Source: a virus
Taxonomy: Duplodnaviria > Caudoviricetes
Direction: 5' to 3' (one strand)
Length of the DNA stretch: 64,000 bases
Virus record (IMG/VR): IMGVR_UViG_3300033068_000943
Coordinates: 1-64,000 of that record
The position numbers and the translations under genes are program-made. Under the pieces are notes generated by a model, which searched no databases, was not told the DNA's origin, and saw only the letters and a list, made by a program, of their open reading frames with translations. Every line of letters begins with the position of its first letter. Within the stretch, counting starts at the first letter, position 1. This document shows, in pieces, positions 1 through 64,000 of this stretch.

Positions 1-167
1 CGGCTGCTGAGTCGGCGGCAGAGTCGGCTGCAAGGTCGGCTGCTGAGTCGGCTGCATGGTCGGCTGCATGGTCGGCTGCATGGTCGGCTGCTGAGTCGGC
101 GGCAAAGTCGGCTGCAAGGTCGGCTGCATGGTCGGCTGCATGGTCGGCCGCTGAGTCGGCTGCTGCG
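1..167 (+). repeat. 12-bp coding tandem repeat (TCGGCTGCATGG/TCGGCTGCTGAG variants)
   Basis: About 13 imperfect 12-nt units encoding SAAx. Confidence 0.9.
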
Positions 168-749
168 AAAAATAGGCTATCGGTTTCTGGCCATCCGACA
201 CAAACCAAGGTTGTCGCGATCTGGTCTCCAATGGAGCGCGCTTTAACCGCTGGGCTTTGGCTTTACTGGATCACGCGAACCGAGATCATTTGCGTCGAGC
301 AGCCTTGCCTCTGGCTGGACGGAGAGCGCTTGCACCGTGCGGACGGCCCGGCCGTCGAATGGCCGGGTGGTGAGGATTACTATTTTTGGCGCGGAACGCA
401 GGTGCCATCGGAATGGATACGTGATCGATCGCGGCTGACACCGACCGTTGCTCTGGCATGGCCCAACGTCGAGCAGCGCCGCGCAGCATGCGAGATGCTG
501 GGATGGCACACCATCCTTGATGCTCTTAACGCCCGCATTATCGATGCGGACACAGACCCGCAGATTGGAACGCTTATCGAGGTCGATCTGCCAGATAGCG
601 GAAAAGAGCGGTTCCTGCGTGTGCTTTGTGGGACCAATCGCGAGTTCGCGTTGCCCGTGCCGCGTAATATCCGAACAGCCCGTGGCGCTCAAGCATGGAC
701 GTGGGGGCTAGATACGAAATCCTTCAAAAAACCGGAGATCAGAACATGA
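3..749 (+). CDS. DUF6745-like protein, 5' truncated, with N-terminal SAA(W/E/R/K) repeats
   Basis: Frame is open from nt 3 (AAESAAESAARSAAESAAWS...) into [60 protein letters not shown], typical of DUF6745. Confidence 0.75.
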   Translation, partial: AAESAAESAARSAAESAAWSAAWSAAWSAAESAAKSAARSAAWSAAWSAAESAAAKNRLSVSGHPTQTKVVAIWSPMERALTAGLWLYWITRTEIICVEQPCLWLDGERLHRADGPAVEWPGGEDYYFWRGTQVPSEWIRDRSRLTPTVALAWPNVEQRRAACEMLGWHTILDALNARIIDADTDPQIGTLIEVDLPDSGKERFLRVLCGTNREFALPVPRNIRTARGAQAWTWGLDTKSFKKPEIRT

Positions 750-1102
750 AGACGTTCACGAGCATCTGCGCTCAAGGTGACGTGCTGTTCCGCCGTGTCG
801 ATACGATCCCCGCCAACGCGGCAGCGGTTGCGCCGCATCACGGCGAACTCATCGTCACGCATTCGGAGACGGGGCATCACCATGTCATGGTGCTGGACCG
901 CGCCGACGACGTACCTGCCGTGGAGATGTTCAGCGCGACCGACAATCCGCTTCTGGCGTGGCTCAAAGTGACCCGCCCAACTGCGCTGGAGCACCGCCGC
1001 CCGCACGACACCCACGAGTCGATCATGTTCGGCGTCGGCATCTACGAGGTGCGCCGCCAGCGCGAATACACTCCGGAAGGATGGCGACAAGTGGCCGATT
1101 GA
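746..1102 (+). CDS. Conserved phage protein (QGDV / HSETGHHH family), partner of the DUF6745-like gene
   Basis: ATGA overlap with the upstream stop; strong paralog at 62840-63193. Confidence 0.8.
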   Translation: MKTFTSICAQGDVLFRRVDTIPANAAAVAPHHGELIVTHSETGHHHVMVLDRADDVPAVEMFSATDNPLLAWLKVTRPTALEHRRPHDTHESIMFGVGIYEVRRQREYTPEGWRQVAD

Positions 1103-1121
1103 TTGGCGGGAGGGACGCAAT

Positions 1122-1306
1122 TGATGACCCACCACGAGCGCGAAGAACTGATAGAAGCAATGGCCCTCGATATGGCCAACCAGAACCGCCGGGAAAAGGG
1201 GCTGCGCAAAGCAGAAGCGCTAACCGAGATCGACAACGCTCCTGCGTTCCGCCACCTTGCGCAAGCCGGACTCGACGCCTACCTGCGAGTCCGGCTGGGT
1301 CATTGA
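1122..1306 (+). CDS. Hypothetical phage protein
   Basis: GGAGG SD upstream; MTHHEREELIEAMAL...; exact start uncertain. Confidence 0.55.
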
Positions 1307-1445
1307 TTGCGTGTCCGCCGATGCACCCATTCTTCGGAGTGCAATATCGGATGCGACGATTGAACAGAGACATCACACGCCGCCGCACGGCTGCCGCTGA
1401 TGGGCCTTAACAACGACGCCAGCGAGATAACTACGGAGCCGCAGA

Positions 1446-1727
1446 ATGCACATCTATCTGGTGCGCGCATCGAACGAAAAAGACGCAACCTACTTCTCAC
1501 GTCAGCGCGACGCCCATGAATTCGCGCGCACGAAGACCGGGCGATCAGCCGTCGTCGTCATTGAGCGGATCAAGCTGCGCGACCTTCCTCCGATGAAAAT
1601 GGCGCTCGCCTGCCTCAACGGAGCAGGCTTCGAGATCGAGGAGTGTCGCGAGCGAGTCGTGACGACGCACGCATCCACATCGAAAAAGCCCGCACCCCGG
1701 ACCCCGCGCGCCGAGCCGGCGCTATGA
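1446..1727 (+). CDS. Hypothetical phage protein
   Basis: GGAG SD; ATGA coupling to the next gene. Confidence 0.6.
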   Translation: MHIYLVRASNEKDATYFSRQRDAHEFARTKTGRSAVVVIERIKLRDLPPMKMALACLNGAGFEIEECRERVVTTHASTSKKPAPRTPRAEPAL

Positions 1728-1972
1728 CGGACACGCCCCACATCGAGCCCATGATGCTCGGGTTCGAGGCCGGCGCCAGGGGCGATGACCCGCGTCTTTG
1801 CCCATACCATCCAGCCAGCGGCGAGGCGCGCGCGTGGCGCCGCTGGCACGGATACGCAGTCGATCTTTTCTGGCCATCGGAGACCGCCCATGACGACGCG
1901 CAAGCCGCCCCTCACGGTCGCCCAACTGCACAACATGCTCTCGGTGATGATCGAGGCCGGAAAAGGATGTGA
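1724..1972 (+). CDS. Rmf/CrpP-fold small protein
   Basis: GFEAGARGDDPRLCPYHPASGEARAWRRWH resembles the RMF motif G-[YF]-x-A-G-x2-G...CPY...W. Confidence 0.5.
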   Translation: MTDTPHIEPMMLGFEAGARGDDPRLCPYHPASGEARAWRRWHGYAVDLFWPSETAHDDAQAAPHGRPTAQHALGDDRGRKRM

Positions 1973-2270
1973 TACGGTCGTTGTTTCCCGTGAAACACTT
2001 GCGACCGACATCGGCCCGCAGCCAACCATCGATATAACCGATGCTCACGTTGGGTTCGATTGGAATCAGGGCCACGTGTTCCTCGAAACCGCAACCACCG
2101 TTGCGGCTGCCGGCGAGGAACACCGCGCCGAACAAATTGCCGTTCGACAGCTCCAAAACGATATGTCGTGGGTCTGGACGATCTTGCGAGACGACAAGCT
2201 TGACGCGGACAAAAAGGTGGCCCGGCTGGCGCTCGTCCTCCAACGACGCCGCAAAGCCGCTGCTACTTGA
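1890..2270 (+). CDS. Hypothetical phage protein
   Basis: GGAG SD before ATG 1890 (MTTRKPPLTVAQLH...). Confidence 0.6.
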   Translation: MTTRKPPLTVAQLHNMLSVMIEAGKGCDTVVVSRETLATDIGPQPTIDITDAHVGFDWNQGHVFLETATTVAAAGEEHRAEQIAVRQLQNDMSWVWTILRDDKLDADKKVARLALVLQRRRKAAAT

Positions 2271-2372
2271 AGATCACGAACCCCCACGCCACAAGCAGAC
2301 CGAGCAGGACGCCCCAACTCAAGCGCTCCCCCCGGTCCATGCGGAGGGTCTTGACCCAACGGCGGACGACGC

Positions 2373-2753
2373 TCACGCGCCACCAAACAGCCTTGCGAGC
2401 ATCGGCAACTGCTGAAAGTCCAGCATCCTGAACCCGAGCAGCAACGCCAGAACGATCGCCGCAAGCCACCGAAGCGCGGTTGACAACTCTTTCATGAGCC
2501 CCGCCGCCTCCTTCAACGTGGCCGTAATCTGCGACGTTGTGGGGGCATTCTCGGCAGACGATGTGGCCGGAGGCGGCCAATGAAAACGACCGTCCTTCAT
2601 TTCCTCGATGCTCTGCTCCAGATAGTGTACGCGGGTCATCAGATGGTGGATGGCGCCGCTCACCCACCTCCCGAAGCCGTTGAACTCCGGCGGCGGCTGC
2701 ACGGGTTGCTGCGGCGGCGGATAGGGCCGCCAGCCAGTCTGGTGCCTGCTCAT
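2373..2753 (-). CDS. Small membrane protein (C-terminal TM), last gene of the lysis cassette; holin candidate
   Basis: WLAAIVLALLLGF hydrophobic segment; position after the spanin candidates. Confidence 0.5.
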   Translation of the reverse strand: MSRHQTGWRPYPPPQQPVQPPPEFNGFGRWVSGAIHHLMTRVHYLEQSIEEMKDGRFHWPPPATSSAENAPTTSQITATLKEAAGLMKELSTALRWLAAIVLALLLGFRMLDFQQLPMLARLFGGA

Positions 2754-2770
2754 TCATTTTTCGATCCTGC

Positions 2771-3100
2771 TTAGTGCTGATTGTTCGCTGCAACGCGCTC
2801 GACGAAGCGGAGACACACATCCTCACGCGCCGCATTGCGGCGAACAACAGCGCCAACATCCAGGCGATGACGCGCCCACAGAAGATTGACGCACTGGATC
2901 GAGTCGGTCACTCCGGGACACAGAGCCATCAATTGCGCGGGATCGCGTGGAAACGGCGCCATCTTCGGGATCGCTTCGCGCGCCCCTCGCCGGCACTCCG
3001 GCGGCGCCTTGGCAACTGGCAGTGTTGCGACCACGGGCACTTCAGTTGCACATCCAGGCAGCAGCAGCAAAACATAAACAAGGCACACCGCGCGAATCAT
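2771..3100 (-). CDS. Putative o-spanin (Rz1-like lipoprotein)
   Basis: MIRAVCLVYVLLLLPG-C lipobox; Pro/Cys-rich; overlaps the upstream i-spanin candidate. Confidence 0.6.
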   Translation of the reverse strand: MIRAVCLVYVLLLLPGCATEVPVVATLPVAKAPPECRRGAREAIPKMAPFPRDPAQLMALCPGVTDSIQCVNLLWARHRLDVGAVVRRNAAREDVCLRFVERVAANNQH

Positions 3101-3438
3101 CGCCCCGCCTCCCGCATCACCGCATTGAGCGTATCGATGCGCGCCTCCGTGAGCGGGCACGTCGCGTCGCTTTGTTTGGCGATGATCAATGCCGATTCGC
3201 TGGCCGCCGCATCCTGCATCGCCGCTTTAGTCTCGGCGGCGACGGCCGTCGCGCGCGCTACCTCAAGATCAGACTCCAGCGCGCGTATCTTGGCCGCCGC
3301 TTCGTCCGTCGCCTTGCGCACGGCGCGCTCCATGGCGGCCTGGAAATTCCCAGCCCGCCAATCCCATCCGACCTTGACCCCGACCCCGAACGCGAGGCTC
3401 AAGATCACGACCACTGCGCCAATTCCGCGAAGGTCCAC
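3097..3438 (-). CDS. Putative i-spanin (Rz-like)
   Basis: N-terminal TM, Ala-rich coiled coil, C-terminal Cys (ATCPL). Confidence 0.6.
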   Translation of the reverse strand: MDLRGIGAVVVILSLAFGVGVKVGWDWRAGNFQAAMERAVRKATDEAAAKIRALESDLEVARATAVAAETKAAMQDAAASESALIIAKQSDATCPLTEARIDTLNAVMREAGR

Positions 3439-3456
3439 GGCGCCCTCCTGTTGCGG

Positions 3457-3957
3457 CTATTGCAGACCGAGGAACTTCGACAGATTGAACTTGGCCGGCT
3501 CCGGCTCGGCCACCAACGGCTTCTTTGGAATAGCCGCCTTGCGGGCAACCTTTGGCGCCGCGTCCGCCGCCTTCGGCGGCGCATCCTTGGCGCGCTCAAG
3601 GGCATTCTCGGCCTCATAAGCGCGCTTCTCAGCCAAGGATACGGCGCGCTGCGCTTCGCGGAACTCAACCGTCAGCTTGTCGCGTTCGAGCGTGACTTTC
3701 GACAGGCTCGATTGCAGCGTGTGCGCCGGCCGCGCCCCCATCGCATGCCCGCCTAGGTACGCAGCGAACGCAACCGCAGCAATGATCGGATACGTGGCCG
3801 GCGCCGACAGCGCCGCCTTGGCTGATCTCCACAGCCCCGATACGGCCCACACGAGGCCATCTCTCGTCCACGACAAGGCCGATCCGCCAACGCTGACGAT
3901 GGCGTTTCCGGTCAACAGCGCCCACATGCGCGCAAGCAGTGCCGTCATCATCGTCAT
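3457..3957 (-). CDS. Membrane protein with coiled-coil tail (lysis accessory)
   Basis: PIIAAVAFAAYLGG TM then coiled coil; coupled to the endolysin stop. Confidence 0.55.
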   Translation of the reverse strand: MTMMTALLARMWALLTGNAIVSVGGSALSWTRDGLVWAVSGLWRSAKAALSAPATYPIIAAVAFAAYLGGHAMGARPAHTLQSSLSKVTLERDKLTVEFREAQRAVSLAEKRAYEAENALERAKDAPPKAADAAPKVARKAAIPKKPLVAEPEPAKFNLSKFLGLQ

Positions 3958-4868
3958 TTCGCGTCGCCCTTCAGTTGAGAGATGGTTTTTTTGTCGTTGG
4001 TGTGCCGGACCATCGCGAACAAGATGCACGCGATCGTGAGGCCGCCCAGGACGTAACTCAGATTGAGCTTGAGCATCCCGAACAGGCTTTGCACGGGATC
4101 GAGCTGCCCCCTCACGTCATCGACGACATCGGGCAGCGACGAGAACAGCGCCCCAGTCTTGTCCGCGATAAAGGCACCCGCGCCCGTCAGCAATGCCCAT
4201 ACCGATTTGGACTTGGCCGCCTCCTTGATGGAAGATGCCTCTTTCGGGGGCTCCGCTTTCGGCCACGTTGCCACCTCAGCGCGCGGATGATCATCGTCGA
4301 TCTCGTTGGCGTCGATCAGCGCGCGAAGCAACGCCATGCCTCCCGGCTGCGCAGAAACCGCAGTCGGCGACCACACGCCGTCCGCGACGTACTTCCCACG
4401 CTCATAAGCCGTCGTGAAGCTCCACAGATATGCGCTCGGCACCCCCTTGCGGTACGACCCGAAGCCGTTGAATTTCTCCAGACAGTACGCAATCCCCTCG
4501 ATCGACCAATCAGCGTTGCGATCAAGCCCATCATAGCGCAGCGCGTCCGCCGCGCTTTCCTCCCACGTCGCAAACGGCCCACGGCCCTTGGGAACCTGCA
4601 CCGTCTTGAGTGGCGCACCCTTCTTGTCCGTGAGAGGGTCGCCGTTATGGAGATGAGTCTTGAAGGAAAGGCCCGATTCCATGGCGTGAAGAATGCCGAT
4701 GACATACCATGGCGCGCCCGTCGTTGCGCTGACCGCCTCGTAGCGAGCGCGATTTGCAACGATCCGCCGCGCGGTCGCCGTCACCTCAGTCTTGCGTTCG
4801 GGGCGCAAGACCATCGACGCCCAAAGCGCCTTGTATTCCTTGCTCCGGCTCGCGATCGTGGTGGCCAT
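3954..4868 (-). CDS. Endolysin, lysozyme-family (COG5526-like), with C-terminal membrane segments
   Basis: RYEAVSATTGAPWYVIGILHAMES..HLHNGDPL..VPKGRGPFATWEESAADAL..EKFNGFG..SAYLWS..GKYVADG. Confidence 0.8.
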   Translation of the reverse strand: MATTIASRSKEYKALWASMVLRPERKTEVTATARRIVANRARYEAVSATTGAPWYVIGILHAMESGLSFKTHLHNGDPLTDKKGAPLKTVQVPKGRGPFATWEESAADALRYDGLDRNADWSIEGIAYCLEKFNGFGSYRKGVPSAYLWSFTTAYERGKYVADGVWSPTAVSAQPGGMALLRALIDANEIDDDHPRAEVATWPKAEPPKEASSIKEAAKSKSVWALLTGAGAFIADKTGALFSSLPDVVDDVRGQLDPVQSLFGMLKLNLSYVLGGLTIACILFAMVRHTNDKKTISQLKGDAK

Positions 4869-4959
4869 GTCGATCCTCAAGGCTGACCCAAAGCGGGCCG
4901 CCGCTCGGATGGCTCCGAACGGCGACGCGGGACGAACGGGACGAGACTGGACTGCGACG

Positions 4960-7479
4960 CTACGGCTTTTTGTACGGCTCCAGCGATGCAGCGTTCGCAT
5001 CGCCGGAATACGCGCCAAGGGCAGCGGCGCCGATAGCGGCGCCTCCGAATGGCAGCAATCGACTGTCGAGCAGCCGATCCGAATGCGCTTTCGCCGGGTC
5101 GAAAGCCGCGTTAATCGAGCGAACTTGGTTCGGGTAGAAAGGAATGGCGACCCGATGACCGTCGCCGCCCGACTTTCCACCCATGTCGACGATGCTGTCG
5201 TAGCCAAGGCGTTTCAGTTGGTCCGTGACCTTATCAGGAATCGATGCCCATACGTAGCTATTTTTGGGCTCCCCCGTGCGTGGGTCCGGCATCAAGTCTT
5301 CCTTGAGCGCCTTCACCCACTCCTTCGGCGTGTATCGCGTGTTCTTGTCCCAATCGTCGGCGCCGAATTGCTTCAGCCGCGTGCGATCCCGCTTGAAGGC
5401 GTCTTCGAGCGCCGGGATGACCTTGGTGCGCAACTCGTCGAAGTTGGTCGTGACCAACGGGTTTTCCATCGACAGCCGCGCCGGAAGAACGCCTTGGGCG
5501 TGCGTCCATGGCGCGCTGTACTGAGAGATCGCGTGCGGATATCCGGCGAGCTTCCAGATGTCCGCCATCATGTGCTCGTTGCCGATCAGATCGCCGCCGT
5601 CGTGCCACAGCATCCGGAGCGCAGCCAGATGGTTGCCACGCGCCTCCCGATCCAGCAGATACTTGTAGTGATCCGGGCTCGACAGCGAACCGAACTCGTC
5701 GTGCAGGACGAACGGACCATCGCCCATGTCGCGGTTCTGATAGCCGACGCGGGTTGCCTTGTCCGCGATTTCGGCGCGCGTCTGCGACGGGAGATGATGC
5801 CAGCTTTGCTCGACGGAGACGGGCGAGCGTGCCCGCGCCCAACCCAAGTCCTTCGGCGACACGGTGAAGTATTGCGCAATACCGCTGTCCGGCAGCGAGA
5901 CGTCAGGCTTGCCGAGAGCATAGTTCGATGCGATCTGCGGCTCGTCAGTAAAAAACGGCATCGGCCCGGATGACGCTCGCCTCGGGTCAAGCTTCCCTTT
6001 CTCGACAACCCGATCGATCCGGTCAGAGCCGTGATACCACCTAGTCCCAGGGTCATAGCCCTCCCAAGCGCGGGCGCGGGCTTCGCGGGACGCCGGGTCC
6101 ATGGGAAGCCGGGCGGACGCCGCCGGCCCGCCCCCGAACGAAACAATCTGATCCGGCTCCGGCACATCATAGTCGAGCCACGGCGGTCGCTCTCGGCGCT
6201 CATGCGGTGTCATTCCGCGCCGCTTCTCAACGGCTCTCGCCTCAACCTCCCCCGCAGATCGATGGTAAGCCTCAAGGATATCTTTTGGCCCAGGAGATGT
6301 GCCTATCTGAGCAAGCTCGCTCGACGCGCGCTCGAAAGCATGGATGTTCCCGGCCGTGCGGTTTGCCTTGACCGCAGATTCTGCATCCCGGTAGCGCTGC
6401 GTTGCTTCCGCGACGCGCTTGTCATAGATGGCGCGCACAGCCTCAGAACCCTGTACCCCGACAATATCGCTGCCGCGCGCAAAATTCTCAAGATTTTGGA
6501 GCCCATGCTGCGTTTCGTGCAACACCTTTGGAGTCCTAGCCTCCCACGTCACGTGAGGCGCAACCCCGATGAATGTGTTTTTGACACTCCCCGTCCTGCC
6601 AAAGTCGTCGAACATTGCATTCGCTCGCCGCGGCACGGACGGCGAAAATAGATCGGCGCGGATTCCGTCAAGCTCCGGGTATGCCGCGTAAAGCTCCGGA
6701 TGATGCAGCACGTCGGGGAGTCTGCCAGCCGACGACAAGCGATCTGCGATCGCTTCATATTCTCTCGCCTTGGCTCGCGCGTCGACAACCTCTTGCCGCG
6801 CGGCCTGGAATTGCGATTCGGCTTTGGCTGGACTTATGCGCCCGGCGTCCCGCTCACGGATCAAGTTCGGCGCAATGGCGTTGAGTCTCTTGAAGGCATC
6901 ACCAGCCGCTCCACCCCCACGGCCATTGTCCTGCCATTCCGCATGGCGCCGAGCGAGCGCTTTGTCTAGCGCGGCGTTGTCCGAAATTTCCCACTTCCAA
7001 TTCTTGTCCGGCGCCTGAAACCACCCCTCTTCGCGCCAAATCTGCTCACGCGGGACGCCTTGAGCCGTCTTGGCTTGTGCCCGCTCCAGAGCTGCGAGAT
7101 TGGCCGTCTTTGCAGCGGGACCGGCGAAAATCGCCAGCGCCGGGCCTTTGGCGACAGGAAGGACGTTTAGAAGTGTGCTCGTCGCCTGCCCGCCCGGCGT
7201 CGTCATGAACCTCTCAAGCGCATTGTACGTGGCCGGGTCCGAGCCATAGACGCTATCCAAGGTATGGTAGCCGCCAAACCCCAGCGACGGCGCAAGGCCA
7301 TAGCCCTTGCCGATCATGTCCAGCGGCTCTCGTCCTGCCGCCTTTTCGATGTCGGCCCTACTCGATTCGGCATAGGGGCGTAGCTCTCGCGCCTCCGGAC
7401 GCCGCCCCGTGAACGGTTCATCATAGGGTGCCGGCAGGCTCGCGTCAGAGCGCCAATCCCGTGGATACTTGTCTGCCAT
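4960..7479 (-). CDS. Polyvalent virion/ejection protein: LPD23 + HExxH metallopeptidase-like + ADP-ribosyltransferase-like (ART-PolyVal type) domains
   Basis: IWREEGWFQAPDKNWKWEISD; LHETQHGLQ; AGEVEAR; WYHGS..PFFTDEPQIASNYA..GYDSIV..FYPNQVRSINAAFDP. Confidence 0.7.
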   Translation of the reverse strand: MADKYPRDWRSDASLPAPYDEPFTGRRPEARELRPYAESSRADIEKAAGREPLDMIGKGYGLAPSLGFGGYHTLDSVYGSDPATYNALERFMTTPGGQATSTLLNVLPVAKGPALAIFAGPAAKTANLAALERAQAKTAQGVPREQIWREEGWFQAPDKNWKWEISDNAALDKALARRHAEWQDNGRGGGAAGDAFKRLNAIAPNLIRERDAGRISPAKAESQFQAARQEVVDARAKAREYEAIADRLSSAGRLPDVLHHPELYAAYPELDGIRADLFSPSVPRRANAMFDDFGRTGSVKNTFIGVAPHVTWEARTPKVLHETQHGLQNLENFARGSDIVGVQGSEAVRAIYDKRVAEATQRYRDAESAVKANRTAGNIHAFERASSELAQIGTSPGPKDILEAYHRSAGEVEARAVEKRRGMTPHERRERPPWLDYDVPEPDQIVSFGGGPAASARLPMDPASREARARAWEGYDPGTRWYHGSDRIDRVVEKGKLDPRRASSGPMPFFTDEPQIASNYALGKPDVSLPDSGIAQYFTVSPKDLGWARARSPVSVEQSWHHLPSQTRAEIADKATRVGYQNRDMGDGPFVLHDEFGSLSSPDHYKYLLDREARGNHLAALRMLWHDGGDLIGNEHMMADIWKLAGYPHAISQYSAPWTHAQGVLPARLSMENPLVTTNFDELRTKVIPALEDAFKRDRTRLKQFGADDWDKNTRYTPKEWVKALKEDLMPDPRTGEPKNSYVWASIPDKVTDQLKRLGYDSIVDMGGKSGGDGHRVAIPFYPNQVRSINAAFDPAKAHSDRLLDSRLLPFGGAAIGAAALGAYSGDANAASLEPYKKP

Positions 7480-7517
7480 TGCTTTCCCCAGGCCCCGCGC
7501 CCCGCTACCGTCCCGAC

Positions 7518-7805
7518 ATGCGTATCAAACTCAACTGGCCTCACATCCGCAAATGGAGCGAGGCCCTATATGGCTTCGCCGTCCTGTACGTCGGCGCGCT
7601 CATCTTCGGCTGGCATCTTGGGCCACGCGCCGACGAACTGATCTTCTGTGCCTCGCTCCCCTTGTTCGTCATCATCCCCTATGCCGCCCTTTGCCTCGTC
7701 GTCGTGCTTGTCAAGTCACTGGCGATAGGGCTTCAAAGTCGTGTTCGCGCGCGGCGGTTCCGCCGTCGCGAAGTGATTGGTGGCGTGCGGAAGAACGCCC
7801 GCTGA
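7518..7805 (+). CDS. Small two-TM membrane protein, antisense to the late operon (moron / superinfection-exclusion candidate)
   Basis: Two hydrophobic helices; -10-like GCTACCGT ends 6 nt before the ATG; no SD. Confidence 0.55.
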   Translation: MRIKLNWPHIRKWSEALYGFAVLYVGALIFGWHLGPRADELIFCASLPLFVIIPYAALCLVVVLVKSLAIGLQSRVRARRFRRREVIGGVRKNAR

Positions 7806-10595
7806 CCCGACCACCGGCTTGCCGATCTTGTTGCCCGCATCGGAGCGCGCTGTGTAGAGCTTCTGCATAAGACGCAGGGCGTCCACCTGTTTCATCGGAT
7901 CGGTTTCGGTGTAGAGCTTCATCAAGTCCGTGTTGCGCCGGGCATTGATCGACCGCGCTGCGGCCTCTTGCGCGAGCCGGATCAGCGGGTTGCCCCACGT
8001 TAGCGGGTTCAGCATCGACGCCTCGAATTGGGGCGCCCAGTTCAACTCGTCGATGGCTTCACGCAGCGGCGTCGTCTGCGACCCAAATTGCGATTGGTAC
8101 GTCTTGTGGAACGCCTTTTCGGCATCGATCACACGGAAGAACGCGGGCGCATCCTCACCAAGCACTTGACCAAGAATTTTTCGGGCCGCCGGCAACGAAA
8201 GCTGCTGAACAAGGTTGTGGGTTTCACCCTTGTTGAGAATGCGGTCGGAGATCGCCCGCACGAGCCCCACCTTGAACAACTCGACACGCGCCTGCGTGGC
8301 CGCCAACATGGCTTGCGCGTGCTCGACGTCGGCGAGTTGAGCCGTGGTTGGCTTTTTCTGCGCAGACTCCGCCTTGGCGACCGCGGCCAGCGCCTTTTTC
8401 AAGTCCCGCTCGGCCTTAGAGACAGCTTTTTGCGCGTCGGTGAAAAACGCCAGCCGCTCGCGCGTCCCTGAATTGAGGGACATCGCCATCTTGGACCCCG
8501 CCTCAAGCGCCTCCTTGGCGGCGGCGCCTTCCCGGTAGAGATCATTCGCCATCTTCCATTGCGGGTTGGAGACGGCCACCGCATCGGACAACTCGCGATA
8601 CAACTCGGTGAGCTTGGCGTGAACTGGCGAGCCGGGCTTGGCGTCATCGATCATCTGCTTGATGTTCTGCCGCGCGTCGATGAACTCCTGCAACGACTGC
8701 GGCGGACGCGGCGTGAACCCGGGCTTGCCGGTGCCGAACCCCAACTGCTGCGCTGCCTCCATCTCTGTGCGGGCAGTCACGCCGACATCACTTAAGTCGC
8801 GAAGCATCTGATATTTATTATTTATTGCTTCGAGCATGTCCGAATCTTCGAGGCGGACCACCTTGTTGCCGCGAATATCGTTGTCGAGCGCATCAATGAA
8901 TTCATTGATGGTCGTCCGCGAGACCACGGGGCGCCCGTTATCGTCCACCATGCCAGGGAAGAAACCCGCATGCTGTGCCCGAAGCGCCATATCATCAAGG
9001 TTGCTGCCGCTCTTGGGGCGCAACATGCCGCGCGGCGCGTGCCCCCCGAACACATTGGCGATATCACCTCCCGGATCACGCAGCCCACCGTTGGCAACAA
9101 CCCATTGCGACAGCGTTTGCGGCGACTTCATGGGGCGATTGGCGTATCGCCACATCTCCATCATCACTTCGCGCTCCGCGAGCGGAAGCTCGGCGGCTTC
9201 CGTGCGTCCGAGCGCCGAGACGCCGCGAGTCGTCGGCTCCTTGATCGTGAAATCGCTGATCGCCTTGTTGATCGCCTCCGGGACGGGGCCGCGGCGGTTG
9301 CCGAAATCGGCCTGATACTTCTGGATCACCGGCATCAGATCAAACGGCTCTTCTCGTGCCTTCGCCGCGCCGTAGCCGCGCGACGCAGCGCTTGCCATGT
9401 CATCGGAATGCCGGGCTGCCGCCGCATCAAAATCCGTCGTTCCGACAAACCGCGATAGCAGATCGTGCAGACGGCTGCCGGAGCCGACCTGACGCTCAAA
9501 CAGGGCTTCCCTGCCAATCGATGCCGGCTCGCCCTGCGTTGCTGCCGCGGCGCGCATCGCTAGGTTCGTGTTCGTGCCGCCGCCGGGACGCGCCATGGCG
9601 ACACGATCCGGAAGCATCGCCGGCCCGAGATAACGCTGCTCAAGCTCGCTCAGAAGCGTTCGAACCGCCTGCTCGCCGGGGCCGTCTCCACCGCTTGCCG
9701 CCTTCATGGCAGCGCTGATCTCGGCTGCGCTTTCGTTGTTGGCCGCGCGACGAACGACTTCCTCCACGTGCTCGCGCGTGATTGGCTGGCGCGCGCCCGT
9801 GGCGTCGCCCCAGAACCGCCGCGCGATGCCACCCTTGGCAATGTCCGTGTGCGAGGGGAATTCTTCGTAAATTTTTTCCAAAATCTGCTGCGGCGTGACG
9901 CGGTCCTGCTCCATCTTGCGGGTCGCGAGATGGAGCGCGCCTTGTCCGTGGTCGGCCGTTTCGGCCTGAGACAGTGCCCGCAACCCGCCGATCGACTGCC
10001 CGGCACGATAGAGCCCGTGCCCAACCGCTCCAAGTCCGCCGCCGAACACAGTTCCAAGCGCAGCGTCTTTCACGGCGCCAGCGCCGCGCTTCTGGATCGC
10101 GTCAGACCACGTGTCCGTGTCCTTGACGTCAGCGTGTCCGGACCCCGACAGACCTCCATAGACCGCGCCGAGCTTGGCGCCCTGACCAATTGCTTGGCCG
10201 GCGGTGACGATCTCGCCGGGCGCAAGAGCGCTTCGCACAAGACCAAGCCCGCGATTGACAAGCTGCGCTCCACGTCCAGCCGCCGCCGCCTGCGTGGCGC
10301 CCGTTGGAAGCAGCGCCGCGCCAATCATCGGCACAGCGCCGCCGATCACCTCGCCGAAAAAATGCGCCCATGGGTTGGCTTTGCGCGACGCCTCCCGGTG
10401 CTCCTTCGACACGCCGAGTTTGTCATCGTAGCCGAAACTTAACCCCTCGCTCACGCCCCGCAGAACACTTTCTCCGACGCCTGGGGCGTCGGGAGCGGTG
10501 TATTTCGCGAACGGGTCACTGCTGGCATCGCGCGGCTGAGCGCCGCCCCGCTCCATCTGCGCCGCGTACCTAGCAAACGGGTCATCGTCAGCCAT
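7716..10595 (-). CDS. Large putative DNA ejection/internal virion protein
   Basis: 959 aa, Ala/Gly-rich and helical; MADDDPFARY start; GSQTT motif near the C-terminus; position in the ejection-protein cluster. Confidence 0.65.
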   Translation of the reverse strand: MADDDPFARYAAQMERGGAQPRDASSDPFAKYTAPDAPGVGESVLRGVSEGLSFGYDDKLGVSKEHREASRKANPWAHFFGEVIGGAVPMIGAALLPTGATQAAAAGRGAQLVNRGLGLVRSALAPGEIVTAGQAIGQGAKLGAVYGGLSGSGHADVKDTDTWSDAIQKRGAGAVKDAALGTVFGGGLGAVGHGLYRAGQSIGGLRALSQAETADHGQGALHLATRKMEQDRVTPQQILEKIYEEFPSHTDIAKGGIARRFWGDATGARQPITREHVEEVVRRAANNESAAEISAAMKAASGGDGPGEQAVRTLLSELEQRYLGPAMLPDRVAMARPGGGTNTNLAMRAAAATQGEPASIGREALFERQVGSGSRLHDLLSRFVGTTDFDAAAARHSDDMASAASRGYGAAKAREEPFDLMPVIQKYQADFGNRRGPVPEAINKAISDFTIKEPTTRGVSALGRTEAAELPLAEREVMMEMWRYANRPMKSPQTLSQWVVANGGLRDPGGDIANVFGGHAPRGMLRPKSGSNLDDMALRAQHAGFFPGMVDDNGRPVVSRTTINEFIDALDNDIRGNKVVRLEDSDMLEAINNKYQMLRDLSDVGVTARTEMEAAQQLGFGTGKPGFTPRPPQSLQEFIDARQNIKQMIDDAKPGSPVHAKLTELYRELSDAVAVSNPQWKMANDLYREGAAAKEALEAGSKMAMSLNSGTRERLAFFTDAQKAVSKAERDLKKALAAVAKAESAQKKPTTAQLADVEHAQAMLAATQARVELFKVGLVRAISDRILNKGETHNLVQQLSLPAARKILGQVLGEDAPAFFRVIDAEKAFHKTYQSQFGSQTTPLREAIDELNWAPQFEASMLNPLTWGNPLIRLAQEAAARSINARRNTDLMKLYTETDPMKQVDALRLMQKLYTARSDAGNKIGKPVVGSAGVLPHATNHFATAEPPRANTTLKPYRQ

Positions 10596-11779
10596 CAGGG
10601 CGCCTCCACCGGGTCAAGGCCAAACAGCCTGCGAAGCAGATTGTGCGGAGCGTGTGGGTTCACGCTATTCGGCGGCGCGAGCGGTGGCGACGGTGGTGCC
10701 GCCCGTTGCTCGGCTTGCCGCATTTCGATCAGATGCTCCGCAAGTCCGGGTTTCCCAGAATTGAAGTGTCGATTGAATGAGTCGACGTGTTTCGGGCTAC
10801 CCGCGTTCCGCAACAACTCATCGATCGCTTCGACAGGCGGAACCGGCGGCGGGCTCGCTTTCGGCGCCGTCCCCGCCTGTTCGCGCGGAATGCCGGTCAC
10901 ATACGGCGAGTCGTCCCCCATGGGCGTTGTGGCATACTCCCGAACGGCCGCCACGTCGCGTGGATGCATCGGTCGCGGCGGCAACTCGAACCCATGCGGC
11001 AGTCCGCCCTTGTCGCGAATGAGCTGCTTGGCCGATTGCAGGATGGCCAGAGCTTGCGTTGGCGTCTTCGCCTTTATGAATTCACCCATCGCTTCCTTGA
11101 AGTTGGCATCTTGCGCGTCCGAACCACTCCCCTTGGAACTGCCCGGCATCTCTCGATAAAGCGCCGTCATCTTCGCAATGTCGTGCTCCAGCATGCGGTG
11201 GAATGCCTGACCACCCTGATTCATCCATCCCGTCGCAAACTGGACGGACGGCAACGAATTGTACTCACCCGTTGCGGCGTTGAACGCCTTCGGCGCGTGA
11301 TCCATCCACGCCATCACCTTCTGCTCAAGCTCGTCCATGGCCGCGTAGACGCGCGTGCCAGCCGCCTGCTTCTGTTGAAGGATGCCCGCATCCTCTCCAG
11401 CCTTCTGCGCCTGCACTTTCCGCGCAATCGCGGTCGGGTCTTGCTCGAAACGGGCCTTTCCAGCCGCCTCCAGCGTGCGGTTGCCGGACAGCGCCCCCCA
11501 TTCCATCATCCTTTGTGCGCGATGCGCGTCCGCCGACAGCGGCAGCATGCTGGCGTCCGGCGCATGCGGCTGCGGGTTCATTTGCCCAGGCGTGCTTCCC
11601 GGCGGCATGCCGCCGGGCGTGGCCAGCGGCGCCCCAACCGGCGGTGGCGGCGGCTGATCTGCGCCCGGAGTCGCTTTCGGGCCGCCGTACTTCGATGCCA
11701 TGAACGCTTGGATTTGCATCGTCGGCATGCCGTCCGGAAAGGAGTATTTGACCCCATCCGGGCCATAGATGTCCGGCAT
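10595..11779 (-). CDS. Putative ejection/internal virion protein
   Basis: 394 aa, N-terminal GPDGVKYSFPDG, Pro-rich; coupled to both neighbours. Confidence 0.6.
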   Translation of the reverse strand: MPDIYGPDGVKYSFPDGMPTMQIQAFMASKYGGPKATPGADQPPPPPVGAPLATPGGMPPGSTPGQMNPQPHAPDASMLPLSADAHRAQRMMEWGALSGNRTLEAAGKARFEQDPTAIARKVQAQKAGEDAGILQQKQAAGTRVYAAMDELEQKVMAWMDHAPKAFNAATGEYNSLPSVQFATGWMNQGGQAFHRMLEHDIAKMTALYREMPGSSKGSGSDAQDANFKEAMGEFIKAKTPTQALAILQSAKQLIRDKGGLPHGFELPPRPMHPRDVAAVREYATTPMGDDSPYVTGIPREQAGTAPKASPPPVPPVEAIDELLRNAGSPKHVDSFNRHFNSGKPGLAEHLIEMRQAEQRAAPPSPPLAPPNSVNPHAPHNLLRRLFGLDPVEAP

Positions 11780-13998
11780 TATTGCGCCCCCCGCTGCTTG
11801 AAGCCGCCCGTGGCTGGGTCATAATCATAGCCGCTTGGCGTTGGCGGCAGACGGTCACGGTTGATCGCACGCATCTTCTCGGCCTCTTGCGGCGCCAACA
11901 CGCCCGTAGCAACGCCGGTCTGAATCATCTGTTCCCATTCCTGCTGGCGCTTCTCCGTTGCCGTGCGGCGCGCTTGATCCGCCTCGGCCTCCAACAGCCG
12001 CTTCTTAGCGTCCTCGCTACCGGCCTCCATCTGTTTGATGTGTGCCGGGTTCTGCGCCTCTTGCACGGCAACCTGCCGCCCCGCGATGGTCGGCACGCCG
12101 TTGATCTTGCCGGTGGCAAGCGCCGCCTCTTGCGCCATGCGTTGCGCGTCGAGCGTCGGCTTGCCGTCGATCATGCCTTTGAGGCGAGCCACCTCGTTGG
12201 CGATGCGCTGTTCCTCAAGGCGCGACTGATTCCACGCCATGATGTTGTTGGCAAAGCCGTTCATCGGCCCGTTCATCGTCGGGCTCTGCACCGACATCAA
12301 GCCGATGCCGAACCGCTGCATCGGCGTTGGCGCTTGCCCCTCCCAGATGCCGCCCTTGAGAAACTGGCCACCTCCGAACAACCGATCGAAGATGCCGGGC
12401 TGCTGCGTCGCTTGAGCCGGCGGCCCTTGCGGAGCCGGCGCCGGGAATGCCGACCCGGCTAGCGATGAAGCGGGCGCGTAGGGGACGCCGCCGAGAGGCT
12501 GCACAGGCACATCGCGGACCCCCGCTCCATAGGGCGTGAGCGCAGCCGGCCCACGCTCGAACACAGGCTGCCCGTCGCCATCCCATCCAGGCGATCCGCC
12601 ATCGGCGAACCCCCGCGGCGTAGCCATCGCCGCCGTGCTTTGCGACAGACCGGACAGCATCGCACCAAGACCAGCCTGTTGCGCGCCGAGCATATCGCCG
12701 CCGCCCTGCCCCCCTCCTTGCCCGCCACCCTGTCCGCCCATCTTGGACAAGCCTTGGCCAAATGCCTTCATGTCGAACCCGCCGCTTGCCGCCGCCTCCG
12801 GCGCAACCGTCGTCACCCATGAACCAATCGGACCACCCGCAGAGTATTCCCGCAGCGGAACACCGCCCCCCGTCGCCTTGGCCAGCATGCCGCGCACGGC
12901 CGTAAACGCCTTTGCCAGCCGCTCATGCGGGTCGTTTTCGCCAGAATCGTATGCAGACATGCCGACACTACCCCCCCCGGAGCGACGCGGCTCGCGCTCG
13001 GCATGGCGCGTCGCCTGATCGTAGTCGACAACCTTGATACCATCGACGGACCCGACCGCCTCCGGCATATGGTGCTCGACGTCCTGCGCCATCAGACCAA
13101 TCTGCGTCTGAGGCGAGCCCTTATAGTTGAACTTGTAGATAGGCTGTCCGTCATACGTCTCACCGATCGGCTTGATATTGTCCTTGATGCGCGCGTCACT
13201 GCCCATGGCCGCCATTGCCGCGCCGAATAGCCCGGCGCCGACGCTGAATGGAGATGGCGTCGCCGTCATCGTGCCGGTGCCCGTCGACGTCCCCGTCGTG
13301 CTTCCGGATGCCGACGTTCCGGAGAACGGCGACAACTGCGCCAGCGTTTGCGCGCCCTGTTGCGTCAACTGGTAGGGCAGCAGATTGCCTTGCTGCTGAT
13401 TGGCTTGGAGTTGCGAGCCCTGATTGAACTGCTGGCCGATCAGATTGCCGGCCGCGCCGATTCCTTGGAGCTGCATGCCGGCGCTGGTGCGCGCCAAGTC
13501 AGCCGCCGTGCTGAACCCTTGGTTGCGCAAGTTGGCGATCATCGGCAGTTGCGTGCGATTGGCGCTCTCCATCGCCAATTGCCGCGCCACGAGCGGTTGC
13601 GTCCCCGAAAGCGCGCCGAGTTTTGCGGCGTTGGCATTCACGCCGGCAAACTGCCGGGCATTCTGCGTGTTGAAGTCGGCCATCGTCGAATCGATGACCT
13701 GTTGCTGGTACGGGCTCTGAAACATCGCGATCCGGTTCGGATCGAGCCCGTTGGCCCCGATGTTGAGCGCCGTGTTGAGCAATGGTTGATTTTGACCGAT
13801 GGCCCCCGTCTGCCACTGGTTCGGCGCCGCCCATGCATTGGCGAAATTGGCCGGCGTGAACTGTCCAGCCACCGTGTCGGCGTAACTTTGGATGCGCGGC
13901 GTGAGGCCAAAGCTGCCTTGATTCTCGCTCGTGCCGCTCTGCTCGCTTTGCTGATCCTGCGTGCGCGAGTCGCCAAAAATGTTGGAAAACCACGACAT
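11779..13998 (-). CDS. Putative DNA transfer/pilot protein with internal peptidase S74 (intramolecular chaperone) domain
   Basis: FQSPYQQQVID; SDARIKDNIKPIG...IYKFNYK..IGLMAQDVE..PEAV..VVDYD. Confidence 0.7.
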   Translation of the reverse strand: MSWFSNIFGDSRTQDQQSEQSGTSENQGSFGLTPRIQSYADTVAGQFTPANFANAWAAPNQWQTGAIGQNQPLLNTALNIGANGLDPNRIAMFQSPYQQQVIDSTMADFNTQNARQFAGVNANAAKLGALSGTQPLVARQLAMESANRTQLPMIANLRNQGFSTAADLARTSAGMQLQGIGAAGNLIGQQFNQGSQLQANQQQGNLLPYQLTQQGAQTLAQLSPFSGTSASGSTTGTSTGTGTMTATPSPFSVGAGLFGAAMAAMGSDARIKDNIKPIGETYDGQPIYKFNYKGSPQTQIGLMAQDVEHHMPEAVGSVDGIKVVDYDQATRHAEREPRRSGGGSVGMSAYDSGENDPHERLAKAFTAVRGMLAKATGGGVPLREYSAGGPIGSWVTTVAPEAAASGGFDMKAFGQGLSKMGGQGGGQGGGQGGGDMLGAQQAGLGAMLSGLSQSTAAMATPRGFADGGSPGWDGDGQPVFERGPAALTPYGAGVRDVPVQPLGGVPYAPASSLAGSAFPAPAPQGPPAQATQQPGIFDRLFGGGQFLKGGIWEGQAPTPMQRFGIGLMSVQSPTMNGPMNGFANNIMAWNQSRLEEQRIANEVARLKGMIDGKPTLDAQRMAQEAALATGKINGVPTIAGRQVAVQEAQNPAHIKQMEAGSEDAKKRLLEAEADQARRTATEKRQQEWEQMIQTGVATGVLAPQEAEKMRAINRDRLPPTPSGYDYDPATGGFKQRGAQ

Positions 13999-14495
13999 TA
14001 TCGCATCCTTTCAGCGGTGCACGTCCAGGCATGGCCCATCGGATCACCCAACGCGCGCGTCATCAGCCGGGATTGCGCCTCGGTGCGACGCCCGGCTGGA
14101 AGCTCAAAACGCACATCGAGACCAAGCCCATCCGGAGCCGGCTTTGCCAATGCCTTGGCCCACGCGATCATGTCTTGCTGGTGAAGGGAGCGGCGATGCT
14201 CCGGCATCACGAAGCACCACGCGACATGCAGAAACGGCACGTCGCACAGAATTGGCCGTTGCTCCACGACACAGATCGACCCCTCGACGCGCTCCTGCCC
14301 GGCGATGGCGATAATGGCCGTCTCGTTCGACTCGCGCGGGTTGAAGGCGCGCGACATCAACCCCTGCAATCGCACAGCGGAGAATTCGCCGCGTCCCACC
14401 TCATTGTGGTACGCCCGGCAAATCTCAATGATGTCCCGCGCGTCGCGCTCATTCGCGATGCGGATACGGCTCGGGTCGGGGCGCCCGGTCATCAT
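13998..14495 (-). CDS. GNAT-like acetyltransferase-fold protein
   Basis: IRIANERDARDI...WCFVMPEHRRS; typical location after tail genes. Confidence 0.55.
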   Translation of the reverse strand: MMTGRPDPSRIRIANERDARDIIEICRAYHNEVGRGEFSAVRLQGLMSRAFNPRESNETAIIAIAGQERVEGSICVVEQRPILCDVPFLHVAWCFVMPEHRRSLHQQDMIAWAKALAKPAPDGLGLDVRFELPAGRRTEAQSRLMTRALGDPMGHAWTCTAERMR

Positions 14496-14502
14496 GCGTC
14501 AA

Positions 14503-17352
14503 TCACCCCTTGCTCGGCGGCGGCAGCTTGGACAGCGTATCGATGTGCTGCTTGCGCAGCGCGAGCACCAGCTTGTCGAGCGTCTTATGACCGCGCGCCA
14601 TGTCGCCTTGCCCGATCTGCAATACCTGCTCCGGGCTCAGCACGAATTCCCCGTCGCTGATCTTGATCGGCACCGGAGCGCTCCCGCCAGACGCCATTGC
14701 GGCGTGCGGCGACGGCTTGCCAAATGTCGCCTCCAGCCGCTTCATGCCAGCGCCCGTGTTGCCTTCGCCGAGGCTCGACACAATATCGGCCGGGACCACG
14801 AACGAACCGGCCGGGACCGAGATCGGCAGCGCATCCTCGCGACCCCCCGTCTCGCCCATAACTGGGCCGACATGCACCGCCCCGCCGTGCGTGTACCCCC
14901 GCGCGACGTCGAGCCCCATCTGCACCGCGCCGCCGGTTTGGCGCTCGGGAAGCTTCGCGCCCGCGGTTGCCGGCGTCGCCGGGGCGTCGATGGGCGGCCC
15001 ACTCAAAAACCGCCCATCGGCGGCGTGATAACGCCCCGTCGATGGATTGAACCCAACAGCGTCCTTCGGCCGTGCCGGATGGCTCATGTGGGGATGATTG
15101 CGCTCCTTCTCCCCAGGAACGAAGGTCGGGCCGCCACGAACAACCGGCGGCAAACGGTCCTGATTGCGCGGAGGCGCGATCAGCGTCGGGCCGCGCGAAC
15201 CGATGTTCACTGTTTGATCAGTCTGTCCAGACCGCAGCCCGCCACCTATATTGTCTCCAGGCGATGGACTCGCCGGCCGCAAAGGAGCCCCCGATGTCGA
15301 AATTGAACTTTGATGCGATCCGGGCAACAGCGCAGGATGTGCCGGAGCCCCCACAGGCAGAGCCGGAGAAGGCAAAGCGATATCGCCCGTACCGACACTT
15401 GACCGAGGATCAGATGCTCCGGTTGGAAGCCGCGCTTGGTCCCGAGTTCCAAGAACACCTTCGGAAAGCTTGCGAGTTGCAAGAGCGCTATCCTTGGCTG
15501 CGCTAGCCTTCGCCATTTCCTTGAAATAGCTCTCCGCAGCAGCCCCGGGGATTGCCGCGCCAGTCCTGATCGGCGCCAGCACCAAAGAGCGGGTCGCGTC
15601 CGGAATGAACGAGCCCAGAATTCCAGCCGATGCCCCTTCAACGGCGCTCGTGCCGAGCCGCTTCATCATCCCGACAGGATCGGTGAACTCCCGCCACGCC
15701 TCCTGCTGCACGGGGTTCATCCGCGGGAACATCTTTTCATCCGCAGCGTACCCCGCATACTCCGCCTTTCGCGGATGCTCTGGCGGCAACTCTCTTGCGT
15801 AAGCCTCGACGGCCTCCCGTTGAGGATTGAGGCGAGGGGCGCTGAATGCATCATAAGCCAGCGGGGCATTGATCGCCGCGAAAGCCAGCCCCGTACCCTC
15901 GGCAGCCGGAACGCCCAACCTTCTGAGTGCCGACGCCCCTTCGTCGAACCCCTTGAGTCCATGCACAACGCCGCCGCCAAGACCAGCGATGAACGGAAGC
16001 AGGCCGCCGGATTTCTCGTAAAGACGCCCGACGTCCGACGTGGCAAATCTGACATCCTTCTTCAATGCCTCGTCACGCGCAGCAACGGCGCGCGCGACAG
16101 CCGCGTCATATTCTCGCTGCCGGCTGGCTTTCGCCTCGGCATCTCCCTCCGCCTCCAGAACCTTTTGCCGCCCCAACACCTTCGCCATTTCCAGCATGAA
16201 ATCACGCTGGATCGACATGAGAAGCTGTTGCTCTTCCCGCTCCGCGCGCGTCAAGCCCTGCTTCGTGCTTTTGCGCTCAAGAGAGCGCAGTCGGTTTGTC
16301 TGGGCACCAGTCAAACCATCCGCTCCAGCCCCTTGAGCGCCCGCCTTGCTGATCAAGGCGTCCAGAACGCCCGCATCCTTTGCCGCCGCTGCGCCGTAAG
16401 CCGCCCCAAGCATCTTAAGCCCATGAACAGGCTTGCCGAACGTCAGTGCCGTCTCCCACGCGGCGTTGCCAAAATTGGCAATCGACGGGTCGTGCGCAGC
16501 CTCGCCAAGGGCTTCGCCAGCGCGGATTGGTTGCTTGATGATCTCCGTAGCGATCTTTGCCGGTAGCGGGCCATAGTCGAGCGCTGCCGAGCCGGCCCGT
16601 TCCGGCAGCGGCCGAACGCGATCATACCGCCCAGCCGATCGCGCTTCGGGAGCCGAGCCGCGAAGATCAAAGGGGCTCGCGACATCCATATCGGAGCGCC
16701 AATCCGCCCCGCCGCCGTCCGCATACCCGCGAACCGCTCCGCCAGCAGCACGGCGCAGCCGGCTGGCTGCCGCCAGAGCCTTGTCGATCGATCCCTTGTT
16801 GGTCCCGGTCACGTCAACGCTCCCGCCCGTTGCGAAGCCCTTGCGCAAATCTCCAGCCGGCCTCTTGGTGTCGCCGGAGGCCAGCCACTCACGAAACGCG
16901 GGAACCGTCATTTCGGTCACGGCGCCGATACGGTCGCGACCCTTTCCGTCCGAAAATGCCCGCTCATAATCGGCAAGAGCGGCTGATTTGGACGAATACG
17001 ACAGCATGCACTTGTGCTCGTCGAACCGCCGGGACGCGGCATCGACCTGATCGACAACGAACACCTTGTCGCTGGCGTGGTCGGGGCCGATGTAGACATC
17101 GACATGATCCCCGTCACGCCCCTGCGTGCCCCTCACATAGCCGTAGTGCGCGGGCATCCGCACCGACCACCGCTTGCCACCCTTATCGACACCCGAGCGT
17201 GTGGACCCCTTCGGGTTTTCAAGCGAAACGCCAAGCCCGTGGATACGCAATCTGCCTTTCGCATAATTGCCAGATTCGATCTGCGCTTCGCTAGGTTTTT
17301 TCGCAGTCTGCGCAGCCGCAACCCGAAGAGCCGCTTCGATTTCCTTGCTCAT
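14503..17352 (-). CDS. Polyvalent virion protein with N-terminal InPase (inorganic pyrophosphatase-like) domain
   Basis: SEAQIESGNYAKG..ENPKGSTRSG..HYGYVRGTQGRDGDHVDVYIG..VVDQ..FDEHKCML; C-terminal GGREDALP..DGEFVL domain. Confidence 0.75.
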   Translation of the reverse strand: MSKEIEAALRVAAAQTAKKPSEAQIESGNYAKGRLRIHGLGVSLENPKGSTRSGVDKGGKRWSVRMPAHYGYVRGTQGRDGDHVDVYIGPDHASDKVFVVDQVDAASRRFDEHKCMLSYSSKSAALADYERAFSDGKGRDRIGAVTEMTVPAFREWLASGDTKRPAGDLRKGFATGGSVDVTGTNKGSIDKALAAASRLRRAAGGAVRGYADGGGADWRSDMDVASPFDLRGSAPEARSAGRYDRVRPLPERAGSAALDYGPLPAKIATEIIKQPIRAGEALGEAAHDPSIANFGNAAWETALTFGKPVHGLKMLGAAYGAAAAKDAGVLDALISKAGAQGAGADGLTGAQTNRLRSLERKSTKQGLTRAEREEQQLLMSIQRDFMLEMAKVLGRQKVLEAEGDAEAKASRQREYDAAVARAVAARDEALKKDVRFATSDVGRLYEKSGGLLPFIAGLGGGVVHGLKGFDEGASALRRLGVPAAEGTGLAFAAINAPLAYDAFSAPRLNPQREAVEAYARELPPEHPRKAEYAGYAADEKMFPRMNPVQQEAWREFTDPVGMMKRLGTSAVEGASAGILGSFIPDATRSLVLAPIRTGAAIPGAAAESYFKEMAKASAAKDSALATRKLSEGVLGTRDQARLPTGASDPRSSVGTGDIALPSPALPVGAPAHPALLPGSHQSSISTSGAPLRPASPSPGDNIGGGLRSGQTDQTVNIGSRGPTLIAPPRNQDRLPPVVRGGPTFVPGEKERNHPHMSHPARPKDAVGFNPSTGRYHAADGRFLSGPPIDAPATPATAGAKLPERQTGGAVQMGLDVARGYTHGGAVHVGPVMGETGGREDALPISVPAGSFVVPADIVSSLGEGNTGAGMKRLEATFGKPSPHAAMASGGSAPVPIKISDGEFVLSPEQVLQIGQGDMARGHKTLDKLVLALRKQHIDTLSKLPPPSKG
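15294..15506 (+). CDS. Putative nested antisense gene, 70 aa
   Basis: AAGGAG 6 nt before ATG; TATATT upstream; helical-looking product; host frame here reads as a Pro/Ser-rich linker. Confidence 0.5.
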   Translation: MSKLNFDAIRATAQDVPEPPQAEPEKAKRYRPYRHLTEDQMLRLEAALGPEFQEHLRKACELQERYPWLR

Positions 17353-17358
17353 GCGACC

Positions 17359-17673
17359 CTACAGCGGGTTGAAGATGGCATAGGAGTAAGTCTCCGTTCC
17401 CGCAGCGGGCGCCCCTGACGACGTGTAGACCGTGAACGAGCCGGACCCCGAAACAACGTAGACCGCCAAGCTTCCCGCCGACGCCGACGTCGGCTGTAAC
17501 GTCACGATGCTCGACGACGTGCATGCAGACTCGGTCACGGCCGTCGACGCCGCAGCGCTGAGCGTGAAGCTCCCCGTGTGCCGCGGAAACAGGTTCGTAA
17601 TCACGTCGACGAGCTTGGCCATGAGCTGATTGCCCATCTGGAGCCGCGTCGAGACATCGTCCATCCCAGCCAT
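17359..17673 (-). CDS. Small virion/tail protein
   Basis: Ser/Thr/Ala-rich beta-type sequence; coupled to the upstream tail gene. Confidence 0.6.
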   Translation of the reverse strand: MAGMDDVSTRLQMGNQLMAKLVDVITNLFPRHTGSFTLSAAASTAVTESACTSSSIVTLQPTSASAGSLAVYVVSGSGSFTVYTSSGAPAAGTETYSYAIFNPL

Positions 17674-19778
17674 CAGTATCTCCCGTCCGGAGCCCAGCGG
17701 AACCGCACACGCCCGAGCCGGACGAAACTGTCCATGTCGGCGCCAGACACCTTGATTGCCATTTGCCGCCCACGCAGCCTCGGATTGAGATATTGCGTCG
17801 ACGCCGTGAAGGTGTACGGCCCGTATTCGCGCGGCGTGTCGCCGGGATACATCACGCTGTAGAGCGTGATCTGAACCGTGGCGTCCGGCGTGCCGTTATA
17901 CGTGCCGTACTTGAAATCAGGTATGACTCGGTCAACGAACGCCACTTGCTCGGCATCACCGATGACCCAGTATCCGGTCGTGAACGACCATTCAATCGGC
18001 GTCCCATCGGCATTCTCGCCCGTCTCCTGCGAATAGATCACTCCGGCTGGGGACGCTCCAATCGGCTGGCCAAAAACGTTCTGGTCAACCCACGCGGATC
18101 GGGCCATCGTATTCATCGGCCCAATGTCCCACACCGGCTCGCCGCCCTCGACGATGTTGACCTTGACGTAACTGTCATTCTCGCCGGAACCGCCCGACAG
18201 GCTCGGGTATTGCCACATCACCTCGTTGAATGGCGTGTTCGGGCAGCATCGAACCTTCCAAGCGTTCGTCGTGTCCAAGTCCTGAAATACCGCATCCCAT
18301 ACGGAGCATGGAATCGGCGCGACGCCATTGCCGGACAGGACGAAAAAATTTGACTGCCCCATCCAATAGACGCTGTTGCCGATCTGCCCGACCGCGTGCG
18401 AGCCGATGGCGCCGCACGCCGAGGCGATCTTGTTCTGGCCAAACACCAACCCTTGTTGTGGAGCCCCCAGATAGTTGATCGACCACAGGTCCAGATCGGT
18501 CCACAACAGGGCTTGTTGTGGCGCCTGGAGTCCCGCCACGATCCGCGATCCGGTCGGGATGCGTGCGGAGCCCGCCTGGCTGAGATTGCCGGTCGATGGG
18601 TTGACGACGCCGGGCTCCCAGAACTCGTAATCAAGCTGATCCGACCATTTATAGAGCAGCGGGTCTTGGTTGACGCCGATGGTCTGAACCGCCGTCGAGC
18701 CCCACGCGATCAGAATTTGTGCCGGCGCCGCGATGAAAATGCCGCCGTTGAAGATCGGGCCGGATGACACCAATTTGGCGTTGCTGAACCCGCCACCCGG
18801 CGTCCATGAGTAGATCGCCCCGCCACCCGGACAGGCCAGCAGCGTGGAGCCCCAATTCGCCTGCGTCCAGTCGTCCGTCGTGACTGGATCGCCCGTTTGC
18901 ACCGCCGTCGCGGTGCCCAGGCCATAGGTGCCACTTCCGTAAGTGCCAAGCCCGTACCCAACGCCGGTCGCCGCCGGCCCCAGGGCGATGTAATAAGATA
19001 GGCGCGCATAAGCGAAGCCCAACACCTGATTGATCGGTGTCGCAGCTACCGTTGCGTTCGCAAGACTCGATGCGCTGACGGTAAACGTGCTTGCGCTCGG
19101 CACCGTATTGACGGTGTAAGCCCCGTCGAGCGTGATGCCGGCAATCGTCACCGGGAACTGAAACACGAACGTGTTCCCGATGGCCAATCCATGCGCGTTG
19201 AGGGACACGGTCACGACGGCCGAGTCGAGCACGGTCGCCACGGACACGCCGCCTCCAACCGTCAGCGCCAGCGTCGTGGTCGCGTTGGTCGCTGCCGTGA
19301 TGTTATAGCTGGTGGCGCCCGCCACAAGATCGATGGGGTACAAGCCCCACAGCAACGTTCCGCCAGCCGACCACGGCGTCTCAAAAAACACCGAGTCATA
19401 CGTCGTGACCGTATCTGCGAGAGATGCGTCATGCACGGTCACGATCGGAGACCCCGCCGTCGTGTCGAACGTCAGCAGGACATTCGTCACGTGGATGGTC
19501 GGCGTAATGTCGTCGATGCCGCCGGATTCGTCGATAACGCTCAACGCCGTCGTCGATCCGGCCGACAGATACTTGTCGCCATTGATCGTCTGCCACGGCA
19601 GCAGATCGCGCGGGACGCCGCCGACCGCAAACTCGTAGAACTTCTCCCACCCGCCGATCTTTTGCGCCATGCCGGCCTTGAACCGGATGAGAGACGATGC
19701 GGAGTAACCGGCTGTGTTGGCCGTTTCCGTCAATTCGACGTTGACACCGGGCTTCAACATGACATCAGCGAACGGCAT
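17673..19778 (-). CDS. Tail hub/nozzle (packaged-DNA stabilisation, P22 gp10-like) protein
   Basis: LKPGVN..IRFKAGMAQKIGGW; WSDQ..W; YWMGQSNFF; FNEVMWQYPS; C-terminal RLRGRQMAIKV..RLG..PDGR. Confidence 0.7.
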   Translation of the reverse strand: MPFADVMLKPGVNVELTETANTAGYSASSLIRFKAGMAQKIGGWEKFYEFAVGGVPRDLLPWQTINGDKYLSAGSTTALSVIDESGGIDDITPTIHVTNVLLTFDTTAGSPIVTVHDASLADTVTTYDSVFFETPWSAGGTLLWGLYPIDLVAGATSYNITAATNATTTLALTVGGGVSVATVLDSAVVTVSLNAHGLAIGNTFVFQFPVTIAGITLDGAYTVNTVPSASTFTVSASSLANATVAATPINQVLGFAYARLSYYIALGPAATGVGYGLGTYGSGTYGLGTATAVQTGDPVTTDDWTQANWGSTLLACPGGGAIYSWTPGGGFSNAKLVSSGPIFNGGIFIAAPAQILIAWGSTAVQTIGVNQDPLLYKWSDQLDYEFWEPGVVNPSTGNLSQAGSARIPTGSRIVAGLQAPQQALLWTDLDLWSINYLGAPQQGLVFGQNKIASACGAIGSHAVGQIGNSVYWMGQSNFFVLSGNGVAPIPCSVWDAVFQDLDTTNAWKVRCCPNTPFNEVMWQYPSLSGGSGENDSYVKVNIVEGGEPVWDIGPMNTMARSAWVDQNVFGQPIGASPAGVIYSQETGENADGTPIEWSFTTGYWVIGDAEQVAFVDRVIPDFKYGTYNGTPDATVQITLYSVMYPGDTPREYGPYTFTASTQYLNPRLRGRQMAIKVSGADMDSFVRLGRVRFRWAPDGRY

Positions 19779-20148
19779 GCGGCGCCTCCAGCAAATGCGG
19801 CGTATCATCAGACGCACCGACACGATTCGCCGGAGGCTCACCAACGCCAACCGCATGGTTGAGCCGGGCGATAGCGCCGACGAGCCCGGCATCGTTGTTG
19901 CGGTGAACTTCCGCGCGCATGTTGTCGACGCTGGCCGTCGTGCCGCGCTGCTCCCTGATCAGAGCGACGTTGAGCAGTGGCACGTGGCTGATGGCGCAGC
20001 CCCACTGATCCATGTCGGCGCCCGTCTGCGGGTTTTGTCCGCGCAACAGTTGCCACCACGCGCATGTGTGGCACACCTTGACACACGGCTTGCGCCAGAG
20101 CGGGCAATAAGTTCCGTCGTTTGGATGCGATGGTTTTGGCGTCGTCAT
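19765..20148 (-). CDS. Conserved Cys-rich phage protein
   Basis: CPLWRKPC..CAWW..LRGQNPQTGADMDQWGCAI; overlaps both neighbours. Confidence 0.65.
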   Translation of the reverse strand: MTTPKPSHPNDGTYCPLWRKPCVKVCHTCAWWQLLRGQNPQTGADMDQWGCAISHVPLLNVALIREQRGTTASVDNMRAEVHRNNDAGLVGAIARLNHAVGVGEPPANRVGASDDTPHLLEAPHAVR

Positions 20149-20927
20149 GCAGCCCTGATCCCGACGACCGACGTCACCGTCTTGACCCGCATGTCGATGT
20201 AATGCTCGTGCCCAAGCCCACCGCCGGCAACGCCGGTTTGAGACGTCGCCAAGCCCACGCCGACCGTATTCGAATTGTTGATCGCCGCCGCCGAGAATGT
20301 CGTCACCTGATAGTCGTGCTGGTGCGACGGAATTTGCGCCAACGTGAGGATGTGCGAGTCCGTAGCGGTTCTCGCGAACAATGTCGTGTAATTGACCGAT
20401 CCAGTCTGCACCGCGCCCGTCGTTCCGATGCGGATGGCGTGCTCGTTGAATGTCGTGTCGAGCGTCCATCCCGCAGGAACCGAGCCTTGCATGAACAGCA
20501 TCAGCGTCCCGGCCGGGATCGGATCGGCGTTCGTCGAGCCCGCGATGCCCATGATCCGGGGGCCATTGCTGTCCACCCACATGACTCCGCGGCGGCTTTG
20601 CGGGAGCGTCACCGATCCAGCACCATTCGAGAACGCCACCGAAAAGTTTCCGGACGTCAGATTTTCCCAATAAAGAAACCCAACCAGAAGATTGCCGCCC
20701 GTACTGACGGTAATGTTTTTTAGCAGCGTCCCTGTCATCCGCAGGGCCGCATTTCGGCACTCGCCAGCCGACATCGTGTAGTCGGTTCCAGACAGCGCAA
20801 CCGTCGTAATGCCGCCGAGCATCTGATCGACATACTGCGTCATCTGGTTATTGAGGACGCTGCCCCACGTTCCGGCGTTCGTGCCGGTGGTCTGGACTTC
20901 CAGGCCCTTGTTTGTTGTTGCCGGCAT
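20145..20927 (-). CDS. Tail fibre / collar-domain protein
   Basis: GTNAGTWG N-terminus; IPAGTLMLFMQGSVPAGW; HILTLAQIPSHQH. Confidence 0.7.
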   Translation of the reverse strand: MPATTNKGLEVQTTGTNAGTWGSVLNNQMTQYVDQMLGGITTVALSGTDYTMSAGECRNAALRMTGTLLKNITVSTGGNLLVGFLYWENLTSGNFSVAFSNGAGSVTLPQSRRGVMWVDSNGPRIMGIAGSTNADPIPAGTLMLFMQGSVPAGWTLDTTFNEHAIRIGTTGAVQTGSVNYTTLFARTATDSHILTLAQIPSHQHDYQVTTFSAAAINNSNTVGVGLATSQTGVAGGGLGHEHYIDMRVKTVTSVVGIRAA

Positions 20928-20930
20928 CGA

Positions 20931-21662
20931 TTATCCCCGTTGCGGTTGCGCCATCGGCTCAACCGGCTTTGATGTCCACGACGCGCCGCCGAACCGCTTG
21001 CGGGCCTCCCACACTTGAGCACTCGTCAGCAGCTTGGTGTATTGCGCCTCCCACGACATGGCCGCCTTCGGGTCGTCGGCCTGCGACCCAAAGTTGCGCT
21101 CGTACCCAGTGAGATAGACCATGCATGCCGCGATGTAGAGATCGGGCAGGTTGTCAGTGAGGTAAGTGTTTGCGTTCGCCGCCGACAGCACGGGCGGCTG
21201 TATCTTGCCAATAACCTCGACCCGATATGCTGCATCCGGCCACGGCCCGAACAGCACTTGCGCCTGCGATGATCCGGTGTATGTGTCCTGACTGATGTAC
21301 GCGAAGTATTGCGGCACGGTAGCGCCGGTCGTGGACGGCCATATTGCGTCGAGCACATCGCGGCTTACGGGCGTCAACGGATGCCGCGTTCCGGAGTCGG
21401 GGCCGGTCGCAGCCGGAGTGATAACGTTGATGCCATCGACGACGAGAAACGTGCCGACCGTCGTCGGCAAGTTGAAGTTCCGATTGAGCGCAGCCGTCGA
21501 TGCCGTGCTGTCCCGCACGTTCGCGACCAGCATGTCGAGATCGCGATAAATGCGGCCATCCGCATAAACCCACACGCTCGGCAGCACGGCGACGAAATTC
21601 GCGTCCGTCTCCGGGATTCCGGTCATCGTCGATAGCGTCGTGACGATCTGCGCATAATTCAT
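20931..21662 (-). CDS. Head-to-tail adaptor protein
   Basis: MNYAQIV..ADGRIYRDLD..PQYFA..GPWPDAAY..NTYLTDNLPDLYIAAC..WEAQY. Confidence 0.65.
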   Translation of the reverse strand: MNYAQIVTTLSTMTGIPETDANFVAVLPSVWVYADGRIYRDLDMLVANVRDSTASTAALNRNFNLPTTVGTFLVVDGINVITPAATGPDSGTRHPLTPVSRDVLDAIWPSTTGATVPQYFAYISQDTYTGSSQAQVLFGPWPDAAYRVEVIGKIQPPVLSAANANTYLTDNLPDLYIAACMVYLTGYERNFGSQADDPKAAMSWEAQYTKLLTSAQVWEARKRFGGASWTSKPVEPMAQPQRG

Positions 21663-21672
21663 GCTTCAACCC

Positions 21673-23187
21673 TCAATACAGAGTTGCAACGGAAAGCCCG
21701 TTGAACGAGCCGCCGTAGAACGTGCAGGCATTGGTTCCGTCCCCCTGCTCAAGCCCTTGGACATAGTTCCAACCGAGACCCGGGAGCCCGGAGTATGTCG
21801 GCGTGACGTTAGAGTTGAACGTGCACGAGCCGTTGCCGTAAATCTGCGACGCCAGCGACAAAGTTGCGCCGGCCGTTGTTGCGTTGACGCCGATCCGAAT
21901 GATGGACGACGCCGTGGTGGCCGACAGAAGCATGCAGACGGACCACGAGGCGTCGACGCTGTCCTCGTTGAGCCCGCGCGCCATCGTCACCCGCATCGTT
22001 GTCGCGTCGTTGTACGACCGAACAGTCGAAGATGAGTAGGTGTGATTGCTCCCGCTGTCGCGAACGAACATCGACACACGCGCGCGATTGTAGGCATTGA
22101 ACACGCCGATTACCCCAGCCGTGCCGCCGGTCGATGCCGCGCCAAAAATGAAATCAATCTGGCTTGATGTGTTCGAGAGAACCGTGCCGACGTAGGTGCC
22201 CTTCGTAGCTGCGGGACCGTTGGTGATGTCGTTCGCATTCGTCCACAAGCCGTTCGTGCGAGCGATTTCTGTTGTCCCCGCGCCCGTCCCGCGCGACGTG
22301 ACGTAGGACGTTACGGTTTGCGTGCCAGATGACGACCCACCCGTCCCCACAAACGTGCCAGCCGCGGCGTTTGCGACCGACGTTGCCAGATTGAACGAGT
22401 TCGCCGATGGGCTTCGCCCGACGTAGTACACCGTGTTGGTCGTGATGCCTGTTGGCAGCGTTGTCCCCGTAACGACGACCGGCGTGCCCTCGGTCAACCC
22501 GTGGGCCGTCCACGTCACAACGGCCGGCGTCGCCGTGCTGATGATGGCAGACCCCGACGTCCCATAAGACCATCCCGGCCCGCGCGTGCACCGGATCGTG
22601 CCACTGTCATTCCACACGAACATATCGTAGAGCGCCGGCACGTTGGTTGCCGACCCGAACGTCCCGACCGCCGCCGGGCTCTTGGTCGTATCCGTCGTCG
22701 CTTGGCTCAATTCCGTAAACGGCGTGTTGACGAAGAACGCGCCATTGTAGATCGGCACGATGTTGCCGTTGTATGGTGTGTAATAGACCGTCGTTGCTGC
22801 CGAGACGGTCGATGTCATGACCGGGGCGCCCGTGCTCAACGTGACGCGCCCTTGCGGCAAGACGGAGCCGAGGATCGCGTTTTCCGCAAGCCCCAGGATG
22901 AACACTTGCGCCGATCCAGACAGACTGATGGCGTTATTGGAGTTGGTCGATCTGAGCACGTTGCGCGTCAGCGTCGTGCCCGCTGACGTGTAGGTGCCAT
23001 ACCCGACCTCGCTGTTGTTCGTGTCGGCGATGCCGTACATGACGACCTCGCCATCCGCCACGCCCGCCGAGGCAAACGACAGGTAAAGAACGCTGTTGAC
23101 GGTAGCGGCCGACCCGAGCGTGATTGTGCCCGTGCCCGTTGTGGCCGTCGTCATGCGCGCCAAATTGTAAAGCTTGATGACGGCCAT
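21673..23187 (-). CDS. Tail fibre/spike (receptor-binding candidate)
   Basis: Thr/Gly/Ser-rich 504 aa; TTATTGTGTITLG..EVGYGTY..TLTR N-terminal module; PQGRVTLSTGAPV. Confidence 0.65.
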   Translation of the reverse strand: MAVIKLYNLARMTTATTGTGTITLGSAATVNSVLYLSFASAGVADGEVVMYGIADTNNSEVGYGTYTSAGTTLTRNVLRSTNSNNAISLSGSAQVFILGLAENAILGSVLPQGRVTLSTGAPVMTSTVSAATTVYYTPYNGNIVPIYNGAFFVNTPFTELSQATTDTTKSPAAVGTFGSATNVPALYDMFVWNDSGTIRCTRGPGWSYGTSGSAIISTATPAVVTWTAHGLTEGTPVVVTGTTLPTGITTNTVYYVGRSPSANSFNLATSVANAAAGTFVGTGGSSSGTQTVTSYVTSRGTGAGTTEIARTNGLWTNANDITNGPAATKGTYVGTVLSNTSSQIDFIFGAASTGGTAGVIGVFNAYNRARVSMFVRDSGSNHTYSSSTVRSYNDATTMRVTMARGLNEDSVDASWSVCMLLSATTASSIIRIGVNATTAGATLSLASQIYGNGSCTFNSNVTPTYSGLPGLGWNYVQGLEQGDGTNACTFYGGSFNGLSVATLY

Positions 23188-23261
23188 CGGCGTCGCATCT
23201 CCTTGTCATGGGCACGGAATCGACACGGGACACGACGCAACAAACCCAACGCCCAACAACG

Positions 23262-24005
23262 TCAGCAGATCACATACCCTCGCCCGACAGGCGTGTAGAA
23301 CGGCGCATGAGACCTCGATATTTCTTGGTTGCTTCCAGCGTCAATGCGGGCCGGATGGCGAACGGGCAGCGAGAATGGGACGTACCAACTCGTCGTTCCC
23401 TGGTCTTCCGGAAACGGCTCTGCCGTGTAGGAGGGCTGATTGCCGACGTTGAGTGCCGGCCGATAGCGCTTCGGCTCGGACATCGGAACATCCCAGCCGA
23501 TATTGATTGCCGGGAACAGGTTGCGCGGCCCGGCGCCGGATGGCTGCGCCGCAGACCGCAGCGCGGCAGCAAATCGCTTGGGCGCGGATAGCGGCACGAA
23601 CCATGCGACATTGACGATCGGGACCAGATTGCGCGGCCCAGGGCCGGACGGCTGCGCCGCCACACGCAGGGCAGCGGGGAACCTCTTAGGCTCTGACAGC
23701 GGCACGAACCACGACATGTCGATGATCGGGAACGGATGAAGCGCCCCGGACGTGTGTGGCTGGAGTGCTGCGGGCAGCCCCTTGGGGAACCGCTTCGGTT
23801 CCGAAAGCGGCATCCGCCACGCCATGATGTTGGGCAACGGCGCGGGGTTGAACGCACCCTGCTGATGCAGGCTCGGATGCAGGCCATTCGGGAACCGCTT
23901 CGGCTCCGATAGCGCGTAGCTGATTCCGTAGACAGCAGCCGTGGCGGCGCCTTCCTCGGATTCACCGAGGGCAAACTGCCCGATCGCGCCGAACGACTGC
24001 ATCAT
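23262..24005 (-). CDS. Protein built of about 36-aa repeats (W-x-x-P-L-S-E-P-K-R-F)
   Basis: Five full repeats plus one degenerate repeat visible in the translation. Confidence 0.7.
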   Translation of the reverse strand: MMQSFGAIGQFALGESEEGAATAAVYGISYALSEPKRFPNGLHPSLHQQGAFNPAPLPNIMAWRMPLSEPKRFPKGLPAALQPHTSGALHPFPIIDMSWFVPLSEPKRFPAALRVAAQPSGPGPRNLVPIVNVAWFVPLSAPKRFAAALRSAAQPSGAGPRNLFPAINIGWDVPMSEPKRYRPALNVGNQPSYTAEPFPEDQGTTSWYVPFSLPVRHPARIDAGSNQEISRSHAPFYTPVGRGYVIC

Positions 24006-24034
24006 CTCGCGTTATCCGCCACGTCACCAGATCG

Positions 24035-24295
24035 TCACGTCAGTCCGTAGGACCGGCGCGCGTGGTAACTCGCCTCCCATCGATCCAGCTTGCGCTGGAT
24101 TTCATCACATCCCCTTCCGACGCACGCCGGGCAGATAAGCCCGGAACAGACCCCGCATAGGCCGCCCATATCGGCCGGGTCCATCTTCGGCTCGACGGCA
24201 ATGACCGTGTTACAGTGCCGGCACGTGAACGTGTCACACTCGCGTACCTTGCCGTTCGCCGTCGTCGTGATCAGCACGCCTTGCGCGCGGCGCAT
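24035..24295 (-). CDS. Small Cys-rich zinc-binding protein
   Basis: CRHC..CGVC..CPAC..C. Confidence 0.65.
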   Translation of the reverse strand: MRRAQGVLITTTANGKVRECDTFTCRHCNTVIAVEPKMDPADMGGLCGVCSGLICPACVGRGCDEIQRKLDRWEASYHARRSYGLT

Positions 24296-24307
24296 CGCAA
24301 CTCTCCG

Positions 24308-24652
24308 TTAAAGCAGGGCTTTCATGGCGATCTCGCCCGCCGGACCTCCGGCATCGACGATTGCACGCAGGGCCGCTTCCAGCCTGTGATTGCGCTGTTG
24401 CAGCCAAGTCGCGCGATCCAGGGCGTCCGTATAAGCAGGCCCGTGATCGACGTGGACGTTTTCGGTCAGGCACATCGGACACTGCCCATCCATGCGTTCA
24501 TCCAGCGGGCGAGGCCGCCGGACGAACCCATACTCGTTGGCCGCCAACGCCCGCACGACGCGAGAAGATGCCGCCCGGCGCGACTCCGCAGTGGAGTCGG
24601 CCGGATGGGCGATGGCGACCTCAATGACCTCTTGCGGGCAAGCCACGATCAC
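24308..24652 (-). CDS. Hypothetical protein (CPMC motif)
   Basis: GTG start overlapping the upstream TGA; start uncertain. Confidence 0.4.
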   Translation of the reverse strand: MIVACPQEVIEVAIAHPADSTAESRRAASSRVVRALAANEYGFVRRPRPLDERMDGQCPMCLTENVHVDHGPAYTDALDRATWLQQRNHRLEAALRAIVDAGGPAGEIAMKALL

Positions 24653-25116
24653 AACTCCGTAAACCAAGCCTCGATGATTGCCGTGCTGGTGTAGGAAGCC
24701 GACTTGGCGCGCAGAGCGAACCCGTTGGCGTTCGTGGCCGGATAGACAAGCTCCCCCCCCGGAGCCGCGACCCAACGTTGCGTTGCGCGCTGATTGAGGG
24801 CCATCGCCAGCACAGACGATGTGGCCGTGACGGTCGGCTCGACAGTCGCATTGGCCGTGGCCGTGCCGCTGAACGCGGCGTCAGCGGGGTTGATCGGCAC
24901 CGCCGTGACAGTCGTGGCGGTGCCGGCGGCCGTTTGGCGCGAGATGTCGAACACCAGAGCATTGTCGGCCGGCGTGCCGTCCGCGCCGAAAATGACATCG
25001 TAAATCTGACCGCGCCGCGCGGTGGCGCCGGCCACGATCGATACGATCGTCTTGTAGGAAGACGACAGGTTTTGCTGCGTGCCGCCCAGCGTGTTGTTGA
25101 CCGAATAGTTTGCCAT
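24649..25116 (-). CDS. Putative virion structural protein
   Basis: MANYSVNNT..; Ala/Thr-rich beta protein in the structural operon. Confidence 0.6.
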   Translation of the reverse strand: MANYSVNNTLGGTQQNLSSSYKTIVSIVAGATARRGQIYDVIFGADGTPADNALVFDISRQTAAGTATTVTAVPINPADAAFSGTATANATVEPTVTATSSVLAMALNQRATQRWVAAPGGELVYPATNANGFALRAKSASYTSTAIIEAWFTEL

Positions 25117-25129
25117 CGAGGTTCCCGGA

Positions 25130-25663
25130 TCAGTTGACGACGCGCACAAGCTCAAGCGACATCGTGACCCGCGTCACGTTCGCCGTTGCGGACACAAGCA
25201 CAAAGGCGATCACGTCGCCTTCGGAAAAGTTGGTCGTCCAGCCCGACGTGTTGATCGTCGCCTTGGTGCTGGCCGTTATCGTCGGCTGAGATCCGCCAAC
25301 AATCGAGTTGCCTGCGTTGGGCGTTGTCGGCGGGTCGAATTGCGCAAACGTGCACTTGTAGACGTCCATGACCACGGTGCCCGTCGCGTTCGACAGCATC
25401 GTCGCCGAGTTGAGGTTGCCGTCGAACGGCACCGTCAGATACCCCCACACTTGCGGCGTCAGATTGCCGCCCCCGCCGTCGATCGTGAACTCGATCGCGG
25501 ACGGCAGATTGGCCGTCAACCCGAGCGAGGCGAGCAGACCCGACTCCGCCCGCTTCGTCACGTCGTTCGGGCTCGTCCCCTGGACCACGGGCACCCACTC
25601 GGTTCCATCAAGGCTTGTCGCCACTGGAAGCGTGAGGATATTCGTCGTCAATGGCGTCGGCAT
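25130..25663 (-). CDS. Putative virion structural protein
   Basis: LPVATSLDGTEWVPVVQ N-terminal motif seen in tail proteins; GGAGG SD. Confidence 0.6.
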   Translation of the reverse strand: MPTPLTTNILTLPVATSLDGTEWVPVVQGTSPNDVTKRAESGLLASLGLTANLPSAIEFTIDGGGGNLTPQVWGYLTVPFDGNLNSATMLSNATGTVVMDVYKCTFAQFDPPTTPNAGNSIVGGSQPTITASTKATINTSGWTTNFSEGDVIAFVLVSATANVTRVTMSLELVRVVN

Positions 25664-25666
25664 GTC

Positions 25667-26401
25667 TCACGACCTCCGGAACACGAGACCGAGCGGCGCG
25701 ATGGACACAGGATTGCCATCTGCAATCGTCGGCGAAGCACTGACGGCTCCTTTCCAATACAGAGCCCCCGACACGGACGCCGAATAGAACGCGATCCAAT
25801 TCACGTTGGTCTGGCTCGCCGACTCTGTCGTCACGACAACATAATCGGGGTTGACGTAGACGCTGTTTGCCCGAGCTAGGGCGAGTTGCGACGCGATATC
25901 CGTGCGCACCGACGAGCCAGTGATGGCGGCCAGCACCGACGATCCTCCGTTCTCCGGTTCGCCTTTGAACAGATCAAGGTACGCCGTCGTTATCGTTGCT
26001 CCGGGCGCGTCGATAACAGCCTGTAGGTACGACGTGTTGGCACCATCGGAGGGATTCGGCAACGCCGTAGTCATGTTCACGCCGTCTTGGGTCGTGATAA
26101 TGCTGCCGTCTTGCGTCAGCATCCACGACGCCTCATCCATCGTGTATGGCTCCGGGCGCGCGTTGAAGATCGGCGGTGGGTCCGGCGGGAGAATGTATGG
26201 CGACAACTGCGGTTGCGGCTTGTCATAGCACCGCGGACACACGAGCAGTCGCGTGTTCTGCAATTGCGACGTGCCTTGGTAGTCGTACTGCCACGTCAGC
26301 TTCCACAGATTGTGCACGAACCCGCAGCGGTCGCACGTCCCCCATGCGCGCGGGTTCTCCGGATCGACTGCGGCGTTCTTTGGATGCCATCTATAGGCCA
26401 T
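25667..26401 (-). CDS. Conserved phage protein with CxxC-CxxC N-terminus
   Basis: AWGTCDRCGF..LLVCPRCYDKPQPQL..NARPE. Confidence 0.65.
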   Translation of the reverse strand: MAYRWHPKNAAVDPENPRAWGTCDRCGFVHNLWKLTWQYDYQGTSQLQNTRLLVCPRCYDKPQPQLSPYILPPDPPPIFNARPEPYTMDEASWMLTQDGSIITTQDGVNMTTALPNPSDGANTSYLQAVIDAPGATITTAYLDLFKGEPENGGSSVLAAITGSSVRTDIASQLALARANSVYVNPDYVVVTTESASQTNVNWIAFYSASVSGALYWKGAVSASPTIADGNPVSIAPLGLVFRRS

Positions 26402-26404
26402 CGA

Positions 26405-27094
26405 TCACCGCCAGTAGCCGTCTGTCGACGGCTGGAGATAGATCGGCACGTCCTCCTGATCCTCGATTGCCGCGTCGGCCCACGCTTCCGCCGCATCGGC
26501 CTTGCGCATGGCTTCACGATCCGGCGCGTAGATGCGCGCAAGCCTGTATGCAAGCTCCGACACGTAGACGTCCAGCCACCTGTACGGCAGATCGAGTGTC
26601 GCGCCGGATGCGAGGCTCACGTCTTCGATCTGTCGCACAACACGAAGGTTCAGCGTGTACGTGGCGCTGTCGTCGGGAACCGGCCACATGGTGATTTCAG
26701 GTGTTATTTGCCGGTTATACCAGTACGACGTTGGCGGGCCTGATTGCGTTTTATCGGGGATTGCCGAGTATTCGAACGTCGAATACGGCCACACAACCCT
26801 GTCGGTCGATACTCCTCCCGAGGTTGTCGACAGATATGCCGCCTGGATCGCAATCGTCGATGCCGGAAGCTCATACGTCGCCGTCCCGGAGATCATGCTC
26901 GTCGATATCAGCGCTGACGTCCACAAGTTCGGCTGGCGGTTGGCCAGCTTCACTTGTGTCAGGTTCGCTTCGTTCTCTGCGTCGGCCAGATGTTGCGGCG
27001 TGATCTCTGTCCGCCTGATGCCAATGCGGCCGAACGCGGTCATCGTCAGGTTCGACGCAGCCGGGTTGTAGGCCGTGGTGCCGGTCGACGTCAT
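26405..27094 (-). CDS. Head-tail adaptor/connector protein
   Basis: MTSTGTTAYN..NRQPNLWT..YSAIPDKTQSGPPTSYW..WPVPD..DLPYRW..LAYRLA. Confidence 0.65.
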   Translation of the reverse strand: MTSTGTTAYNPAASNLTMTAFGRIGIRRTEITPQHLADAENEANLTQVKLANRQPNLWTSALISTSMISGTATYELPASTIAIQAAYLSTTSGGVSTDRVVWPYSTFEYSAIPDKTQSGPPTSYWYNRQITPEITMWPVPDDSATYTLNLRVVRQIEDVSLASGATLDLPYRWLDVYVSELAYRLARIYAPDREAMRKADAAEAWADAAIEDQEDVPIYLQPSTDGYWR

Positions 27095-28257
27095 GCCACC
27101 ATCCTCCATGCCGACTTAGCACCTGCCGACCTCACCATCCGCGCAGATGTTCTTGACGGGGCCGCCGCGCGCGTCCAGTCAAGATTGCGGGCAACCGATA
27201 CCGCAGCGACAGCAAACCCTTTGACGGCCCCGCTCGACTTGATGACAAATGACGAGTGCGCCCCGCCAAACGTTGGCAGAAACGGCTCCATCCGATGGTC
27301 TAGCGCCCCGCCGATGGCCACAGTCGTTGTGGCATCGGCGCTCAATTCAAACGCTCCGACATCCACCGCCGCCGCCACGCCGACGACGGCGCGACCGACC
27401 TCGGCAGCTCCGATGTCGGAAACGTCCGACGTCAGGCCGGCTGAAATGGCGGCGCCTAGCGAGTGTTCGCCGGAGACGTTCGGCACGATCCCGTCAGCAC
27501 CGCCTCCGACAGTCACGGAACCGTTGGCAAGGTCCGTCGTCAATTCCATGGCAGCAGCGACAGCGGAAGAGACAAGAACCGTCGCCGCGCCAAGTGTTTG
27601 GACGTCGGCAACGGCTTGATTTGTGGTTCCTCCGATAACCGGAACAACAGAACCATTGGCGGATTGCGCAACCGAACCGACTGCAGCGGCAATGGCCGCC
27701 TCGATCATGGCGGCACCGTAAGACTCAATGGCTAGTGCCGAAAGAGTCGCGTTTGCGAACGAGGATGCCGTGGCCGACCCGGACAACCCCGTTGTCGTGG
27801 CCCCAATCAGACCAGCAAGCCCGCCGGCACTAAGAATAGAACCGCCAAACGACGTCGACACGTCGCCAACAGTGCGGGCGCAATCGGCAGCCCGCACATC
27901 TGCGACGGTTCCGAGCGAAGACGCGGCAATCATGCCGACATCAGCCGCCGCTTCCCCAGATACGGAAACGCCGCACGCTGATGTTGTCGATACTGCCGTC
28001 AAAGACTGCGCTACATCGGCCGCAATGACCGTGTGCCCATGGGCGTTGATCTGAATATCCGCCAACGACGGGGCGACATCGCCGGAGATGCTTGTTGCCG
28101 CGACGCCAAGAAAAAAGTCGAGAAACATTGCCGAGCCGGCCGCGTCTGGATCGGCCAGCGAAAACACGGGCACGAATACGGAAGCACGCGCCCGGCCGCC
28201 TCGCCGGTATGCCCACCGGGACGGAGATGGATAGCGGCCATGACCCGTTGTTGTCAT
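27091..28257 (-). CDS. Ala/Gly/Ser/Val-rich putative fibre protein
   Basis: 388-aa low-complexity ORF coupled to neighbours. Confidence 0.5.
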   Translation of the reverse strand: MTTTGHGRYPSPSRWAYRRGGRARASVFVPVFSLADPDAAGSAMFLDFFLGVAATSISGDVAPSLADIQINAHGHTVIAADVAQSLTAVSTTSACGVSVSGEAAADVGMIAASSLGTVADVRAADCARTVGDVSTSFGGSILSAGGLAGLIGATTTGLSGSATASSFANATLSALAIESYGAAMIEAAIAAAVGSVAQSANGSVVPVIGGTTNQAVADVQTLGAATVLVSSAVAAAMELTTDLANGSVTVGGGADGIVPNVSGEHSLGAAISAGLTSDVSDIGAAEVGRAVVGVAAAVDVGAFELSADATTTVAIGGALDHRMEPFLPTFGGAHSSFVIKSSGAVKGFAVAAVSVARNLDWTRAAAPSRTSARMVRSAGAKSAWRMVA

Positions 28258-28259
28258 GA

Positions 28260-29072
28260 TTACCCCTGCGTCCACGCCACCGTTCCGGTGACGTTCGTCG
28301 CGGTTGTCGTGCTTGGAATGAACACAAGATACGGCACGGTGCCTGCGAACATCTGAGGGAACCCACTCGTCAGCGCGTCGACGGCGTTCGGAGTGTTCGA
28401 TGCCGTCAACTCCAGCGCCGCCAATGGCCTGTAGGCAACCAGATTCATCGTGCCAGACACCCACGACGCCGATAGCGTAAGCGTTTGCACCGAGCGGACG
28501 CCTTGATCCCCCGATTGAAGCCCGATTGGAAAAAACGACCCAGCGGATGGGCTGTTGGCGGTTGCGAACCAGTTCGTCGCCGTCCGCCCTGACGTTCCGT
28601 CCGAATTCGTGTAGCTGACGCTGATCGTTGGCGCTGCCGCCCCGGCTGCTGCGCTAATTTCAAGTCCAACAAGAACGCCGAGGCCGTTGGTGGAGCCGGC
28701 CGCGTCCCGAGCCGGCCATGTCGCCGAATTGATCGTTTGTGCAGCATTCGACGTGATCGTAAACCCGCCGTTGTGCCAAAGCCGATCACAAAGCAACAGC
28801 GTCCCTGCAATGGTGGCCTGCCCCTGAAAGCGCGCGAGATACGTCCCGCCCGCCGCTGGATCAGAAAACGGTATTTGCCCGGCGACTTGCGCCGATGTGC
28901 TCGACAAGGCGACCCCTGCCAACGAGGTGTTCCACGCTCCCGCGCCAGGGTTGCCGGCCAACCCCCAAAGAGATTGCGGCCTCCCGGCAACAAGCGTGGG
29001 CGTCGCGGCCTTTGTGAAAGGCCGAGCCCACTGCATCCCGGCGATAGCGCCATCAAGGGTTGTTATTGCCAT
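28260..29072 (-). CDS. Putative virion protein
   Basis: MAITTLDGAIAG..LLLCDRLWHNGG..LQSGDQGVRSVQ. Confidence 0.6.
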   Translation of the reverse strand: MAITTLDGAIAGMQWARPFTKAATPTLVAGRPQSLWGLAGNPGAGAWNTSLAGVALSSTSAQVAGQIPFSDPAAGGTYLARFQGQATIAGTLLLCDRLWHNGGFTITSNAAQTINSATWPARDAAGSTNGLGVLVGLEISAAAGAAAPTISVSYTNSDGTSGRTATNWFATANSPSAGSFFPIGLQSGDQGVRSVQTLTLSASWVSGTMNLVAYRPLAALELTASNTPNAVDALTSGFPQMFAGTVPYLVFIPSTTTATNVTGTVAWTQG

Positions 29073-29078
29073 GTCGGC

Positions 29079-29486
29079 TTATGCGTGCGGGGCTGTTTTG
29101 GAGAAGGTATTGATGTTGACCGTCTGACCACTGGCGATGTTGGTGTTGTCAAGAACCATATCCCCGCCACCCCCCGTCGCGGTGACGGACCCCTGCTCGT
29201 GGCACGTTGTTCCGTCCGAAGCGTAAAGCCGGTAATGAGCAGCCGTGCCCGCCGCGCTTGCCGCAGCAGTCAGCGGCAGGGATGTCATCGTTTTCACACC
29301 GGCCACCGCGTCTGCGGCCCAGTTCGCACCCAGCGAATACGATACAAGGACCGTCCCCTGATCGGCCGCCGCACAATTGGCCGGCGGTGCCCCCGTCCTG
29401 ATTTTCAAGACGGCACTTGCTCCAATCGCCGTTTCCCATGCGTCGACCAAGGCGTTGCGCACTGCCATGGAGTTTTGAACAGCCAT
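29079..29486 (-). CDS. Putative small structural protein
   Basis: RNALVDA..LKIRTGAPP..GTAAHYR..QGSV..GGDMVLDNTNIASGQTV; GAGGGG SD. Confidence 0.65.
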   Translation of the reverse strand: MAVQNSMAVRNALVDAWETAIGASAVLKIRTGAPPANCAAADQGTVLVSYSLGANWAADAVAGVKTMTSLPLTAAASAAGTAAHYRLYASDGTTCHEQGSVTATGGGGDMVLDNTNIASGQTVNINTFSKTAPHA

Positions 29487-29522
29487 ACTGGCCCCTCAGT
29501 TGTTGGCCAAGCCCATTGAAGA

Positions 29523-30545
29523 TCACGACAAGTACGTCTGCCGGAACGTCGCCGTCACCGACCCGCTTCCCGAATTCAGAATGACCCGCGCGTAGAGAGG
29601 CGGATACGCAAAGAAGCTGAATTTCGTGGCTGTTGCCGCGACGACCGCAGCATCAAGGCTGTCGATCCACGTCATCGAGGCTTCCGCCGTTGGGCTTTCG
29701 GTTCTGTTCGGGTCGTCCATCGACATTTCAACGTCGTAGTTCACCGTCCCCGACACCACCGCCGCAATCGACGTTTGCGCGTTGGCAGCCAGATCGTCGA
29801 ACCGCACCCATGGGCTTCCGGCCACGCCGTTAGTGCCGACCGTCACCGTCGTTGCGACGGCGCCGGACGTTGCAATGCTTGTGATCGTCAGATAGTCGAG
29901 AACGCTCGATGCGGCCCCCGCAGAGGCGCCCGTGATCGCCTCAGAGCGCACGTTACCAGCCCAATCCGTTCCGGTCAGGGTAAACGTGACCCCCGTGTCA
30001 TTCCCACCCGACGTGATGATCACGCGCCGCGCCATATCGAGCGTCGCCGGAAGATAATGACCGACCGTGATGGCGCCCGTCGTTGCGGCTGACGACGTGA
30101 TCGAAATAATCGTGCTGTAAAGATTGACCGATGACGCCACGGATGCGTTTGGCCCGGCGATGACCTCGGACACCACAACGCCGGGGCCGAACGTGGCGGA
30201 TGTTTGCCGAGTGCCGACGACCGTAAACGTCTTGGCCGTCTCGTCTGCGGCCGACGTGATATAGATACGCGCGGGCGCCGGCAGATAGGCGACAGCGGCG
30301 CCGGCAGCCGCCGTGCCGCCGGCCCCGGCTGCCGGATTGGTTGTGGCCAGCGCGCCATTGAGCGTCAGTGCGCCCGCCCCAGACGGCGTCTGCGAAAGAC
30401 AGATGCTATTGGCTGAAAAGCTCCCGGCGGCCCCGTTGAGCACGAGGTAATTCGTGCCAACCACCGCCGCTTTTTGCGATAGGCCGACCTTGTCCGCAGC
30501 AGCGCTCGCCAGCGGGCCGACCGTCACGGTGATGGGATGCGCCAT
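29523..30545 (-). CDS. Virion structural protein with internal duplication
   Basis: RIYITSAADETAKTFTVVGT / RVIITSGGNDTGVTFTLTGT duplicated module. Confidence 0.65.
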   Translation of the reverse strand: MAHPITVTVGPLASAAADKVGLSQKAAVVGTNYLVLNGAAGSFSANSICLSQTPSGAGALTLNGALATTNPAAGAGGTAAAGAAVAYLPAPARIYITSAADETAKTFTVVGTRQTSATFGPGVVVSEVIAGPNASVASSVNLYSTIISITSSAATTGAITVGHYLPATLDMARRVIITSGGNDTGVTFTLTGTDWAGNVRSEAITGASAGAASSVLDYLTITSIATSGAVATTVTVGTNGVAGSPWVRFDDLAANAQTSIAAVVSGTVNYDVEMSMDDPNRTESPTAEASMTWIDSLDAAVVAATATKFSFFAYPPLYARVILNSGSGSVTATFRQTYLS

Positions 30546-30574
30546 ATCTCATGCCTCTTAAGCGTGCGTAAAGG

Positions 30575-30608
30575 TGGTGGGCAGCCGGTCCCGGACGGCT
30601 GCCCACCA
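30575..30608 (-). terminator. Hairpin after the capsid cluster (terminator or stabiliser)
   Basis: Perfect 13-bp stem TGGTGGGCAGCCG/CGGCTGCCCACCA; weak U tract. Confidence 0.5.
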
Positions 30609-30617
30609 TGGGTATGA

Positions 30618-30830
30618 TCAGCACTTGCCCTTGGCGCGACCACCCATTCTGCGGCCCGGCCGGTCGGTGCGGCCCTTGGGCACGCCATCGACACCGATGC
30701 CGCCCATGCCGACCTTCCCGGTCGTTGCCCCCTTGGCCATATCCATGACCTTGGTATTCGTGCCGTAGGCGGGCGCTTTGATCCCGCCCACGTCCCGCGT
30801 CTTTCCGCCGGCCGCGTAGCATTTTTTCAT
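30618..30830 (-). CDS. Small basic Gly/Lys-rich protein
   Basis: 70 aa; YAAGG motif; fills the gap between structural genes. Confidence 0.6.
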   Translation of the reverse strand: MKKCYAAGGKTRDVGGIKAPAYGTNTKVMDMAKGATTGKVGMGGIGVDGVPKGRTDRPGRRMGGRAKGKC

Positions 30831-30844
30831 GTCACGTCACCCGA

Positions 30845-31561
30845 TCACCCCGCGATGCCCTGCCGATCCTTGGACACAAGGATGTAGTCAAGGCTCATGA
30901 CCTTCGCGACGGCTTCGCCGTTCTGGACGCCGAACGAGAGCGTCAATTCCTCGTCGTCAGGGAAGTTCGTCGTGCTCGTCAGTTGCCCGGCGATCACGTC
31001 GTTGTAGTAGACGTTCATGACGCCGAGCGCCGCATCCCAGTGGAACCCGCACGTAAAGTACGTGTCATCGGCGATGGTGCCGACTGTCACGGTGGATGCA
31101 GTGTCATTCTTCTCGGCCCGGAACGTCATCGACGTCGAGCCGTCAGCCTTGATGAAGAACAAGCCGTCAGTCGCGTCGAGCGGCGCCGTGTCGGTGATCT
31201 GGAGCCCCATCACGAAGTCGGATTGCGTCGCATCCGACACCTTGAACCGAGCTTTGAACCACATCGACTTGCCGGCTTCCCATTTCCACGTCTCAACCGT
31301 CGCCGCAGACGTGTTGCCGGACCATTGCAGAAAGTTGTTGTTGTCATCGACGGCGCCGTTGGTGATAACCAGAACGCCGCCATCGAGGTTGCCGACCGCG
31401 CGCGTCCCGGTTCCCGTTTCCGTGATCGTCCATTCGGCGGCCGTGTAGTCGTCGAAGTCGTCGAACCACGTATGGCACCGCGACGGGTCCGGGAACACGA
31501 GGCTCCCGGTCGTCGTGCTTTGCGCGACGTTGGTCACGCCGCTGAAATGAGTGACACCCAT
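30845..31561 (-). CDS. Putative capsid-associated structural protein
   Basis: MGVTHFSGVTN..WFDDFDDY..; AAGGAG SD; follows the MCP. Confidence 0.65.
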   Translation of the reverse strand: MGVTHFSGVTNVAQSTTTGSLVFPDPSRCHTWFDDFDDYTAAEWTITETGTGTRAVGNLDGGVLVITNGAVDDNNNFLQWSGNTSAATVETWKWEAGKSMWFKARFKVSDATQSDFVMGLQITDTAPLDATDGLFFIKADGSTSMTFRAEKNDTASTVTVGTIADDTYFTCGFHWDAALGVMNVYYNDVIAGQLTSTTNFPDDEELTLSFGVQNGEAVAKVMSLDYILVSKDRQGIAG

Positions 31562-31588
31562 GTGCGTGCTCCTTGTCTGGCGGCGCCG

Positions 31589-32506
31589 TTACGCGGTCGG
31601 GAATGAACCATAGCCGCAACGCCAGTCGGTGTAGATCGGCTGCGCACGCTGGTACGCCTTGACGAGAAGATTGTCGGTCGTGTTGTCGACCCACATATCC
31701 GTCTCGTAGGCATCGCGCTCGAAGAACTTCAGCCCTTCGTTCTGCGTCAGCACGAACCATGCGTAGTTCGAGGTGAGGTAGTCGACCACCATGTAGTCGG
31801 TGATGCCCCCCTCGACCGTGCGATCCGCGTTGATGTCGTTGTCGGCGGTGCCCGGGCGCAGTTGCGTCTTGGTAATCCGCTCAGCCACGTCCATCAGCGC
31901 CACCGGCACCATCAGTCCGGCCGGCTTCGCGCGCCCCATGATCTTCAGGTTGCGCTCGTCCACCCAGTTGGTCCGGATGTTCTTGATCGCCTGCATCAGG
32001 CTCGTCTCGTTGAGATCGAGATCGGTCGCGAACCGATTGGCCGCGGTGCCGCCGTCAACCGGATGATCGGTGGCAAACAGCGCCTTGCCGTCGCCGACGA
32101 TCGAGCTGTCATAGGTCGTGCCGTTATTGAAGACGTTGAACGACTGGATTTCCCAGAACTCCTTGAACGCCTTGCCGAGGCCGAGCGCAGTCGGCTTGAA
32201 CTCGGTCTTGTAGAGGTTGTCGCGGATGGCCTTGCGCGTGATGGCATAGGCCAAGCCCACTTCGTAAGTCTCTGCGTTGTAGACCCAGCGCTGGCCGGCG
32301 GCGTTGTCGAAGCCAGTGGCGCCGCCCTCCTGCTTGAGTTGGGCGAGACCCATGTAGGCCACGTGCGCCGTGCGCTCGATCTGCATCGTCGAAGGCGTGA
32401 CCTTGAACACCTTCTTGTACTGCGTCGGGATGTTGGGGTACTCGCCCTCCACCTCGCGCAGCCCCGGACGGAGAAGGTCACGGATTTGAGAGGTATTGAT
32501 AGCCAT
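31589..32506 (-). CDS. Major capsid protein
   Basis: IRDLLRPGL..KQEGGA..YAITRKAIRDNLY..GDGKALFATDHP..PGTADNDIN..YLTSNYAWF..DWRCGYGS. Confidence 0.85.
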   Translation of the reverse strand: MAINTSQIRDLLRPGLREVEGEYPNIPTQYKKVFKVTPSTMQIERTAHVAYMGLAQLKQEGGATGFDNAAGQRWVYNAETYEVGLAYAITRKAIRDNLYKTEFKPTALGLGKAFKEFWEIQSFNVFNNGTTYDSSIVGDGKALFATDHPVDGGTAANRFATDLDLNETSLMQAIKNIRTNWVDERNLKIMGRAKPAGLMVPVALMDVAERITKTQLRPGTADNDINADRTVEGGITDYMVVDYLTSNYAWFVLTQNEGLKFFERDAYETDMWVDNTTDNLLVKAYQRAQPIYTDWRCGYGSFPTA

Positions 32507-32554
32507 GTGCTATGCTCCGGCCTTCCGGCCGTCCTTCTGAGGTTGCTACGAGGC

Positions 32555-33190
32555 TTAAATGCCGGTGGCGCCGGTCGTGTTGATCGCAACGACCGCCCAG
32601 TTGTAGGCGCCCGCCTGCGTGCCCGGCATCAGTGTCGAGCCGCCGCCTGCGCCCTCCGGATTGTTGCCGGAAGCCCAATTGGCCCACAGATCGATGATCC
32701 GCAGCGGCAGCGTCGCGGTCGTATTGAGCGTCGTCGTGTCGAGATACGACCCGGACATGCCCGTGGTCGCAGAGCCGGTGCCGACCGCGATATCCGCGTT
32801 GGCGCCGATGTCGGCAAGCGTAATGCCTGTACCATCGGTCTGGATCACGAACAGCGGCGGCGGCGACATCGCGGCAGGCACGAACTGCGCCAGCACGGAG
32901 CCCGAAGCGGCGTCGGTGCCCGGCCAATACTTCTGCGGCACGACGGTCTGCTGCGAGTTCGAGGCGTAGCGGCAGCCGCTAAAGACGCCCCAGCATTGCG
33001 ACACAGCGGTGCCGGCCGTCCACTGTGCGAGATAGCCCGTCGACTGCATCTTGACCAGATCGCCGGTATAGATCGCCGTGGTGTTGGAATAGAGAATGCC
33101 GTTGCGGCGCTCCTGCAAGGACGAGTTGGTGACGCCACCGCCACTCAGTCCAATGAAGCGGAGCCCGAACGGAGCATTGGTGTTTGCCAT
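32555..33190 (-). CDS. Capsid decoration/cement protein
   Basis: MANTNAPFGLR..IYTGDLV..GVFSGCRY; directly upstream of the MCP. Confidence 0.7.
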   Translation of the reverse strand: MANTNAPFGLRFIGLSGGGVTNSSLQERRNGILYSNTTAIYTGDLVKMQSTGYLAQWTAGTAVSQCWGVFSGCRYASNSQQTVVPQKYWPGTDAASGSVLAQFVPAAMSPPPLFVIQTDGTGITLADIGANADIAVGTGSATTGMSGSYLDTTTLNTTATLPLRIIDLWANWASGNNPEGAGGGSTLMPGTQAGAYNWAVVAINTTGATGI

Positions 33191-33476
33191 GGGAGGCGTG
33201 CCCTTATGCCGCGTGGCGCGCGCCCATGTCCGCCGCTTTGTGAAAAAGCGGAAGACGGGCCAGCGCCTTGGGGAGATCAAGGTTGCAGATCGGGCGCGTG
33301 CGATGCGCTCGTCTGCGGCTGGCCCAGTCTTCGGCACCCGGATTTCTCCGGACCTTTACGCAACCGCCTACGGCGGTGCTGGGATCGTTTCGCGCCAGCG
33401 TGGCGCGTATGCCGTTACAGTACGATGTGACTTTCTTTTACGTGCCCGCGAGCGATTCGAAAAGCGTTTTGTGCAA

Positions 33477-33689
33477 TCAAATCGCGCGCACGTTCGTCAC
33501 TGACATCCGCTTGAGCACATCCGCTTCCGCGCCCACCCGCCCCGTCCGCAAGTATTCCTCGAACAGGACCGCTGTTGCGACCACGTCTCGCGCCGTCTGG
33601 TGATCGCAGAAATGCAGAGCCATTTCCAAGGCCGTCAGGCGCGTAGAATCGACGCCATCGGCGCGATTTGGTTCAGATGCGGCGCTCAT
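33477..33689 (-). CDS. Hypothetical protein
   Basis: RLTALEMAL..VVATAVLFEEYL; coupled to the upstream gene. Confidence 0.55.
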   Translation of the reverse strand: MSAASEPNRADGVDSTRLTALEMALHFCDHQTARDVVATAVLFEEYLRTGRVGAEADVLKRMSVTNVRAI

Positions 33690-34267
33690 TCGTCGACCTC
33701 GTACTGGTAGCTGGAATCCTGCACGCGAGCTTGACGCTCGACGCGGACGCCAGACACGCGCCGAGCCTCCGGATTGTCATAATCGCTCACCGCAGCCGCG
33801 CCCGGCGCAGCGCGACCATGGAGACCAGCCATGTTGCGCGAGATGTCGATTTGCGCGTTGGCCGCCTTGCGTTCCTCACGCCGCGCCAGCGCCGTCAGGC
33901 GCTCGTCACGCTCCATCAGGATCATACCGCCGCGTTTGATCGGACCCTTGAATCCACGCGGCATGAAAATGCCATCGTGGCGTTCGGCGGGCACAGGTTC
34001 CCACCCGTTCTGTGCCAGCTCGACTTGATGATCGATCCAGTCCCAGCCCTTGACGGTTTCCGTCTTCCATTCATACGTCCATCCCTCCGGAATGATGGAG
34101 CGGTCGAACGCGAATTTGTCCTCGTTGCCAGTGAACTTCAGCGTCACGGGTTGCCCGGCGCGGTTGCGGATCACGTTGTCCCGAACCGGCGTTCGTTGAT
34201 CGGAGCCCGGATCGGGCGGCACATCCCGTGTCACTGTGCGCGCCACGGGCTTCTTCGTAACAGCCAT
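33686..34267 (-). CDS. Conserved head-region protein
   Basis: IPEGWTYEWK..GWEPVPAERH..GGMILMER; GAGGAG SD. Confidence 0.7.
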   Translation of the reverse strand: MAVTKKPVARTVTRDVPPDPGSDQRTPVRDNVIRNRAGQPVTLKFTGNEDKFAFDRSIIPEGWTYEWKTETVKGWDWIDHQVELAQNGWEPVPAERHDGIFMPRGFKGPIKRGGMILMERDERLTALARREERKAANAQIDISRNMAGLHGRAAPGAAAVSDYDNPEARRVSGVRVERQARVQDSSYQYEVDE

Positions 34268-34281
34268 TTCGCTCTCCTCGA

Positions 34282-35388
34282 TCAGACGCCGTGGTCATAG
34301 TCAGGGTCAAGATACTCTTTCGGCAGCTTGCCGGCCTTGATCTCGGCGACGATGCCGAGCGCGTACTTGGTGGCATCAAGCCCGGCCTCACGCGCGAAGC
34401 GCGCCAGCGCTGGCGGCAGCCGCACTTGTGTTGCACCCATGTTGCGGGACGAAAACACATTTCCAGCCCGCGACACGGGAGCGGCCGGTTTGGCGCGTGG
34501 CGTCGGAGCTGCCGGAGCGGCGCGAGACGACGCCGGCCTCGTCTGCTCGACCACCAAGCCATCGCCGTCGCCACCCTTGTCAGGAAAGAACTTGGCATCG
34601 AGCGCCGCCCGAAACCCGTCCTCCTTCAATGCCGACTGGCCATGCTCGTCCGCATAGTCCTCGACGAACCGGAGCAACCGTTTGTTGAGGCGCGGATCGG
34701 TCACGTATTGCTTGTTCTCGCGCAGCCAATCGGCGCCGTCGTCGCCGATCGCCTGCCGGGCCGTATCGATCCATTCGTCGGGCGTCGGCGCCCGCGGCGG
34801 CGGAGCTGCCGGCTGCGCTGGCGCGGATGGCGTTGTCGCCCCTCGATTCAGAAGGTCATGCGCCTCCCGAACGGCGGATTCCGCTGCGACCTTGCCGCTT
34901 TCGAGTTGCGCAAGAGCCGCTTCGGCCTTGGCAATCGAGCGTTGCGCCGCAGCGGCCCGTGCGTGCTCACCGGCCTCAGAGGCCCGCACGAACTCTTGCT
35001 CAGCCGTCTGCGCCTCGGTCTGCGCCGCGCCGATCGCGCCGACGATCTGCTGATAGTCCGAGTAGACCTTGGCCGCATGCGCCCGCAGCGTTTGCCCCGT
35101 CCGCTCGGCAACGAGCTGCGATGCCTGCTCTCGATCCGCAAGCGCTTGCGCGGCGATCTGCTCTGCACGCGCGGCGCGCTCGGCCAACTCGTCACGCTCG
35201 CGCTGGAGACGTTCACGCTCGCGGCGGTCCCGGTCTCCCGTCTTGACGGCGCCATCCGCATCCGGAGCCGCACGAGCCGGCTTTGCCGGCGCCACAGGAT
35301 CGGTGCGCGGCAGACCGTCTGCGTCTTGGCCGAACTGGATCACATCGCTTGGAATCTCGACAACGAGTTCGTCGTTTTCGCCGGCCAT
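34282..35388 (-). CDS. Putative capsid scaffolding protein
   Basis: Coiled-coil, Ala/Glu-rich; C-terminal AAPVSR..VRL..A...G...YA; upstream of the capsid genes. Confidence 0.7.
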   Translation of the reverse strand: MAGENDELVVEIPSDVIQFGQDADGLPRTDPVAPAKPARAAPDADGAVKTGDRDRRERERLQRERDELAERAARAEQIAAQALADREQASQLVAERTGQTLRAHAAKVYSDYQQIVGAIGAAQTEAQTAEQEFVRASEAGEHARAAAAQRSIAKAEAALAQLESGKVAAESAVREAHDLLNRGATTPSAPAQPAAPPPRAPTPDEWIDTARQAIGDDGADWLRENKQYVTDPRLNKRLLRFVEDYADEHGQSALKEDGFRAALDAKFFPDKGGDGDGLVVEQTRPASSRAAPAAPTPRAKPAAPVSRAGNVFSSRNMGATQVRLPPALARFAREAGLDATKYALGIVAEIKAGKLPKEYLDPDYDHGV

Positions 35389-35390
35389 GA

Positions 35391-35906
35391 TCACCACACC
35401 ATGTCAGGATGAGAGAGCTTGCCCAGAATGTCCCGCTCCACGAACACGCGGCAGAACACCTCGTTCACGTCACACCCGATGCCGTCGCTCGGGCGGAACC
35501 ACACCCAGTCCCCGACGTCAACCCTCTGGCCGTGGAACTTCGTCACGTCGTCATCGACGTAGGCTTGAGGCCCCTTCGCAACGCAGAGCCCCACCTTGCC
35601 TTGCCAGATGTACTCCTGCAGGTCTTCATCGGTCATCGCATCGGTCAGGATGATGCCGCCAGACGTTTTCTGAACGAGCGGCGGCTGATAGACCGCGACG
35701 AGAATGCGGTTGAATTGCACGATCTCTTGCGGCACCTCGCCGATCTTGGCCATAAGGTCGGCGCGCGGATCGACCGTATGCTCGACCGTCACGTAATTCA
35801 TCACCCTCTTGCCGGCGGGCGTTCGCAGGTTGATGCGGCGCCGGATCGGCTTTTTGGCCGCCAGCTTGCCGATATCGGGCAGTTTCAGTTTTTGGGCTGT
35901 CGTCAT
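35391..35906 (-). CDS. GroES/Cpn10-like co-chaperonin
   Basis: NRILVAV..KTSGGIILTD..GLCVAKGP..VDVGDWVWF..G..DILG. Confidence 0.8.
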   Translation of the reverse strand: MTTAQKLKLPDIGKLAAKKPIRRRINLRTPAGKRVMNYVTVEHTVDPRADLMAKIGEVPQEIVQFNRILVAVYQPPLVQKTSGGIILTDAMTDEDLQEYIWQGKVGLCVAKGPQAYVDDDVTKFHGQRVDVGDWVWFRPSDGIGCDVNEVFCRVFVERDILGKLSHPDMVW

Positions 35907-36145
35907 CTGGGCTCTTTCTTGCGATCGACGCGACCACTCATTTCGTCCTGCGTGGCCTCGATGTGGGCCAACGCCGTTTTCAGGCCGGATATCACACCCA
36001 CTTGCCGGGCAACCCGCATGCCGGTCGCCGCAGCGTCATCGGGAACAATGACGCTACCGCCACCAAGCTCGTTGTGCCGCGCCGTCAGGTCATCGATGAT
36101 GCGCTTTCGAAGCGTCTCCACGAACCGCGCTTCATAGGGGATCAT
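35903..36145 (-). CDS. Hypothetical protein
   Basis: MIPYEARFVETLRKRI..GVISGLKTAL; family commonly found before phage GroES. Confidence 0.6.
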   Translation of the reverse strand: MIPYEARFVETLRKRIIDDLTARHNELGGGSVIVPDDAAATGMRVARQVGVISGLKTALAHIEATQDEMSGRVDRKKEPR

Positions 36146-36351
36146 TGCTTCTCCGCCCACCGCGAGCACGTGCCGCGATCGGTCGTCATCAGCGGCGTGG
36201 GGAGCGCGCGCCTGGACGGCAGACATTGGCCGATGACGGGATCGGACCCCAGCGGCGCCCATCCGGCGCACGTTGCGCAGATGTGTGGCTGCGACTTGAT
36301 ATTGGCTTCGACGGGCGCCGCTTGATGCGGCGCGTCCTTTGCGCGGGCCAT
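36142..36351 (-). CDS. Small Cys-containing protein
   Basis: CATCAGW..GQC..TCSRW. Confidence 0.5.
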   Translation of the reverse strand: MARAKDAPHQAAPVEANIKSQPHICATCAGWAPLGSDPVIGQCLPSRRALPTPLMTTDRGTCSRWAEKQ

Positions 36352-36421
36352 GGAGTAATACCGGGATCGACGCGCACTGCCTTGGCTATACGTGTGATTT
36401 GCTCAAATGCAACGCGACAAC

Positions 36422-36462
36422 AGCAACGCCCGCGCGTCATCGTTGCGCGGGCGTTGCTTTTT
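36422..36462. terminator. Rho-independent terminator-like hairpin
   Basis: AGCAACGCCCGCGC/GCGCGGGCGTTGCT 14-bp stem; T run on the + side; directly after the stop at 36465. Confidence 0.6.
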
Positions 36463-36464
36463 CG

Positions 36465-37058
36465 TCACTCCCCGTACTTCTTGACCTTCTCAAGCCGGCC
36501 CTTGCCGCCGCCAGCGCCGGCATCGAAACCCGTGAGAGCCGGGCCGCCGGCCGCGAGCTTGGTCATCGGCTTGCCGGGGTGCATGGCCTTCTCGTGCTTG
36601 TGCACGGCGGCCTTAGTTGCTGCCTTGTCCTTGGCGGCGTCGCCATGGACGCGACCGCCATGCTTGTGCATCGGAAGCGGCGGCCCACCGGGGCCCCCAG
36701 GCCCCGCCATCGGACCCGGCGGCGGCATCGGAGGACCGCCCGCGTCCTTCATGGCCAGCGGCATGCCCTTGTCGTCGCTCTTCGGAACGATGATGACATT
36801 GACGTTGGTGCCGGCCTTCTTGGCGTCCTTGCCCTTGCCGACGCGGCCGGGCATCTTGCGGCCGGGGCGGGATGTGGACATCTTGGCCGGCGCGCCGGCA
36901 ACGCCCATCCCTTCGGCCAGAGCCGGGTTGTCGCCCTTGACGATGCCTCCCGTAGCGTAACCCTTCGCATACGACTGCCGGGGCGGTTCGGAGCCGCCGC
37001 CGTACTTCGCCAGAAGCCGCGTGTTGCCTTCCGCGCCGGAGCGCGCGATCTTGGTCAT
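36465..37058 (-). CDS. Basic Gly/Lys/Pro-rich virion-region protein
   Basis: AAGGA SD; YATGG, HKHGG and LAAGG motifs; AVHKHEKAMHPGKPMTKL. Confidence 0.65.
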   Translation of the reverse strand: MTKIARSGAEGNTRLLAKYGGGSEPPRQSYAKGYATGGIVKGDNPALAEGMGVAGAPAKMSTSRPGRKMPGRVGKGKDAKKAGTNVNVIIVPKSDDKGMPLAMKDAGGPPMPPPGPMAGPGGPGGPPLPMHKHGGRVHGDAAKDKAATKAAVHKHEKAMHPGKPMTKLAAGGPALTGFDAGAGGGKGRLEKVKKYGE

Positions 37059-37062
37059 GTGA

Positions 37063-38739
37063 TCAGTCCTTTGGGTTGGTGTACTCGTCAAGAATCGCAC
37101 GCGCACGCGAATCGTCGCTGAGCGTCGCCGGATATGTGCCTCGGCTCGCCGCGCGGGCTGGCGCATTGTGCGGCACCACAGGTCCGCGCGCTCCGCCCAT
37201 GTAAACGAATTGTTTGTCCTCCGGCACATCGAAGTCGTACCACGGCGGTCGATCTTGGCGGTGCCTCGGGAGCATCTTCATTCGACGCTGAACCGTTCGC
37301 GCCTCGACCTCGCCGGCATAGCTGCGATATCGATCAACCGGCGACTGGCGCGACACATCAAGGGCGCGATTGTACCGGCGCAGCACTCGGTTCAGAATAT
37401 CGTCACCTTCCGACAACTCGAATTGGACCGCTTGCGCCGCATCGACGCCGTAAGGGTTCGTTTCGCTTTTGACGCCCAGCCGTTCCTGCCACTTGCGTGT
37501 CGCCTGATCGATGAACGCCTGTTGTTCCGTGTTGCCGCGCGCGGCTTCGGCCATGATGTAGCGTGCTTGATCCGAGTGCGCGTCCTGCATCTGCCGCGAT
37601 TTAACCATAAGCCCGTCTGCGAGCAGTTTGGCATCAGCAATGTCGCCGGCCGCCGCCGCCGGGTTCGTGCCCGTCGCAAATCCTTCGTCCCTCTGTCCCT
37701 TGTGCGCGAGTTCATGCAGCAGCGTGCTTTTGGTCTGAGGGTCGTAGTCCTTAAGCTTGTCGAGCCAGATGTTCTCGGGTCCGCCTCCACGGGTGAAATT
37801 GGGGGCATAGTAGACACCTGCCGTACCCATCTCTTTCACCGGGTCCGGCGTTCCGACGCGAAGCATCATGTCGCCCCAGTCGGGATAGGCCGCGTAAAGG
37901 TCCGGATGATCCAAGAATCGCTTCATCGCCCCCGTCGTGCGGTTGCCCATGAGTTGGATCATGGCATCTAGGCCGGCGCGCTCTCCTTGCAGCTTATGCA
38001 CGGCCGCCATGTCGCCAGCTTGCGCCGCCTTGACGATGTCGTTGCCACGCGATGTCCATTCGGCCAGCAGGTCGCTGGTCTCGCGTCCGGCGTAGGGCTC
38101 GATCGAGCGGATCAGCGCGCTTCGGCCCAGCGTCGGGCTTCGATCATTCTTATACATCAACTCGATGTACGCCTCATGCGGCGTGTAGGGATAGGGGTTG
38201 ACCTTGGCGCGATGATCGCTGATCTCGAACCGCCACTGATCATCCGGAAACTTGCCCCAACCCGTATCCTTCCATATTTGGTCGCGGTCGACGCCTTCCG
38301 CCGCCATCTTCTGCGCTCGCTCCAGCGCGCCGTGATCGGCCGTCTTGGCGCCCCGGCCTCCGAAGATGCCAAGCTCGTTGCGCCCGGCGGCAGGATTGAT
38401 CGCCATGCGCGCGAGGTTGCCCGTGGCCGGCGTCAGCGCCCCGGCCATCAGATGCCCCATGAACTGATCGCGCTGCGCCGCCCCCATCTGCGACACGGGG
38501 AGGCCGGGGCCGACGACGGGCGCCTTGCCAACTTCCTTGGCGACATCGACCACGTCTTGAAGAAGTCCCGGCGTTGCCCATTCGGTTCGGCCATCGGTTG
38601 TCTGCCGGAATGGGAGCAGCGCGCCTCGGTATGCCTCATCCGGGCGCAACCTTGTCGGCTGCCGGTTTGCTGCCGCGTAGTTGGCGCGCGCCTCATCGTC
38701 GTAGTGATCGGAAAGAACGCGGCTGATGTCATCCGCCAT
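37063..38739 (-). CDS. LPD23 + HExxH metallopeptidase-like polyvalent protein
   Basis: IWKDTGWGKFPDDQWRFEISD; HPDLYAAYP; LLHELAHKGQ; AGEVEARTVQRR. Confidence 0.7.
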   Translation of the reverse strand: MADDISRVLSDHYDDEARANYAAANRQPTRLRPDEAYRGALLPFRQTTDGRTEWATPGLLQDVVDVAKEVGKAPVVGPGLPVSQMGAAQRDQFMGHLMAGALTPATGNLARMAINPAAGRNELGIFGGRGAKTADHGALERAQKMAAEGVDRDQIWKDTGWGKFPDDQWRFEISDHRAKVNPYPYTPHEAYIELMYKNDRSPTLGRSALIRSIEPYAGRETSDLLAEWTSRGNDIVKAAQAGDMAAVHKLQGERAGLDAMIQLMGNRTTGAMKRFLDHPDLYAAYPDWGDMMLRVGTPDPVKEMGTAGVYYAPNFTRGGGPENIWLDKLKDYDPQTKSTLLHELAHKGQRDEGFATGTNPAAAAGDIADAKLLADGLMVKSRQMQDAHSDQARYIMAEAARGNTEQQAFIDQATRKWQERLGVKSETNPYGVDAAQAVQFELSEGDDILNRVLRRYNRALDVSRQSPVDRYRSYAGEVEARTVQRRMKMLPRHRQDRPPWYDFDVPEDKQFVYMGGARGPVVPHNAPARAASRGTYPATLSDDSRARAILDEYTNPKD

Positions 38740-40939
38740 TCTCATCTCCATGTTGTCCGGCGGCGGCGCCCGCGCCCATCGCCCCAACGGGGATGCCGTA
38801 TCTTTTTAAGATGTCGACAATGTCCGCATCGAAAACAACGTAGTTCCTCGTCTTGGCCGCCGGGTCGGCGATGCCGCGAGAAACAGCGTCGTCATAGACA
38901 ATGCCTGGAATACCCGCGTCCTTGATGGATGCCGATAAATCGCCCGCGTCGCGCGCGACGCGGGGCTTGACGATATCTTGCACGCTGCGGACCATCGGCG
39001 GTCCTTCGCGCTCCAACCTTAGGGCAGATCGGCGACGTACCGGAGACCCCGATTTGTACGAATCGGCAATCCTAGATTGCCAGTCGTGGCGCAGCTCGGC
39101 GTTTTGCTTGCCTATTATGGGCGCCAACGGCTCTATGAATTGCGGCTGATCCCGCAACGGCTTGTCCCAATCAATGAATCTATCCTTGTCTGCCGCTATG
39201 TTCACTTCGTACACGAACGGGTCTCTTGGCTTCGCCCCGGCGTCCCGAAGCTCTTTAAGCCGAGCAAGCGTTTGCTCAAGAATTTCCTTGTCGCCCCATC
39301 CACCCCCGATCTGAAACTCGGTCAACGGCTCTTCTTGACGAAGAATGTTCGCCAATCTGAATATCGGCTCGGACATGCCGCGTTCATTCGCACCCGCCGC
39401 AAAAATGCGTGCCCGATCTTCTGCTGGCATGCCCGGCCGCAGCCTAGCCACGCCGCCACTTTGATCGTCAACAGGAAGCGGCAGGACCGTCCCATCGTCT
39501 AATTCAAGGTATCGTGGGTCGTGCTGAAAATTCCTGTAGTATTGCCCCCCCTTGCCGCTCACTGCTGGGCTCTCCGCAAAGTATGCCCCGTCTCCATACG
39601 CCTGCGCGCCTTCCCCGGTCTTCCGCTTGGACAGGTCAAACTTGTCGAACTTGTGTGGAGACACGTGGAACGCCTTGATGCCGGGTCGAACACCAAACGG
39701 CAACGACATTGCCATCGAAAGCGCGCCGTAGCCGATTTTTTCAGGGTCGCCGAAGCCAACGCCCTGCGAGGCCATGCTGTAGCCTTGCGTGAATTGGGCG
39801 GGCAGATTCAGCGGGTTTTCAGGACCGACAAGATGCTTCACGGATGCGAAGTCGCGCGCGTTCGCGTTCGGCCCGTAGGCAACGTCCGTCAACTTCGATG
39901 CAACGTCGTCGTACCATGGGAAGTCGTATGGCTTCGCCTCGGGGAGAGGAGGACGCGAATCGTAAGGCGAGCGCGCGTTCATGTCGGAGCGCCAGTCGGC
40001 AACAGCGCCACCTTCGGCAAATCCGTCGTCAATGTTGTCCCACATGGCACTCATGCGTTTTGCCTTCTCGTCAAGCGCATGAAACTGAGCTTGCTCTCCC
40101 GGGGGCGCTTTCGCTAGATTGCCGCCGTACTTGTTGACGATGGCCCTTTGCTGGTCTCTGATGGCTATTACATCGTAGATAGAGCGCATCTCCAATGCAC
40201 CGTCGCCAACCTTTGCCAGATTGCTCGGAGGACGAGACGCCTCGTCAACACGGGACAGCATACGCGAGAGCGTTTCATCGCGGTCTGGTCTGGCGCCGGG
40301 CCTTGCGCCGCCACCATTGATCACGTCGAACGGACGATGAAAGCTCTGACGGTCGTTAATGTTTGCAGGAACTCCGCGGTCAAACCCTGCGCGCAACCCG
40401 CCAACTTCCATGCTGAGACGGTCGCGCTCGTTGGCTAAAACGCCAAGCCGCGGGTTCACCATGGCAGACGTGCGCGCCCGCAGAATTGCCGGCAGATCAT
40501 CCGGATACATGGCTTCGAGAGATGCTGCCCGTTGGCCCTGCGTTAGCGGCGGCAAAAACGCCCGCGCCGCGCCCCCTCCAAACCGGGCCAGCGCGTTCAG
40601 AATGGCGGCATTACCAGCCGCTTCACTGGGCTTTCCTTCGTGCAAAGGACGCCCCACCGATGCCGCCGCATCAACGAACCCAACCGGAGGCAGCCACGGG
40701 GCTGCGCTGCCGATCTTGTTTCCGTAGTGCATGGCATCGCGTGGCGATGCGCCGAGCGCTGCAAGTGCGTCATGCGCCATGGGACCGATATTGTCGGATG
40801 GATAGCGGGGAGCGGTTGCCCGTGCTTCCGGTAGCGACCCTCGCAAGTCGCCCGGCGCCGGAGCGTTCATGTCCGAACGCCAGCGCCAATCTTCACTCGA
40901 CCCGTACTTGTTGAGGATTTTATCAAGATCGTCAGCCAT
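38729..40939 (-). CDS. Polyvalent protein with C-terminal ADP-ribosyltransferase-like domain
   Basis: AFHVSPHKFDKFD..TGEGAQAYGDGAYFAE..YEVNI..GIPGIVYDD..RNYVVFD. Confidence 0.65.
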   Translation of the reverse strand: MADDLDKILNKYGSSEDWRWRSDMNAPAPGDLRGSLPEARATAPRYPSDNIGPMAHDALAALGASPRDAMHYGNKIGSAAPWLPPVGFVDAAASVGRPLHEGKPSEAAGNAAILNALARFGGGAARAFLPPLTQGQRAASLEAMYPDDLPAILRARTSAMVNPRLGVLANERDRLSMEVGGLRAGFDRGVPANINDRQSFHRPFDVINGGGARPGARPDRDETLSRMLSRVDEASRPPSNLAKVGDGALEMRSIYDVIAIRDQQRAIVNKYGGNLAKAPPGEQAQFHALDEKAKRMSAMWDNIDDGFAEGGAVADWRSDMNARSPYDSRPPLPEAKPYDFPWYDDVASKLTDVAYGPNANARDFASVKHLVGPENPLNLPAQFTQGYSMASQGVGFGDPEKIGYGALSMAMSLPFGVRPGIKAFHVSPHKFDKFDLSKRKTGEGAQAYGDGAYFAESPAVSGKGGQYYRNFQHDPRYLELDDGTVLPLPVDDQSGGVARLRPGMPAEDRARIFAAGANERGMSEPIFRLANILRQEEPLTEFQIGGGWGDKEILEQTLARLKELRDAGAKPRDPFVYEVNIAADKDRFIDWDKPLRDQPQFIEPLAPIIGKQNAELRHDWQSRIADSYKSGSPVRRRSALRLEREGPPMVRSVQDIVKPRVARDAGDLSASIKDAGIPGIVYDDAVSRGIADPAAKTRNYVVFDADIVDILKRYGIPVGAMGAGAAAGQHGDENGG

Positions 40940-40948
40940 GCCACCCCC

Positions 40949-43438
40949 TCACTGCACATAGCCGCCTTGGTCGCGTCGCTCTTGCAGAGCCCGCGCGATC
41001 TCAAGGGCCAACCGGACGCTCCAATCCGACACCGCTTCCGGCTGCGGCATCTCGCCGACGACACCTCCCGCCGCAAGCCCCCCGCCGTTGGATTTCGCCG
41101 GACTCAAAAACGGCGCCATCTGTTCGATTTGCTGGTCAACAAGCGGATCACTCAGCGGATGCACCGCCGTCGCTTGCGCCACCTTCAGCGCTTCAACCGA
41201 CAGCTTGTTCTCCCGCTCCGCTTGAGCGTTGTGCATCTTGAAGTGTTGTTCCTGCTCCTTGATGTCCAAGCCGCGATGCTTGATCTGCAATTCAGCGACC
41301 GCCATCGGGTCGACTTGATCTGGCATCTCCGGGTCGCCCGGCTTGTTGTCCGCCGCGTGCTTGGCCGCAATCCGAAGGCTTTCGATGCTCTCCTTGCTCT
41401 GCCGGTCCTTTTCGGCATTCTGCGCCTGCATCGCGACCTGCTGCTCTTTGATGCCAATTTCCTTGGCCTTGAGCATGAGTGTCGCTTGCGTGATCGGATC
41501 GATTTGCGGCGGCCCCATCTGGGGAGGCGCCAGCAGGGATTGAAAGTCTGCGTCCGACATTTTGAAGACCTGCTTCACGACATGCCGGTCCACCTTGCTC
41601 ATGTCATACATCGGGTTGCCCATCGCCATCTGCCGCAATCCCATCGCCATCAGGTTGCGGTGCATGTCGGACGGGACGTTGGGATCGGCGCACGGAACGA
41701 TGTCGCAGTCATCGAGCGCACGCTTGAACTTATCCAGACGGGCTTGGCGCGCGGCATCGTCGGCCGCATTCCCCATCGCCGGGCGGCGGTTGCCGCGCCA
41801 CAGCGCCTCGGGGTCTTCCCGGAACAGTTCGACAAGCAACCGAAATTCTTCGGACTGCGCCGCGTGCAACGCCTTATGCACGGAGCCTTCGATCTTGGTC
41901 GCTTGCTCGATCAGGGCGAGCGTGGTGCCAACGGGCGCGTCCTGCTTACCTTCACCAACCGGCATGTCGGCCGTGCCACCAAGGCGCTGCGCCACCGCCC
42001 GCGTCTGCTCCATGAGCTGAATCACAGCGGGGCTCACGTCCTTGAACGGCATGCCCATCACGACTTGCTGGATCGGCATGCCGTCCGTATCGATCTCGGC
42101 TACACCACCCGGGGGCACCATGATCTCGTTGCTCATCTGGCGCCCGGTGCCCTTGGCCTTGAGCAACCCCGGGTAGTTGGCCATCATGCCGCCGTCGATC
42201 GAGATGCGCATCAGCGCCGTCAGCGCCGACGCCATGTTGCCGAGCATCTGGCCGAGCCCGGACCCATAAATGCGGCTGACCCCCGTCGAGTAGGGATAGA
42301 GCACGAACGGGATCATGGGCGGGCGGTAAATCTCGTCGTCGTCCTCGATCCGCCAGTTGCGGCGGACCTCAAGAACCTGCCGCGTCGACTCCTCGATCGT
42401 CACCCGATAGGGCAGCGGCAGCCCCGAAACCTTCCCGTCAGCTTTGTGCTCAAACCCCTTGATATCCAACTTACAATAGCACTCGTAGACAGTGAATTCC
42501 TGATCCTCGATGCGCTGCGATTGCGGCGCCTTGCCATCGACGGATGCCAGCTTCTCCTTGAGCGGGCCAAGCACGCTTTGTATCGGCTCACCGAGCATGA
42601 CGTCACGATAGACGCCTTCGAGCTGCATCGCGCGCAGAATGTCCTTAGGCATCGACACTTGGTGCGTCACGCGGGGTGCGTTCTTGAGATCGGTTGCCGA
42701 CGCCGGCACGATCAAATCGGTGCCATCCACGAATTCTGAGACGGGCCGCTGGCGCAGCGGACAGCGGTAGACCTTCTTGAACGTCCCCGATGCGAGCCCG
42801 GTCCAGAACAGCATGTAGCGCGTGTCGGGATAGTATTCTGATGCCGTCGTTGTCAGGTAGTAGTTCAGGTCTTTTTCGAGCGCTTCGGCAAGCTCGTTCG
42901 ATCCCGTCTTGTTGTCGGCGTAGTTGACCACCTTGACCGGCCCCGACGCCGGACACAACTCGGCATAAGCGGTCGCTCGGAACCGCTCGACCGCCTCCAG
43001 AAGGATTGGATCACGAACCACGGACGTTGAAACGCCAATGGCCGAGCGGGACACGTCCGACTTCGGGTCATCGAGCTTCATGCCAAGCAGCTCGACCGCC
43101 TTGGCGCGCATGGTCTCCCATTGCGAGCGGTCTTGCTTGTCCGCGTCGATCGCCACCAGAAGCTCTTCCGCGATGCGCGACAATTCCAGCAGATCGATCT
43201 TGCCGGCAAGGTTGTCGAAGTGATCGCCGCTCTCGTCTTCGCTCGCGTCGGCCCGCAACGTGGCGCCGGTCGGGTCAATCAGGATGGAACCGTCGTCGTT
43301 GGTGATTTCAACGGCCCCGGTTTCCGGATTGATCGTGATGTTATCGTTATCCGGCTCCGGTTCTGCCGGAATCTCGATCAGGCCAGGATCGGCATCGAGT
43401 GCCCCCGCCGCTTGAGATGTCGCCTTGCGCTTTGCCAT
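40949..43438 (-). CDS. Portal protein
   Basis: HFDNLA..DKQDRSQWE..GTFKKVY..RVTH..LPYRVTI..APVGTTLALIEQ..HKALHAAQ; follows TerL. Confidence 0.85.
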   Translation of the reverse strand: MAKRKATSQAAGALDADPGLIEIPAEPEPDNDNITINPETGAVEITNDDGSILIDPTGATLRADASEDESGDHFDNLAGKIDLLELSRIAEELLVAIDADKQDRSQWETMRAKAVELLGMKLDDPKSDVSRSAIGVSTSVVRDPILLEAVERFRATAYAELCPASGPVKVVNYADNKTGSNELAEALEKDLNYYLTTTASEYYPDTRYMLFWTGLASGTFKKVYRCPLRQRPVSEFVDGTDLIVPASATDLKNAPRVTHQVSMPKDILRAMQLEGVYRDVMLGEPIQSVLGPLKEKLASVDGKAPQSQRIEDQEFTVYECYCKLDIKGFEHKADGKVSGLPLPYRVTIEESTRQVLEVRRNWRIEDDDEIYRPPMIPFVLYPYSTGVSRIYGSGLGQMLGNMASALTALMRISIDGGMMANYPGLLKAKGTGRQMSNEIMVPPGGVAEIDTDGMPIQQVVMGMPFKDVSPAVIQLMEQTRAVAQRLGGTADMPVGEGKQDAPVGTTLALIEQATKIEGSVHKALHAAQSEEFRLLVELFREDPEALWRGNRRPAMGNAADDAARQARLDKFKRALDDCDIVPCADPNVPSDMHRNLMAMGLRQMAMGNPMYDMSKVDRHVVKQVFKMSDADFQSLLAPPQMGPPQIDPITQATLMLKAKEIGIKEQQVAMQAQNAEKDRQSKESIESLRIAAKHAADNKPGDPEMPDQVDPMAVAELQIKHRGLDIKEQEQHFKMHNAQAERENKLSVEALKVAQATAVHPLSDPLVDQQIEQMAPFLSPAKSNGGGLAAGGVVGEMPQPEAVSDWSVRLALEIARALQERRDQGGYVQ

Positions 43439-43647
43439 GATATGCCCGGTCGGAGTGGCGCGAATGATTGAACGCGGCACATTCAACGCGGAAAGGTGGC
43501 GGCTCCGCCATCAGCAACGGAGCCGCCACGAGTGACCGCCGGGCTTGGTGCGTGCGGAAGCCCAACGATCCAACGGCACGCCCGGGCAGCGATACCGTCC
43601 CCTTGCACTGCAGGAAAAATCAAGCCCGATTCGCAGGGCGCACGCAA

Positions 43648-43902
43648 TCAATTCGCGCGCGGCTCCTCCCCGGCCGCGCCATTCTCGGCATGCCGCGCAA
43701 CGGCGGCCTGGACGCTCTGGAGAGCGTCAAGAAGCGTGAAGGCGTGCGCCAGATGCCGGCGCGCGAGCGCGGCATCGATCGCCATGGCTGGCGCGTTCTG
43801 AATGTGCACCACCAGCTCCATCAGATTGCGGTGGATGGCGCCCGCGACGTCGGATGGCGTCGGTACGTAGGGCATGGAGTCGTCTTGGGGTTCGGCTGTC
43901 AT
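43648..43902 (-). CDS. Hypothetical protein
   Basis: AGGA SD; 84-aa helical ORF between TerL and portal. Confidence 0.45.
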   Translation of the reverse strand: MTAEPQDDSMPYVPTPSDVAGAIHRNLMELVVHIQNAPAMAIDAALARRHLAHAFTLLDALQSVQAAVARHAENGAAGEEPRAN

Positions 43903-44070
43903 TCGGGAGCATCCTGCTCAACGCGCACGGATGCCGATGGCAATTAGCCGATTTGGTGCTGGAGTGCACGGCTTTACGGGAGTTCCGCGCTCCACCGTAG
44001 TCGGCTGCGTGGCAACAACCGCACGGTGGAGCGCGGGGCGGCGCCGCAAGGTCTCGCGTGCCCAAGAGCC

Positions 44071-45801
44071 TTATACTGGATACAGCGGATCGCGTCGAGC
44101 GCCCTTGTGCTGCTGCCGGTCGCGCTCGGCCGCCGCCGCATCCTCTTTTCGGATGGCAAGCCCTCGATCTCGCAGGAATTTCAACGCCATCGTGATGCTG
44201 TCCACGATGTCGTCGTGCGCCGCCCTTGGAAACGACGACATGACGCGCATCGCGTCGTCTGCGTAATCCAAGAATTGCACGTTACCGTCGTCAGTTACCT
44301 CGGCCGGCGCGTAGATCATGCCATCCGTAAACAGGTCGACCACCGCATGCGCTCGCGCCCACTTGTCGCCTCTGATGTCGATCGCCTGGACGCCGTAGTC
44401 GCGTCCGGCGAATAACCTCTTGAGCGTCCGAATGACGTCCGGCGCGCGCGTCTTGTTCTCGACGATTAGTTGGTTGACCCGGCGGCGCTGACACGAGTAG
44501 TGCACCCACTCGACGAGTCCCCACCTCTCCTTGGCGCGGCGCTGGTAGACCGCTTCGCTCTCGCCGGGCCGCTTTTCGATCTCCCCTGACGACAGTTCAG
44601 CGAGGCGTTTTTGCCAAGCGTCGACGAGCAAGATGCGCCGCTGCTTGCTGTGCGGATCTTCGTACACCACCCAGATCGTGAGCGCCGAATAGTCGTTTTC
44701 CTCTTTTTCGCTGAAGGCCGTATCGAGCGATGCCAGCACGTAGATCGGCTTGACCTCCGGGCGGAACCGGATTGCCCCGCCGGCCCGCTCGATCTCATGC
44801 ACCTGCCACCAGTCGTCCTTGAAGATGCCGCCGCCGCGCGGCGTCGGGTTCTGCTGATACTGACCCGCCCACAGATATTGATACGCCCGGAAGGACGCGA
44901 GGGCTTGTGGGCTGAACCGCTCCGGCCACGCCAACTCGCCATCGAACTCGCGCGGATCAAGCCCTCCGTTCCATCCCGTATAGTGCGAGAAGTGCCTATT
45001 CGATTCGAACTCCATCGGGATCACGAGGTGGCAATACTCGTTGCCCAGATGCTTGGCCACAACGCCCGATGTGTCGTCCTCATGGACGCGCTGCATGATG
45101 ATGACGATGGCGTCCCGCTCGATATCGTTGAGGCGGTTCTGCATGCCTTCGCGCACCCAGTTGGTGACGCTCGCACGGGCTTCGGCGCTTTCCTGCGTCC
45201 CCTTGATCTTGTGCGGATCATCGAGAATGACGCGATGGCCGCGCTCGCCCGTGCCGACGCCTCCGAACGAGGTTGCGAACTTGTATCCGGTCTTGTTGTT
45301 GGTGACGCGGATCTTGCCGTCCCCGACGACATCGAAAACGTGCCCCCATAGCGCCCGATAATCCGCCGATGTAATCAGGTCGCGGAATTTGGCGTTGTCG
45401 CGCTGCGTGAGTTCCGGGGAGTAGGAGAATGTCACCGTGCGCAGATGTGGCATACCGCGCGGCCCCCACTCCCACGCCGGCCAAAAGACGTTTGTGGTCA
45501 GCGACTTCATGAATCCAGGCGGAACATTGGCAAGCAATCTGTTTAGCCGCTTTTTTCGCCCGTTTATCTCGACAGCATCGTCATTCGTGATCGCCTCAAG
45601 ATGCGCGCACAGACATGCGAGCGGCCACCCCTCGACGAATGGGTCAACAGGCTCAAGGACGTGCCAGAAATACCGGATGAACGCCATCAGGCCGCCGCGC
45701 GGCTCGGACTGGCGACGCCGCTCGGCTCGCATGGCGCGCTCACGCAGTGCGCGCGCCAGCGCAACGCGGCTTTCGCGGTCGACAACCTCGTCGTCGCTCA
45801 T
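44071..45801 (-). CDS. Terminase large subunit
   Basis: NVPPGFMKS (Walker A variant); GERGHRVILDDPH; IMQRVHEDD; GQYQQNP; SLDTA; FPRAAHDDIVDS nuclease motif. Confidence 0.95.
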   Translation of the reverse strand: MSDDEVVDRESRVALARALRERAMRAERRRQSEPRGGLMAFIRYFWHVLEPVDPFVEGWPLACLCAHLEAITNDDAVEINGRKKRLNRLLANVPPGFMKSLTTNVFWPAWEWGPRGMPHLRTVTFSYSPELTQRDNAKFRDLITSADYRALWGHVFDVVGDGKIRVTNNKTGYKFATSFGGVGTGERGHRVILDDPHKIKGTQESAEARASVTNWVREGMQNRLNDIERDAIVIIMQRVHEDDTSGVVAKHLGNEYCHLVIPMEFESNRHFSHYTGWNGGLDPREFDGELAWPERFSPQALASFRAYQYLWAGQYQQNPTPRGGGIFKDDWWQVHEIERAGGAIRFRPEVKPIYVLASLDTAFSEKEENDYSALTIWVVYEDPHSKQRRILLVDAWQKRLAELSSGEIEKRPGESEAVYQRRAKERWGLVEWVHYSCQRRRVNQLIVENKTRAPDVIRTLKRLFAGRDYGVQAIDIRGDKWARAHAVVDLFTDGMIYAPAEVTDDGNVQFLDYADDAMRVMSSFPRAAHDDIVDSITMALKFLRDRGLAIRKEDAAAAERDRQQHKGARRDPLYPV

Positions 45802-46004
45802 TCCGCGCCCGGCTTATGCGTCCAGTTTGAGCACACCGTCAGGTCAGACGTGTGAATGGCCTGCGTGCCGGGCGGAATGACGGGGTCGGCGCAAACGCCG
45901 AACGCCGCGACATTATCCTCCACGACGTTGGCAAGCCGCCGCCAATTCGCGCACGTTTCGCAGCGCCGCGACCATACGTTTCCGGAAAAGCTAGGATTTG
46001 CCAT
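45798..46004 (-). CDS. Small Cys-containing protein
   Basis: CETCANW..GVC..CSNW; coupled to TerL. Confidence 0.5.
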   Translation of the reverse strand: MANPSFSGNVWSRRCETCANWRRLANVVEDNVAAFGVCADPVIPPGTQAIHTSDLTVCSNWTHKPGAE

Positions 46005-46129
46005 CGTCGTCCCGAGCGGCCAGTCGTTGCAAGACGATGGAGATCAGGCGCAGCCGATCGCCCATCGAAAGGGGACGCAACGCCACCCAAAGAACTCGCG
46101 CGATCTCGCGCTCTTGATCGGTCAGATCG

Positions 46130-46378
46130 TCATGATCCGCGCGCACGCCCGTCCAGCGCCTCAATCAGTGCCGCGTCGATGGATGCGGCCAGAATACGCA
46201 GATGATCGGTTGTGTGGATCACGCGGGCATTGACCCATGCACCGAGCCAGTCACGCACGATGCGCTCGCCTACGGTCATCTCCGGCGCAACGCCACAATC
46301 GCATGGCGCCGCGGGATAAGCCGGCGGCCCATGCAGGGCGCAATCGGAAGCGTGGAAGTCAGTCTTTGGCGCGGTCAT
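46130..46378 (-). CDS. Hypothetical protein
   Basis: HASDCALHGPPAYPAAPCDCG motif common in small phage ORFs. Confidence 0.55.
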   Translation of the reverse strand: MTAPKTDFHASDCALHGPPAYPAAPCDCGVAPEMTVGERIVRDWLGAWVNARVIHTTDHLRILAASIDAALIEALDGRARGS

Positions 46379-46613
46379 CAAGCGTTCCATCCTCGTAGCG
46401 CTGTTCGAGGCGCCGAAGGCGGCGATGATTGTTGATCCGCGCGGCTCGATCCTCACGCTCCAAAGCCGCCTGCCGGCGGCGGGCGATTTCGCGCGGATGG
46501 TTCTTCATGCCGCGCTTGATCGTCTCGTCGAGCCGGCGAATGTCGGCGCGCTTCAGAGGGCTCACCTCTTGTCGCGCCAGCACCGCCAGCAATTCAGGGG
46601 ATGGCTTTGCCAT
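46359..46613 (-). CDS. Hypothetical basic protein
   Basis: Starts 7 nt after the TerS stop. Confidence 0.45.
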   Translation of the reverse strand: MAKPSPELLAVLARQEVSPLKRADIRRLDETIKRGMKNHPREIARRRQAALEREDRAARINNHRRLRRLEQRYEDGTLDDRAKD

Positions 46614-46620
46614 GGGCGAA

Positions 46621-47274
46621 TCAATGCCGAGTGGACGATCCTTTGCCCTTAGCAGGGCTGGCCGCCTTCATCAACTGTTTGGCTTCCTCGTGGATGTACT
46701 GATCCAACTCGGCATCGGTCATCGCATCGAAGTCACCGGGGCCGCCTTGCTCGACCCGCTGCACCGCTTCACGCCACTCTTGCGGGCGCCGGTTCATAAG
46801 CCACAATTTAGCTGCGGCCACATCCGGAGGAACATGCTCGACCACGCGGGCGCGCACGATCTCGCCCTTATACATGAACACCCGCTCGGTGTTGTAGCTG
46901 TATCCTACGGCGCGCTGTGCAATAGACCGCTCAACCCTATCATCGAAATGACCTTTTTTGATCTTAAGGGCCTTGCTAAAGTCTTCATGCGCACAAGACC
47001 ACCGCCATATGGTCACGGTTGTTACGCCGAATTCTTCGGCCAGCTCTGCGTCTGTTGCGCCACGCCGACAAAGTGCAGCAGCAACGAGTGCATATTCTGG
47101 TTTGTACTTTGTTGGCCTCCCCATCTTGGCCTTGATTTCTTCGGCCGTGGCGATGACGGGATCGATGTCTACTTTCGTAGTTTTGGGTTCCTCGCCTTTT
47201 GTACGGGCTTCGGCCCTATCGGCGGCGGCCTTGATGTCGCCTTTGTGGGTGCGTCGGGACGGTCTGCGAGCCAT
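46621..47274 (-). CDS. Terminase small subunit (HTH)
   Basis: MGRPTKYKPEY..GATDAELAEEFGV..TIWRW..VERSIAQRAVGY..PPDVAAAKLWLMNRRPQEWRE. Confidence 0.85.
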   Translation of the reverse strand: MARRPSRRTHKGDIKAAADRAEARTKGEEPKTTKVDIDPVIATAEEIKAKMGRPTKYKPEYALVAAALCRRGATDAELAEEFGVTTVTIWRWSCAHEDFSKALKIKKGHFDDRVERSIAQRAVGYSYNTERVFMYKGEIVRARVVEHVPPDVAAAKLWLMNRRPQEWREAVQRVEQGGPGDFDAMTDAELDQYIHEEAKQLMKAASPAKGKGSSTRH

Positions 47275-47331
47275 GGTCGTTCGGGCAACGGCGCCCTTCT
47301 CCTTTCTGCGTTTCCGGGATGCGTTTTACGC

Positions 47332-47360
47332 AAATAAAAACCCCGCCTGAGGGGCGGGGT
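47332..47360 (-). terminator. Rho-independent terminator upstream of terS
   Basis: ACCCCGCC-loop-GGCGGGGT followed by a TTTTATTT tract on the minus strand. Confidence 0.75.
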
Positions 47361-47390
47361 CTGGAAGCTTTCATTGTGCGTCGGATCGTA

Positions 47391-47813
47391 TCAGACCATC
47401 ACGATGGTCCCGGCCCTCGGGGCAGCGATGACACGGCCTGACCGATCGACGTACTCGATGGCGCCATCCGAGCGCGTTCGCGCGTAGACGGTGTTGCCGG
47501 TCGACACCGTTGTTACAGCGGCGCACGTCGCTGGGTTCGAATGCGTGGCTTTCCACGCATTGCCCTGCTCCTTGTAGAGAGCTTCCCCAAAAGAGTTCGA
47601 CATGAACCAGCGCTTGGCTTCGGAGCAATCACGCTGTTTAGCGGCATCGCTGAGAATGTTGGTTGCGTCCTGTGCGGTCGCCGGCCGCGTTTCGAGGGCG
47701 AGCACCTTGCGCACCTCATCCTCGATGGCGGAGGCGTGTAACACGCGCCCGTCCTGCTCGGCGCGATCCATCACGGCTTTGCGTATTTTCTCGGCAACAG
47801 CATTGATATCCAT
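47391..47813 (-). CDS. Hypothetical protein
   Basis: AAGGGA SD; MDINAVAEKIRKAV. Confidence 0.55.
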   Translation of the reverse strand: MDINAVAEKIRKAVMDRAEQDGRVLHASAIEDEVRKVLALETRPATAQDATNILSDAAKQRDCSEAKRWFMSNSFGEALYKEQGNAWKATHSNPATCAAVTTVSTGNTVYARTRSDGAIEYVDRSGRVIAAPRAGTIVMV

Positions 47814-48309
47814 AAGTGTGGTCCCTTTGCTTGTGGTCGTCGGGATGCGCGGTCTGTGTAGCGTGTCAGATTCGGCCTTGGTGTTCGAGAGAAACGGGCG
47901 GCCCCACGACGGGAGGCCGCCCACGCTGGCTGGCCTGCGGGATCAGTGGCGCTCTGGCCACCGATCGTGGGGCGCGTTGTAATCGCGCCGCGGCCATCTG
48001 GCCGGCTTCGCGGTGCATGGGAGCAGAGCGGATGCAGCAGGCATGGGAATCCCCAGGATAGAGGGAGCGCAGCGTTGGTGGCCGTCTCGCCCATGTGGGC
48101 GTCCGCGCACGCTTATCATCGGTGTGGTGAGGTGCCGAGCCGATGGGTGAGTCGACCTAAAAACGGAAAAGGCGCAAGTGCGGATGTGCACGTGCGCCTC
48201 TGCCATTCTCGGCTTCTCCATAGCACGGGCGTGGGAACTCTTGTATGTGGCAAGTTGTCGCATATGTCGTTGGTATAATTATTCCGACCCGCATCGGCCG
48301 TCCCCACAT

Positions 48310-48933
48310 CTAATGCTTCACCGCGTTTTTCGCAGCAAACTCATCGAAGGGGACCAGTTTGGCATCCATCCCGCCAAGAATTCTCTCGATCATCTCGCGC
48401 ATGCTGTCTGGAACGGGCGGCAGCCATTTGGGCGGCAACAGAAGCGCAAAGCGCCCGGAAATCTCGCCGACATCCCACACCAGATCATCGACACGAAGCG
48501 GGTCGCGATGGATCATCGCTCGCCCCATAGCCTTGCTGTCCACCCAATCCCCGCTCTCGCCCTTGCTGCGCTGCACCACCAAAACAAGCAACGCCTCCTT
48601 GCGGTTCGGATCTTCGGACGGCGCCGAACCGTTCTCAGCCGAGTATTTCATGCTGTTGGACACCCACACCTCGCTCACTATGGCGTACCTCGCGACGCTC
48701 CAGCATGCAAAAAGAAGCTGGAAATACTTCACCAGCGTTGCTTCCTGATCTGGATCGCCGGTCGGGGCCGCGATGATGTTGACCTCGCCCGTGTCATCGC
48801 GGGGCACAAAAAAAATTCGCGGCACATCCTTGCCCTGCACCAACTGCTGCCGCGCGAAGTTCAGGGCATTGAGCGCGAGAGCCTTGATGTCGGCGTTCTT
48901 GCTGGGCGCGCCGCGTTCCGCTTGATCGGTCAT
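48310..48933 (-). CDS. Hypothetical protein
   Basis: YAIVSEVW..PSEDPNRKEALLV motif; GGAG SD. Confidence 0.65.
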   Translation of the reverse strand: MTDQAERGAPSKNADIKALALNALNFARQQLVQGKDVPRIFFVPRDDTGEVNIIAAPTGDPDQEATLVKYFQLLFACWSVARYAIVSEVWVSNSMKYSAENGSAPSEDPNRKEALLVLVVQRSKGESGDWVDSKAMGRAMIHRDPLRVDDLVWDVGEISGRFALLLPPKWLPPVPDSMREMIERILGGMDAKLVPFDEFAAKNAVKH

Positions 48934-49346
48934 GCCGGATCTCCTTCCCACATATCGAACCGCCATGAGTCCACGGCGAACTCCAGCCACGCCTCGACCC
49001 CATCACCCTGAGCGACGCACATCACCACCATGTCGACCCGCTCCATTATTCCTCCGTCGCGGCCTTGCTGCACAATCTTAGACGTTGCATCCGGGGTCAT
49101 CGCCTCCGTCACAATGCCGAGACATCCGGGTTGGGGCCACTTGTAGATCGCGCATCCCTTGCGCTGCACGACGAGATCGCCGACCTTGAACGGATTGGGC
49201 CGCTTCAATGTCGGCAGCATGTCCAGAAGGACGCGGGCCTGGACATCCAGGGGGCGCGTAGACGTGGCTGCGCCTGAGTCCTCATCGGATTCGTTGTTGG
49301 CCATCATTCTCTCGAACAATTTTTGCAGATCGTTGTGACGCACCAT
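48930..49346 (-). CDS. Hypothetical protein (SH3-like FKVGDLV motif)
   Basis: GGAAG SD; coupled to the downstream gene. Confidence 0.6.
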   Translation of the reverse strand: MVRHNDLQKLFERMMANNESDEDSGAATSTRPLDVQARVLLDMLPTLKRPNPFKVGDLVVQRKGCAIYKWPQPGCLGIVTEAMTPDATSKIVQQGRDGGIMERVDMVVMCVAQGDGVEAWLEFAVDSWRFDMWEGDPA

Positions 49347-49381
49347 GCTTCTTCCTTTCCATCCATCGTCCGTCGATAACA

Positions 49382-49717
49382 TCACGCCTGCACCACTCCA
49401 AACGCCCGATAAACGGCTTGAAGTTCATCAAGTCGCCTGATGCTCCCGTTTCTCTGGGGTCGCTCAGCGTCAGCCGTGCACCGCAAATCGCCGTGGTCCC
49501 CAATCCCCGTGACCGCCCCATCACAAAACCAGATGCGAGGACGCGGCTGACGCGCGAGCCACGCCAGGGCAGGACCATCCACGACGTTACCCGAGCCGTG
49601 GCGGCCTCGAAGAGCGTACCCCTTTGCCATAAGTCTCCCGTTTCGAATTTTGGGAGCACCGGGCCGGCACAAGCGAACCATGCTCACACCAGCCTGGCAC
49701 CCGGGGAACGCCGTCAC
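49382..49717 (-). pseudogene. Possible C-terminal fragment of a vWA-like protein
   Basis: GNVVDGPALAWLARQPRPRIWFCDGAVTG resembles vWA T/D MIDAS segments; no DxSxS N-terminal part. Confidence 0.3.
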
Positions 49718-51393
49718 TCAGCCGCAACAGGCTCCGGACTCGTCGCGCGAACGGTGGCCCCGTTCAACGCGCTTGGCGACGCGATGGCACGAGAAATCAC
49801 GTCCCTGAACTCGGCGCCGGCCTCGCCGTTCTCGGCGGCTTCCGATGCATCAAGGTCATCGAGTTGATCCAACGCCTCCAGCACGACCGATGTGGATCGA
49901 GACGTAATCGCCGTGATCTGTCGCGCCACAACGTCGGCGACGGCCCGTCCCAACATCTCCTCTGGTGACACGACAGTCTTGGCCGGGTCGGCGAGCAATG
50001 CCATGTGCGCTTGCATGCCGGTCGCGGCCTCGATCAGCGCCGCTTGCGTCACCGCCGTATCGCCCGCTGATATCGCCGCGAGCTTGGAGCGCTCGACCAC
50101 CTCCCGCACCATGGCCGGGATGGAGCCGGACAGCATCGCCGCCACCTTCCCCAGCTTCTCGCCGCTCTTGATCAACGACCGGCCGTAGATACGCAGGAGT
50201 CGCTCGACGGCTTCTGCGTCCGGCGGCTCGACCGCAACGACCGCATCGAGACGGCCCGGGCGCAGCATCGCCGGGTTGATGCGCTCGATGTGGTTCGTGG
50301 TCATCACCACCATGATCTGCGCGGACTTCGACAGCACACCGTCGATTGTGTTGAGCAAATCGTTGGTGTTCTCGTCACGGTCGGTCGTGGCGCGGTCGAT
50401 GTCCTCCGCGAAGATCACGCACGGCTCATAACGGCGCGCGAATTCGAGCGTCGCCTTGAGCCCTTGCGCCCGGTCCAGACTGACGAACGTCCAGCCATGC
50501 TCGACACACTTGCGCGCGGTCATCAGCGACGTAAGCGTCTTGCCGGTGCCGTACTTGCCCGACAGCAGCACACCCCGCTTGAGCGGGATGCCGGCATCGC
50601 GACACGCCTGCGTCCGCTCGATCAGGGTCCAGATGTTGGTCTTGATCTGGACCTCGACGGCGCGCGGCAAAATCAGCTCGTCCTCCCGTGCCGCCGACAG
50701 GTCCATGAATTCCGGCGGGTTTTCGAGATCGACCGATTGCTCGCTGATCGAGCGCAGCCGGATCGCCTTGCCGCGGTAGATCGACTCATCCTTGACGATG
50801 GTGCGGGTCAACTCAGCGATCCGCTTCAACGTCTCGACGTCGCGCTTCTTGACGGTGCCGTAGATCACGAACACCGACCCACGCGGCGAATGCGTGATGG
50901 CCGTGTTGATCTGCTTCTCGACGCCGGGGATTTTGAACCCGCCCCACGGCACCTGGATCTTCTCGGTCGGGCCGGGGCCAACATCGACCGTGATCATGCG
51001 CGGCGGTTGCGCCCCCCAGAACCCCGGGACGGGCGCCGACGTGGCCCAGCCATAGATGCGCTCCAGCGCCCGCACGAACGCGACGGCGCCGTCCAAGGGG
51101 AATGCGTCAATCACCTCGTGCACGCTCATCTCGGTTTCGAGATCTGCCTTTTTGCGCGCCAGCGCGGCGATGGCGTCGTCGATAGGCATTGGGCCGGGCT
51201 CCGCCGGCAGCGTAATCTTGGTGCCAACGTGCTCGATGCCAACGTCGATGTTCTTCCACGCGACGGCGCCGTCTTTCACCGCCTTTTCCGGCAGATTCGG
51301 GTTGCCAGAGCGCAGAACCGCCTCACGGTCCTTGGCCGTCAAAGCGGATGTCAGAGCCGCCAGAATGGCGGCAGGATCGGTGGTCGCAGTCAT
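49714..51393 (-). CDS. Classical-clade AAA+ ATPase
   Basis: RGVLLSGKYGTGKT; IFAEDID; LLNTIDG; TTNH; NPAMLRPGRLD (SRH). Confidence 0.9.
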   Translation of the reverse strand: MTATTDPAAILAALTSALTAKDREAVLRSGNPNLPEKAVKDGAVAWKNIDVGIEHVGTKITLPAEPGPMPIDDAIAALARKKADLETEMSVHEVIDAFPLDGAVAFVRALERIYGWATSAPVPGFWGAQPPRMITVDVGPGPTEKIQVPWGGFKIPGVEKQINTAITHSPRGSVFVIYGTVKKRDVETLKRIAELTRTIVKDESIYRGKAIRLRSISEQSVDLENPPEFMDLSAAREDELILPRAVEVQIKTNIWTLIERTQACRDAGIPLKRGVLLSGKYGTGKTLTSLMTARKCVEHGWTFVSLDRAQGLKATLEFARRYEPCVIFAEDIDRATTDRDENTNDLLNTIDGVLSKSAQIMVVMTTNHIERINPAMLRPGRLDAVVAVEPPDAEAVERLLRIYGRSLIKSGEKLGKVAAMLSGSIPAMVREVVERSKLAAISAGDTAVTQAALIEAATGMQAHMALLADPAKTVVSPEEMLGRAVADVVARQITAITSRSTSVVLEALDQLDDLDASEAAENGEAGAEFRDVISRAIASPSALNGATVRATSPEPVAAE

Positions 51394-51452
51394 GGAATCC
51401 CCAGTCCGGTTGATCCGTGAACCATTGTCGCAACCGAGTTCCCCTCGGCCCG

Positions 51453-51476
51453 GCCGTTTGAACATATTCAAACGGC
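51453..51476. promoter_or_regulatory. Palindromic operator candidate in the divergent promoter region
   Basis: GCCGTTTGAA-CATA-TTCAAACGGC; TTGACA boxes at 51479-51484 (-) and 51531-51536 (+). Confidence 0.6.
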
Positions 51477-51567
51477 AGTGTCAACCATCCATTCTGACAA
51501 ATAGGCCATCCGGAGCTATCCACGCCCCGTTTGACAATTGACCAATGCCAACTTACCCATATGCGCC

Positions 51568-51861
51568 ATGACACAAGAGCGATCCCCTGACTTGGCGAAC
51601 TTTCTTGCGGAGATTGAGGCATTCCTGTCCGAAACGGGGATGTTCCCGTCTCATTTTGGTCGCGACGCGACCAACGATACATCCCTGGTCACGCGCCTGC
51701 GTCGCGGCAGCGACGTGACCTTAAGCACGGCGCAGCGTGTTCGCAGCTTCATGGCCGAGTACCGCAAGGCGCACGGCAAGCCAGCAAAACGGCCGCCATC
51801 GAAGGCGGCCTTGCTGTCTCACACCAAAAAAGCCCCTCCGAAGGGCGCGCGCGGCAGGTGA
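51568..51861 (+). CDS. Cro-like HTH DNA-binding protein
   Basis: LAEIEAFLSETGM..FGRDATND..LVTRLRRG..TAQRVRSFM, a family common in alphaproteobacterial phages. Confidence 0.75.
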   Translation: MTQERSPDLANFLAEIEAFLSETGMFPSHFGRDATNDTSLVTRLRRGSDVTLSTAQRVRSFMAEYRKAHGKPAKRPPSKAALLSHTKKAPPKGARGR

Positions 51862-51881
51862 CGGCGAGCGGCGGAAGATCG

Positions 51882-52751
51882 TCACCCCGGCCAGACGACC
51901 GCGCCCGCCGTATGATAGAGGCTCTTAGCCGATCCGTCCGTTGTCTCGATGCGGCTGAATGGCCCTATCGCGGCGCTCGGCAAGGCGCCTGAATAGCTGC
52001 CGAGCTGGAACGCTTTGTTGTGGATGTGCTCGCCTGCGTACCATCGCGCGCCGCCGGACACGATCGCCACTATCAGGAATTTGCGCAGTGTACCGCTGCG
52101 ATATGGCAATGCCGTCGTCGGATCGATCAGGCTGGTGTACGACGCGACTCCATTGACCCGCACAACTCCCCACCATTGACCTTCGGTATCCGAGTCGACA
52201 CGCTGCATGACAACGGCGTTGGCTCCCGAGGCATCCCGCAGCCCGACCTCGATAACTTGTTTTGTGGTGGCGCTGGGCGCCGTCCACAGTCCGATTTTAT
52301 ACTGCGAGACCGGGACCATCCGCATCAGGGGCGCATCGACGCGCGCCGACGCACCCGGCGCCCCCGCCGCTGTCAGCCGCAGACGCGCCATGTAGGTCGG
52401 TGACGGCTCAACGACGGCCGTAGACCCGGTTCCGACCGTATCGGTTGCGAGGCTTGGCGGCATCCCGCCGACAAACGACATCTCATGGTGCCGGATCGTG
52501 ACGTGGCGGAACGACGTCACCTCGATGGGAACGTCCGGGCGATCCGCAGGCCCAAAAAACAGCGTTTTATCCGTTGTGAATGCCGCGATGTTCTCGCTTT
52601 TTTCGGAGTTCGGGTCGGCGGGCCGCGATAGCCGCCCCAGCAGAGCCCCCAGCTTGCCCAAAGAATACACCGTGTCGCCGAGCTGGACATACAGGATGCC
52701 ACCCGACGTGACGTCGGCATCATCCGACGCGCGGTTAACAGGGCTTGTCAT
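51882..52751 (-). CDS. Hypothetical protein, possible beta-sandwich C-terminus
   Basis: AAGGA SD immediately after tRNA-Met; about 289 aa. Confidence 0.55.
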   Translation of the reverse strand: MTSPVNRASDDADVTSGGILYVQLGDTVYSLGKLGALLGRLSRPADPNSEKSENIAAFTTDKTLFFGPADRPDVPIEVTSFRHVTIRHHEMSFVGGMPPSLATDTVGTGSTAVVEPSPTYMARLRLTAAGAPGASARVDAPLMRMVPVSQYKIGLWTAPSATTKQVIEVGLRDASGANAVVMQRVDSDTEGQWWGVVRVNGVASYTSLIDPTTALPYRSGTLRKFLIVAIVSGGARWYAGEHIHNKAFQLGSYSGALPSAAIGPFSRIETTDGSAKSLYHTAGAVVWPG

Positions 52752-52767
52752 TATCACCAAAATCCTT

Positions 52768-52843
52768 TGGTTGCAGAGGGCGGGCTTGAACCGCCGACCT
52801 CGTGGTTATGAGCCACGCGAGCTGACCACTGCTCCACTCTGCA
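52768..52843 (-). tRNA. tRNA-Met(CAT), initiator-like
   Basis: Cloverleaf TGCAGAG..CGTGG-CT CAT AA-CCACG..TTCAAG..CTCTGCA-A-CCA; A11:U24. Confidence 0.9.
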
Positions 52844-52923
52844 TATTCCCTATGGGGAGATTCCGATTGGCCGTCAAGCGCCGATTCGATGCGTGTTCGG
52901 CATATGCTTGACGGCCAGTCGTG

Positions 52924-53253
52924 TCACCAGAAATACTTGGTCGGCTTGTCGGGAAGCGGCCACGCCGTATCGTCCGGATCGATCTCGCCGCGCATGATGC
53001 GGCGAGCGATTGCCTTCGTGCGCGCTCGATGCGGGCGCGTGTGGAAGACCAGATCCCACCAGCGCGGATGGTTGCCCATGGGGCCGCGCACCCAATCGGG
53101 CCAGCCTCCGATCAGGAAGCGGCGCCGCGTCTCGGCCGCGCCCAATCCTCCATGAGGACTGAGTGGCACGCCGAGACGCTTCAACAGGGTTGGCGTGGCC
53201 ATGAAGGTTGTGCGGGCCGCCGTGCGGGGCCGCTTGCGCTTGTAGTGTGCCAT
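52924..53253 (-). CDS. Basic Trp-rich hypothetical protein inside the tRNA cluster
   Basis: MAHYKRKRPR..PRWWDLVFHTRPHRARTK..WP..KPTKYFW. Confidence 0.65.
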   Translation of the reverse strand: MAHYKRKRPRTAARTTFMATPTLLKRLGVPLSPHGGLGAAETRRRFLIGGWPDWVRGPMGNHPRWWDLVFHTRPHRARTKAIARRIMRGEIDPDDTAWPLPDKPTKYFW

Positions 53254-53276
53254 GAGTGAGCCTTTCGGGTTGTTGG

Positions 53277-53295
53277 CTATTTCATGAAAGCCTCC
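53277..53295 (-). promoter_or_regulatory. Minigene: GGAGG-N5-ATG AAA TAG
   Basis: Perfect SD at canonical spacing before a two-codon ORF. Confidence 0.5.
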
Positions 53296-53315
53296 ATTGG
53301 GTGCGCGATTGAGAG

Positions 53316-53389
53316 TGGCACCGGGAGCGGGAGTCGAACCCGCGCTTGCGGTTTTGGAGACCGCCGTGCTTCCGTAACACTTCCCCGAT
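53316..53389 (-). tRNA. tRNA-Trp(CCA)
   Basis: GCGGT-CT CCA AA-ACCGC anticodon arm; GGGTTCGACTCCC; G73 + CCA. Confidence 0.9.
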
Positions 53390-53399
53390 CTGCTGCTTT

Positions 53400-53475
53400 T
53401 GGTGCCCTTGGCACGGGATTGAACCTGCGACCTCCCGCTTACAAAGCGGATGCTCTACCACTGAGCTACAAGGGC
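53400..53475 (-). tRNA. tRNA-Thr(TGT)
   Basis: GCCCTTG..TAGCTCAGTGGTAGAGC..TT TGT AA..CAAGGGC-A-CCA. Confidence 0.9.
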
Positions 53476-53478
53476 AAT

Positions 53479-53556
53479 TGGTCTGCGTGGATGGATTTGA
53501 ACCACCGGCTTCCTGATCCCAAATCAGGCGCTCTGACCAAGCTGAGCTACACGCAG
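53479..53556 (-). tRNA. tRNA-Pro(TGG)
   Basis: CTGCGTG..CCTGA-TT TGG GA-TCAGG..CACGCAG-A-CCA. Confidence 0.92.
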
Positions 53557-53655
53557 AAATCTGGCGTTACCGCGTTGACGGTCGCCAGTATGTTGTTCGC
53601 GTGTGCGCGGGTCGGTTCATGACCGCTTTATGCCCGATTTGCGAAGCAGCGGCAA

Positions 53656-54123
53656 TCACCCGTTTGCCGGGCGCACCGATTCAATCGCCCCTGCGTCCCA
53701 AACACACCCCGAAGCGCAGTCCCACGACGAATACCATGGAAGCTCGAATCGAACACTGGTTTGATATGGGACGATGACGATGCCTTGGTACTCGCGCGCA
53801 ACACGGCCCCAATCTATGGCGTGAAGCGGCATCGATTTTCGCCACGGCGCGGCGTAGCGGTCGCTGAATTCGCGAAGCCCGGGCACAGACGCGATCGATA
53901 GAATGCGCGCAGCCGGGTTCAAAACGATTTGCGTCGCGCAGGCAAGCCGGTCCAGCCGGAATTCGTTGTCGCGACACCATTCCGCCCAGCCCATCGGCCC
54001 TTCGACAGACACCCACAATCCGTTCGGCTTGAACCCAAGGCGAGCGCGGCCAGCACGGTGGCCGAATTGGCTCGCATCACGCACAGCGGTCAACGGGGTA
54101 TCGGAATAATGAACCAAAAGCAT
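53656..54123 (-). CDS. Conserved phage protein (KPxGLWxS ... WDCxSGCVW family)
   Basis: LVHYS..FKPNGLWVS..WAEWC..IDWGRVAREYQGI..WDCASGCVWD. Confidence 0.7.
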   Translation of the reverse strand: MLLVHYSDTPLTAVRDASQFGHRAGRARLGFKPNGLWVSVEGPMGWAEWCRDNEFRLDRLACATQIVLNPAARILSIASVPGLREFSDRYAAPWRKSMPLHAIDWGRVAREYQGIVIVPYQTSVRFELPWYSSWDCASGCVWDAGAIESVRPANG

Positions 54124-54127
54124 GGTC

Positions 54128-54325
54128 TTACCCCGCCTCGCCAACTCTCTCGACATGGAGAGCATGCGCGATGCATTGCGCATGCGTTCGGCGCGATCCA
54201 TGCCAGCGCCCCCGAATATAAATATCAAACAACAGCACGGTCCCGTCCACGCAAGACACGGGCCGCAACTCTACGTCGACAGCCGTCTGGGCTTGACCAC
54301 CGATCGTGATATTCGCGTCCATGCC
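54128..54325 (-). CDS. Hypothetical protein
   Basis: LFDIYIRGRWHGSRRT; start uncertain. Confidence 0.5.
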   Translation of the reverse strand, partial: GMDANITIGGQAQTAVDVELRPVSCVDGTVLLFDIYIRGRWHGSRRTHAQCIAHALHVERVGEAG

Positions 54326-54429
54326 CATCCCCTTCGTGCACAATGCCGAGCGAACCGCCGGCCACCCCAGCCAATCATGAAGCGAAGGATAGGCGCCGCC
54401 GTGCCGGTTTAGCGTAGAATGAATGATTC

Positions 54430-54696
54430 TTACTCATGCGGCGCCCGACGCCCCGAGCGTCGCGCGTATTTGATCCGCTCAAGCGCCACGATAAAAAGCG
54501 TAAAGTTGCTTTCAAGCGTCGCAAGCGACCCATGCGCGGTTCCCATCCATATTGCCTCATCTGCCGACGCAGCATGCCTTGGCCGGAAGCTGCGCGCGAT
54601 CTTCGCGCTACGCATCACAGCATCCCTGGCCTCGTGAAGGCTTGCCAGCATCGCCTCAACCTCATCGTCAGAGACACGTCCATCCGCATCAGGCAT
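54430..54696 (-). CDS. Hypothetical protein coupled to the release-factor gene
   Basis: GGAGG SD inside the RF 3' end; helical 88 aa. Confidence 0.55.
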   Translation of the reverse strand: MPDADGRVSDDEVEAMLASLHEARDAVMRSAKIARSFRPRHAASADEAIWMGTAHGSLATLESNFTLFIVALERIKYARRSGRRAPHE

Positions 54697-55369
54697 ACAA
54701 GTCCTCCAGATTCCCGGCCAGCACGTCGGCGAGCCGCGCCTTGGCGCCAGTCTTGTGGTCGGTCACGATCTCGTCTCGCACCCGGTACGTGCGGGTCTTA
54801 TCGCCGCGCATGCCTGAGCCCACCTGCCCCTTGCGATCCGATGCCGTGGCGAGGGCCGTCTGCTGCGCAACATGCGCCGCCACGCGGCCCTCAAGCGTCT
54901 CTCGCGCGATCTGGCGGTTGCGATGCTGCGACTTCGTGGCCGCCTTGGCCTCGATCCCTGTTGGCTTGTGTCGCATCACCACACACGATTCGGTCTTGTT
55001 TCGATGCTGGCCACCCGGCCCGCTGTCCATTGTCGTTCGCACCTCGATGTCTGCATCCCGCAGCCGGTACGCCGATCGCTCGCGCAACGCGAACACCGCG
55101 ACAGTGACGGTCGATGTGTGCACGCGCCCGGAGCGTTCCGTTGGGGGCACCCGTTGCCAGCGATGGCCGCCGCTCTCATTCAGCAGGCGCTTGGCGGCAA
55201 GATCATCCCCCTCGATGATCAGGACCAGTCAACTGCGGCCTTCGTCCTCGACATCGACGACCAATCCGTGTCGACGCGCATAGGCAAGATAGATAGCCGC
55301 CTGATCTCGAACCAAGAGCTTGGCGTCGTCGCCGCCCTCGCCGGGCCGGATTTCAATTGCGATTTTCAT
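54689..55369 (-). CDS. RF1-like peptide chain release factor lacking domain 1, with in-frame TGA at codon 47 (55229-55231)
   Basis: MKIAIEIRPGEGGDDAK..EGRS*LVLIIEG..ESGGHRWQRVPPTERSGRVHTS..SGPGGQHRNKTES..SQHRNR..GSGMRGDKTRTY..VTDH, all in one frame. Confidence 0.85.
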
Positions 55370-55557
55370 CGAACAGTCCTTTCCATGCGGGCCAGCTCGC
55401 GCATCACGGCATCCCGGACGACATCGGATTTGCTTACGAACTCGGGACGCGCGAGTGACGCCCTGAGTGCCCGGATACGCTCAATGGCACGAGCGAACTC
55501 GTCGTCCGACCGCATCATGAACGTCTTTGTGAGAAGCTTAGGTTTTGTGTTTGCCAT
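55366..55557 (-). CDS. Ribbon-helix-helix (CopG/Arc-like) regulator
   Basis: TFMMRSDDEFARAIERIR..SKSDVVRDAV; ATGA coupling to the RF start. Confidence 0.65.
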   Translation of the reverse strand: MANTKPKLLTKTFMMRSDDEFARAIERIRALRASLARPEFVSKSDVVRDAVMRELARMERTVR

Positions 55558-55566
55558 GGCCACAGC

Positions 55567-55595
55567 TATGTACTCCACGTCATGACGTCTTGCAA
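55567..55595 (-). promoter_or_regulatory. Sigma70-like promoter with palindrome in the spacer
   Basis: TTGCAA-N17-TACATA; spacer contains the perfect palindrome ACGTCATGACGT (55577-55588). Confidence 0.55.
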
Positions 55596-55649
55596 GGGGC
55601 GCGAAGCCTTTTCCGCACTCCCGACTTTGCGGTGAATTATTTCTTCATG

Positions 55650-55683
55650 GCGTATTGACGTGATGCACGCGGCCGACTATATT
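55650..55683 (+). promoter_or_regulatory. Early sigma70-like promoter, copy 1
   Basis: TTGACG-N17-TATATT; 19/20 nt shared with 57826-57845. Confidence 0.7.
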
Positions 55684-55712
55684 CCAATCACACGACACGG
55701 CAGGAGGAACCA

Positions 55713-56054
55713 GTGACCAAGGAAATCAAGAGCATGCGCGGAAGCTGGAAGGTGATCGACAGCGGCACCATCCAATTCGACATCCGCGACGAGAAGGGGC
55801 GCCGCGTCGGCTATTGGTGGCAGATCGCCGAGCTGGAAATGCTGCCCTACGACAAGAGCAAGGCCAACTACGGCGGATACTATCAAGAGCCCGGCATCTA
55901 CATCGAGGTTAGCGCCCAGGCGACCCGCAACGATGAGCCCTACGGCGCATCGAACAGAGCGAAGGAGTTCAAGACGATCGCGGAAGCCAAAGCCGAGATC
56001 GAGCGGCAGGCCGCAGCCTGCGAGAAGCGGTACGCCAAGAAGTACGGGACATAA
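55713..56054 (+). CDS. Early hypothetical protein
   Basis: AGGAGG SD; GTG start. Confidence 0.7.
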   Translation: MTKEIKSMRGSWKVIDSGTIQFDIRDEKGRRVGYWWQIAELEMLPYDKSKANYGGYYQEPGIYIEVSAQATRNDEPYGASNRAKEFKTIAEAKAEIERQAAACEKRYAKKYGT

Positions 56055-56056
56055 CG

Positions 56057-56089
56057 GCATTGATGCGGGGCACCGCCCCGCATCAATGC
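56057..56089. other. Perfect 15-bp intergenic hairpin
   Basis: GCATTGATGCGGGGC-ACC-GCCCCGCATCAATGC; no U tract. Confidence 0.6.
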
Positions 56090-56109
56090 GCCAGCAAAAG
56101 GAGGACCAC

Positions 56110-56472
56110 ATGACGACCATAAAGACCAAGCGCGCCGACGTTGCCCCGCTCGTCGCCGCGACGTTCCCGGACTACAAGGGGCGCAAGATCACGGTGCAGC
56201 CGGCCACGTCGGTCATGCTGCACAGCTTGAATTGGGACGGCGGCAGCCGGAGCCAATACAGGACGTGCAGCACGGACGGGGCGCCGATCGGCTCTGCCGA
56301 CAGATACAACGCCATGGCGCCGTGGGCCAACCCCGCCGAAGGCCAGAACATTCCGGTTCCGCAAGGCGCCGTCGTGGTCCGGCACTCGATCTTCTCCGGC
56401 AAGGATGCAGGGCTCACGATCTACATCAACCCCGCCGATATGCCGGCATGGCTCGAAAACAACGGAGGCTGA
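56110..56472 (+). CDS. Early conserved hypothetical protein
   Basis: AGGAGG SD; ATFPDYKGRK..WDGGSRSQY..HSIFSGKDAGLTIYINP. Confidence 0.75.
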   Translation: MTTIKTKRADVAPLVAATFPDYKGRKITVQPATSVMLHSLNWDGGSRSQYRTCSTDGAPIGSADRYNAMAPWANPAEGQNIPVPQGAVVVRHSIFSGKDAGLTIYINPADMPAWLENNGG

Positions 56473-56473
56473 C

Positions 56474-56638
56474 GTGAGACTCGAACTGGTCAATTCCCTC
56501 GGGTGCGTCATCGACACCATCACGGACCCCGACAAGATCTCCGCATTCCAGCGCGCCATGGATCACTGGGCGCGCTACCTGTCTCGCGGCGATGAGATCC
56601 GCGTCATCAGCACCATCGACGACGAGGACGACCAATGA
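56474..56638 (+). CDS. Early hypothetical protein
   Basis: GGAGG SD; GTG start; coupled downstream. Confidence 0.55.
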   Translation: MRLELVNSLGCVIDTITDPDKISAFQRAMDHWARYLSRGDEIRVISTIDDEDDQ

Positions 56639-56883
56639 ACGCGACCACGAAGCGGTTGCGGGCCGCCGTCCGCCACATTCCCGGCGCATGGGTCCGCAAC
56701 TACGGCGGCGGCAAGGCATGGTGCGGCGTGAGGGGCGAATTCGTCCCCTGGAGCGTCGGCGGCGAGCCAATGCTTCGCGCCAAGGCCGCGCTCGAAGCCG
56801 CCGGCTTCCGTTGCGCTCTCAACGGGCGCCCCGGATCGTCCGGGGAGAACACCATCGATGTGGACTACGGAGAACCGCAATGA
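56635..56883 (+). CDS. Early hypothetical protein
   Basis: GAGGA SD; ATGA overlaps on both sides. Confidence 0.6.
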   Translation: MNATTKRLRAAVRHIPGAWVRNYGGGKAWCGVRGEFVPWSVGGEPMLRAKAALEAAGFRCALNGRPGSSGENTIDVDYGEPQ

Positions 56884-57089
56884 AGGAAGTGCAACTCGCC
56901 CACGAAAAATCCGAATGGGCCTATGCGGTCTACCTGATGACCGACGAGGGGTGCGCCGAGTCTCACCGCTACGAATACGACAAGGACAAGCCGCACACGA
57001 TCGGCGCCGCGCGCGCCGATGCGACTGCCAAATACAAGCAACTCATCCGGAACAACCCCGACGCAACATCTTACAACGATGCCCACTAG
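56880..57089 (+). CDS. Early hypothetical protein
   Basis: GGAG SD; MKEVQLAHEKSEW. Confidence 0.6.
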   Translation: MKEVQLAHEKSEWAYAVYLMTDEGCAESHRYEYDKDKPHTIGAARADATAKYKQLIRNNPDATSYNDAH

Positions 57090-57102
57090 GAGCGCCCGCG
57101 CC

Positions 57103-57306
57103 ATGCAGGACATCCTCGACAGACACGCTATCATGTTCGCGTTGAGGGTTGCGCGCGACAAGTACCGCGCCCTTGCAGCCACCGCCGAACAGAATTCCAG
57201 CGACGCTGCCGATATCTTTCATGGCGAGGCCAACACTTTCGACGAGCTGCTTCGTCGCGTGCAAGACCCGCATAGCAAAGTGATCATTACGACCGCGGCC
57301 GAATAG
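57103..57306 (+). CDS. Early hypothetical protein
   Basis: AGGAG SD; MQDILDRHAIMFAL. Confidence 0.55.
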   Translation: MQDILDRHAIMFALRVARDKYRALAATAEQNSSDAADIFHGEANTFDELLRRVQDPHSKVIITTAAE

Positions 57307-57335
57307 CCATCGTCCGCCACAACAGGAGACTGACC

Positions 57336-57656
57336 ATGACCACTAAGATCATCGGCGGCAAGCGCTACTCCACCGCAGAGGCGCGGCTCATCGCCGGCTA
57401 CGACAACGGGCTCAGCGCATCCGACTTCAAACACTTCGAGGAAGAGCTGTACGTCACGGAGAAAGGAAACTGGTTCACGTGCGGCAGCGGCGGCCCGCTT
57501 TCGCCATACGCCGTGTCGACCGGAAACAACTCGTGGGCCGGCTCGTCTGACGTGATCCGCACGATGACGCCCTACGAGGCGCGGGCGTGGCTGGAACGCT
57601 ACGGCGAGACGGAAGCGCTCGAAGCATACTTCGCCGACACGATCGAAGATGCGTAA
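57336..57656 (+). CDS. Early conserved hypothetical protein
   Basis: AGGAG SD; KIIGGKRYST..EELYVTEKGNWF..GSGGPLSPYA..EARAWLE..IEDA. Confidence 0.75.
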   Translation: MTTKIIGGKRYSTAEARLIAGYDNGLSASDFKHFEEELYVTEKGNWFTCGSGGPLSPYAVSTGNNSWAGSSDVIRTMTPYEARAWLERYGETEALEAYFADTIEDA

Positions 57657-57678
57657 CATCAGCATCCGCCATACCAAC

Positions 57679-57705
57679 GAGGCCGGCGGTCAACCCGCCG
57701 GCCTC
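57679..57705 (+). terminator. Hairpin after the first early cluster
   Basis: GAGGCCGGCGG/CCGCCGGCCTC 11-bp stem; weak U tract. Confidence 0.45.
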
Positions 57706-57825
57706 TAAATGCTTGCAGACACCGGCCGTAGGCCCACGCATCTACTCGCTGGCGCTCCTTAGACAAGACCTCCGGCGCCGCGTCAAGGCGCCCACCGCGA
57801 GATGTGTGGATATTTTATCATGATT

Positions 57826-57860
57826 GCGTATTGACGCGATGCACGTTTGCACTTATTTAT
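57826..57860 (+). promoter_or_regulatory. Early sigma70-like promoter, copy 2
   Basis: GCGTATTGACGCGATGCACG; TTGACG-N17-TATTTA. Confidence 0.6.
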
Positions 57861-57892
57861 AAGGAGCCGACGACCGAACAAAGGACCAGCAC

Positions 57893-58174
57893 ATGGCACG
57901 CACCCGCGCAACTATCACAGCCGGCAACAAGACGATGCGGGCGACCACTGTTTTGGCCATGATGCGGGCAGCAGCGTTCCGCCGTGGTTTCGAGGATGTG
58001 AAGCGCGGCAGGCCGTTTGCGCTCGACGCCTTCGATATCGACAACCATTGGCAGTACGAGCGCGGGCGCCAGTTTGCCTGCATTTTCGACGGTCAACTCA
58101 AGGTCGGCCGGAGGGTGACGCGCGCGGCGCATGAAGCATATTGCGCCGCTCGCAAGGCCAAAATCATCCTTTGA
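57893..58174 (+). CDS. Early hypothetical protein
   Basis: AAGGA SD; FRRGFEDVKRGRPF..WQYERGRQFA. Confidence 0.65.
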   Translation: MARTRATITAGNKTMRATTVLAMMRAAAFRRGFEDVKRGRPFALDAFDIDNHWQYERGRQFACIFDGQLKVGRRVTRAAHEAYCAARKAKIIL

Positions 58175-58222
58175 CGGCGTTGCACTACATTCGGCTGCCC
58201 GCGTGATCGACAGGAGAACCCG

Positions 58223-58465
58223 ATGACCTTCGCCGCATGGCTTGATACGTTTGTTGCCGAGAAAGGAATCGACACGGAAGCGCTGCTTGAAGTCGAAGGC
58301 GCGTCCGGACTCAACATCATCCCGGTCTGCGTGGTGCTTTCCGCGATGAAGGCGGCCTCGGCGCGCGAGCAGGGCGCCATCAAGGCGATGATCGTCCGCA
58401 TCGATTTCGCCAACCGCCCCGTGCTTCCCTACTTCAAACATCTGGCGCAAGCCATCGCGATCTGA
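58223..58465 (+). CDS. Early conserved hypothetical protein
   Basis: AGGAG SD; WLDTFVAEKGID..IDFAN..YFKHLA. Confidence 0.7.
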   Translation: MTFAAWLDTFVAEKGIDTEALLEVEGASGLNIIPVCVVLSAMKAASAREQGAIKAMIVRIDFANRPVLPYFKHLAQAIAI

Positions 58466-58507
58466 GGAATGCATCATGCCCGTCTGGATTGAAGTCACGG
58501 TGCAGCG

Positions 58508-58822
58508 ATGAACCAAAAAGCGGCGTGGAAGGCCATGAGCCTGGAGAGCGCGGGCGCACAAGCCCGCGCCGAGGCCGATGCTGGCGGGCTGATCCGCGTC
58601 ATCGAAGGTGAGACACCCCATTCGGGAGACGCCACCATCATCTGGAGCAATCACCCCGGCGACATGCGGGATCGCATCAAGGCCCTCGAATCCGCCCTGA
58701 TCGCGATCAACGAGGTCGCGACGGATGCCGGGAACGACGCGCGCCACACCAAGCCCGAACGGTTTGCGTTCCGCGCCATCGGCGCGACAATCCGGCGCGA
58801 GATGAAAAAGGTCGGGCTGTAG
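58508..58822 (+). CDS. Hypothetical protein
   Basis: ORF in the early cluster; start uncertain. Confidence 0.5.
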   Translation: MNQKAAWKAMSLESAGAQARAEADAGGLIRVIEGETPHSGDATIIWSNHPGDMRDRIKALESALIAINEVATDAGNDARHTKPERFAFRAIGATIRREMKKVGL

Positions 58823-58865
58823 ATCGTGCCCGAGCGCCCACGCAACAGAACCCCTGAGGCTACCC

Positions 58866-59102
58866 ATGACCGACCGCACTTGGATTGCCCGCGCCATCCC
58901 CTGCTATGCCCACGAGCTTGCCGACACGATTGACGCTCGCCGCAGCCTTGTCGCCAAGCTGGAGCGCGTCGTTATCGAGGAAGAGCGCCGGAACGACACC
59001 GGCCACTGGGCTTACGATCACGCTCGCCACAACGCCTTGCGCCGCGCCCTTCACGATGAGCGCGCGGCACTGGAGCGCATTATAGACGAGATGCATCATT
59101 GA
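58866..59102 (+). CDS. Hypothetical protein (GHWAYD..RH family)
   Basis: GAGG SD; ERR..GHWAYDHARHNAL..ERAAL. Confidence 0.65.
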   Translation: MTDRTWIARAIPCYAHELADTIDARRSLVAKLERVVIEEERRNDTGHWAYDHARHNALRRALHDERAALERIIDEMHH

Positions 59103-59296
59103 CGATTCGGTAACTAACGGATGCTTCACGTATCTGATGTTCATTCGGCCGGCGACCCTCGTCGAGACCATCGTCGAGGAAACCCTGATCGACAGCGCGC
59201 TGGACGATTTTCCCGCTGTTCCGCCAAGGCGAGCTGGGCAGAACCATCCTCGACACCCTCAGACGCCTCGGAGGGTCCGCCAGCGCCCCGGAGATC

Positions 59297-59425
59297 GTCA
59301 CGGATCGCCTTTGGGATGTGTCGGACATCGTTGCGTTGATCGAGGCGAAGGAGGCAGCCGAAGCGACAAAGGTTCGCGGACCGTACAAGAAAAGGCCGCT
59401 TCAAATTTCAAACTGACCCACTACC
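59297..59425 (+). mobile_element. IS1-family remnant (transposase C-terminus + right end)
   Basis: VTDRLWDVSDIVALIEA..RGPYKKR..ISN* followed by a TTTCAAACTGACCCACTACC end resembling alphaproteobacterial IS1-type termini. Confidence 0.6.
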
Positions 59426-59854
59426 CTACACTCATAGCGAAAAACGCCATCTTAACGCCGATTTGCTAGAGTGATATTGCACGCCGAATTCAAGCGGCGC
59501 CTTGACGAGTGCGCCAGCAAAGGGCTGGTGGACTTCAAAGTCCATGACTACACGTGACCGCAATATGTCAACGCTGGACCTCGTCTGGTCGGTGAATAAC
59601 GCTCTGCGTCTTTCCGCTGCGGGAAAGGGCACAAGGAAACGCATTAGCTGCCGCTGATTACAAAGAGTATTGCTCTTTATTCGCTGCCGGATGTTCTGGG
59701 GGGTGGGAGAAGGCTATTGTTTAAGCTCCAAGACATTCTGGAAATTTACTGCGACGTTGAAGAGGCACTTAGCCAGTATCCTCCTTCAATTAGTGACGCC
59801 TTTCCTCGCGGGGCCGTTAAATTGGGCAGCCTGCTTAAAGGCTATATCATTGGT

Positions 59855-59892
59855 CCGGCCCTTTCTCTACGACCTAACTAGGTTGTCTCGCG
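59855..59892. repeat. 38-bp gene-junction repeat, copy 1
   Basis: 35/38 identical to 60730-60767. Confidence 0.85.
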
Positions 59893-60166
59893 CCCATTCG
59901 ACAAGGCCGCGCGTAAATGCCTCAAACTCGTCCTCGCCCATCACCGTCGTTCGGTCGTCGCGACCGTCTCTAGGTCGGGTCCATCCATCGGCCCGGCTGC
60001 TGCTGATCGCAATCCCGCCACGGGACATGATATCAACAACGTCGTGGCGGTTCAGTCGCAGGCTGATCCGAACGCGCTGAAACCAGCGCGAAAATCTGTA
60101 ATCAATTACGTCCACCTGACCTCCGACCTTGTCCGTGCTTATCGTGCCTTTAAATTTGCGCGCCAT
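59867..60166 (-). CDS. DUF1456/YehS-like protein
   Basis: RVRISLRLNRHDVVDIM..ISSSRADGW.R..EFEAFTRGLV. Confidence 0.45.
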   Translation of the reverse strand: MARKFKGTISTDKVGGQVDVIDYRFSRWFQRVRISLRLNRHDVVDIMSRGGIAISSSRADGWTRPRDGRDDRTTVMGEDEFEAFTRGLVEWARDNLVRS

Positions 60167-60208
60167 GGCGGGGCCCTCGTTGTTGCTTCTGGTGTTACTG
60201 AGAAGCGG

Positions 60209-60424
60209 TCATTCTGCCGGTTCCATTTCGACGTTCGCGCGGAGCCTCGGCCTAAGCGTGCCACCGGGCTGATCGACCGCCCATGTCACGAGAACGACCT
60301 TCCAAGTTTTGCGCTCTATGTTGACAAATTCGCCCTTTCGAGGCACGGCGGTCGATCCGCCGACCGAGACGATTAGCCCGCCGTCCTTCCTGTAGAACTC
60401 GACACTTGTCCGATCTCGCTCCAT
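60209..60424 (-). CDS. Hypothetical protein
   Basis: VPRKGEFVNIE..WKV..VTW; GAGG SD. Confidence 0.55.
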   Translation of the reverse strand: MERDRTSVEFYRKDGGLIVSVGGSTAVPRKGEFVNIERKTWKVVLVTWAVDQPGGTLRPRLRANVEMEPAE

Positions 60425-60472
60425 GTCCGCTTTTTCCTCAAAGCGCCCAGACGGGCGGCCCTTTCTGTGATG

Positions 60473-60727
60473 TCAGAATTCTGCTGCGATCTGCCGCGCG
60501 CGATCCGCGTTTTCAATGTCCCGGATAGCGTCGGCCCACGCATCGCGGATGGCCTGCGCCGCGCTCTCCATCATCACGCGGCCGAAGTCCTTGCGCCCGT
60601 GCTCGTCCACGTTTGGGAATATCTCTGGCGCGTAGGTTTCAAGCATGATCGCCGTCTGCTCCAGGCCGCGCAGCGCTTTGATGGCGGCGCGGGCGCTGTC
60701 GTCTTTGAATTGTTCAGTCACGGCCAT
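60473..60727 (-). CDS. Hypothetical protein
   Basis: AAAGGG SD supplied by the junction repeat. Confidence 0.6.
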   Translation of the reverse strand: MAVTEQFKDDSARAAIKALRGLEQTAIMLETYAPEIFPNVDEHGRKDFGRVMMESAAQAIRDAWADAIRDIENADRARQIAAEF

Positions 60728-60729
60728 AG

Positions 60730-60767
60730 CCGGCCCTTTCTCTACGATCTATCTAGGTTGTCGCGCG
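60730..60767. repeat. 38-bp gene-junction repeat, copy 2
   Basis: 35/38 identical to 59855-59892. Confidence 0.85.
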
Positions 60768-60990
60768 TATCTTTTGTTGCTTCGGGTTTGTCGTCTTGGA
60801 ATGGTGAGTTTTCATCCATCGTCAGCACTTCAACGGACGTTCGCAGTCCCGACACGCGTCCGTTGTAGTATTCGCGAACCATTTCACTCTTGGACAGGCG
60901 GGCCATCTCCGCGTCCGCCGCCAGCAGCGCCCGCAGGATGCTAACGACGGACGCTCTCGGTATATCGCTCACGGCTGCTCTCCCATCCAT
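60742..60990 (-). CDS. Hypothetical protein
   Basis: GGAGG SD; ends RDNLDRS*. Confidence 0.55.
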   Translation of the reverse strand: MDGRAAVSDIPRASVVSILRALLAADAEMARLSKSEMVREYYNGRVSGLRTSVEVLTMDENSPFQDDKPEATKDTRDNLDRS

Positions 60991-61009
60991 TCGGCCTCCG
61001 TTGCGAGAA

Positions 61010-61210
61010 TTAATCGATGATCATGTTCCACACCTTGTCGCCGTTCTTCACGTAGGCGCATCGATGCGTAGGGTCTGCGTTCGGGTAGGTGCTCGTAAAC
61101 AGGACAAGGTCGCCGCCGTTAGATGCCGTTGGTTCAATCCTGTAAACCTCGATTGCCTCTATGCGGCTCGTCCGGACAATTTCAGCGTATACGTCGAGAC
61201 GCGATTTCAT
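61010..61210 (-). CDS. Hypothetical protein
   Basis: GGAGG SD; flanked by 21-bp direct repeats. Confidence 0.6.
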   Translation of the reverse strand: MKSRLDVYAEIVRTSRIEAIEVYRIEPTASNGGDLVLFTSTYPNADPTHRCAYVKNGDKVWNMIID

Positions 61211-61234
61211 GATGGCCGGCCTCCGTTGTGAGAA

Positions 61235-61927
61235 TTATTCGACCGTCCCGAACAGCGAAACAGTCCGTTCACGCTTGATATCGCCGCGCCGACGTTTCGG
61301 GCTATTGACGCGCTTTGCCATGCAGTGCGCGCAGCCGGTGGCGATGCCGTAATTTTGCGCGACGTTGGTACTGTCGGCCGACGCCAGAGGATAGTTGGCA
61401 ATGTGACCGAGCATCCGCAAACCATGTAGCCACGGAAGATTCGAGTGCTTTCGGCTGACGTGGGAAAACACGTCGTCCATCCGCGCAAGCCACGACTCGG
61501 ACCCTATCTCCCAATAGGCGCCAGCAGAGCCCAGGCATACGCCTGCGGGCCATTCGTCTATCAACTCGTCAAGGTAGTCGAACGGCTTGTCGAGATGCCA
61601 CACGGGCCACGACAGAGAGCGCGAAAACGGCCATCGAGCGGTCATCTCGCGTTGTTCCGAAACGTCGCCACCGATCTTGTCCAGAACAACGGCGCGATGT
61701 GGATGGCGCAACCGTGGCTCAAGCCAAGAGTATAGCGATAGCTCGTCGAGCACACGCCCCTTGGTGAAAGCCGAGAACGCTCCATTGTCCCATAAGACAC
61801 TTTGCCCGAACGCTTCGCAGAACTCGGCGTCGCGCGGCTCCGCGAACGACACGCAGAAGTTCTGCCCGGTCATCCGGTACAGTTGCGCCTTCGGCGTGAC
61901 TGGTGTCCCGTGGTAGCAGATCGTCAC
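61235..61927 (-). CDS. TGT/DpdA-like transglycosylase-fold protein
   Basis: LWDNGAFS; VVLDKIGGD; PVWH; VCLGS; HGL; PLASADST. Confidence 0.6.
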   Translation of the reverse strand: MTICYHGTPVTPKAQLYRMTGQNFCVSFAEPRDAEFCEAFGQSVLWDNGAFSAFTKGRVLDELSLYSWLEPRLRHPHRAVVLDKIGGDVSEQREMTARWPFSRSLSWPVWHLDKPFDYLDELIDEWPAGVCLGSAGAYWEIGSESWLARMDDVFSHVSRKHSNLPWLHGLRMLGHIANYPLASADSTNVAQNYGIATGCAHCMAKRVNSPKRRRGDIKRERTVSLFGTVE

Positions 61928-62184
61928 GGCGCCACCACCGTTGTCTTGACGCCGGAATGGTAGCCGACAGTTGTTACCTTGCAGCGCAGATCGCGCGCTA
62001 GGCTCGCGGTGATTGCCTCTTGATAGACGCGCTCCGTGGCGAGTTTGCCGATGGCTGCGAGGATTTCCTCACAGCGGATCGTGTCATCGCTCTCAAACGT
62101 GGCCTCGTAAACATCCGCGCCGCCATCAACCGGGCACTGGGCAACGATCCGTGTTTCATATCTGCACTGCATGGCCGGCCTCAT
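61924..62184 (-). CDS. Minimal QueF-like (T-fold) protein
   Basis: AQCPVDGGADVY..CEEI..YQEAITASLA..GYHSGV; coupled to the DpdA-like gene. Confidence 0.55.
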   Translation of the reverse strand: MRPAMQCRYETRIVAQCPVDGGADVYEATFESDDTIRCEEILAAIGKLATERVYQEAITASLARDLRCKVTTVGYHSGVKTTVVAP

Positions 62185-62396
62185 TTGCTCGATGTCGTTC
62201 CAGCCAATACTGCGGCGCCAATCTCAAACTGACGGATCACGTCGTCGAGGACACCCGCAAGGCACTTTTGCTCGTCACCTGCCCGCCCTCCGATCTTCTG
62301 CGCTAGCGCGTGCGAGACAAGAGAGAGCTTTTTCAGCGCGATCAACTCAATTCCATTTAGGCCGACAGATACGTGCGTCTTGGTTGCAATGTCCAT
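62181..62396 (-). CDS. Hypothetical protein
   Basis: AGGGG SD; MDIATKTHVSVGLNG. Confidence 0.55.
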   Translation of the reverse strand: MDIATKTHVSVGLNGIELIALKKLSLVSHALAQKIGGRAGDEQKCLAGVLDDVIRQFEIGAAVLAGTTSSK

Positions 62397-62434
62397 TCTG
62401 GCCGGCCCCTGTTGAATGGTTCGCAGCAGCCCGG

Positions 62435-62758
62435 TCAGGCCACCGCCTCGACGCTGAAAACTATGTCGCCGAAGCTGCGGTGCTTGTTGGCGAATGCCTG
62501 GGCCTCCGAAAGCGTCGGCAGAACGCGTGACCACACCGGCATCGTCTCGCCGTAGGTTACGCGGTATCCGGCACGCTGCTTCAGCGTTGCGACGACGTGG
62601 ACGCGGCCCTTGTAGTCGTACTCGACTAGCCGCGCCGCTGTTGTCAGCGTGCCCTTGACGTAACCCCACGTCTTGAGCGCATCCGCCTTCGTGCCTCCAA
62701 TGGTGGCGTGATCTGTCCACTTGTCGTTGATCTTTGTCTGAATGGCGAACGTATCCAT
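62435..62758 (-). CDS. Hypothetical protein
   Basis: AGGGG SD; MDTFAIQTKINDKW. Confidence 0.6.
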   Translation of the reverse strand: MDTFAIQTKINDKWTDHATIGGTKADALKTWGYVKGTLTTAARLVEYDYKGRVHVVATLKQRAGYRVTYGETMPVWSRVLPTLSEAQAFANKHRSFGDIVFSVEAVA

Positions 62759-62839
62759 GCCCGGCCCCTGTTGTTGCTTCTGGTTCTGCTGAACCGTCGA
62801 CGTCGATTGGCAACAGCGTCGCCATTCTGGAGCCACCTT

Positions 62840-63193
62840 TTAATCCGCGACCCTACGAAACCCTTTGGGCGTATATTCGCGCTGACGGCGGACCTCGTAG
62901 ATGCCGGTCGCAAACATGATCGGTTCATGAGTGTCGTGTGGGCGCAGATGTTCAAGCGCGGTTGGACGGTTGACTTCCAGCCATGCAACGAGAGGATTGT
63001 CGCCCTGATACATTCGCACGGCGGGCTTGCCGCGCTTGCGGTCGAGCACCATGACGTGATCGTGGCCCGTCTCGGAGTGCGTGACGATCACGCGGCCATT
63101 GTCAGCCGCGACGGGCTTGGCCTCTTTCGGCAGCGCCGCGACGCGGCGAATTAGCACGTCGCCTTGAGCGCAAACTTGGTCAAACGTCCTCAT
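62840..63193 (-). CDS. Conserved phage protein (QGDV / HSETGHDH family), paralog of 746-1102
   Basis: [60 protein letters not shown]. Confidence 0.8.
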   Translation of the reverse strand: MRTFDQVCAQGDVLIRRVAALPKEAKPVAADNGRVIVTHSETGHDHVMVLDRKRGKPAVRMYQGDNPLVAWLEVNRPTALEHLRPHDTHEPIMFATGIYEVRRQREYTPKGFRRVAD

Positions 63194-63999
63194 GTTCTTA
63201 CCTCCGGTTTTGCAAATTCTTTGGGGTCCAATCCCCACGTCCACGCCTGCGCCTCGATGGCAGTCTTCATCTTCGGCGGCACAGGCAACGCAAACTCACG
63301 CATCGTCCCGCATTGTACCCTAAGAAACCGCTCTCGCCCCACATCGGGGATATTGACCTCGACAAGCGTCCCGACCTGGGGATCGGCGTGCCTATCGATC
63401 GTCGTGGCCTTTAGCTCATTCAAGATGTTATGCCACCCGACGATTTCGCAGGCTGCTCGGCGCTGCTCGATATTTCCGCACGTGAGCGCTGTCGCGGCTG
63501 TTAGCGCGGCACGATCCTCAATCCATTCTTGAGGAATGAGGACGCCGCGCCAAAAATACAGATCCTCGGCGTCACTTTCAACCGCTGGCCCGTCTTCTTT
63601 GTGAAGCCTTCTCTGACCATCGACGTGGACTCTGGGTTTCGCCACCCAATAGAGAATGTCATCAGTCCAGAACAAAAACCAACATCCGGACTCATACGCC
63701 GACAGTAGTGGCTCGGCCCATTTTGACACAGTGGACTGCTTCGTTTCTCGCGCCCCGAATGCCGTCGTCGATAACCACGATAAATCCCATGAATTTAACC
63801 ATGAAGATCGTGCAAGGCACCACCCGCCGAATTTCTTGAGTGCGTCCCGTGCGTCCAGCGCGGCCCGTGCGGCCTGTGCGGCCCGTGCGGCCCGTGCGTC
63901 CCGTGCGGCCCATGCGGCCCGTGCGGCCCGCGCGTCCAGTGCGTCCCATGCGGCCCGTGCGGCCCGCGCGTCCAGTGCGTCCCGTGCGGCCCGTGCGGC
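63190..63999 (-). CDS. DUF6745-like protein, 5' truncated, with N-terminal AAR/DAR/AAW repeats
   Basis: Frame is open from the window edge ([20 protein letters not shown]...) into [36 protein letters not shown]. Confidence 0.75.
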
Positions 64000-64000
64000 C
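63840..64000 (-). repeat. 9-bp coding tandem repeat (GCCGCACGG/GACGCACGG variants)
   Basis: Imperfect 9-nt units running to the window edge. Confidence 0.9.

Follow-up and report, generated by a model that had tools for sequence, protein, structure and literature searches.

The bacterial gene prfB carries an in-frame UGA early in its reading frame, at codon 26 in domain 1, and synthesis of the full-length product depends on the failure of RF2 to terminate there; the product is RF2, which therefore senses itself. The recoding is a programmed +1 frameshift at an SD-like element with CUU UGA C. A giant-virus release-factor gene that needs recoding was reportedly described by Jeudy et al. in 2012; the factor is of the eukaryote type and the virus infects amoebae. 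The giant-virus gene is mentioned in PMC5009743 as requiring both read-through and frameshifting. The frameshift cassette of prfB responds to the level of RF2 (PMC5009743). Recoding specialists had predicted that a release-factor gene might be controlled by read-through, in the same frame, of a stop codon near its beginning, a design stated in 2016 to be unknown for the release-factor genes of bacteria (Atkins et al. 2016, PMC5009743). In the Jade phages, RF1, tRNA-Sup(UCA) and TrpRS constitute a code-change module (Borges et al., bioRxiv 2021.08.26.457843). This module is kept in the standard code while the remaining genome is recoded. In the mini-genes of lambda bar a strong SD precedes an AUG, a single codon and a stop. 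The two-codon mini-ORF mg2 of axe-txe acts in cis and in a distance-dependent manner (Kedzierska & Potrykus 2021, PMC8708949).

The window, that is, the whole stretch of 64,000 nucleotides that was analysed, belongs to a 93-kb phage and contains a minus-strand stretch of co-oriented tRNA genes and small genes, located between a divergent promoter region and terminators. This region is probably a phage 'translation island' that holds two independent translational control elements, a release-factor (RF) gene gated by an in-frame stop codon and a leader with a very short upstream reading frame (mini-uORF). Each of the sequence features listed in the initial annotation was found in its place when read directly from the sequence. 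The features of the region are:

55567..55595, minus strand, promoter-like site in the divergent intergenic region (TTGCAA 55590-55595, 17-nt spacer, TACATA 55567-55572)
55366-55557, minus strand, RHH-like ORF of 63 aa (ATG 55557), or to 55578 for 70 aa (GTG); its stop overlaps the RF start (ATGA)
54689-55369, minus strand, RF gene of the RF1 type, 226 codons with one in-frame TGA at codon 47
55232..55369, minus strand, RF codons 1-46, the first of which correspond to the beginning of RF domain 2 (PCRF profile 101-141, E=1.5e-6)
55229-55231, minus strand, the in-frame TGA, codon 47, in the context AGT TGA CTG: the recoding site (gate)
54689..55228, minus strand, RF codons 48-226 and the stop, holding GGHRWQRVPPTE and the GGQ motif (PCRF 157-194; RF-1 E=4e-20)
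54430..54696, minus strand, orf88, of no known family; its 5' end overlaps the 3' end of the RF gene
53656..54228, minus strand, orf190, a member of phrog_8582
53479-53556, minus strand, tRNA-Pro(tgg) (ARAGORN, Rfam)
53400-53475, minus strand, tRNA-Thr(tgt) (ARAGORN, Rfam)
53316-53389, minus strand, tRNA-Trp(cca) (ARAGORN, Rfam; lowest score of the cluster, 49.7 bits)
53250..53295, minus strand, mini-uORF leader (SD1 GGAGG 53291-53295; ATG AAA TAG 53277-53285; SD2 AAAGG 53261-53265)
52924..53253, minus strand, orf109, of a family of small basic proteins whose N-terminus resembles MAHYKRKRPR
52768..52843, minus strand, tRNA-Met(cat) with mixed initiator and elongator features (ARAGORN)
51791..51846, minus strand, two intrinsic-terminator-like hairpins 3' of orf292 (51882-52760)

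Two of these features, the in-frame TGA of the RF gene and the mini-gene of the leader, are far beyond chance. The TGA is kept in relatives. Apart from the mini-gene, no GGAGG-ATG-NNN-stop occurs in the 93-kb genome, where the background is low (an SD-preceded mini-ORF 20-45 nt upstream of 2 of 339 ORF starts).

Pfam PCRF matches flank the TGA of the RF gene on either side and the RF-1 domain comes after; the position of the PxT tripeptide reads PPT, within GGHRWQRVPPTE. The translated gene scores 185-195 bits with the NCBIfam prfA profiles versus 107 bits with prfB, and its best matches in the PDB are RF1 (E=2e-40, compared with 1e-19 for RF2). In the PDB alignment QRVPPTE of the phage stands opposite QRVPVTE of RF1, and SGPGGQ is present. 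The PDB match begins at residue 87 (T. maritima) or 113 (E. coli) of RF1 and the prfA profile match at position 106-114; domain 1 is absent, and the prfA scores of 195 and 185 bits stay below the equivalog cut-offs of 400 and 423. By these matches the product is assigned as a class-I release factor of the RF1 type, with the PCRF and RF-1 domains, the PxT tripeptide and GGQ all present and with domain 1 missing from the full length. PrfH, which forms a ribosome-repair pair with RtcB, was rejected (TIGR03072, 63.6 bits versus a cut-off of 166.65; no RtcB in this genome), as was ArfB (NF006718, 30.8 bits versus a cut-off of 100; decoding domains 2 and 4 are present). Relatives of the phage RF are encoded on 345 viral contigs.

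TGA is a normal stop codon in this phage: it terminates 29 of 48 high-GC3 ORFs and the neighbouring genes tile or abut tightly. The only in-frame TGA found in this phage is the one inside the RF gene. A TGA at codon 47 followed by CTG is common to the window and its closest relatives, L082-L087. Among 76 distinct relatives, the gate is an in-frame TGA in 65, TAG in 2, TAA in none and an SD-like CTT TGA with a +1 frameshift in 4, and 5 are ungated; the truly ungated relatives carry F, I, L, V or Q at the gate column. The base 3' of the stop is A in 37 relatives, G in 18, C in 12 and T in none; +4U is given in PMC5289835 as a context that lowers read-through. Both halves of the RF are under purifying selection (window versus relatives: pN about 0.2 versus pS 0.53-0.78 on both sides of the stop, with pS 0.53-0.77 in the 5' half), and the same TGA is retained among relatives with saturated synonymous sites. 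The UGA that had been reported to interrupt an RF1-like gene is, in view of its presence in 65 of 76 relatives and of pN far below pS, a conserved and selected recoding site and not damage. Gene callers cut the RF gene into products of 46 aa and 163-179 aa. The 'W' at the gate column of database homologues stems, for P0008 at least, from gene calling with TGA=W.

Synthesis of full-length RF would require the ribosome to decode the UGA at codon 47 and not to terminate there. The downstream frame in the window is unchanged across the TGA (AGT TGA CTG, same frame onward), which points to read-through; a prfB-type +1 frameshift in the window was thus ruled out. Most likely, Trp-tRNA(CCA) reads the codon as a near-cognate and competes with host RF2, in a weak UGA-C context. 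A conserved RNA structure 3' of the UGA was looked for and not found, so that read-through would depend on the local context alone, and no tRNA with a UCA anticodon occurs within 5 kb of the RF in 77 non-redundant loci. An RF1-type factor should not read UGA, and the gate would therefore not be a self-feedback. It would instead couple the amount of the phage RF1-like factor to poor termination at UGA, that is, to the balance of RF2 and tRNA-Trp.

What prfB and the phage gene share is an in-frame UGA near the beginning of a release-factor gene, so that synthesis requires RF2 to fail in terminating. The phage gate, however, lies in domain 2 of a protein without domain 1, and its RF1-type product has no self-feedback. 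Four relatives (L009, L063, L060 and L072) share the prfB layout: GGAGG-like purines are followed by CTT TGA, and a one-base skip restores the full-length RF. These cassettes occupy the same alignment columns as the read-through stop, and the gate has been kept or re-invented at two different columns within the RF family. In these four the known RF2-sensing device would serve the same purpose. The giant-virus gene likewise codes for a viral termination factor whose own expression needs stop-codon recoding; the phage factor, in contrast, is bacterial in type and widespread in tailed phages. The Jade module resembles the window in that a phage RF1 adjoins Trp-decoding tRNA genes, whereas the genome of the window stops at TGA and its tRNA has the anticodon CCA. 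In the literature, no paper was found that describes a UGA-gated RF1-type factor of a phage.

The gate could also sense nothing and act as a fixed attenuator, by which UGA holds a potentially harmful RF without domain 1 at a few percent of the level set by the mRNA. Such a role would suit UGA, which leaks more than any other stop codon, as well as the lack of a stimulatory RNA structure and a product that should not read UGA and so closes no feedback loop. A weak ribosome-binding site would do as well, however, and simple attenuation does not lead one to expect a gate maintained or regained at two columns, in part as an SD-CUU-UGA cassette of the RF2-responsive kind (PMC5009743), with TAA never used and T never 3' of the stop. 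We consider attenuation unlikely and prefer a gate that responds to UGA termination.

The phage's own tRNA-Trp, co-oriented and located 1.3 kb downstream, may boost the read-through. tRNA genes are found within 5 kb of the RF in 56 of 77 non-redundant loci, and all 448 of these tRNAs are on the RF strand. The Pro-Thr-Trp trio is also directly upstream of the RF in L085/L086. tRNA-Trp adjoins the RF in the window, L085/L086, L087 and L002, so that a tRNA-Trp(CCA) lies at most 1.4 kb from the RF in four lineages, all of the closest clade. Within 1.5 kb of the RF are 6 of 9 Trp genes versus 95 of 439 other tRNAs (Fisher p = 0.005, for lineages that are not independent); the association of tRNA-Trp with the RF is suggestive only. 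The tRNA-Trp of the window has U11:A24 and an unusual A8:U14, core changes that fall in the same hinge region as those of the Hirsh suppressor tRNA-Trp (G24A) and A9C. The A24 to which the initial annotation drew attention is thus present in the window; it is not conserved, as the RF-adjoining tRNA-Trp of L087 and L002 have C11:G24 and no Hirsh-type A24. Natural tRNA-Trp of bacteria often has A24 or C9 (PMC13092985).

The second element lies upstream of orf109. The mini-gene, GGAGG-N5-ATG AAA TAG (Met-Lys-UAG, 53277-53295), is linked to orf109 by base-pairing: UCAUGA (53282-53287) forms a helix with UCAUGG (53250-53255), and the start codons of the two reading frames are joined in it. The orf109 family comprises 329 clusters at 50% identity (E<=1e-3) in phages and mobile elements; orf109 matched no Pfam or PHROG family, and its AlphaFold2 model is poor (pLDDT 54). 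In each of the 13 family members that were examined, an SD precedes a reading frame of an ATG, 0-3 sense codons and a stop, and this frame ends 21-28 nt upstream of the main ATG. At least 11 of the 13 have a 6-13 bp helix between the two start regions although the sequences differ, as in the compensatory pairs GCCAUGACAAUG/CAUUGUCAUGGC and CGCCAUGACGUAA/UUACGUCAUGGCG. The helix of L097 pairs the SD regions rather than the AUGs, and the lowest-energy fold of L091 is a different structure. The sense codon of the mini-gene is variable (AAA, AAT, TTG, ACA, CAA, TCA, ACG and others), and the stops in 12 lineages are 7 TAG, 4 TAA and 1 TGA.

The mini-gene was suggested to gate the next gene, and its retention in 13 of 13 homologues argues for a conserved cis element placed to control orf109. 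With the two start regions paired, SD2 of orf109 would be in the loop, and a ribosome initiating on the mini-gene would have to melt the helix. The AUG-AUG distance is 31-36 nt and the mini-gene ends 10-15 nt before SD2, which would place a ribosome at its end one footprint upstream of AUG2. The melting of the helix together with this spacing indicates that a ribosome on the mini-gene would expose the orf109 start in cis, and its dwell at the mini-gene stop would set the output of orf109; the net effect could be activation or occlusion. Like mg2 and the lambda bar mini-genes, that of the window is preceded by an SD, has one to few codons and lies just upstream of a gene. The architecture of an mg2-type leader is present in all 13 homologues, and cis action is predicted. 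Unlike in mg2 and bar, the start of the mini-gene is base-paired to the main start, with covariation across the 13 homologues and one-footprint spacing, and the downstream gene, unlike in axe-txe, is of a phage and mobile-element family.

The remaining elements of the region are less well defined. The promoter reported as TTGCAA-N17-TACATA is present, with a 12-nt spacer palindrome ACGTCATGACGT (55577-55588) of a kind expected in about 3% of intergenic stretches this long. Its match to the sigma-70 consensus is weak, with 7 of 12 positions in agreement and no T at -10 position 6, and the scan for the consensus did not return it. A better promoter-like site, TTGACG-17-TATATT, is on the plus strand at 55655-55683. 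The RHH-like ORF, which may have a ribbon-helix-helix fold, gives sub-threshold Pfam matches (PSK_trans_fac, E=0.009, 17.3 versus 28.3 bits; CB_ParB_C, E=0.09, 13.3 versus 27) and was found beside the RF in no relative examined. A homologue of orf190, 43% identical, is directly upstream of the RF in L082-L084 only. The tRNA-Met had been called initiator-like, and its best E. coli match is indeed metY (79% identity) and A11:U24 is present; of the full initiator set (C1xA72, three G:C pairs, A11:U24), however, it has U-A at 1:72 and two of the three anticodon-stem G:C pairs, which follow U:A at 29:41. The co-oriented unit possibly ends at the two hairpins, 51791..51846.

The initial annotation had proposed that these parts could form a single circuit, in which UGA read-through by tRNA-Trp(A24) permits synthesis of the RF and the RF acts on the UAG mini-gene and so on orf109, with an RHH regulator and an initiator-like tRNA, possibly to counter host translation defences. 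All the parts are co-oriented between the divergent promoter region and the terminators, the RF is of the type that should read UAG, the mini-gene stop is mostly UAG (7 of 12 lineages) though TAG makes up 19% of the phage's stops, and an L082-type relative retains orf190, the RF and the mini-gene with orf109 in one neighbourhood. The elements, however, do not co-occur in related genomes. In 80 viral loci, none of the RHH-like ORF, orf88, orf190, orf109 and orf292 is found within 5 kb of the RF, and a gene with the RF-1 domain is absent from the complete phage genomes that have the mini-gene and orf109 unit. The existence of RF loci without the orf109 family and of mini-gene phages without the RF shows that the two are independent modules. 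The synteny in L082 reflects common descent, because both also share the downstream AAA/nSTAND3 gene, and the mini-gene stop there is TAA and not TAG. Neither the RHH-like ORF nor orf88 nor tRNA-Met is a conserved partner of the RF. As for tRNA-Trp, its co-occurrence with the RF holds in the closest clade and only there, with A24 not kept. The proposed neighbours RtcB and Pth fared no better: none of 43 RF-bearing records contains RtcB, and this genome has neither RtcB nor Pth nor PTH2. One RtcB was seen 4.4 kb from the RF in L087. The single circuit is therefore quite unlikely, and the region is better described as two separate elements.

Where both gates are present they might still act in series. 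Low RF2 or high phage tRNA-Trp would permit the RF, and occupancy of the mini-gene would hold the AUG1/AUG2 helix open. UAG is read by RF1 only. Poor termination at UGA would then raise the RF1-type factor, shorten the dwell at the UAG of the mini-gene and so alter the level of the MAHYKRKRPR protein. The excess of UAG among the mini-gene stops (7 of 12 lineages) is the single hint in this direction. We give such a cascade a slim chance; if true, it would amount to a relay that senses stop codons and signals how the termination machinery of the host is faring.

It is very improbable that the mini-gene is a bar-like toxic element that sequesters a specific tRNA as peptidyl-tRNA and does not regulate orf109 in cis, for while it has the same form as lambda bar, the sense codon is not conserved and is missing altogether in L091 (ATG TAG). 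Conservation is seen instead in where the mini-gene lies with respect to the orf109 start and in its pairing with that start. It is scarcely credible that the RF gene is a pseudogene or an assembly error (the TGA is one base from TGG, but relatives with saturated synonymous sites carry the same TGA amid purifying selection on both sides), that the phage uses code 4 (rejected, since TGA terminates most of its bona fide genes, 29 of 48 high-GC3 ORFs, and the gene that follows abuts), that the UGA codes for selenocysteine (no conserved hairpin 3' of it could serve as a SECIS) or that the gene is split into two polypeptides, as the 46-aa and 163-179-aa calls might suggest (there is no conserved restart codon 3' of the TGA, and in the window one first meets an in-frame start at the Val inside QRVPPT).

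The region thus contains two real recoding and leader elements inside a phage tRNA island, and an integrated circuit is unsupported. In public gene calls the RF gene is either cut in two or has its TGA tacitly rendered as Trp, and annotations of such genes call for caution. A design that was predicted, and of which none had been found in bacteria as of 2016 (PMC5009743), is probably present in hundreds of phages, with the unexpected twist that the gated factor is of the RF1 type while the gate is an RF2 codon. The occurrence of a prfB-like frameshift at the same column in some relatives suggests that read-through and frameshifting are interchangeable solutions in a single natural family, so that the idea can be tested directly. 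The mini-uORF leader serves a widespread family of 329 clusters in phages and mobile elements, and its one-footprint arrangement, in which the ribosome opens a helix, may be used more generally to link a gene to the kinetics of initiation or termination.

The IMG/VR record is 93,335 bp long, with a GC content of about 62% and an estimated completeness of 92% (CheckV), and the window is its first 64 kb. The phage genome contains an SU10-type portal gene and a terminase-like gene, and the minus strand carries the majority of the genes. The island is bounded by a divergent intergenic region (55579-55712) and by terminator-like hairpins (51791-51846). When the minus strand is read directly, all the elements listed in the initial annotation are present:

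RHH-like ORF, minus strand: 63/70 aa; its stop overlaps the start of the release-factor (RF) gene (ATGA)
54689-55369, minus strand: RF-like gene of 226 codons with a single in-frame TGA (55229-55231) at codon 47, AGT TGA CTG
orf88, minus strand: overlaps the end of the RF gene
orf190, minus strand: after orf88
tRNA-Pro(tgg), tRNA-Thr(tgt) and tRNA-Trp(cca; 53316-53389), minus strand: in that order after orf190
53277-53295 region, minus strand: mini-gene, GGAGG-N5-ATG AAA TAG, after tRNA-Trp
orf109, minus strand: starts 23 nt past the mini-gene
tRNA-Met(cat), then orf292, minus strand: after orf109

Some of the labels given to these elements held only in part. The promoter site exists, but agrees with the consensus at just 7 of 12 positions, and a promoter scan misses it; a better promoter-like site is found on the plus strand at 55655-55683. 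The gene at the head of the unit is present, but its RHH label comes from sub-threshold hits. The tRNA-Met called initiator-like is 79% identical to E. coli metY and has A11:U24 in common with it, but U1-A72 is paired and only two of the three anticodon-stem G:C pairs are found. An AAA/nSTAND3-type ATPase gene is located downstream of the island in the window (49714-51471, minus strand) and in the related locus L082 (3663-5315).

By its sequence, the phage release factor is of the RF1 type. The Pfam PCRF domain flanks the TGA on both sides (profile positions 101-141 and 157-194) and is followed by the RF-1 domain. The NCBIfam scores (prfA 185-195 bits, prfB 107, PrfH 64, ArfB 31) are all below the cut-offs because about 105-113 N-terminal residues, which constitute domain 1, are missing. 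The closest solved structures are those of RF1 (E=2e-40, versus 1e-19 for RF2), the sequence QRVPPTE is aligned with the PxT motif, and the GGQ motif is intact. Given these features, the factor should, as is known for the family, read UAA and UAG and not UGA. Its relatives in GenBank phages all have less than 42% identity and carry no useful annotation.

RF relatives are encoded by 345 viral contigs, and the DNA was examined for the best 80 of the 345 and for six Logan contigs with the closest proteins. Nearly all the genes examined at the DNA level are interrupted within the first 50 codons. The 76 contexts left after deduplication comprise 65 with an in-frame TGA, two with TAG, none with TAA, four of a CTT TGA frameshift type and five that are ungated. 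In the frameshift type, GGAGG-like purines precede CTT TGA and the +1 frame follows; a one-base skip after CTT gives a complete RF in 4/4 of these relatives. The gate occupies alignment column 36 or 47 (approximate positions), and each column has examples of both the read-through and the frameshift device. The codon-47 TGA CTG is common to the window and its closest clade (L082-L087, 72-77% identity). The base after the gate stop is A in 37 cases, G in 18, C in 12 and T in none; a U at position +4 is reported to be a read-through-reducing context (PMC5289835).

Selenocysteine insertion, or a stimulatory RNA structure at the gate, is ruled out, as no RNA structure 3' of the gate is conserved among the relatives compared and the covariation term is zero. 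A pseudogene or a sequencing error is excluded by the conservation of the interruption and by a pN of about 0.2 against a pS of 0.53-0.78 in both halves of the RF gene. A genome-wide code 4 is dismissed because TGA is a working stop in this phage, terminating 29 of 48 high-GC3 ORFs, many of which abut the next gene. The TGA in the RF gene is therefore a programmed gate; damage, an altered genetic code and selenocysteine do not account for it. According to Atkins et al. 2016 (PMC5009743), RF genes with an early stop in the same frame had been predicted but are not known from bacteria, the sole viral case being a giant-virus gene. Al-Shayeb et al. listed phage RF1 and RF2 and did not mention a gate, and phage RFs were not covered by Burroughs & Aravind 2019.

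Two variants of the gate were observed. The RF genes of L019 and L033 have two in-frame TGAs each, eight codons apart, and those of L006 and L071 have TAG in place of TGA. A TAG gate on an RF1-type factor would constitute true self-feedback.

The suggestion that W is the natural residue of the gate column in ungated homologues was withdrawn. At least one such protein, P0008, is a code-4 gene call: its DNA (L094:301-981) yields the "full-length" RF sequence of the database only with TGA read as W. In relatives that truly have no gate, column 47 is occupied by F, I, L, V or Q and column 36 by F or L; in the T. maritima RF1, column 36 is W. The insertion of Trp at the gate is therefore expected from the mechanism and not from homology. 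When genes on short contigs are called with code 4, the gate can be lost from view in protein databases.

The RF gene resides within phage tRNA arrays. tRNA genes lie within 5 kb of it in 56 of 77 non-redundant loci, and all 448 of these tRNAs are on the RF strand. tRNA-Trp is uncommon near the RF (9 of the 77 loci). Of the nine Trp genes, however, six are within 1.5 kb of it, compared with 95 of 439 other tRNAs (p = 0.005, the lineages not being independent). In the closest clade it adjoins the RF gene (the window, L085/L086, L087 and L002), and in L085/L086 a Pro-Thr-Trp trio is immediately upstream of the RF. No suppressor tRNA or tRNA with a UCA anticodon was found near the RF among the 77 loci; in the recoded phages of Borges et al. 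(bioRxiv 2021.08.26.457843), RF1 lies beside a UGA-suppressor tRNA and TrpRS, in modules that are themselves in the standard code. The A24 reported for the tRNA-Trp was confirmed in the window and is also found in L085, but L087 and L002 have C11:G24. The tRNA-Trp(CCA) of the window and that of L085 (4736-4809) have A8/U14 and not the near-universal U8:A14; the former also has two G-U acceptor-stem pairs and, of the four tRNAs, scores lowest in Rfam (49.7 bits). A24 is thus not kept throughout the clade, and natural tRNA-Trp often has A24 or C9 (PMC13092985). A role of the phage tRNA-Trp in boosting read-through of the gate is therefore plausible but unproven. Phage-encoded tmRNA genes are found a few kb from the RF in two loci (L052:8361-8760 and L061:1211-1572). 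Near the RF/tRNA cluster of L085 are a Cas12f-like gene of the IS605 OrfB/TnpB type and a long ORF that faintly matches LAGLIDADG (9085-10299 and 8-2614).

The mini-gene before orf109 was borne out by comparison, its design being present in 13/13 homologues readable at the DNA level (the window, L082, L088-L092, L095, L097 and L099-L102; 36-77% protein identity). Each leader consists of an SD, an ATG, 0-3 sense codons and a stop, with the main ATG 21-28 nt further on. The SD of the main gene is 10-15 nt past the mini-gene stop, and its AUG is separated from that of the mini-gene by 30-36 nt, in all three phases. The read-through frame is thus not conserved, and an arrest motif in it (RGPP/RAPP) is absent. 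The sense codons vary, and L091 has a bare ATG TAG. By lineage, the mini-gene stop is TAG in 7, TAA in 4 and TGA in 1, and TAG accounts for only 19% of the stops of the phage. GGAGG-ATG-AAA-TAG is unique of its kind in the phage genome, where an SD-preceded mini-ORF at the leader distance occurs at 2 of 339 ORF starts. The start region of the mini-gene is paired with the main start in at least 11 of the 13 homologues, by 6-13 contiguous bp of quite different sequences. In L097 the pairing joins the SD regions instead, and in L091 a 7-bp start-start helix can form, although another fold has lower energy. The nearest precedent is mg2 of axe-txe, a cis-acting, distance-dependent mini-ORF of two codons (PMC8708949).

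The orf109 family comprises 329 clusters (50% identity, E<=1e-3). No Pfam or PHROG family was found for orf109, the Atlas search returned only unnamed viral clusters, and its AlphaFold2 model has a pLDDT of 54. The first seven homologues all begin with the same ten residues, MAHYKRKRPR, despite varying synonymous sites, and in more distant members these are slightly altered (MANFKRRRPR, MAHYKRGKCR); the C-terminus is ..YYW/YFW. In L091 (1-3529) a family member and its mini-uORF are beside Tn7-like genes (TnsA-like, Mu-type transposase, TniB), so the unit is not limited to phages.

The initial annotation joined the gate and the mini-gene in one circuit, in which tRNA-Trp supplies read-through of the RF and the RF acts on the UAG of the mini-gene. 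When the six neighbouring ORFs were compared by tblastn with 80 viral RF loci, none was found near the RF. orf190, the RF and the mini-gene/orf109 unit occur together only in the L082-type relative, where this is due to common descent, because the downstream AAA/nSTAND3 gene is also shared. Four records with the mini-gene unit (G001, G002, G047 and G050; two 100% complete, one 91% and one 79%) have no RF-1 domain gene. A 72-kb phage with the unit has a small RF-1 domain ORF (L103, G049:C1:13114-13359), with two TGAs reported within the match; being a small GGQ-only protein, it was rejected as a member of the gated-RF family. Co-occurrence with RtcB and Pth, which the initial annotation named as a check, was not found either: RtcB, Pth and PTH2 are not in the phage genome, and RtcB is not in 43 RF-bearing records.

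The observation is confirmed and its interpretation partly supported; the circuit proposed to join the RF and the mini-gene unit has no support, nor has its anti-defence role. A cascade in the few phages with both devices is a low-probability possibility. The phage tRNA island harbors two real translational devices, each conserved separately from the other.

Follow-up and report, generated by a model that had tools for sequence, protein, structure and literature searches.

A conserved internal UGA codon in a phage gene for an RF1-type release factor lacking domain 1

Why should a gene for a release factor carry a stop codon inside its own reading frame, and is that codon a regulatory device or a defect? 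The question is raised by a gene in the 64,000-nucleotide stretch of phage DNA analysed here (the window), which belongs to a virus record of 93,335 bp (62% G+C, CheckV completeness estimate 92%). The sequence agrees with the original prediction of one frame that starts at ATG 55369, passes through a TGA at codon 47 and, if that codon is read, gives a product of 226 residues; it is the only in-frame TGA before the terminal one, and we refer to it as the gate. The ORF list shows the gene in two pieces, a 46-aa front (55229-55369) and a 153-aa back (54689-55150). The predicted motifs EIRxGxGGDxA, PxT and GGQ were located intact, as EIRPGEGGDDA upstream of the gate and as PPT and GGQ downstream of it (Table 1). 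A megablast search of the release-factor region against GenBank phages gave no match.

Table 1. Positions of the release-factor gene, its parts and nearby features in the window
Feature	Position	Strand	Remarks
Large terminase gene	44071-45801		
Phage tRNA-Trp, anticodon CCA	53316-53389	-	U11-A24 pair; about 1.3 kb downstream of the gate gene
88-aa ORF	54430-54696	-	without family; its ATG is 8 nt inside the end of the release-factor gene (ATGCCTGA overlap)
Release-factor gene	54689-55369	-	single frame; 226 sense codons if the internal TGA is read
Terminal stop	54689-54691	-	TGA, then T; overlaps the start region of ORF 54430-54696
Segment 2, codons 48-226	54692-55228	-	rest of domain 2/4, domain 3 and C-terminal part; model fits RF1
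GGQ	55007-55015	-	residues 119-121
PPT	55139-55147	-	residues 75-77
Gate TGA, codon 47	55229-55231	-	context AGT TGA CTG; all 10 subclade sequences have a stop in this column of the alignment
Segment 1, codons 1-46	55232-55369	-	start of RF domain 2 with EIRPGEGGDDA (residues 6-16); purifying selection
Upstream 70-aa ORF	55366-55578	-	its TGA overlaps the factor's ATG at 55369 (ATGA)

The ATGA overlap suggests that the release-factor gene is translationally coupled to the 70-aa ORF, as had been proposed, but the identification of that upstream ORF as an RHH gene found no support, the ORF having no significant Pfam or PHROG family (Pfam gave only a weak HRDC match, E 0.0078, and PHROGs nothing). 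Since there are overlaps at both ends of the factor gene, the 70-aa ORF, the factor and the 88-aa ORF make up a chain of overlapping cistrons leading into the tRNA cluster, and coupling probably operates within this chain.

Whether the internal stop is kept in related genes was asked of the window's own subclade, from which 9 relatives were fetched (L001-L007, L009 and L084; 49-67% identity). All 9 have a stop at the window's gate column (8 TGA and, in L005, 1 TAG), giving 10/10 with the window counted (9 TGA, 1 TAG), so that the homologues neither carry a sense codon at this position nor leave the window's stop unique. Synonymous sites in the subclade are saturated (pS 0.6-1.0, Nei-Gojobori counts), and pN (0.17-0.5) is far below pS and similar on both sides of the gate; for the one unsaturated pair, L004 and L007, dN/dS was 0.12 upstream of the stop and 0.07 downstream. 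The comparison of dN/dS on both sides that the original prediction had recommended thus gives purifying selection upstream and downstream, and its argument that the codon is not a sign of decay holds. That every subclade member fetched has its stop at one and the same codon is far beyond chance; the gate stop is old, maintained by selection and functional rather than damage. The exceptional TAG gate of L005 (3139-3141 of that locus, AAT TAG CTG) is the only one among read-through-type members, and L005 has F rather than W at residue 71.

The product itself resembles RF1. Pfam identified PCRF (PF03462, E 1.3e-19, profile positions 101-194 of 194) and RF-1 (PF00472, E 6.8e-20), and the NCBIfam models RF1 (E 2e-57, model positions 106-334 of 347), RF2 (7e-31) and PrfH (1.8e-17) all matched below their curated cut-offs, the RF1 equivalogs scoring 194.8 against a cut-off of 400 (NF001859) and 185 against 423 (TIGR00019). 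The RF1 profile alignments run continuously across the internal stop, the best PDB sequence matches are RF1 chains (36-38% identical), and the AlphaFold model (pLDDT 88) fits ribosome-bound RF1 over the whole query with a TM of 0.85-0.87 and an rmsd of 2.6 Å, the Foldseek coverage of full-length RF1 being 0.56. As the match starts at RF1 model position 106 and covers 0.56 of the full-length protein, domain 1, the part of a release factor that contacts the L11 stalk and RF3, is absent; the original prediction had said as much, and the Pfam and NCBIfam RF1 alignments both lack the N-terminal part.

The family keeps GGQ and the RF1 residues Q72, P75, T77, E78, R82, H84, T85 and S86, with PPT present in 113/114 members; Q72, P75, T77 and T85 are those which read the second and third stop-codon bases in RF1, and residue 15 is the contact of the first base in RF1 structures. 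At positions where 107 cellular RF1 sequences are invariant the family has invariant changes of its own (E to D at 15, V to G at 68, V to I or W at 71), and there are more at further such positions (A/T to E at 11, V to R at 123, E to D at 190, N to R at 196). This recognition signature is the same whether the gate is TGA, TAG or TAA. Judged by its sequence, the product is a member of an RF1-derived subfamily without domain 1 and not an ordinary RF1, and it is likely to be specific for UAA and UAG. The RF1 specificity originally predicted from the PxT motif is backed by that motif and by the retained codon-reading residues, and weakened by the invariant changes at 15, 68 and 71.

Other assignments were tried and rejected. 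PrfH, of the RtcB2-PrfH ribosome-repair module, is of similar size and also lacks domain 1, but its model (TIGR03072) matches residues 65-197 only, at 63.6 against a cut-off of 166.65; the window protein, unlike PrfH, keeps the RF1 codon-reading loop, and an RtcB gene (PF01139) was not found in the whole 93-kb record, in a search whose controls were positive. The description of the factor as PrfH-sized is thus right as to size, but the resemblance is coincidental. An ArfB-type protein was rejected since that model matches residues 99-134 only (30.8 bits against a cut-off of 100) and domains 2/4 are present, and a selenoprotein gene since there is no conserved SECIS hairpin and homologous positions hold Trp or Phe, never Cys.

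Homologous DNA from further afield was drawn from three collections, and IMG/VR held 432 relatives of the window protein. Among the best 80 of these 432, one or two in-frame stops were seen in 75 and halves offset by +1 in 4, and the remaining one, L040, proved on inspection to have a frameshift cassette; the internal stops of the first 80 loci were TGA in 76 cases and TAG in 1. A sister clade has TGA at codon 36 in 84/84 distinct nucleotide sequences, and there the gate replaces a conserved Trp, as codon 36 is Trp TGG in 78/106 cellular full-length RF1 genes, while the short forms have TGA in 83 and TGG in 4. Some relatives carry, at the same two sites, a prfB-type +1 cassette made up of an SD-like sequence, a spacing of about 3 nt and CTT followed by TGA, TAG or TAA. 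Such a cassette lies at codon 36 or at the window's gate position in L008, L040, L057, L064, L091, L092, L099, L110, L111, L115, L136 and L161, for example GAGGT AGT CTT TGA C in L008, GGAGG CGT CTT TGA C in L040, AGGAG AGT CTT TGA C in L064 and, at 65% identity, GGGGG CAC CTT TGA C in L161; the stop is TAG in L092, L099, L111 and L115 and TAA in L110.

The short forms group together in a single clade (SH-aLRT 100, stem length 0.63) of the maximum-likelihood tree, which has 123 rows; 105/106 rows of this clade are gated, L081 alone being ungated, whereas 0/107 of the cellular RF1 genes fetched have an internal stop. The window is sister to L001, in a subclade where TGA read-through occurs together with three frameshift forms and a single case of TAG read-through. 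Gate types have replaced one another repeatedly, with hardly any loss, so read-through and +1 frameshift are interchangeable in evolution, and the presence of a prfB-type cassette at the same site in relatives marks the stop codon as a regulatory gate. Among gated relatives the terminal stop is TAA in 97, TAG in 4 and TGA in 7, the last always with a T after it. A protein search returned a few homologues of 224-231 aa and many of 162-197 aa which start just after the stop position.

How the two halves are joined in the window gene can be narrowed down. The +1 frame closes 8 codons on, there is no CUU slip codon and the downstream homology is in frame 0; moreover, no conserved in-frame start follows the gate, the next start being 4-148 codons away in the codon-36 clade. 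With the +1 frame closed and no conserved start after the gate, only in-frame read-through joins the halves. Nothing in the TGAC context or the RNA structure marks the gate TGA as leaky: no stimulatory fold was found at the window gate, where folding was no better than that of shuffled sequences (z -0.43), and RNAalifold gave no conserved pairs around the gate in the subclade. The original prediction had relied on UGA-C being a weak stop context, and this does not hold for the present phage, in which TGAC is the commonest genuine stop tetranucleotide (23/105 ORFs). No gate is directly followed by T (0/101), but this is attributable to protein constraint, since cellular RF1 genes behave likewise, with T after Trp36 in only 2/106. 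In the codon-36 clade (L010-L080) third-position entropy at codons +1 to +3, typically ACT ACC CGC, is 0.75-1.17 bits compared to 1.45 (sd 0.41) gene-wide, and this lower synonymous variation may point to a constraint that acts on the read-through context at the level of nucleotides.

We propose, as the probable explanation, that a programmed UGA recoding gate ties synthesis of the domain-1-less RF1-type factor to failing RF2-dependent termination. Host RF2 would bring most ribosomes to a stop at codon 47, with release of a peptide of 46 residues, while a minority would read the UGA in frame, most likely with host or phage tRNA-Trp inserting Trp, and go on to complete the 226-residue factor; the weaker RF2-dependent termination became, the more factor would be made, and this factor would be expected to act on UAA and UAG stops. 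Dependence on RF2 level, like the product's codon specificity and role, is an inference from the gene and its relatives. UGA is the stop codon which tRNA-Trp misreads, and read-through of the required kind has precedents: E. coli and Salmonella decode UGA as Trp with low efficiency, and in B. subtilis read-through climbs from 6% to 19-54% in prfB mutants (PMC7918605). The residue inserted at codon 47 is probably Trp, judging by the database proteins of 224-231 aa (P0002-P0005, P0008, P0011 and P0018) which have Trp at the gate column and are apparently ungated; these come from contigs of at most 2 kb and may be code-4 calls of TGA. Clearly ungated or frameshift relatives have Phe at the codon 47 position.

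The phage's own tRNA-Trp may be a near-cognate reader of the gate UGA. It has a U11-A24 pair, which is the pair created by the Hirsh suppressor mutation and occurs naturally in some bacteria. The tRNA-Trp genes of other phages share no common D-arm signature, and a tRNA-Trp gene lies beside the release-factor gene in 5/60 loci among about 250 tRNAs, which is no excess. At most loci the release-factor gene is in or beside a tRNA array, which fits a translation module.

The internal stop is real and conserved, and by analogy its regulation would follow the logic of prfB, here in a phage RF1-type gene. Like prfB, which encodes RF2, the window gene is a class-I factor gene with an internal UGA at which termination and recoding compete to set the output; it differs in being in frame and without a CUU slip codon, so that it depends on read-through and not frameshifting, and its product, being RF1-type, should not read UGA. 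In the window gene the gate is situated in domain 2, compared to domain 1 in prfB, where it is at about codon 26. Bacterial RF1 (prfA) is the best sequence and structure match of the factor and has PxT, GGQ and the Q/T/H decoding residues in common with it, whereas the window factor has no domain 1, falls below the equivalog cut-off, has family-specific substitutions and is encoded with an internal stop. In phage Qbeta the coat cistron has an in-frame UGA which is read at low frequency by tRNA-Trp to give the longer, essential A1 product. There read-through extends a functional protein at its C-terminus, whereas in the window it would be the on-switch for the only functional product, the 46-residue upstream product having no likely function.

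The closest viral parallel in the literature is the Mimivirus and Megavirus gene R726/mg280 (Jeudy et al. 2012), a class-I factor gene with a UGA-C read-through stop and a frameshift stop, for which a viral tRNA-Trp with a Hirsh-like A in the D arm is available and Trp was proposed as the inserted residue (PMC3521657). The window shares with it the UGA-C gate and a viral tRNA-Trp, in its case with U11-A24. The Mimivirus factor, however, is of the eRF1 type (eukaryotic/archaeal, omnipotent) and belongs to an amoeba virus, so that autoregulation is straightforward, whereas the window factor is a bacterial RF1 derivative without domain 1, from a phage, and most members of its family have one gate per gene. 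A 2025 survey reported programmed frameshifting in prfB and no convincing prfA case (PMC12421855), and the RF1 or RF2 genes of recoded phages are described as standard code without internal gates (10.1101/2021.08.26.457843). Full-text literature searches found no description of a gated phage RF1-type family.

The reason for coupling a UAA/UAG-reading factor to RF2 failure is not obvious, since most genes of the phage end in TGA, and the TAG and TAA gates found on the same factor in relatives mean that a sensor of RF2 alone cannot be the general rule. An alternative, which we consider unlikely, is negative autoregulation, in which the factor itself reads UGA, whether along with both other stops or because its specificity has shifted, and the gate works as in prfB with read-through in place of frameshifting. 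The gate architecture does copy that of autoregulatory prfB, close relatives have TGA, TAG or TAA gates together with identical recognition signatures, and the invariant decoding-site changes (15, 68 and 71) and the PPT of 113/114 members are unlike cellular RF1; but the residues that read the second and third bases in RF1 (Q72, P75, T77 and T85) are kept, there is nothing like the SPF motif of RF2, and sequence and fold are clearly nearer to RF1 than to RF2. A wider form of the same idea, that the factor has a broadened specificity for UGA as well as UAA and UAG, and that UGA, UAG and UAA gates are all negative autoregulation of an omnipotent bacterial-type factor, strikes us as improbable; if it were true, the phage would take over termination independently of host RF1, RF2 and RF3.

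Alternatively the stop could be a fixed attenuator which senses nothing and simply holds a factor that is toxic at high dose down to a few percent of the translation upstream. In B. subtilis fitness does fall when RF1, and RF2 in particular, is overexpressed (PMC12421855), the gene appears translationally coupled to its upstream ORF, and neither a special read-through context nor RNA structure was found. A weak start or a weak SD would do equally well, however, and the way in which UGA read-through and SD-stimulated CTT-stop cassettes have repeatedly replaced one another at the same sites suggests that selection acts on the stop codon as such; both devices, moreover, intrinsically compete with a release factor. 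We regard a simple attenuator as a rather improbable account of the gate.

It might also be supposed that read-through is not needed, the 46-residue peptide assembling with a separately initiated C-terminal fragment, and in many relatives gene callers do list the back half as a gene of its own. The next in-frame start, though, lies 4-148 codons off and is not conserved, and the window's first ATG, GTG or TTG after the gate is a GTG at codon 74, inside the recognition loop; relatives of the frameshift type, besides, join both parts covalently by design, making a split protein very hard to sustain. A similarly slight chance attaches to TGA being a sense codon throughout this phage, through code 4 or a suppressor tRNA, in which case there would be no gate at all. 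TGA does stand at Trp positions in the family, and recoded phages with RF1 are known, such as the Jade phages (10.1101/2021.08.26.457843). Against this, TGA terminates 43/66 greedy ORFs in the window and 63/105 in the 93-kb genome, ORFs cover about 90% under code 11, most family members have a single internal TGA per gene, at the same codon, and the window gene itself ends in TGA. The 93-kb phage has 7 tRNA genes (Met-cat, Trp-cca, Thr-tgt, Pro-tgg, Leu-tag, Gly-tcc and Gln-ttg), none with a UCA anticodon. TGA being an ordinary terminator, and a UCA tRNA being absent, the genetic code of this phage is the standard one, from which the internal TGA departs. Finally, the stop might be a nonsense mutation of recent date or an error of sequencing, or the gene might be decaying; a single TGG to TGA transition would suffice, and the record is that of an uncultivated metagenomic phage. 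Such an accident is scarcely credible given the same-codon stop in 9/9 subclade relatives despite saturated synonymous sites, the purifying selection on both sides and the 105/106 gated rows of the clade, and the related contigs, at 54-67% identity, are not copies of one sequence.

That recoding at an internal stop can regulate a release factor is textbook knowledge in the case of bacterial RF2, and among viruses there is one precedent, the eRF1-type gene of Mimivirus. The probable recoding gate described here would mean that a large family of phage RF1-type factors is controlled on this principle by three interchangeable devices, UGA at Trp36, UGA at codon 47 and the SD-CUU-stop +1 frameshift, a variety which amounts to a natural experiment on the replacement of read-through and frameshift gates by one another. 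It would also mean that standard-code phages manipulate or monitor termination, beyond supplying tRNAs, and it raises the question of what role a factor without the RF3-binding domain has in the infected cell. Gene callers split or truncate gated genes and the databases hold mostly fragments of 160-197 aa, so the family is systematically mis-annotated.

Some further observations were made at these loci. In L058 a tmRNA gene (3660-4123, tag peptide ANNEMFALVA) starts at the end of a UGA-gated RF1-like gene (3001-3666), placing two functions in ribosome termination and rescue next to each other in a phage. In L017 ARAGORN identified, at 1487-1563, a tRNA with a four-base anticodon (ccta), which could be a quadruplet or amber-reading tRNA; it lies about 1.4 kb upstream of an RF1-like gene with two in-frame TGAs, at codons 43 and 51. 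In the window, the tRNA-Trp has A8 and U14 where U8 and A14 are usual, and if the cat tRNA is assumed to be tRNA-Ile2 it is the sole one of the 7 tRNAs that is not explained as a reader of A-ending codons. The virus record begins (window 1-60) and ends (its last 60 bases) with the same short periodic G+C-rich repeat, with units like GTCGGCTGC and GAGTCGGCGGC, and its break probably falls within a terminal repeat or a gene of repetitive sequence.
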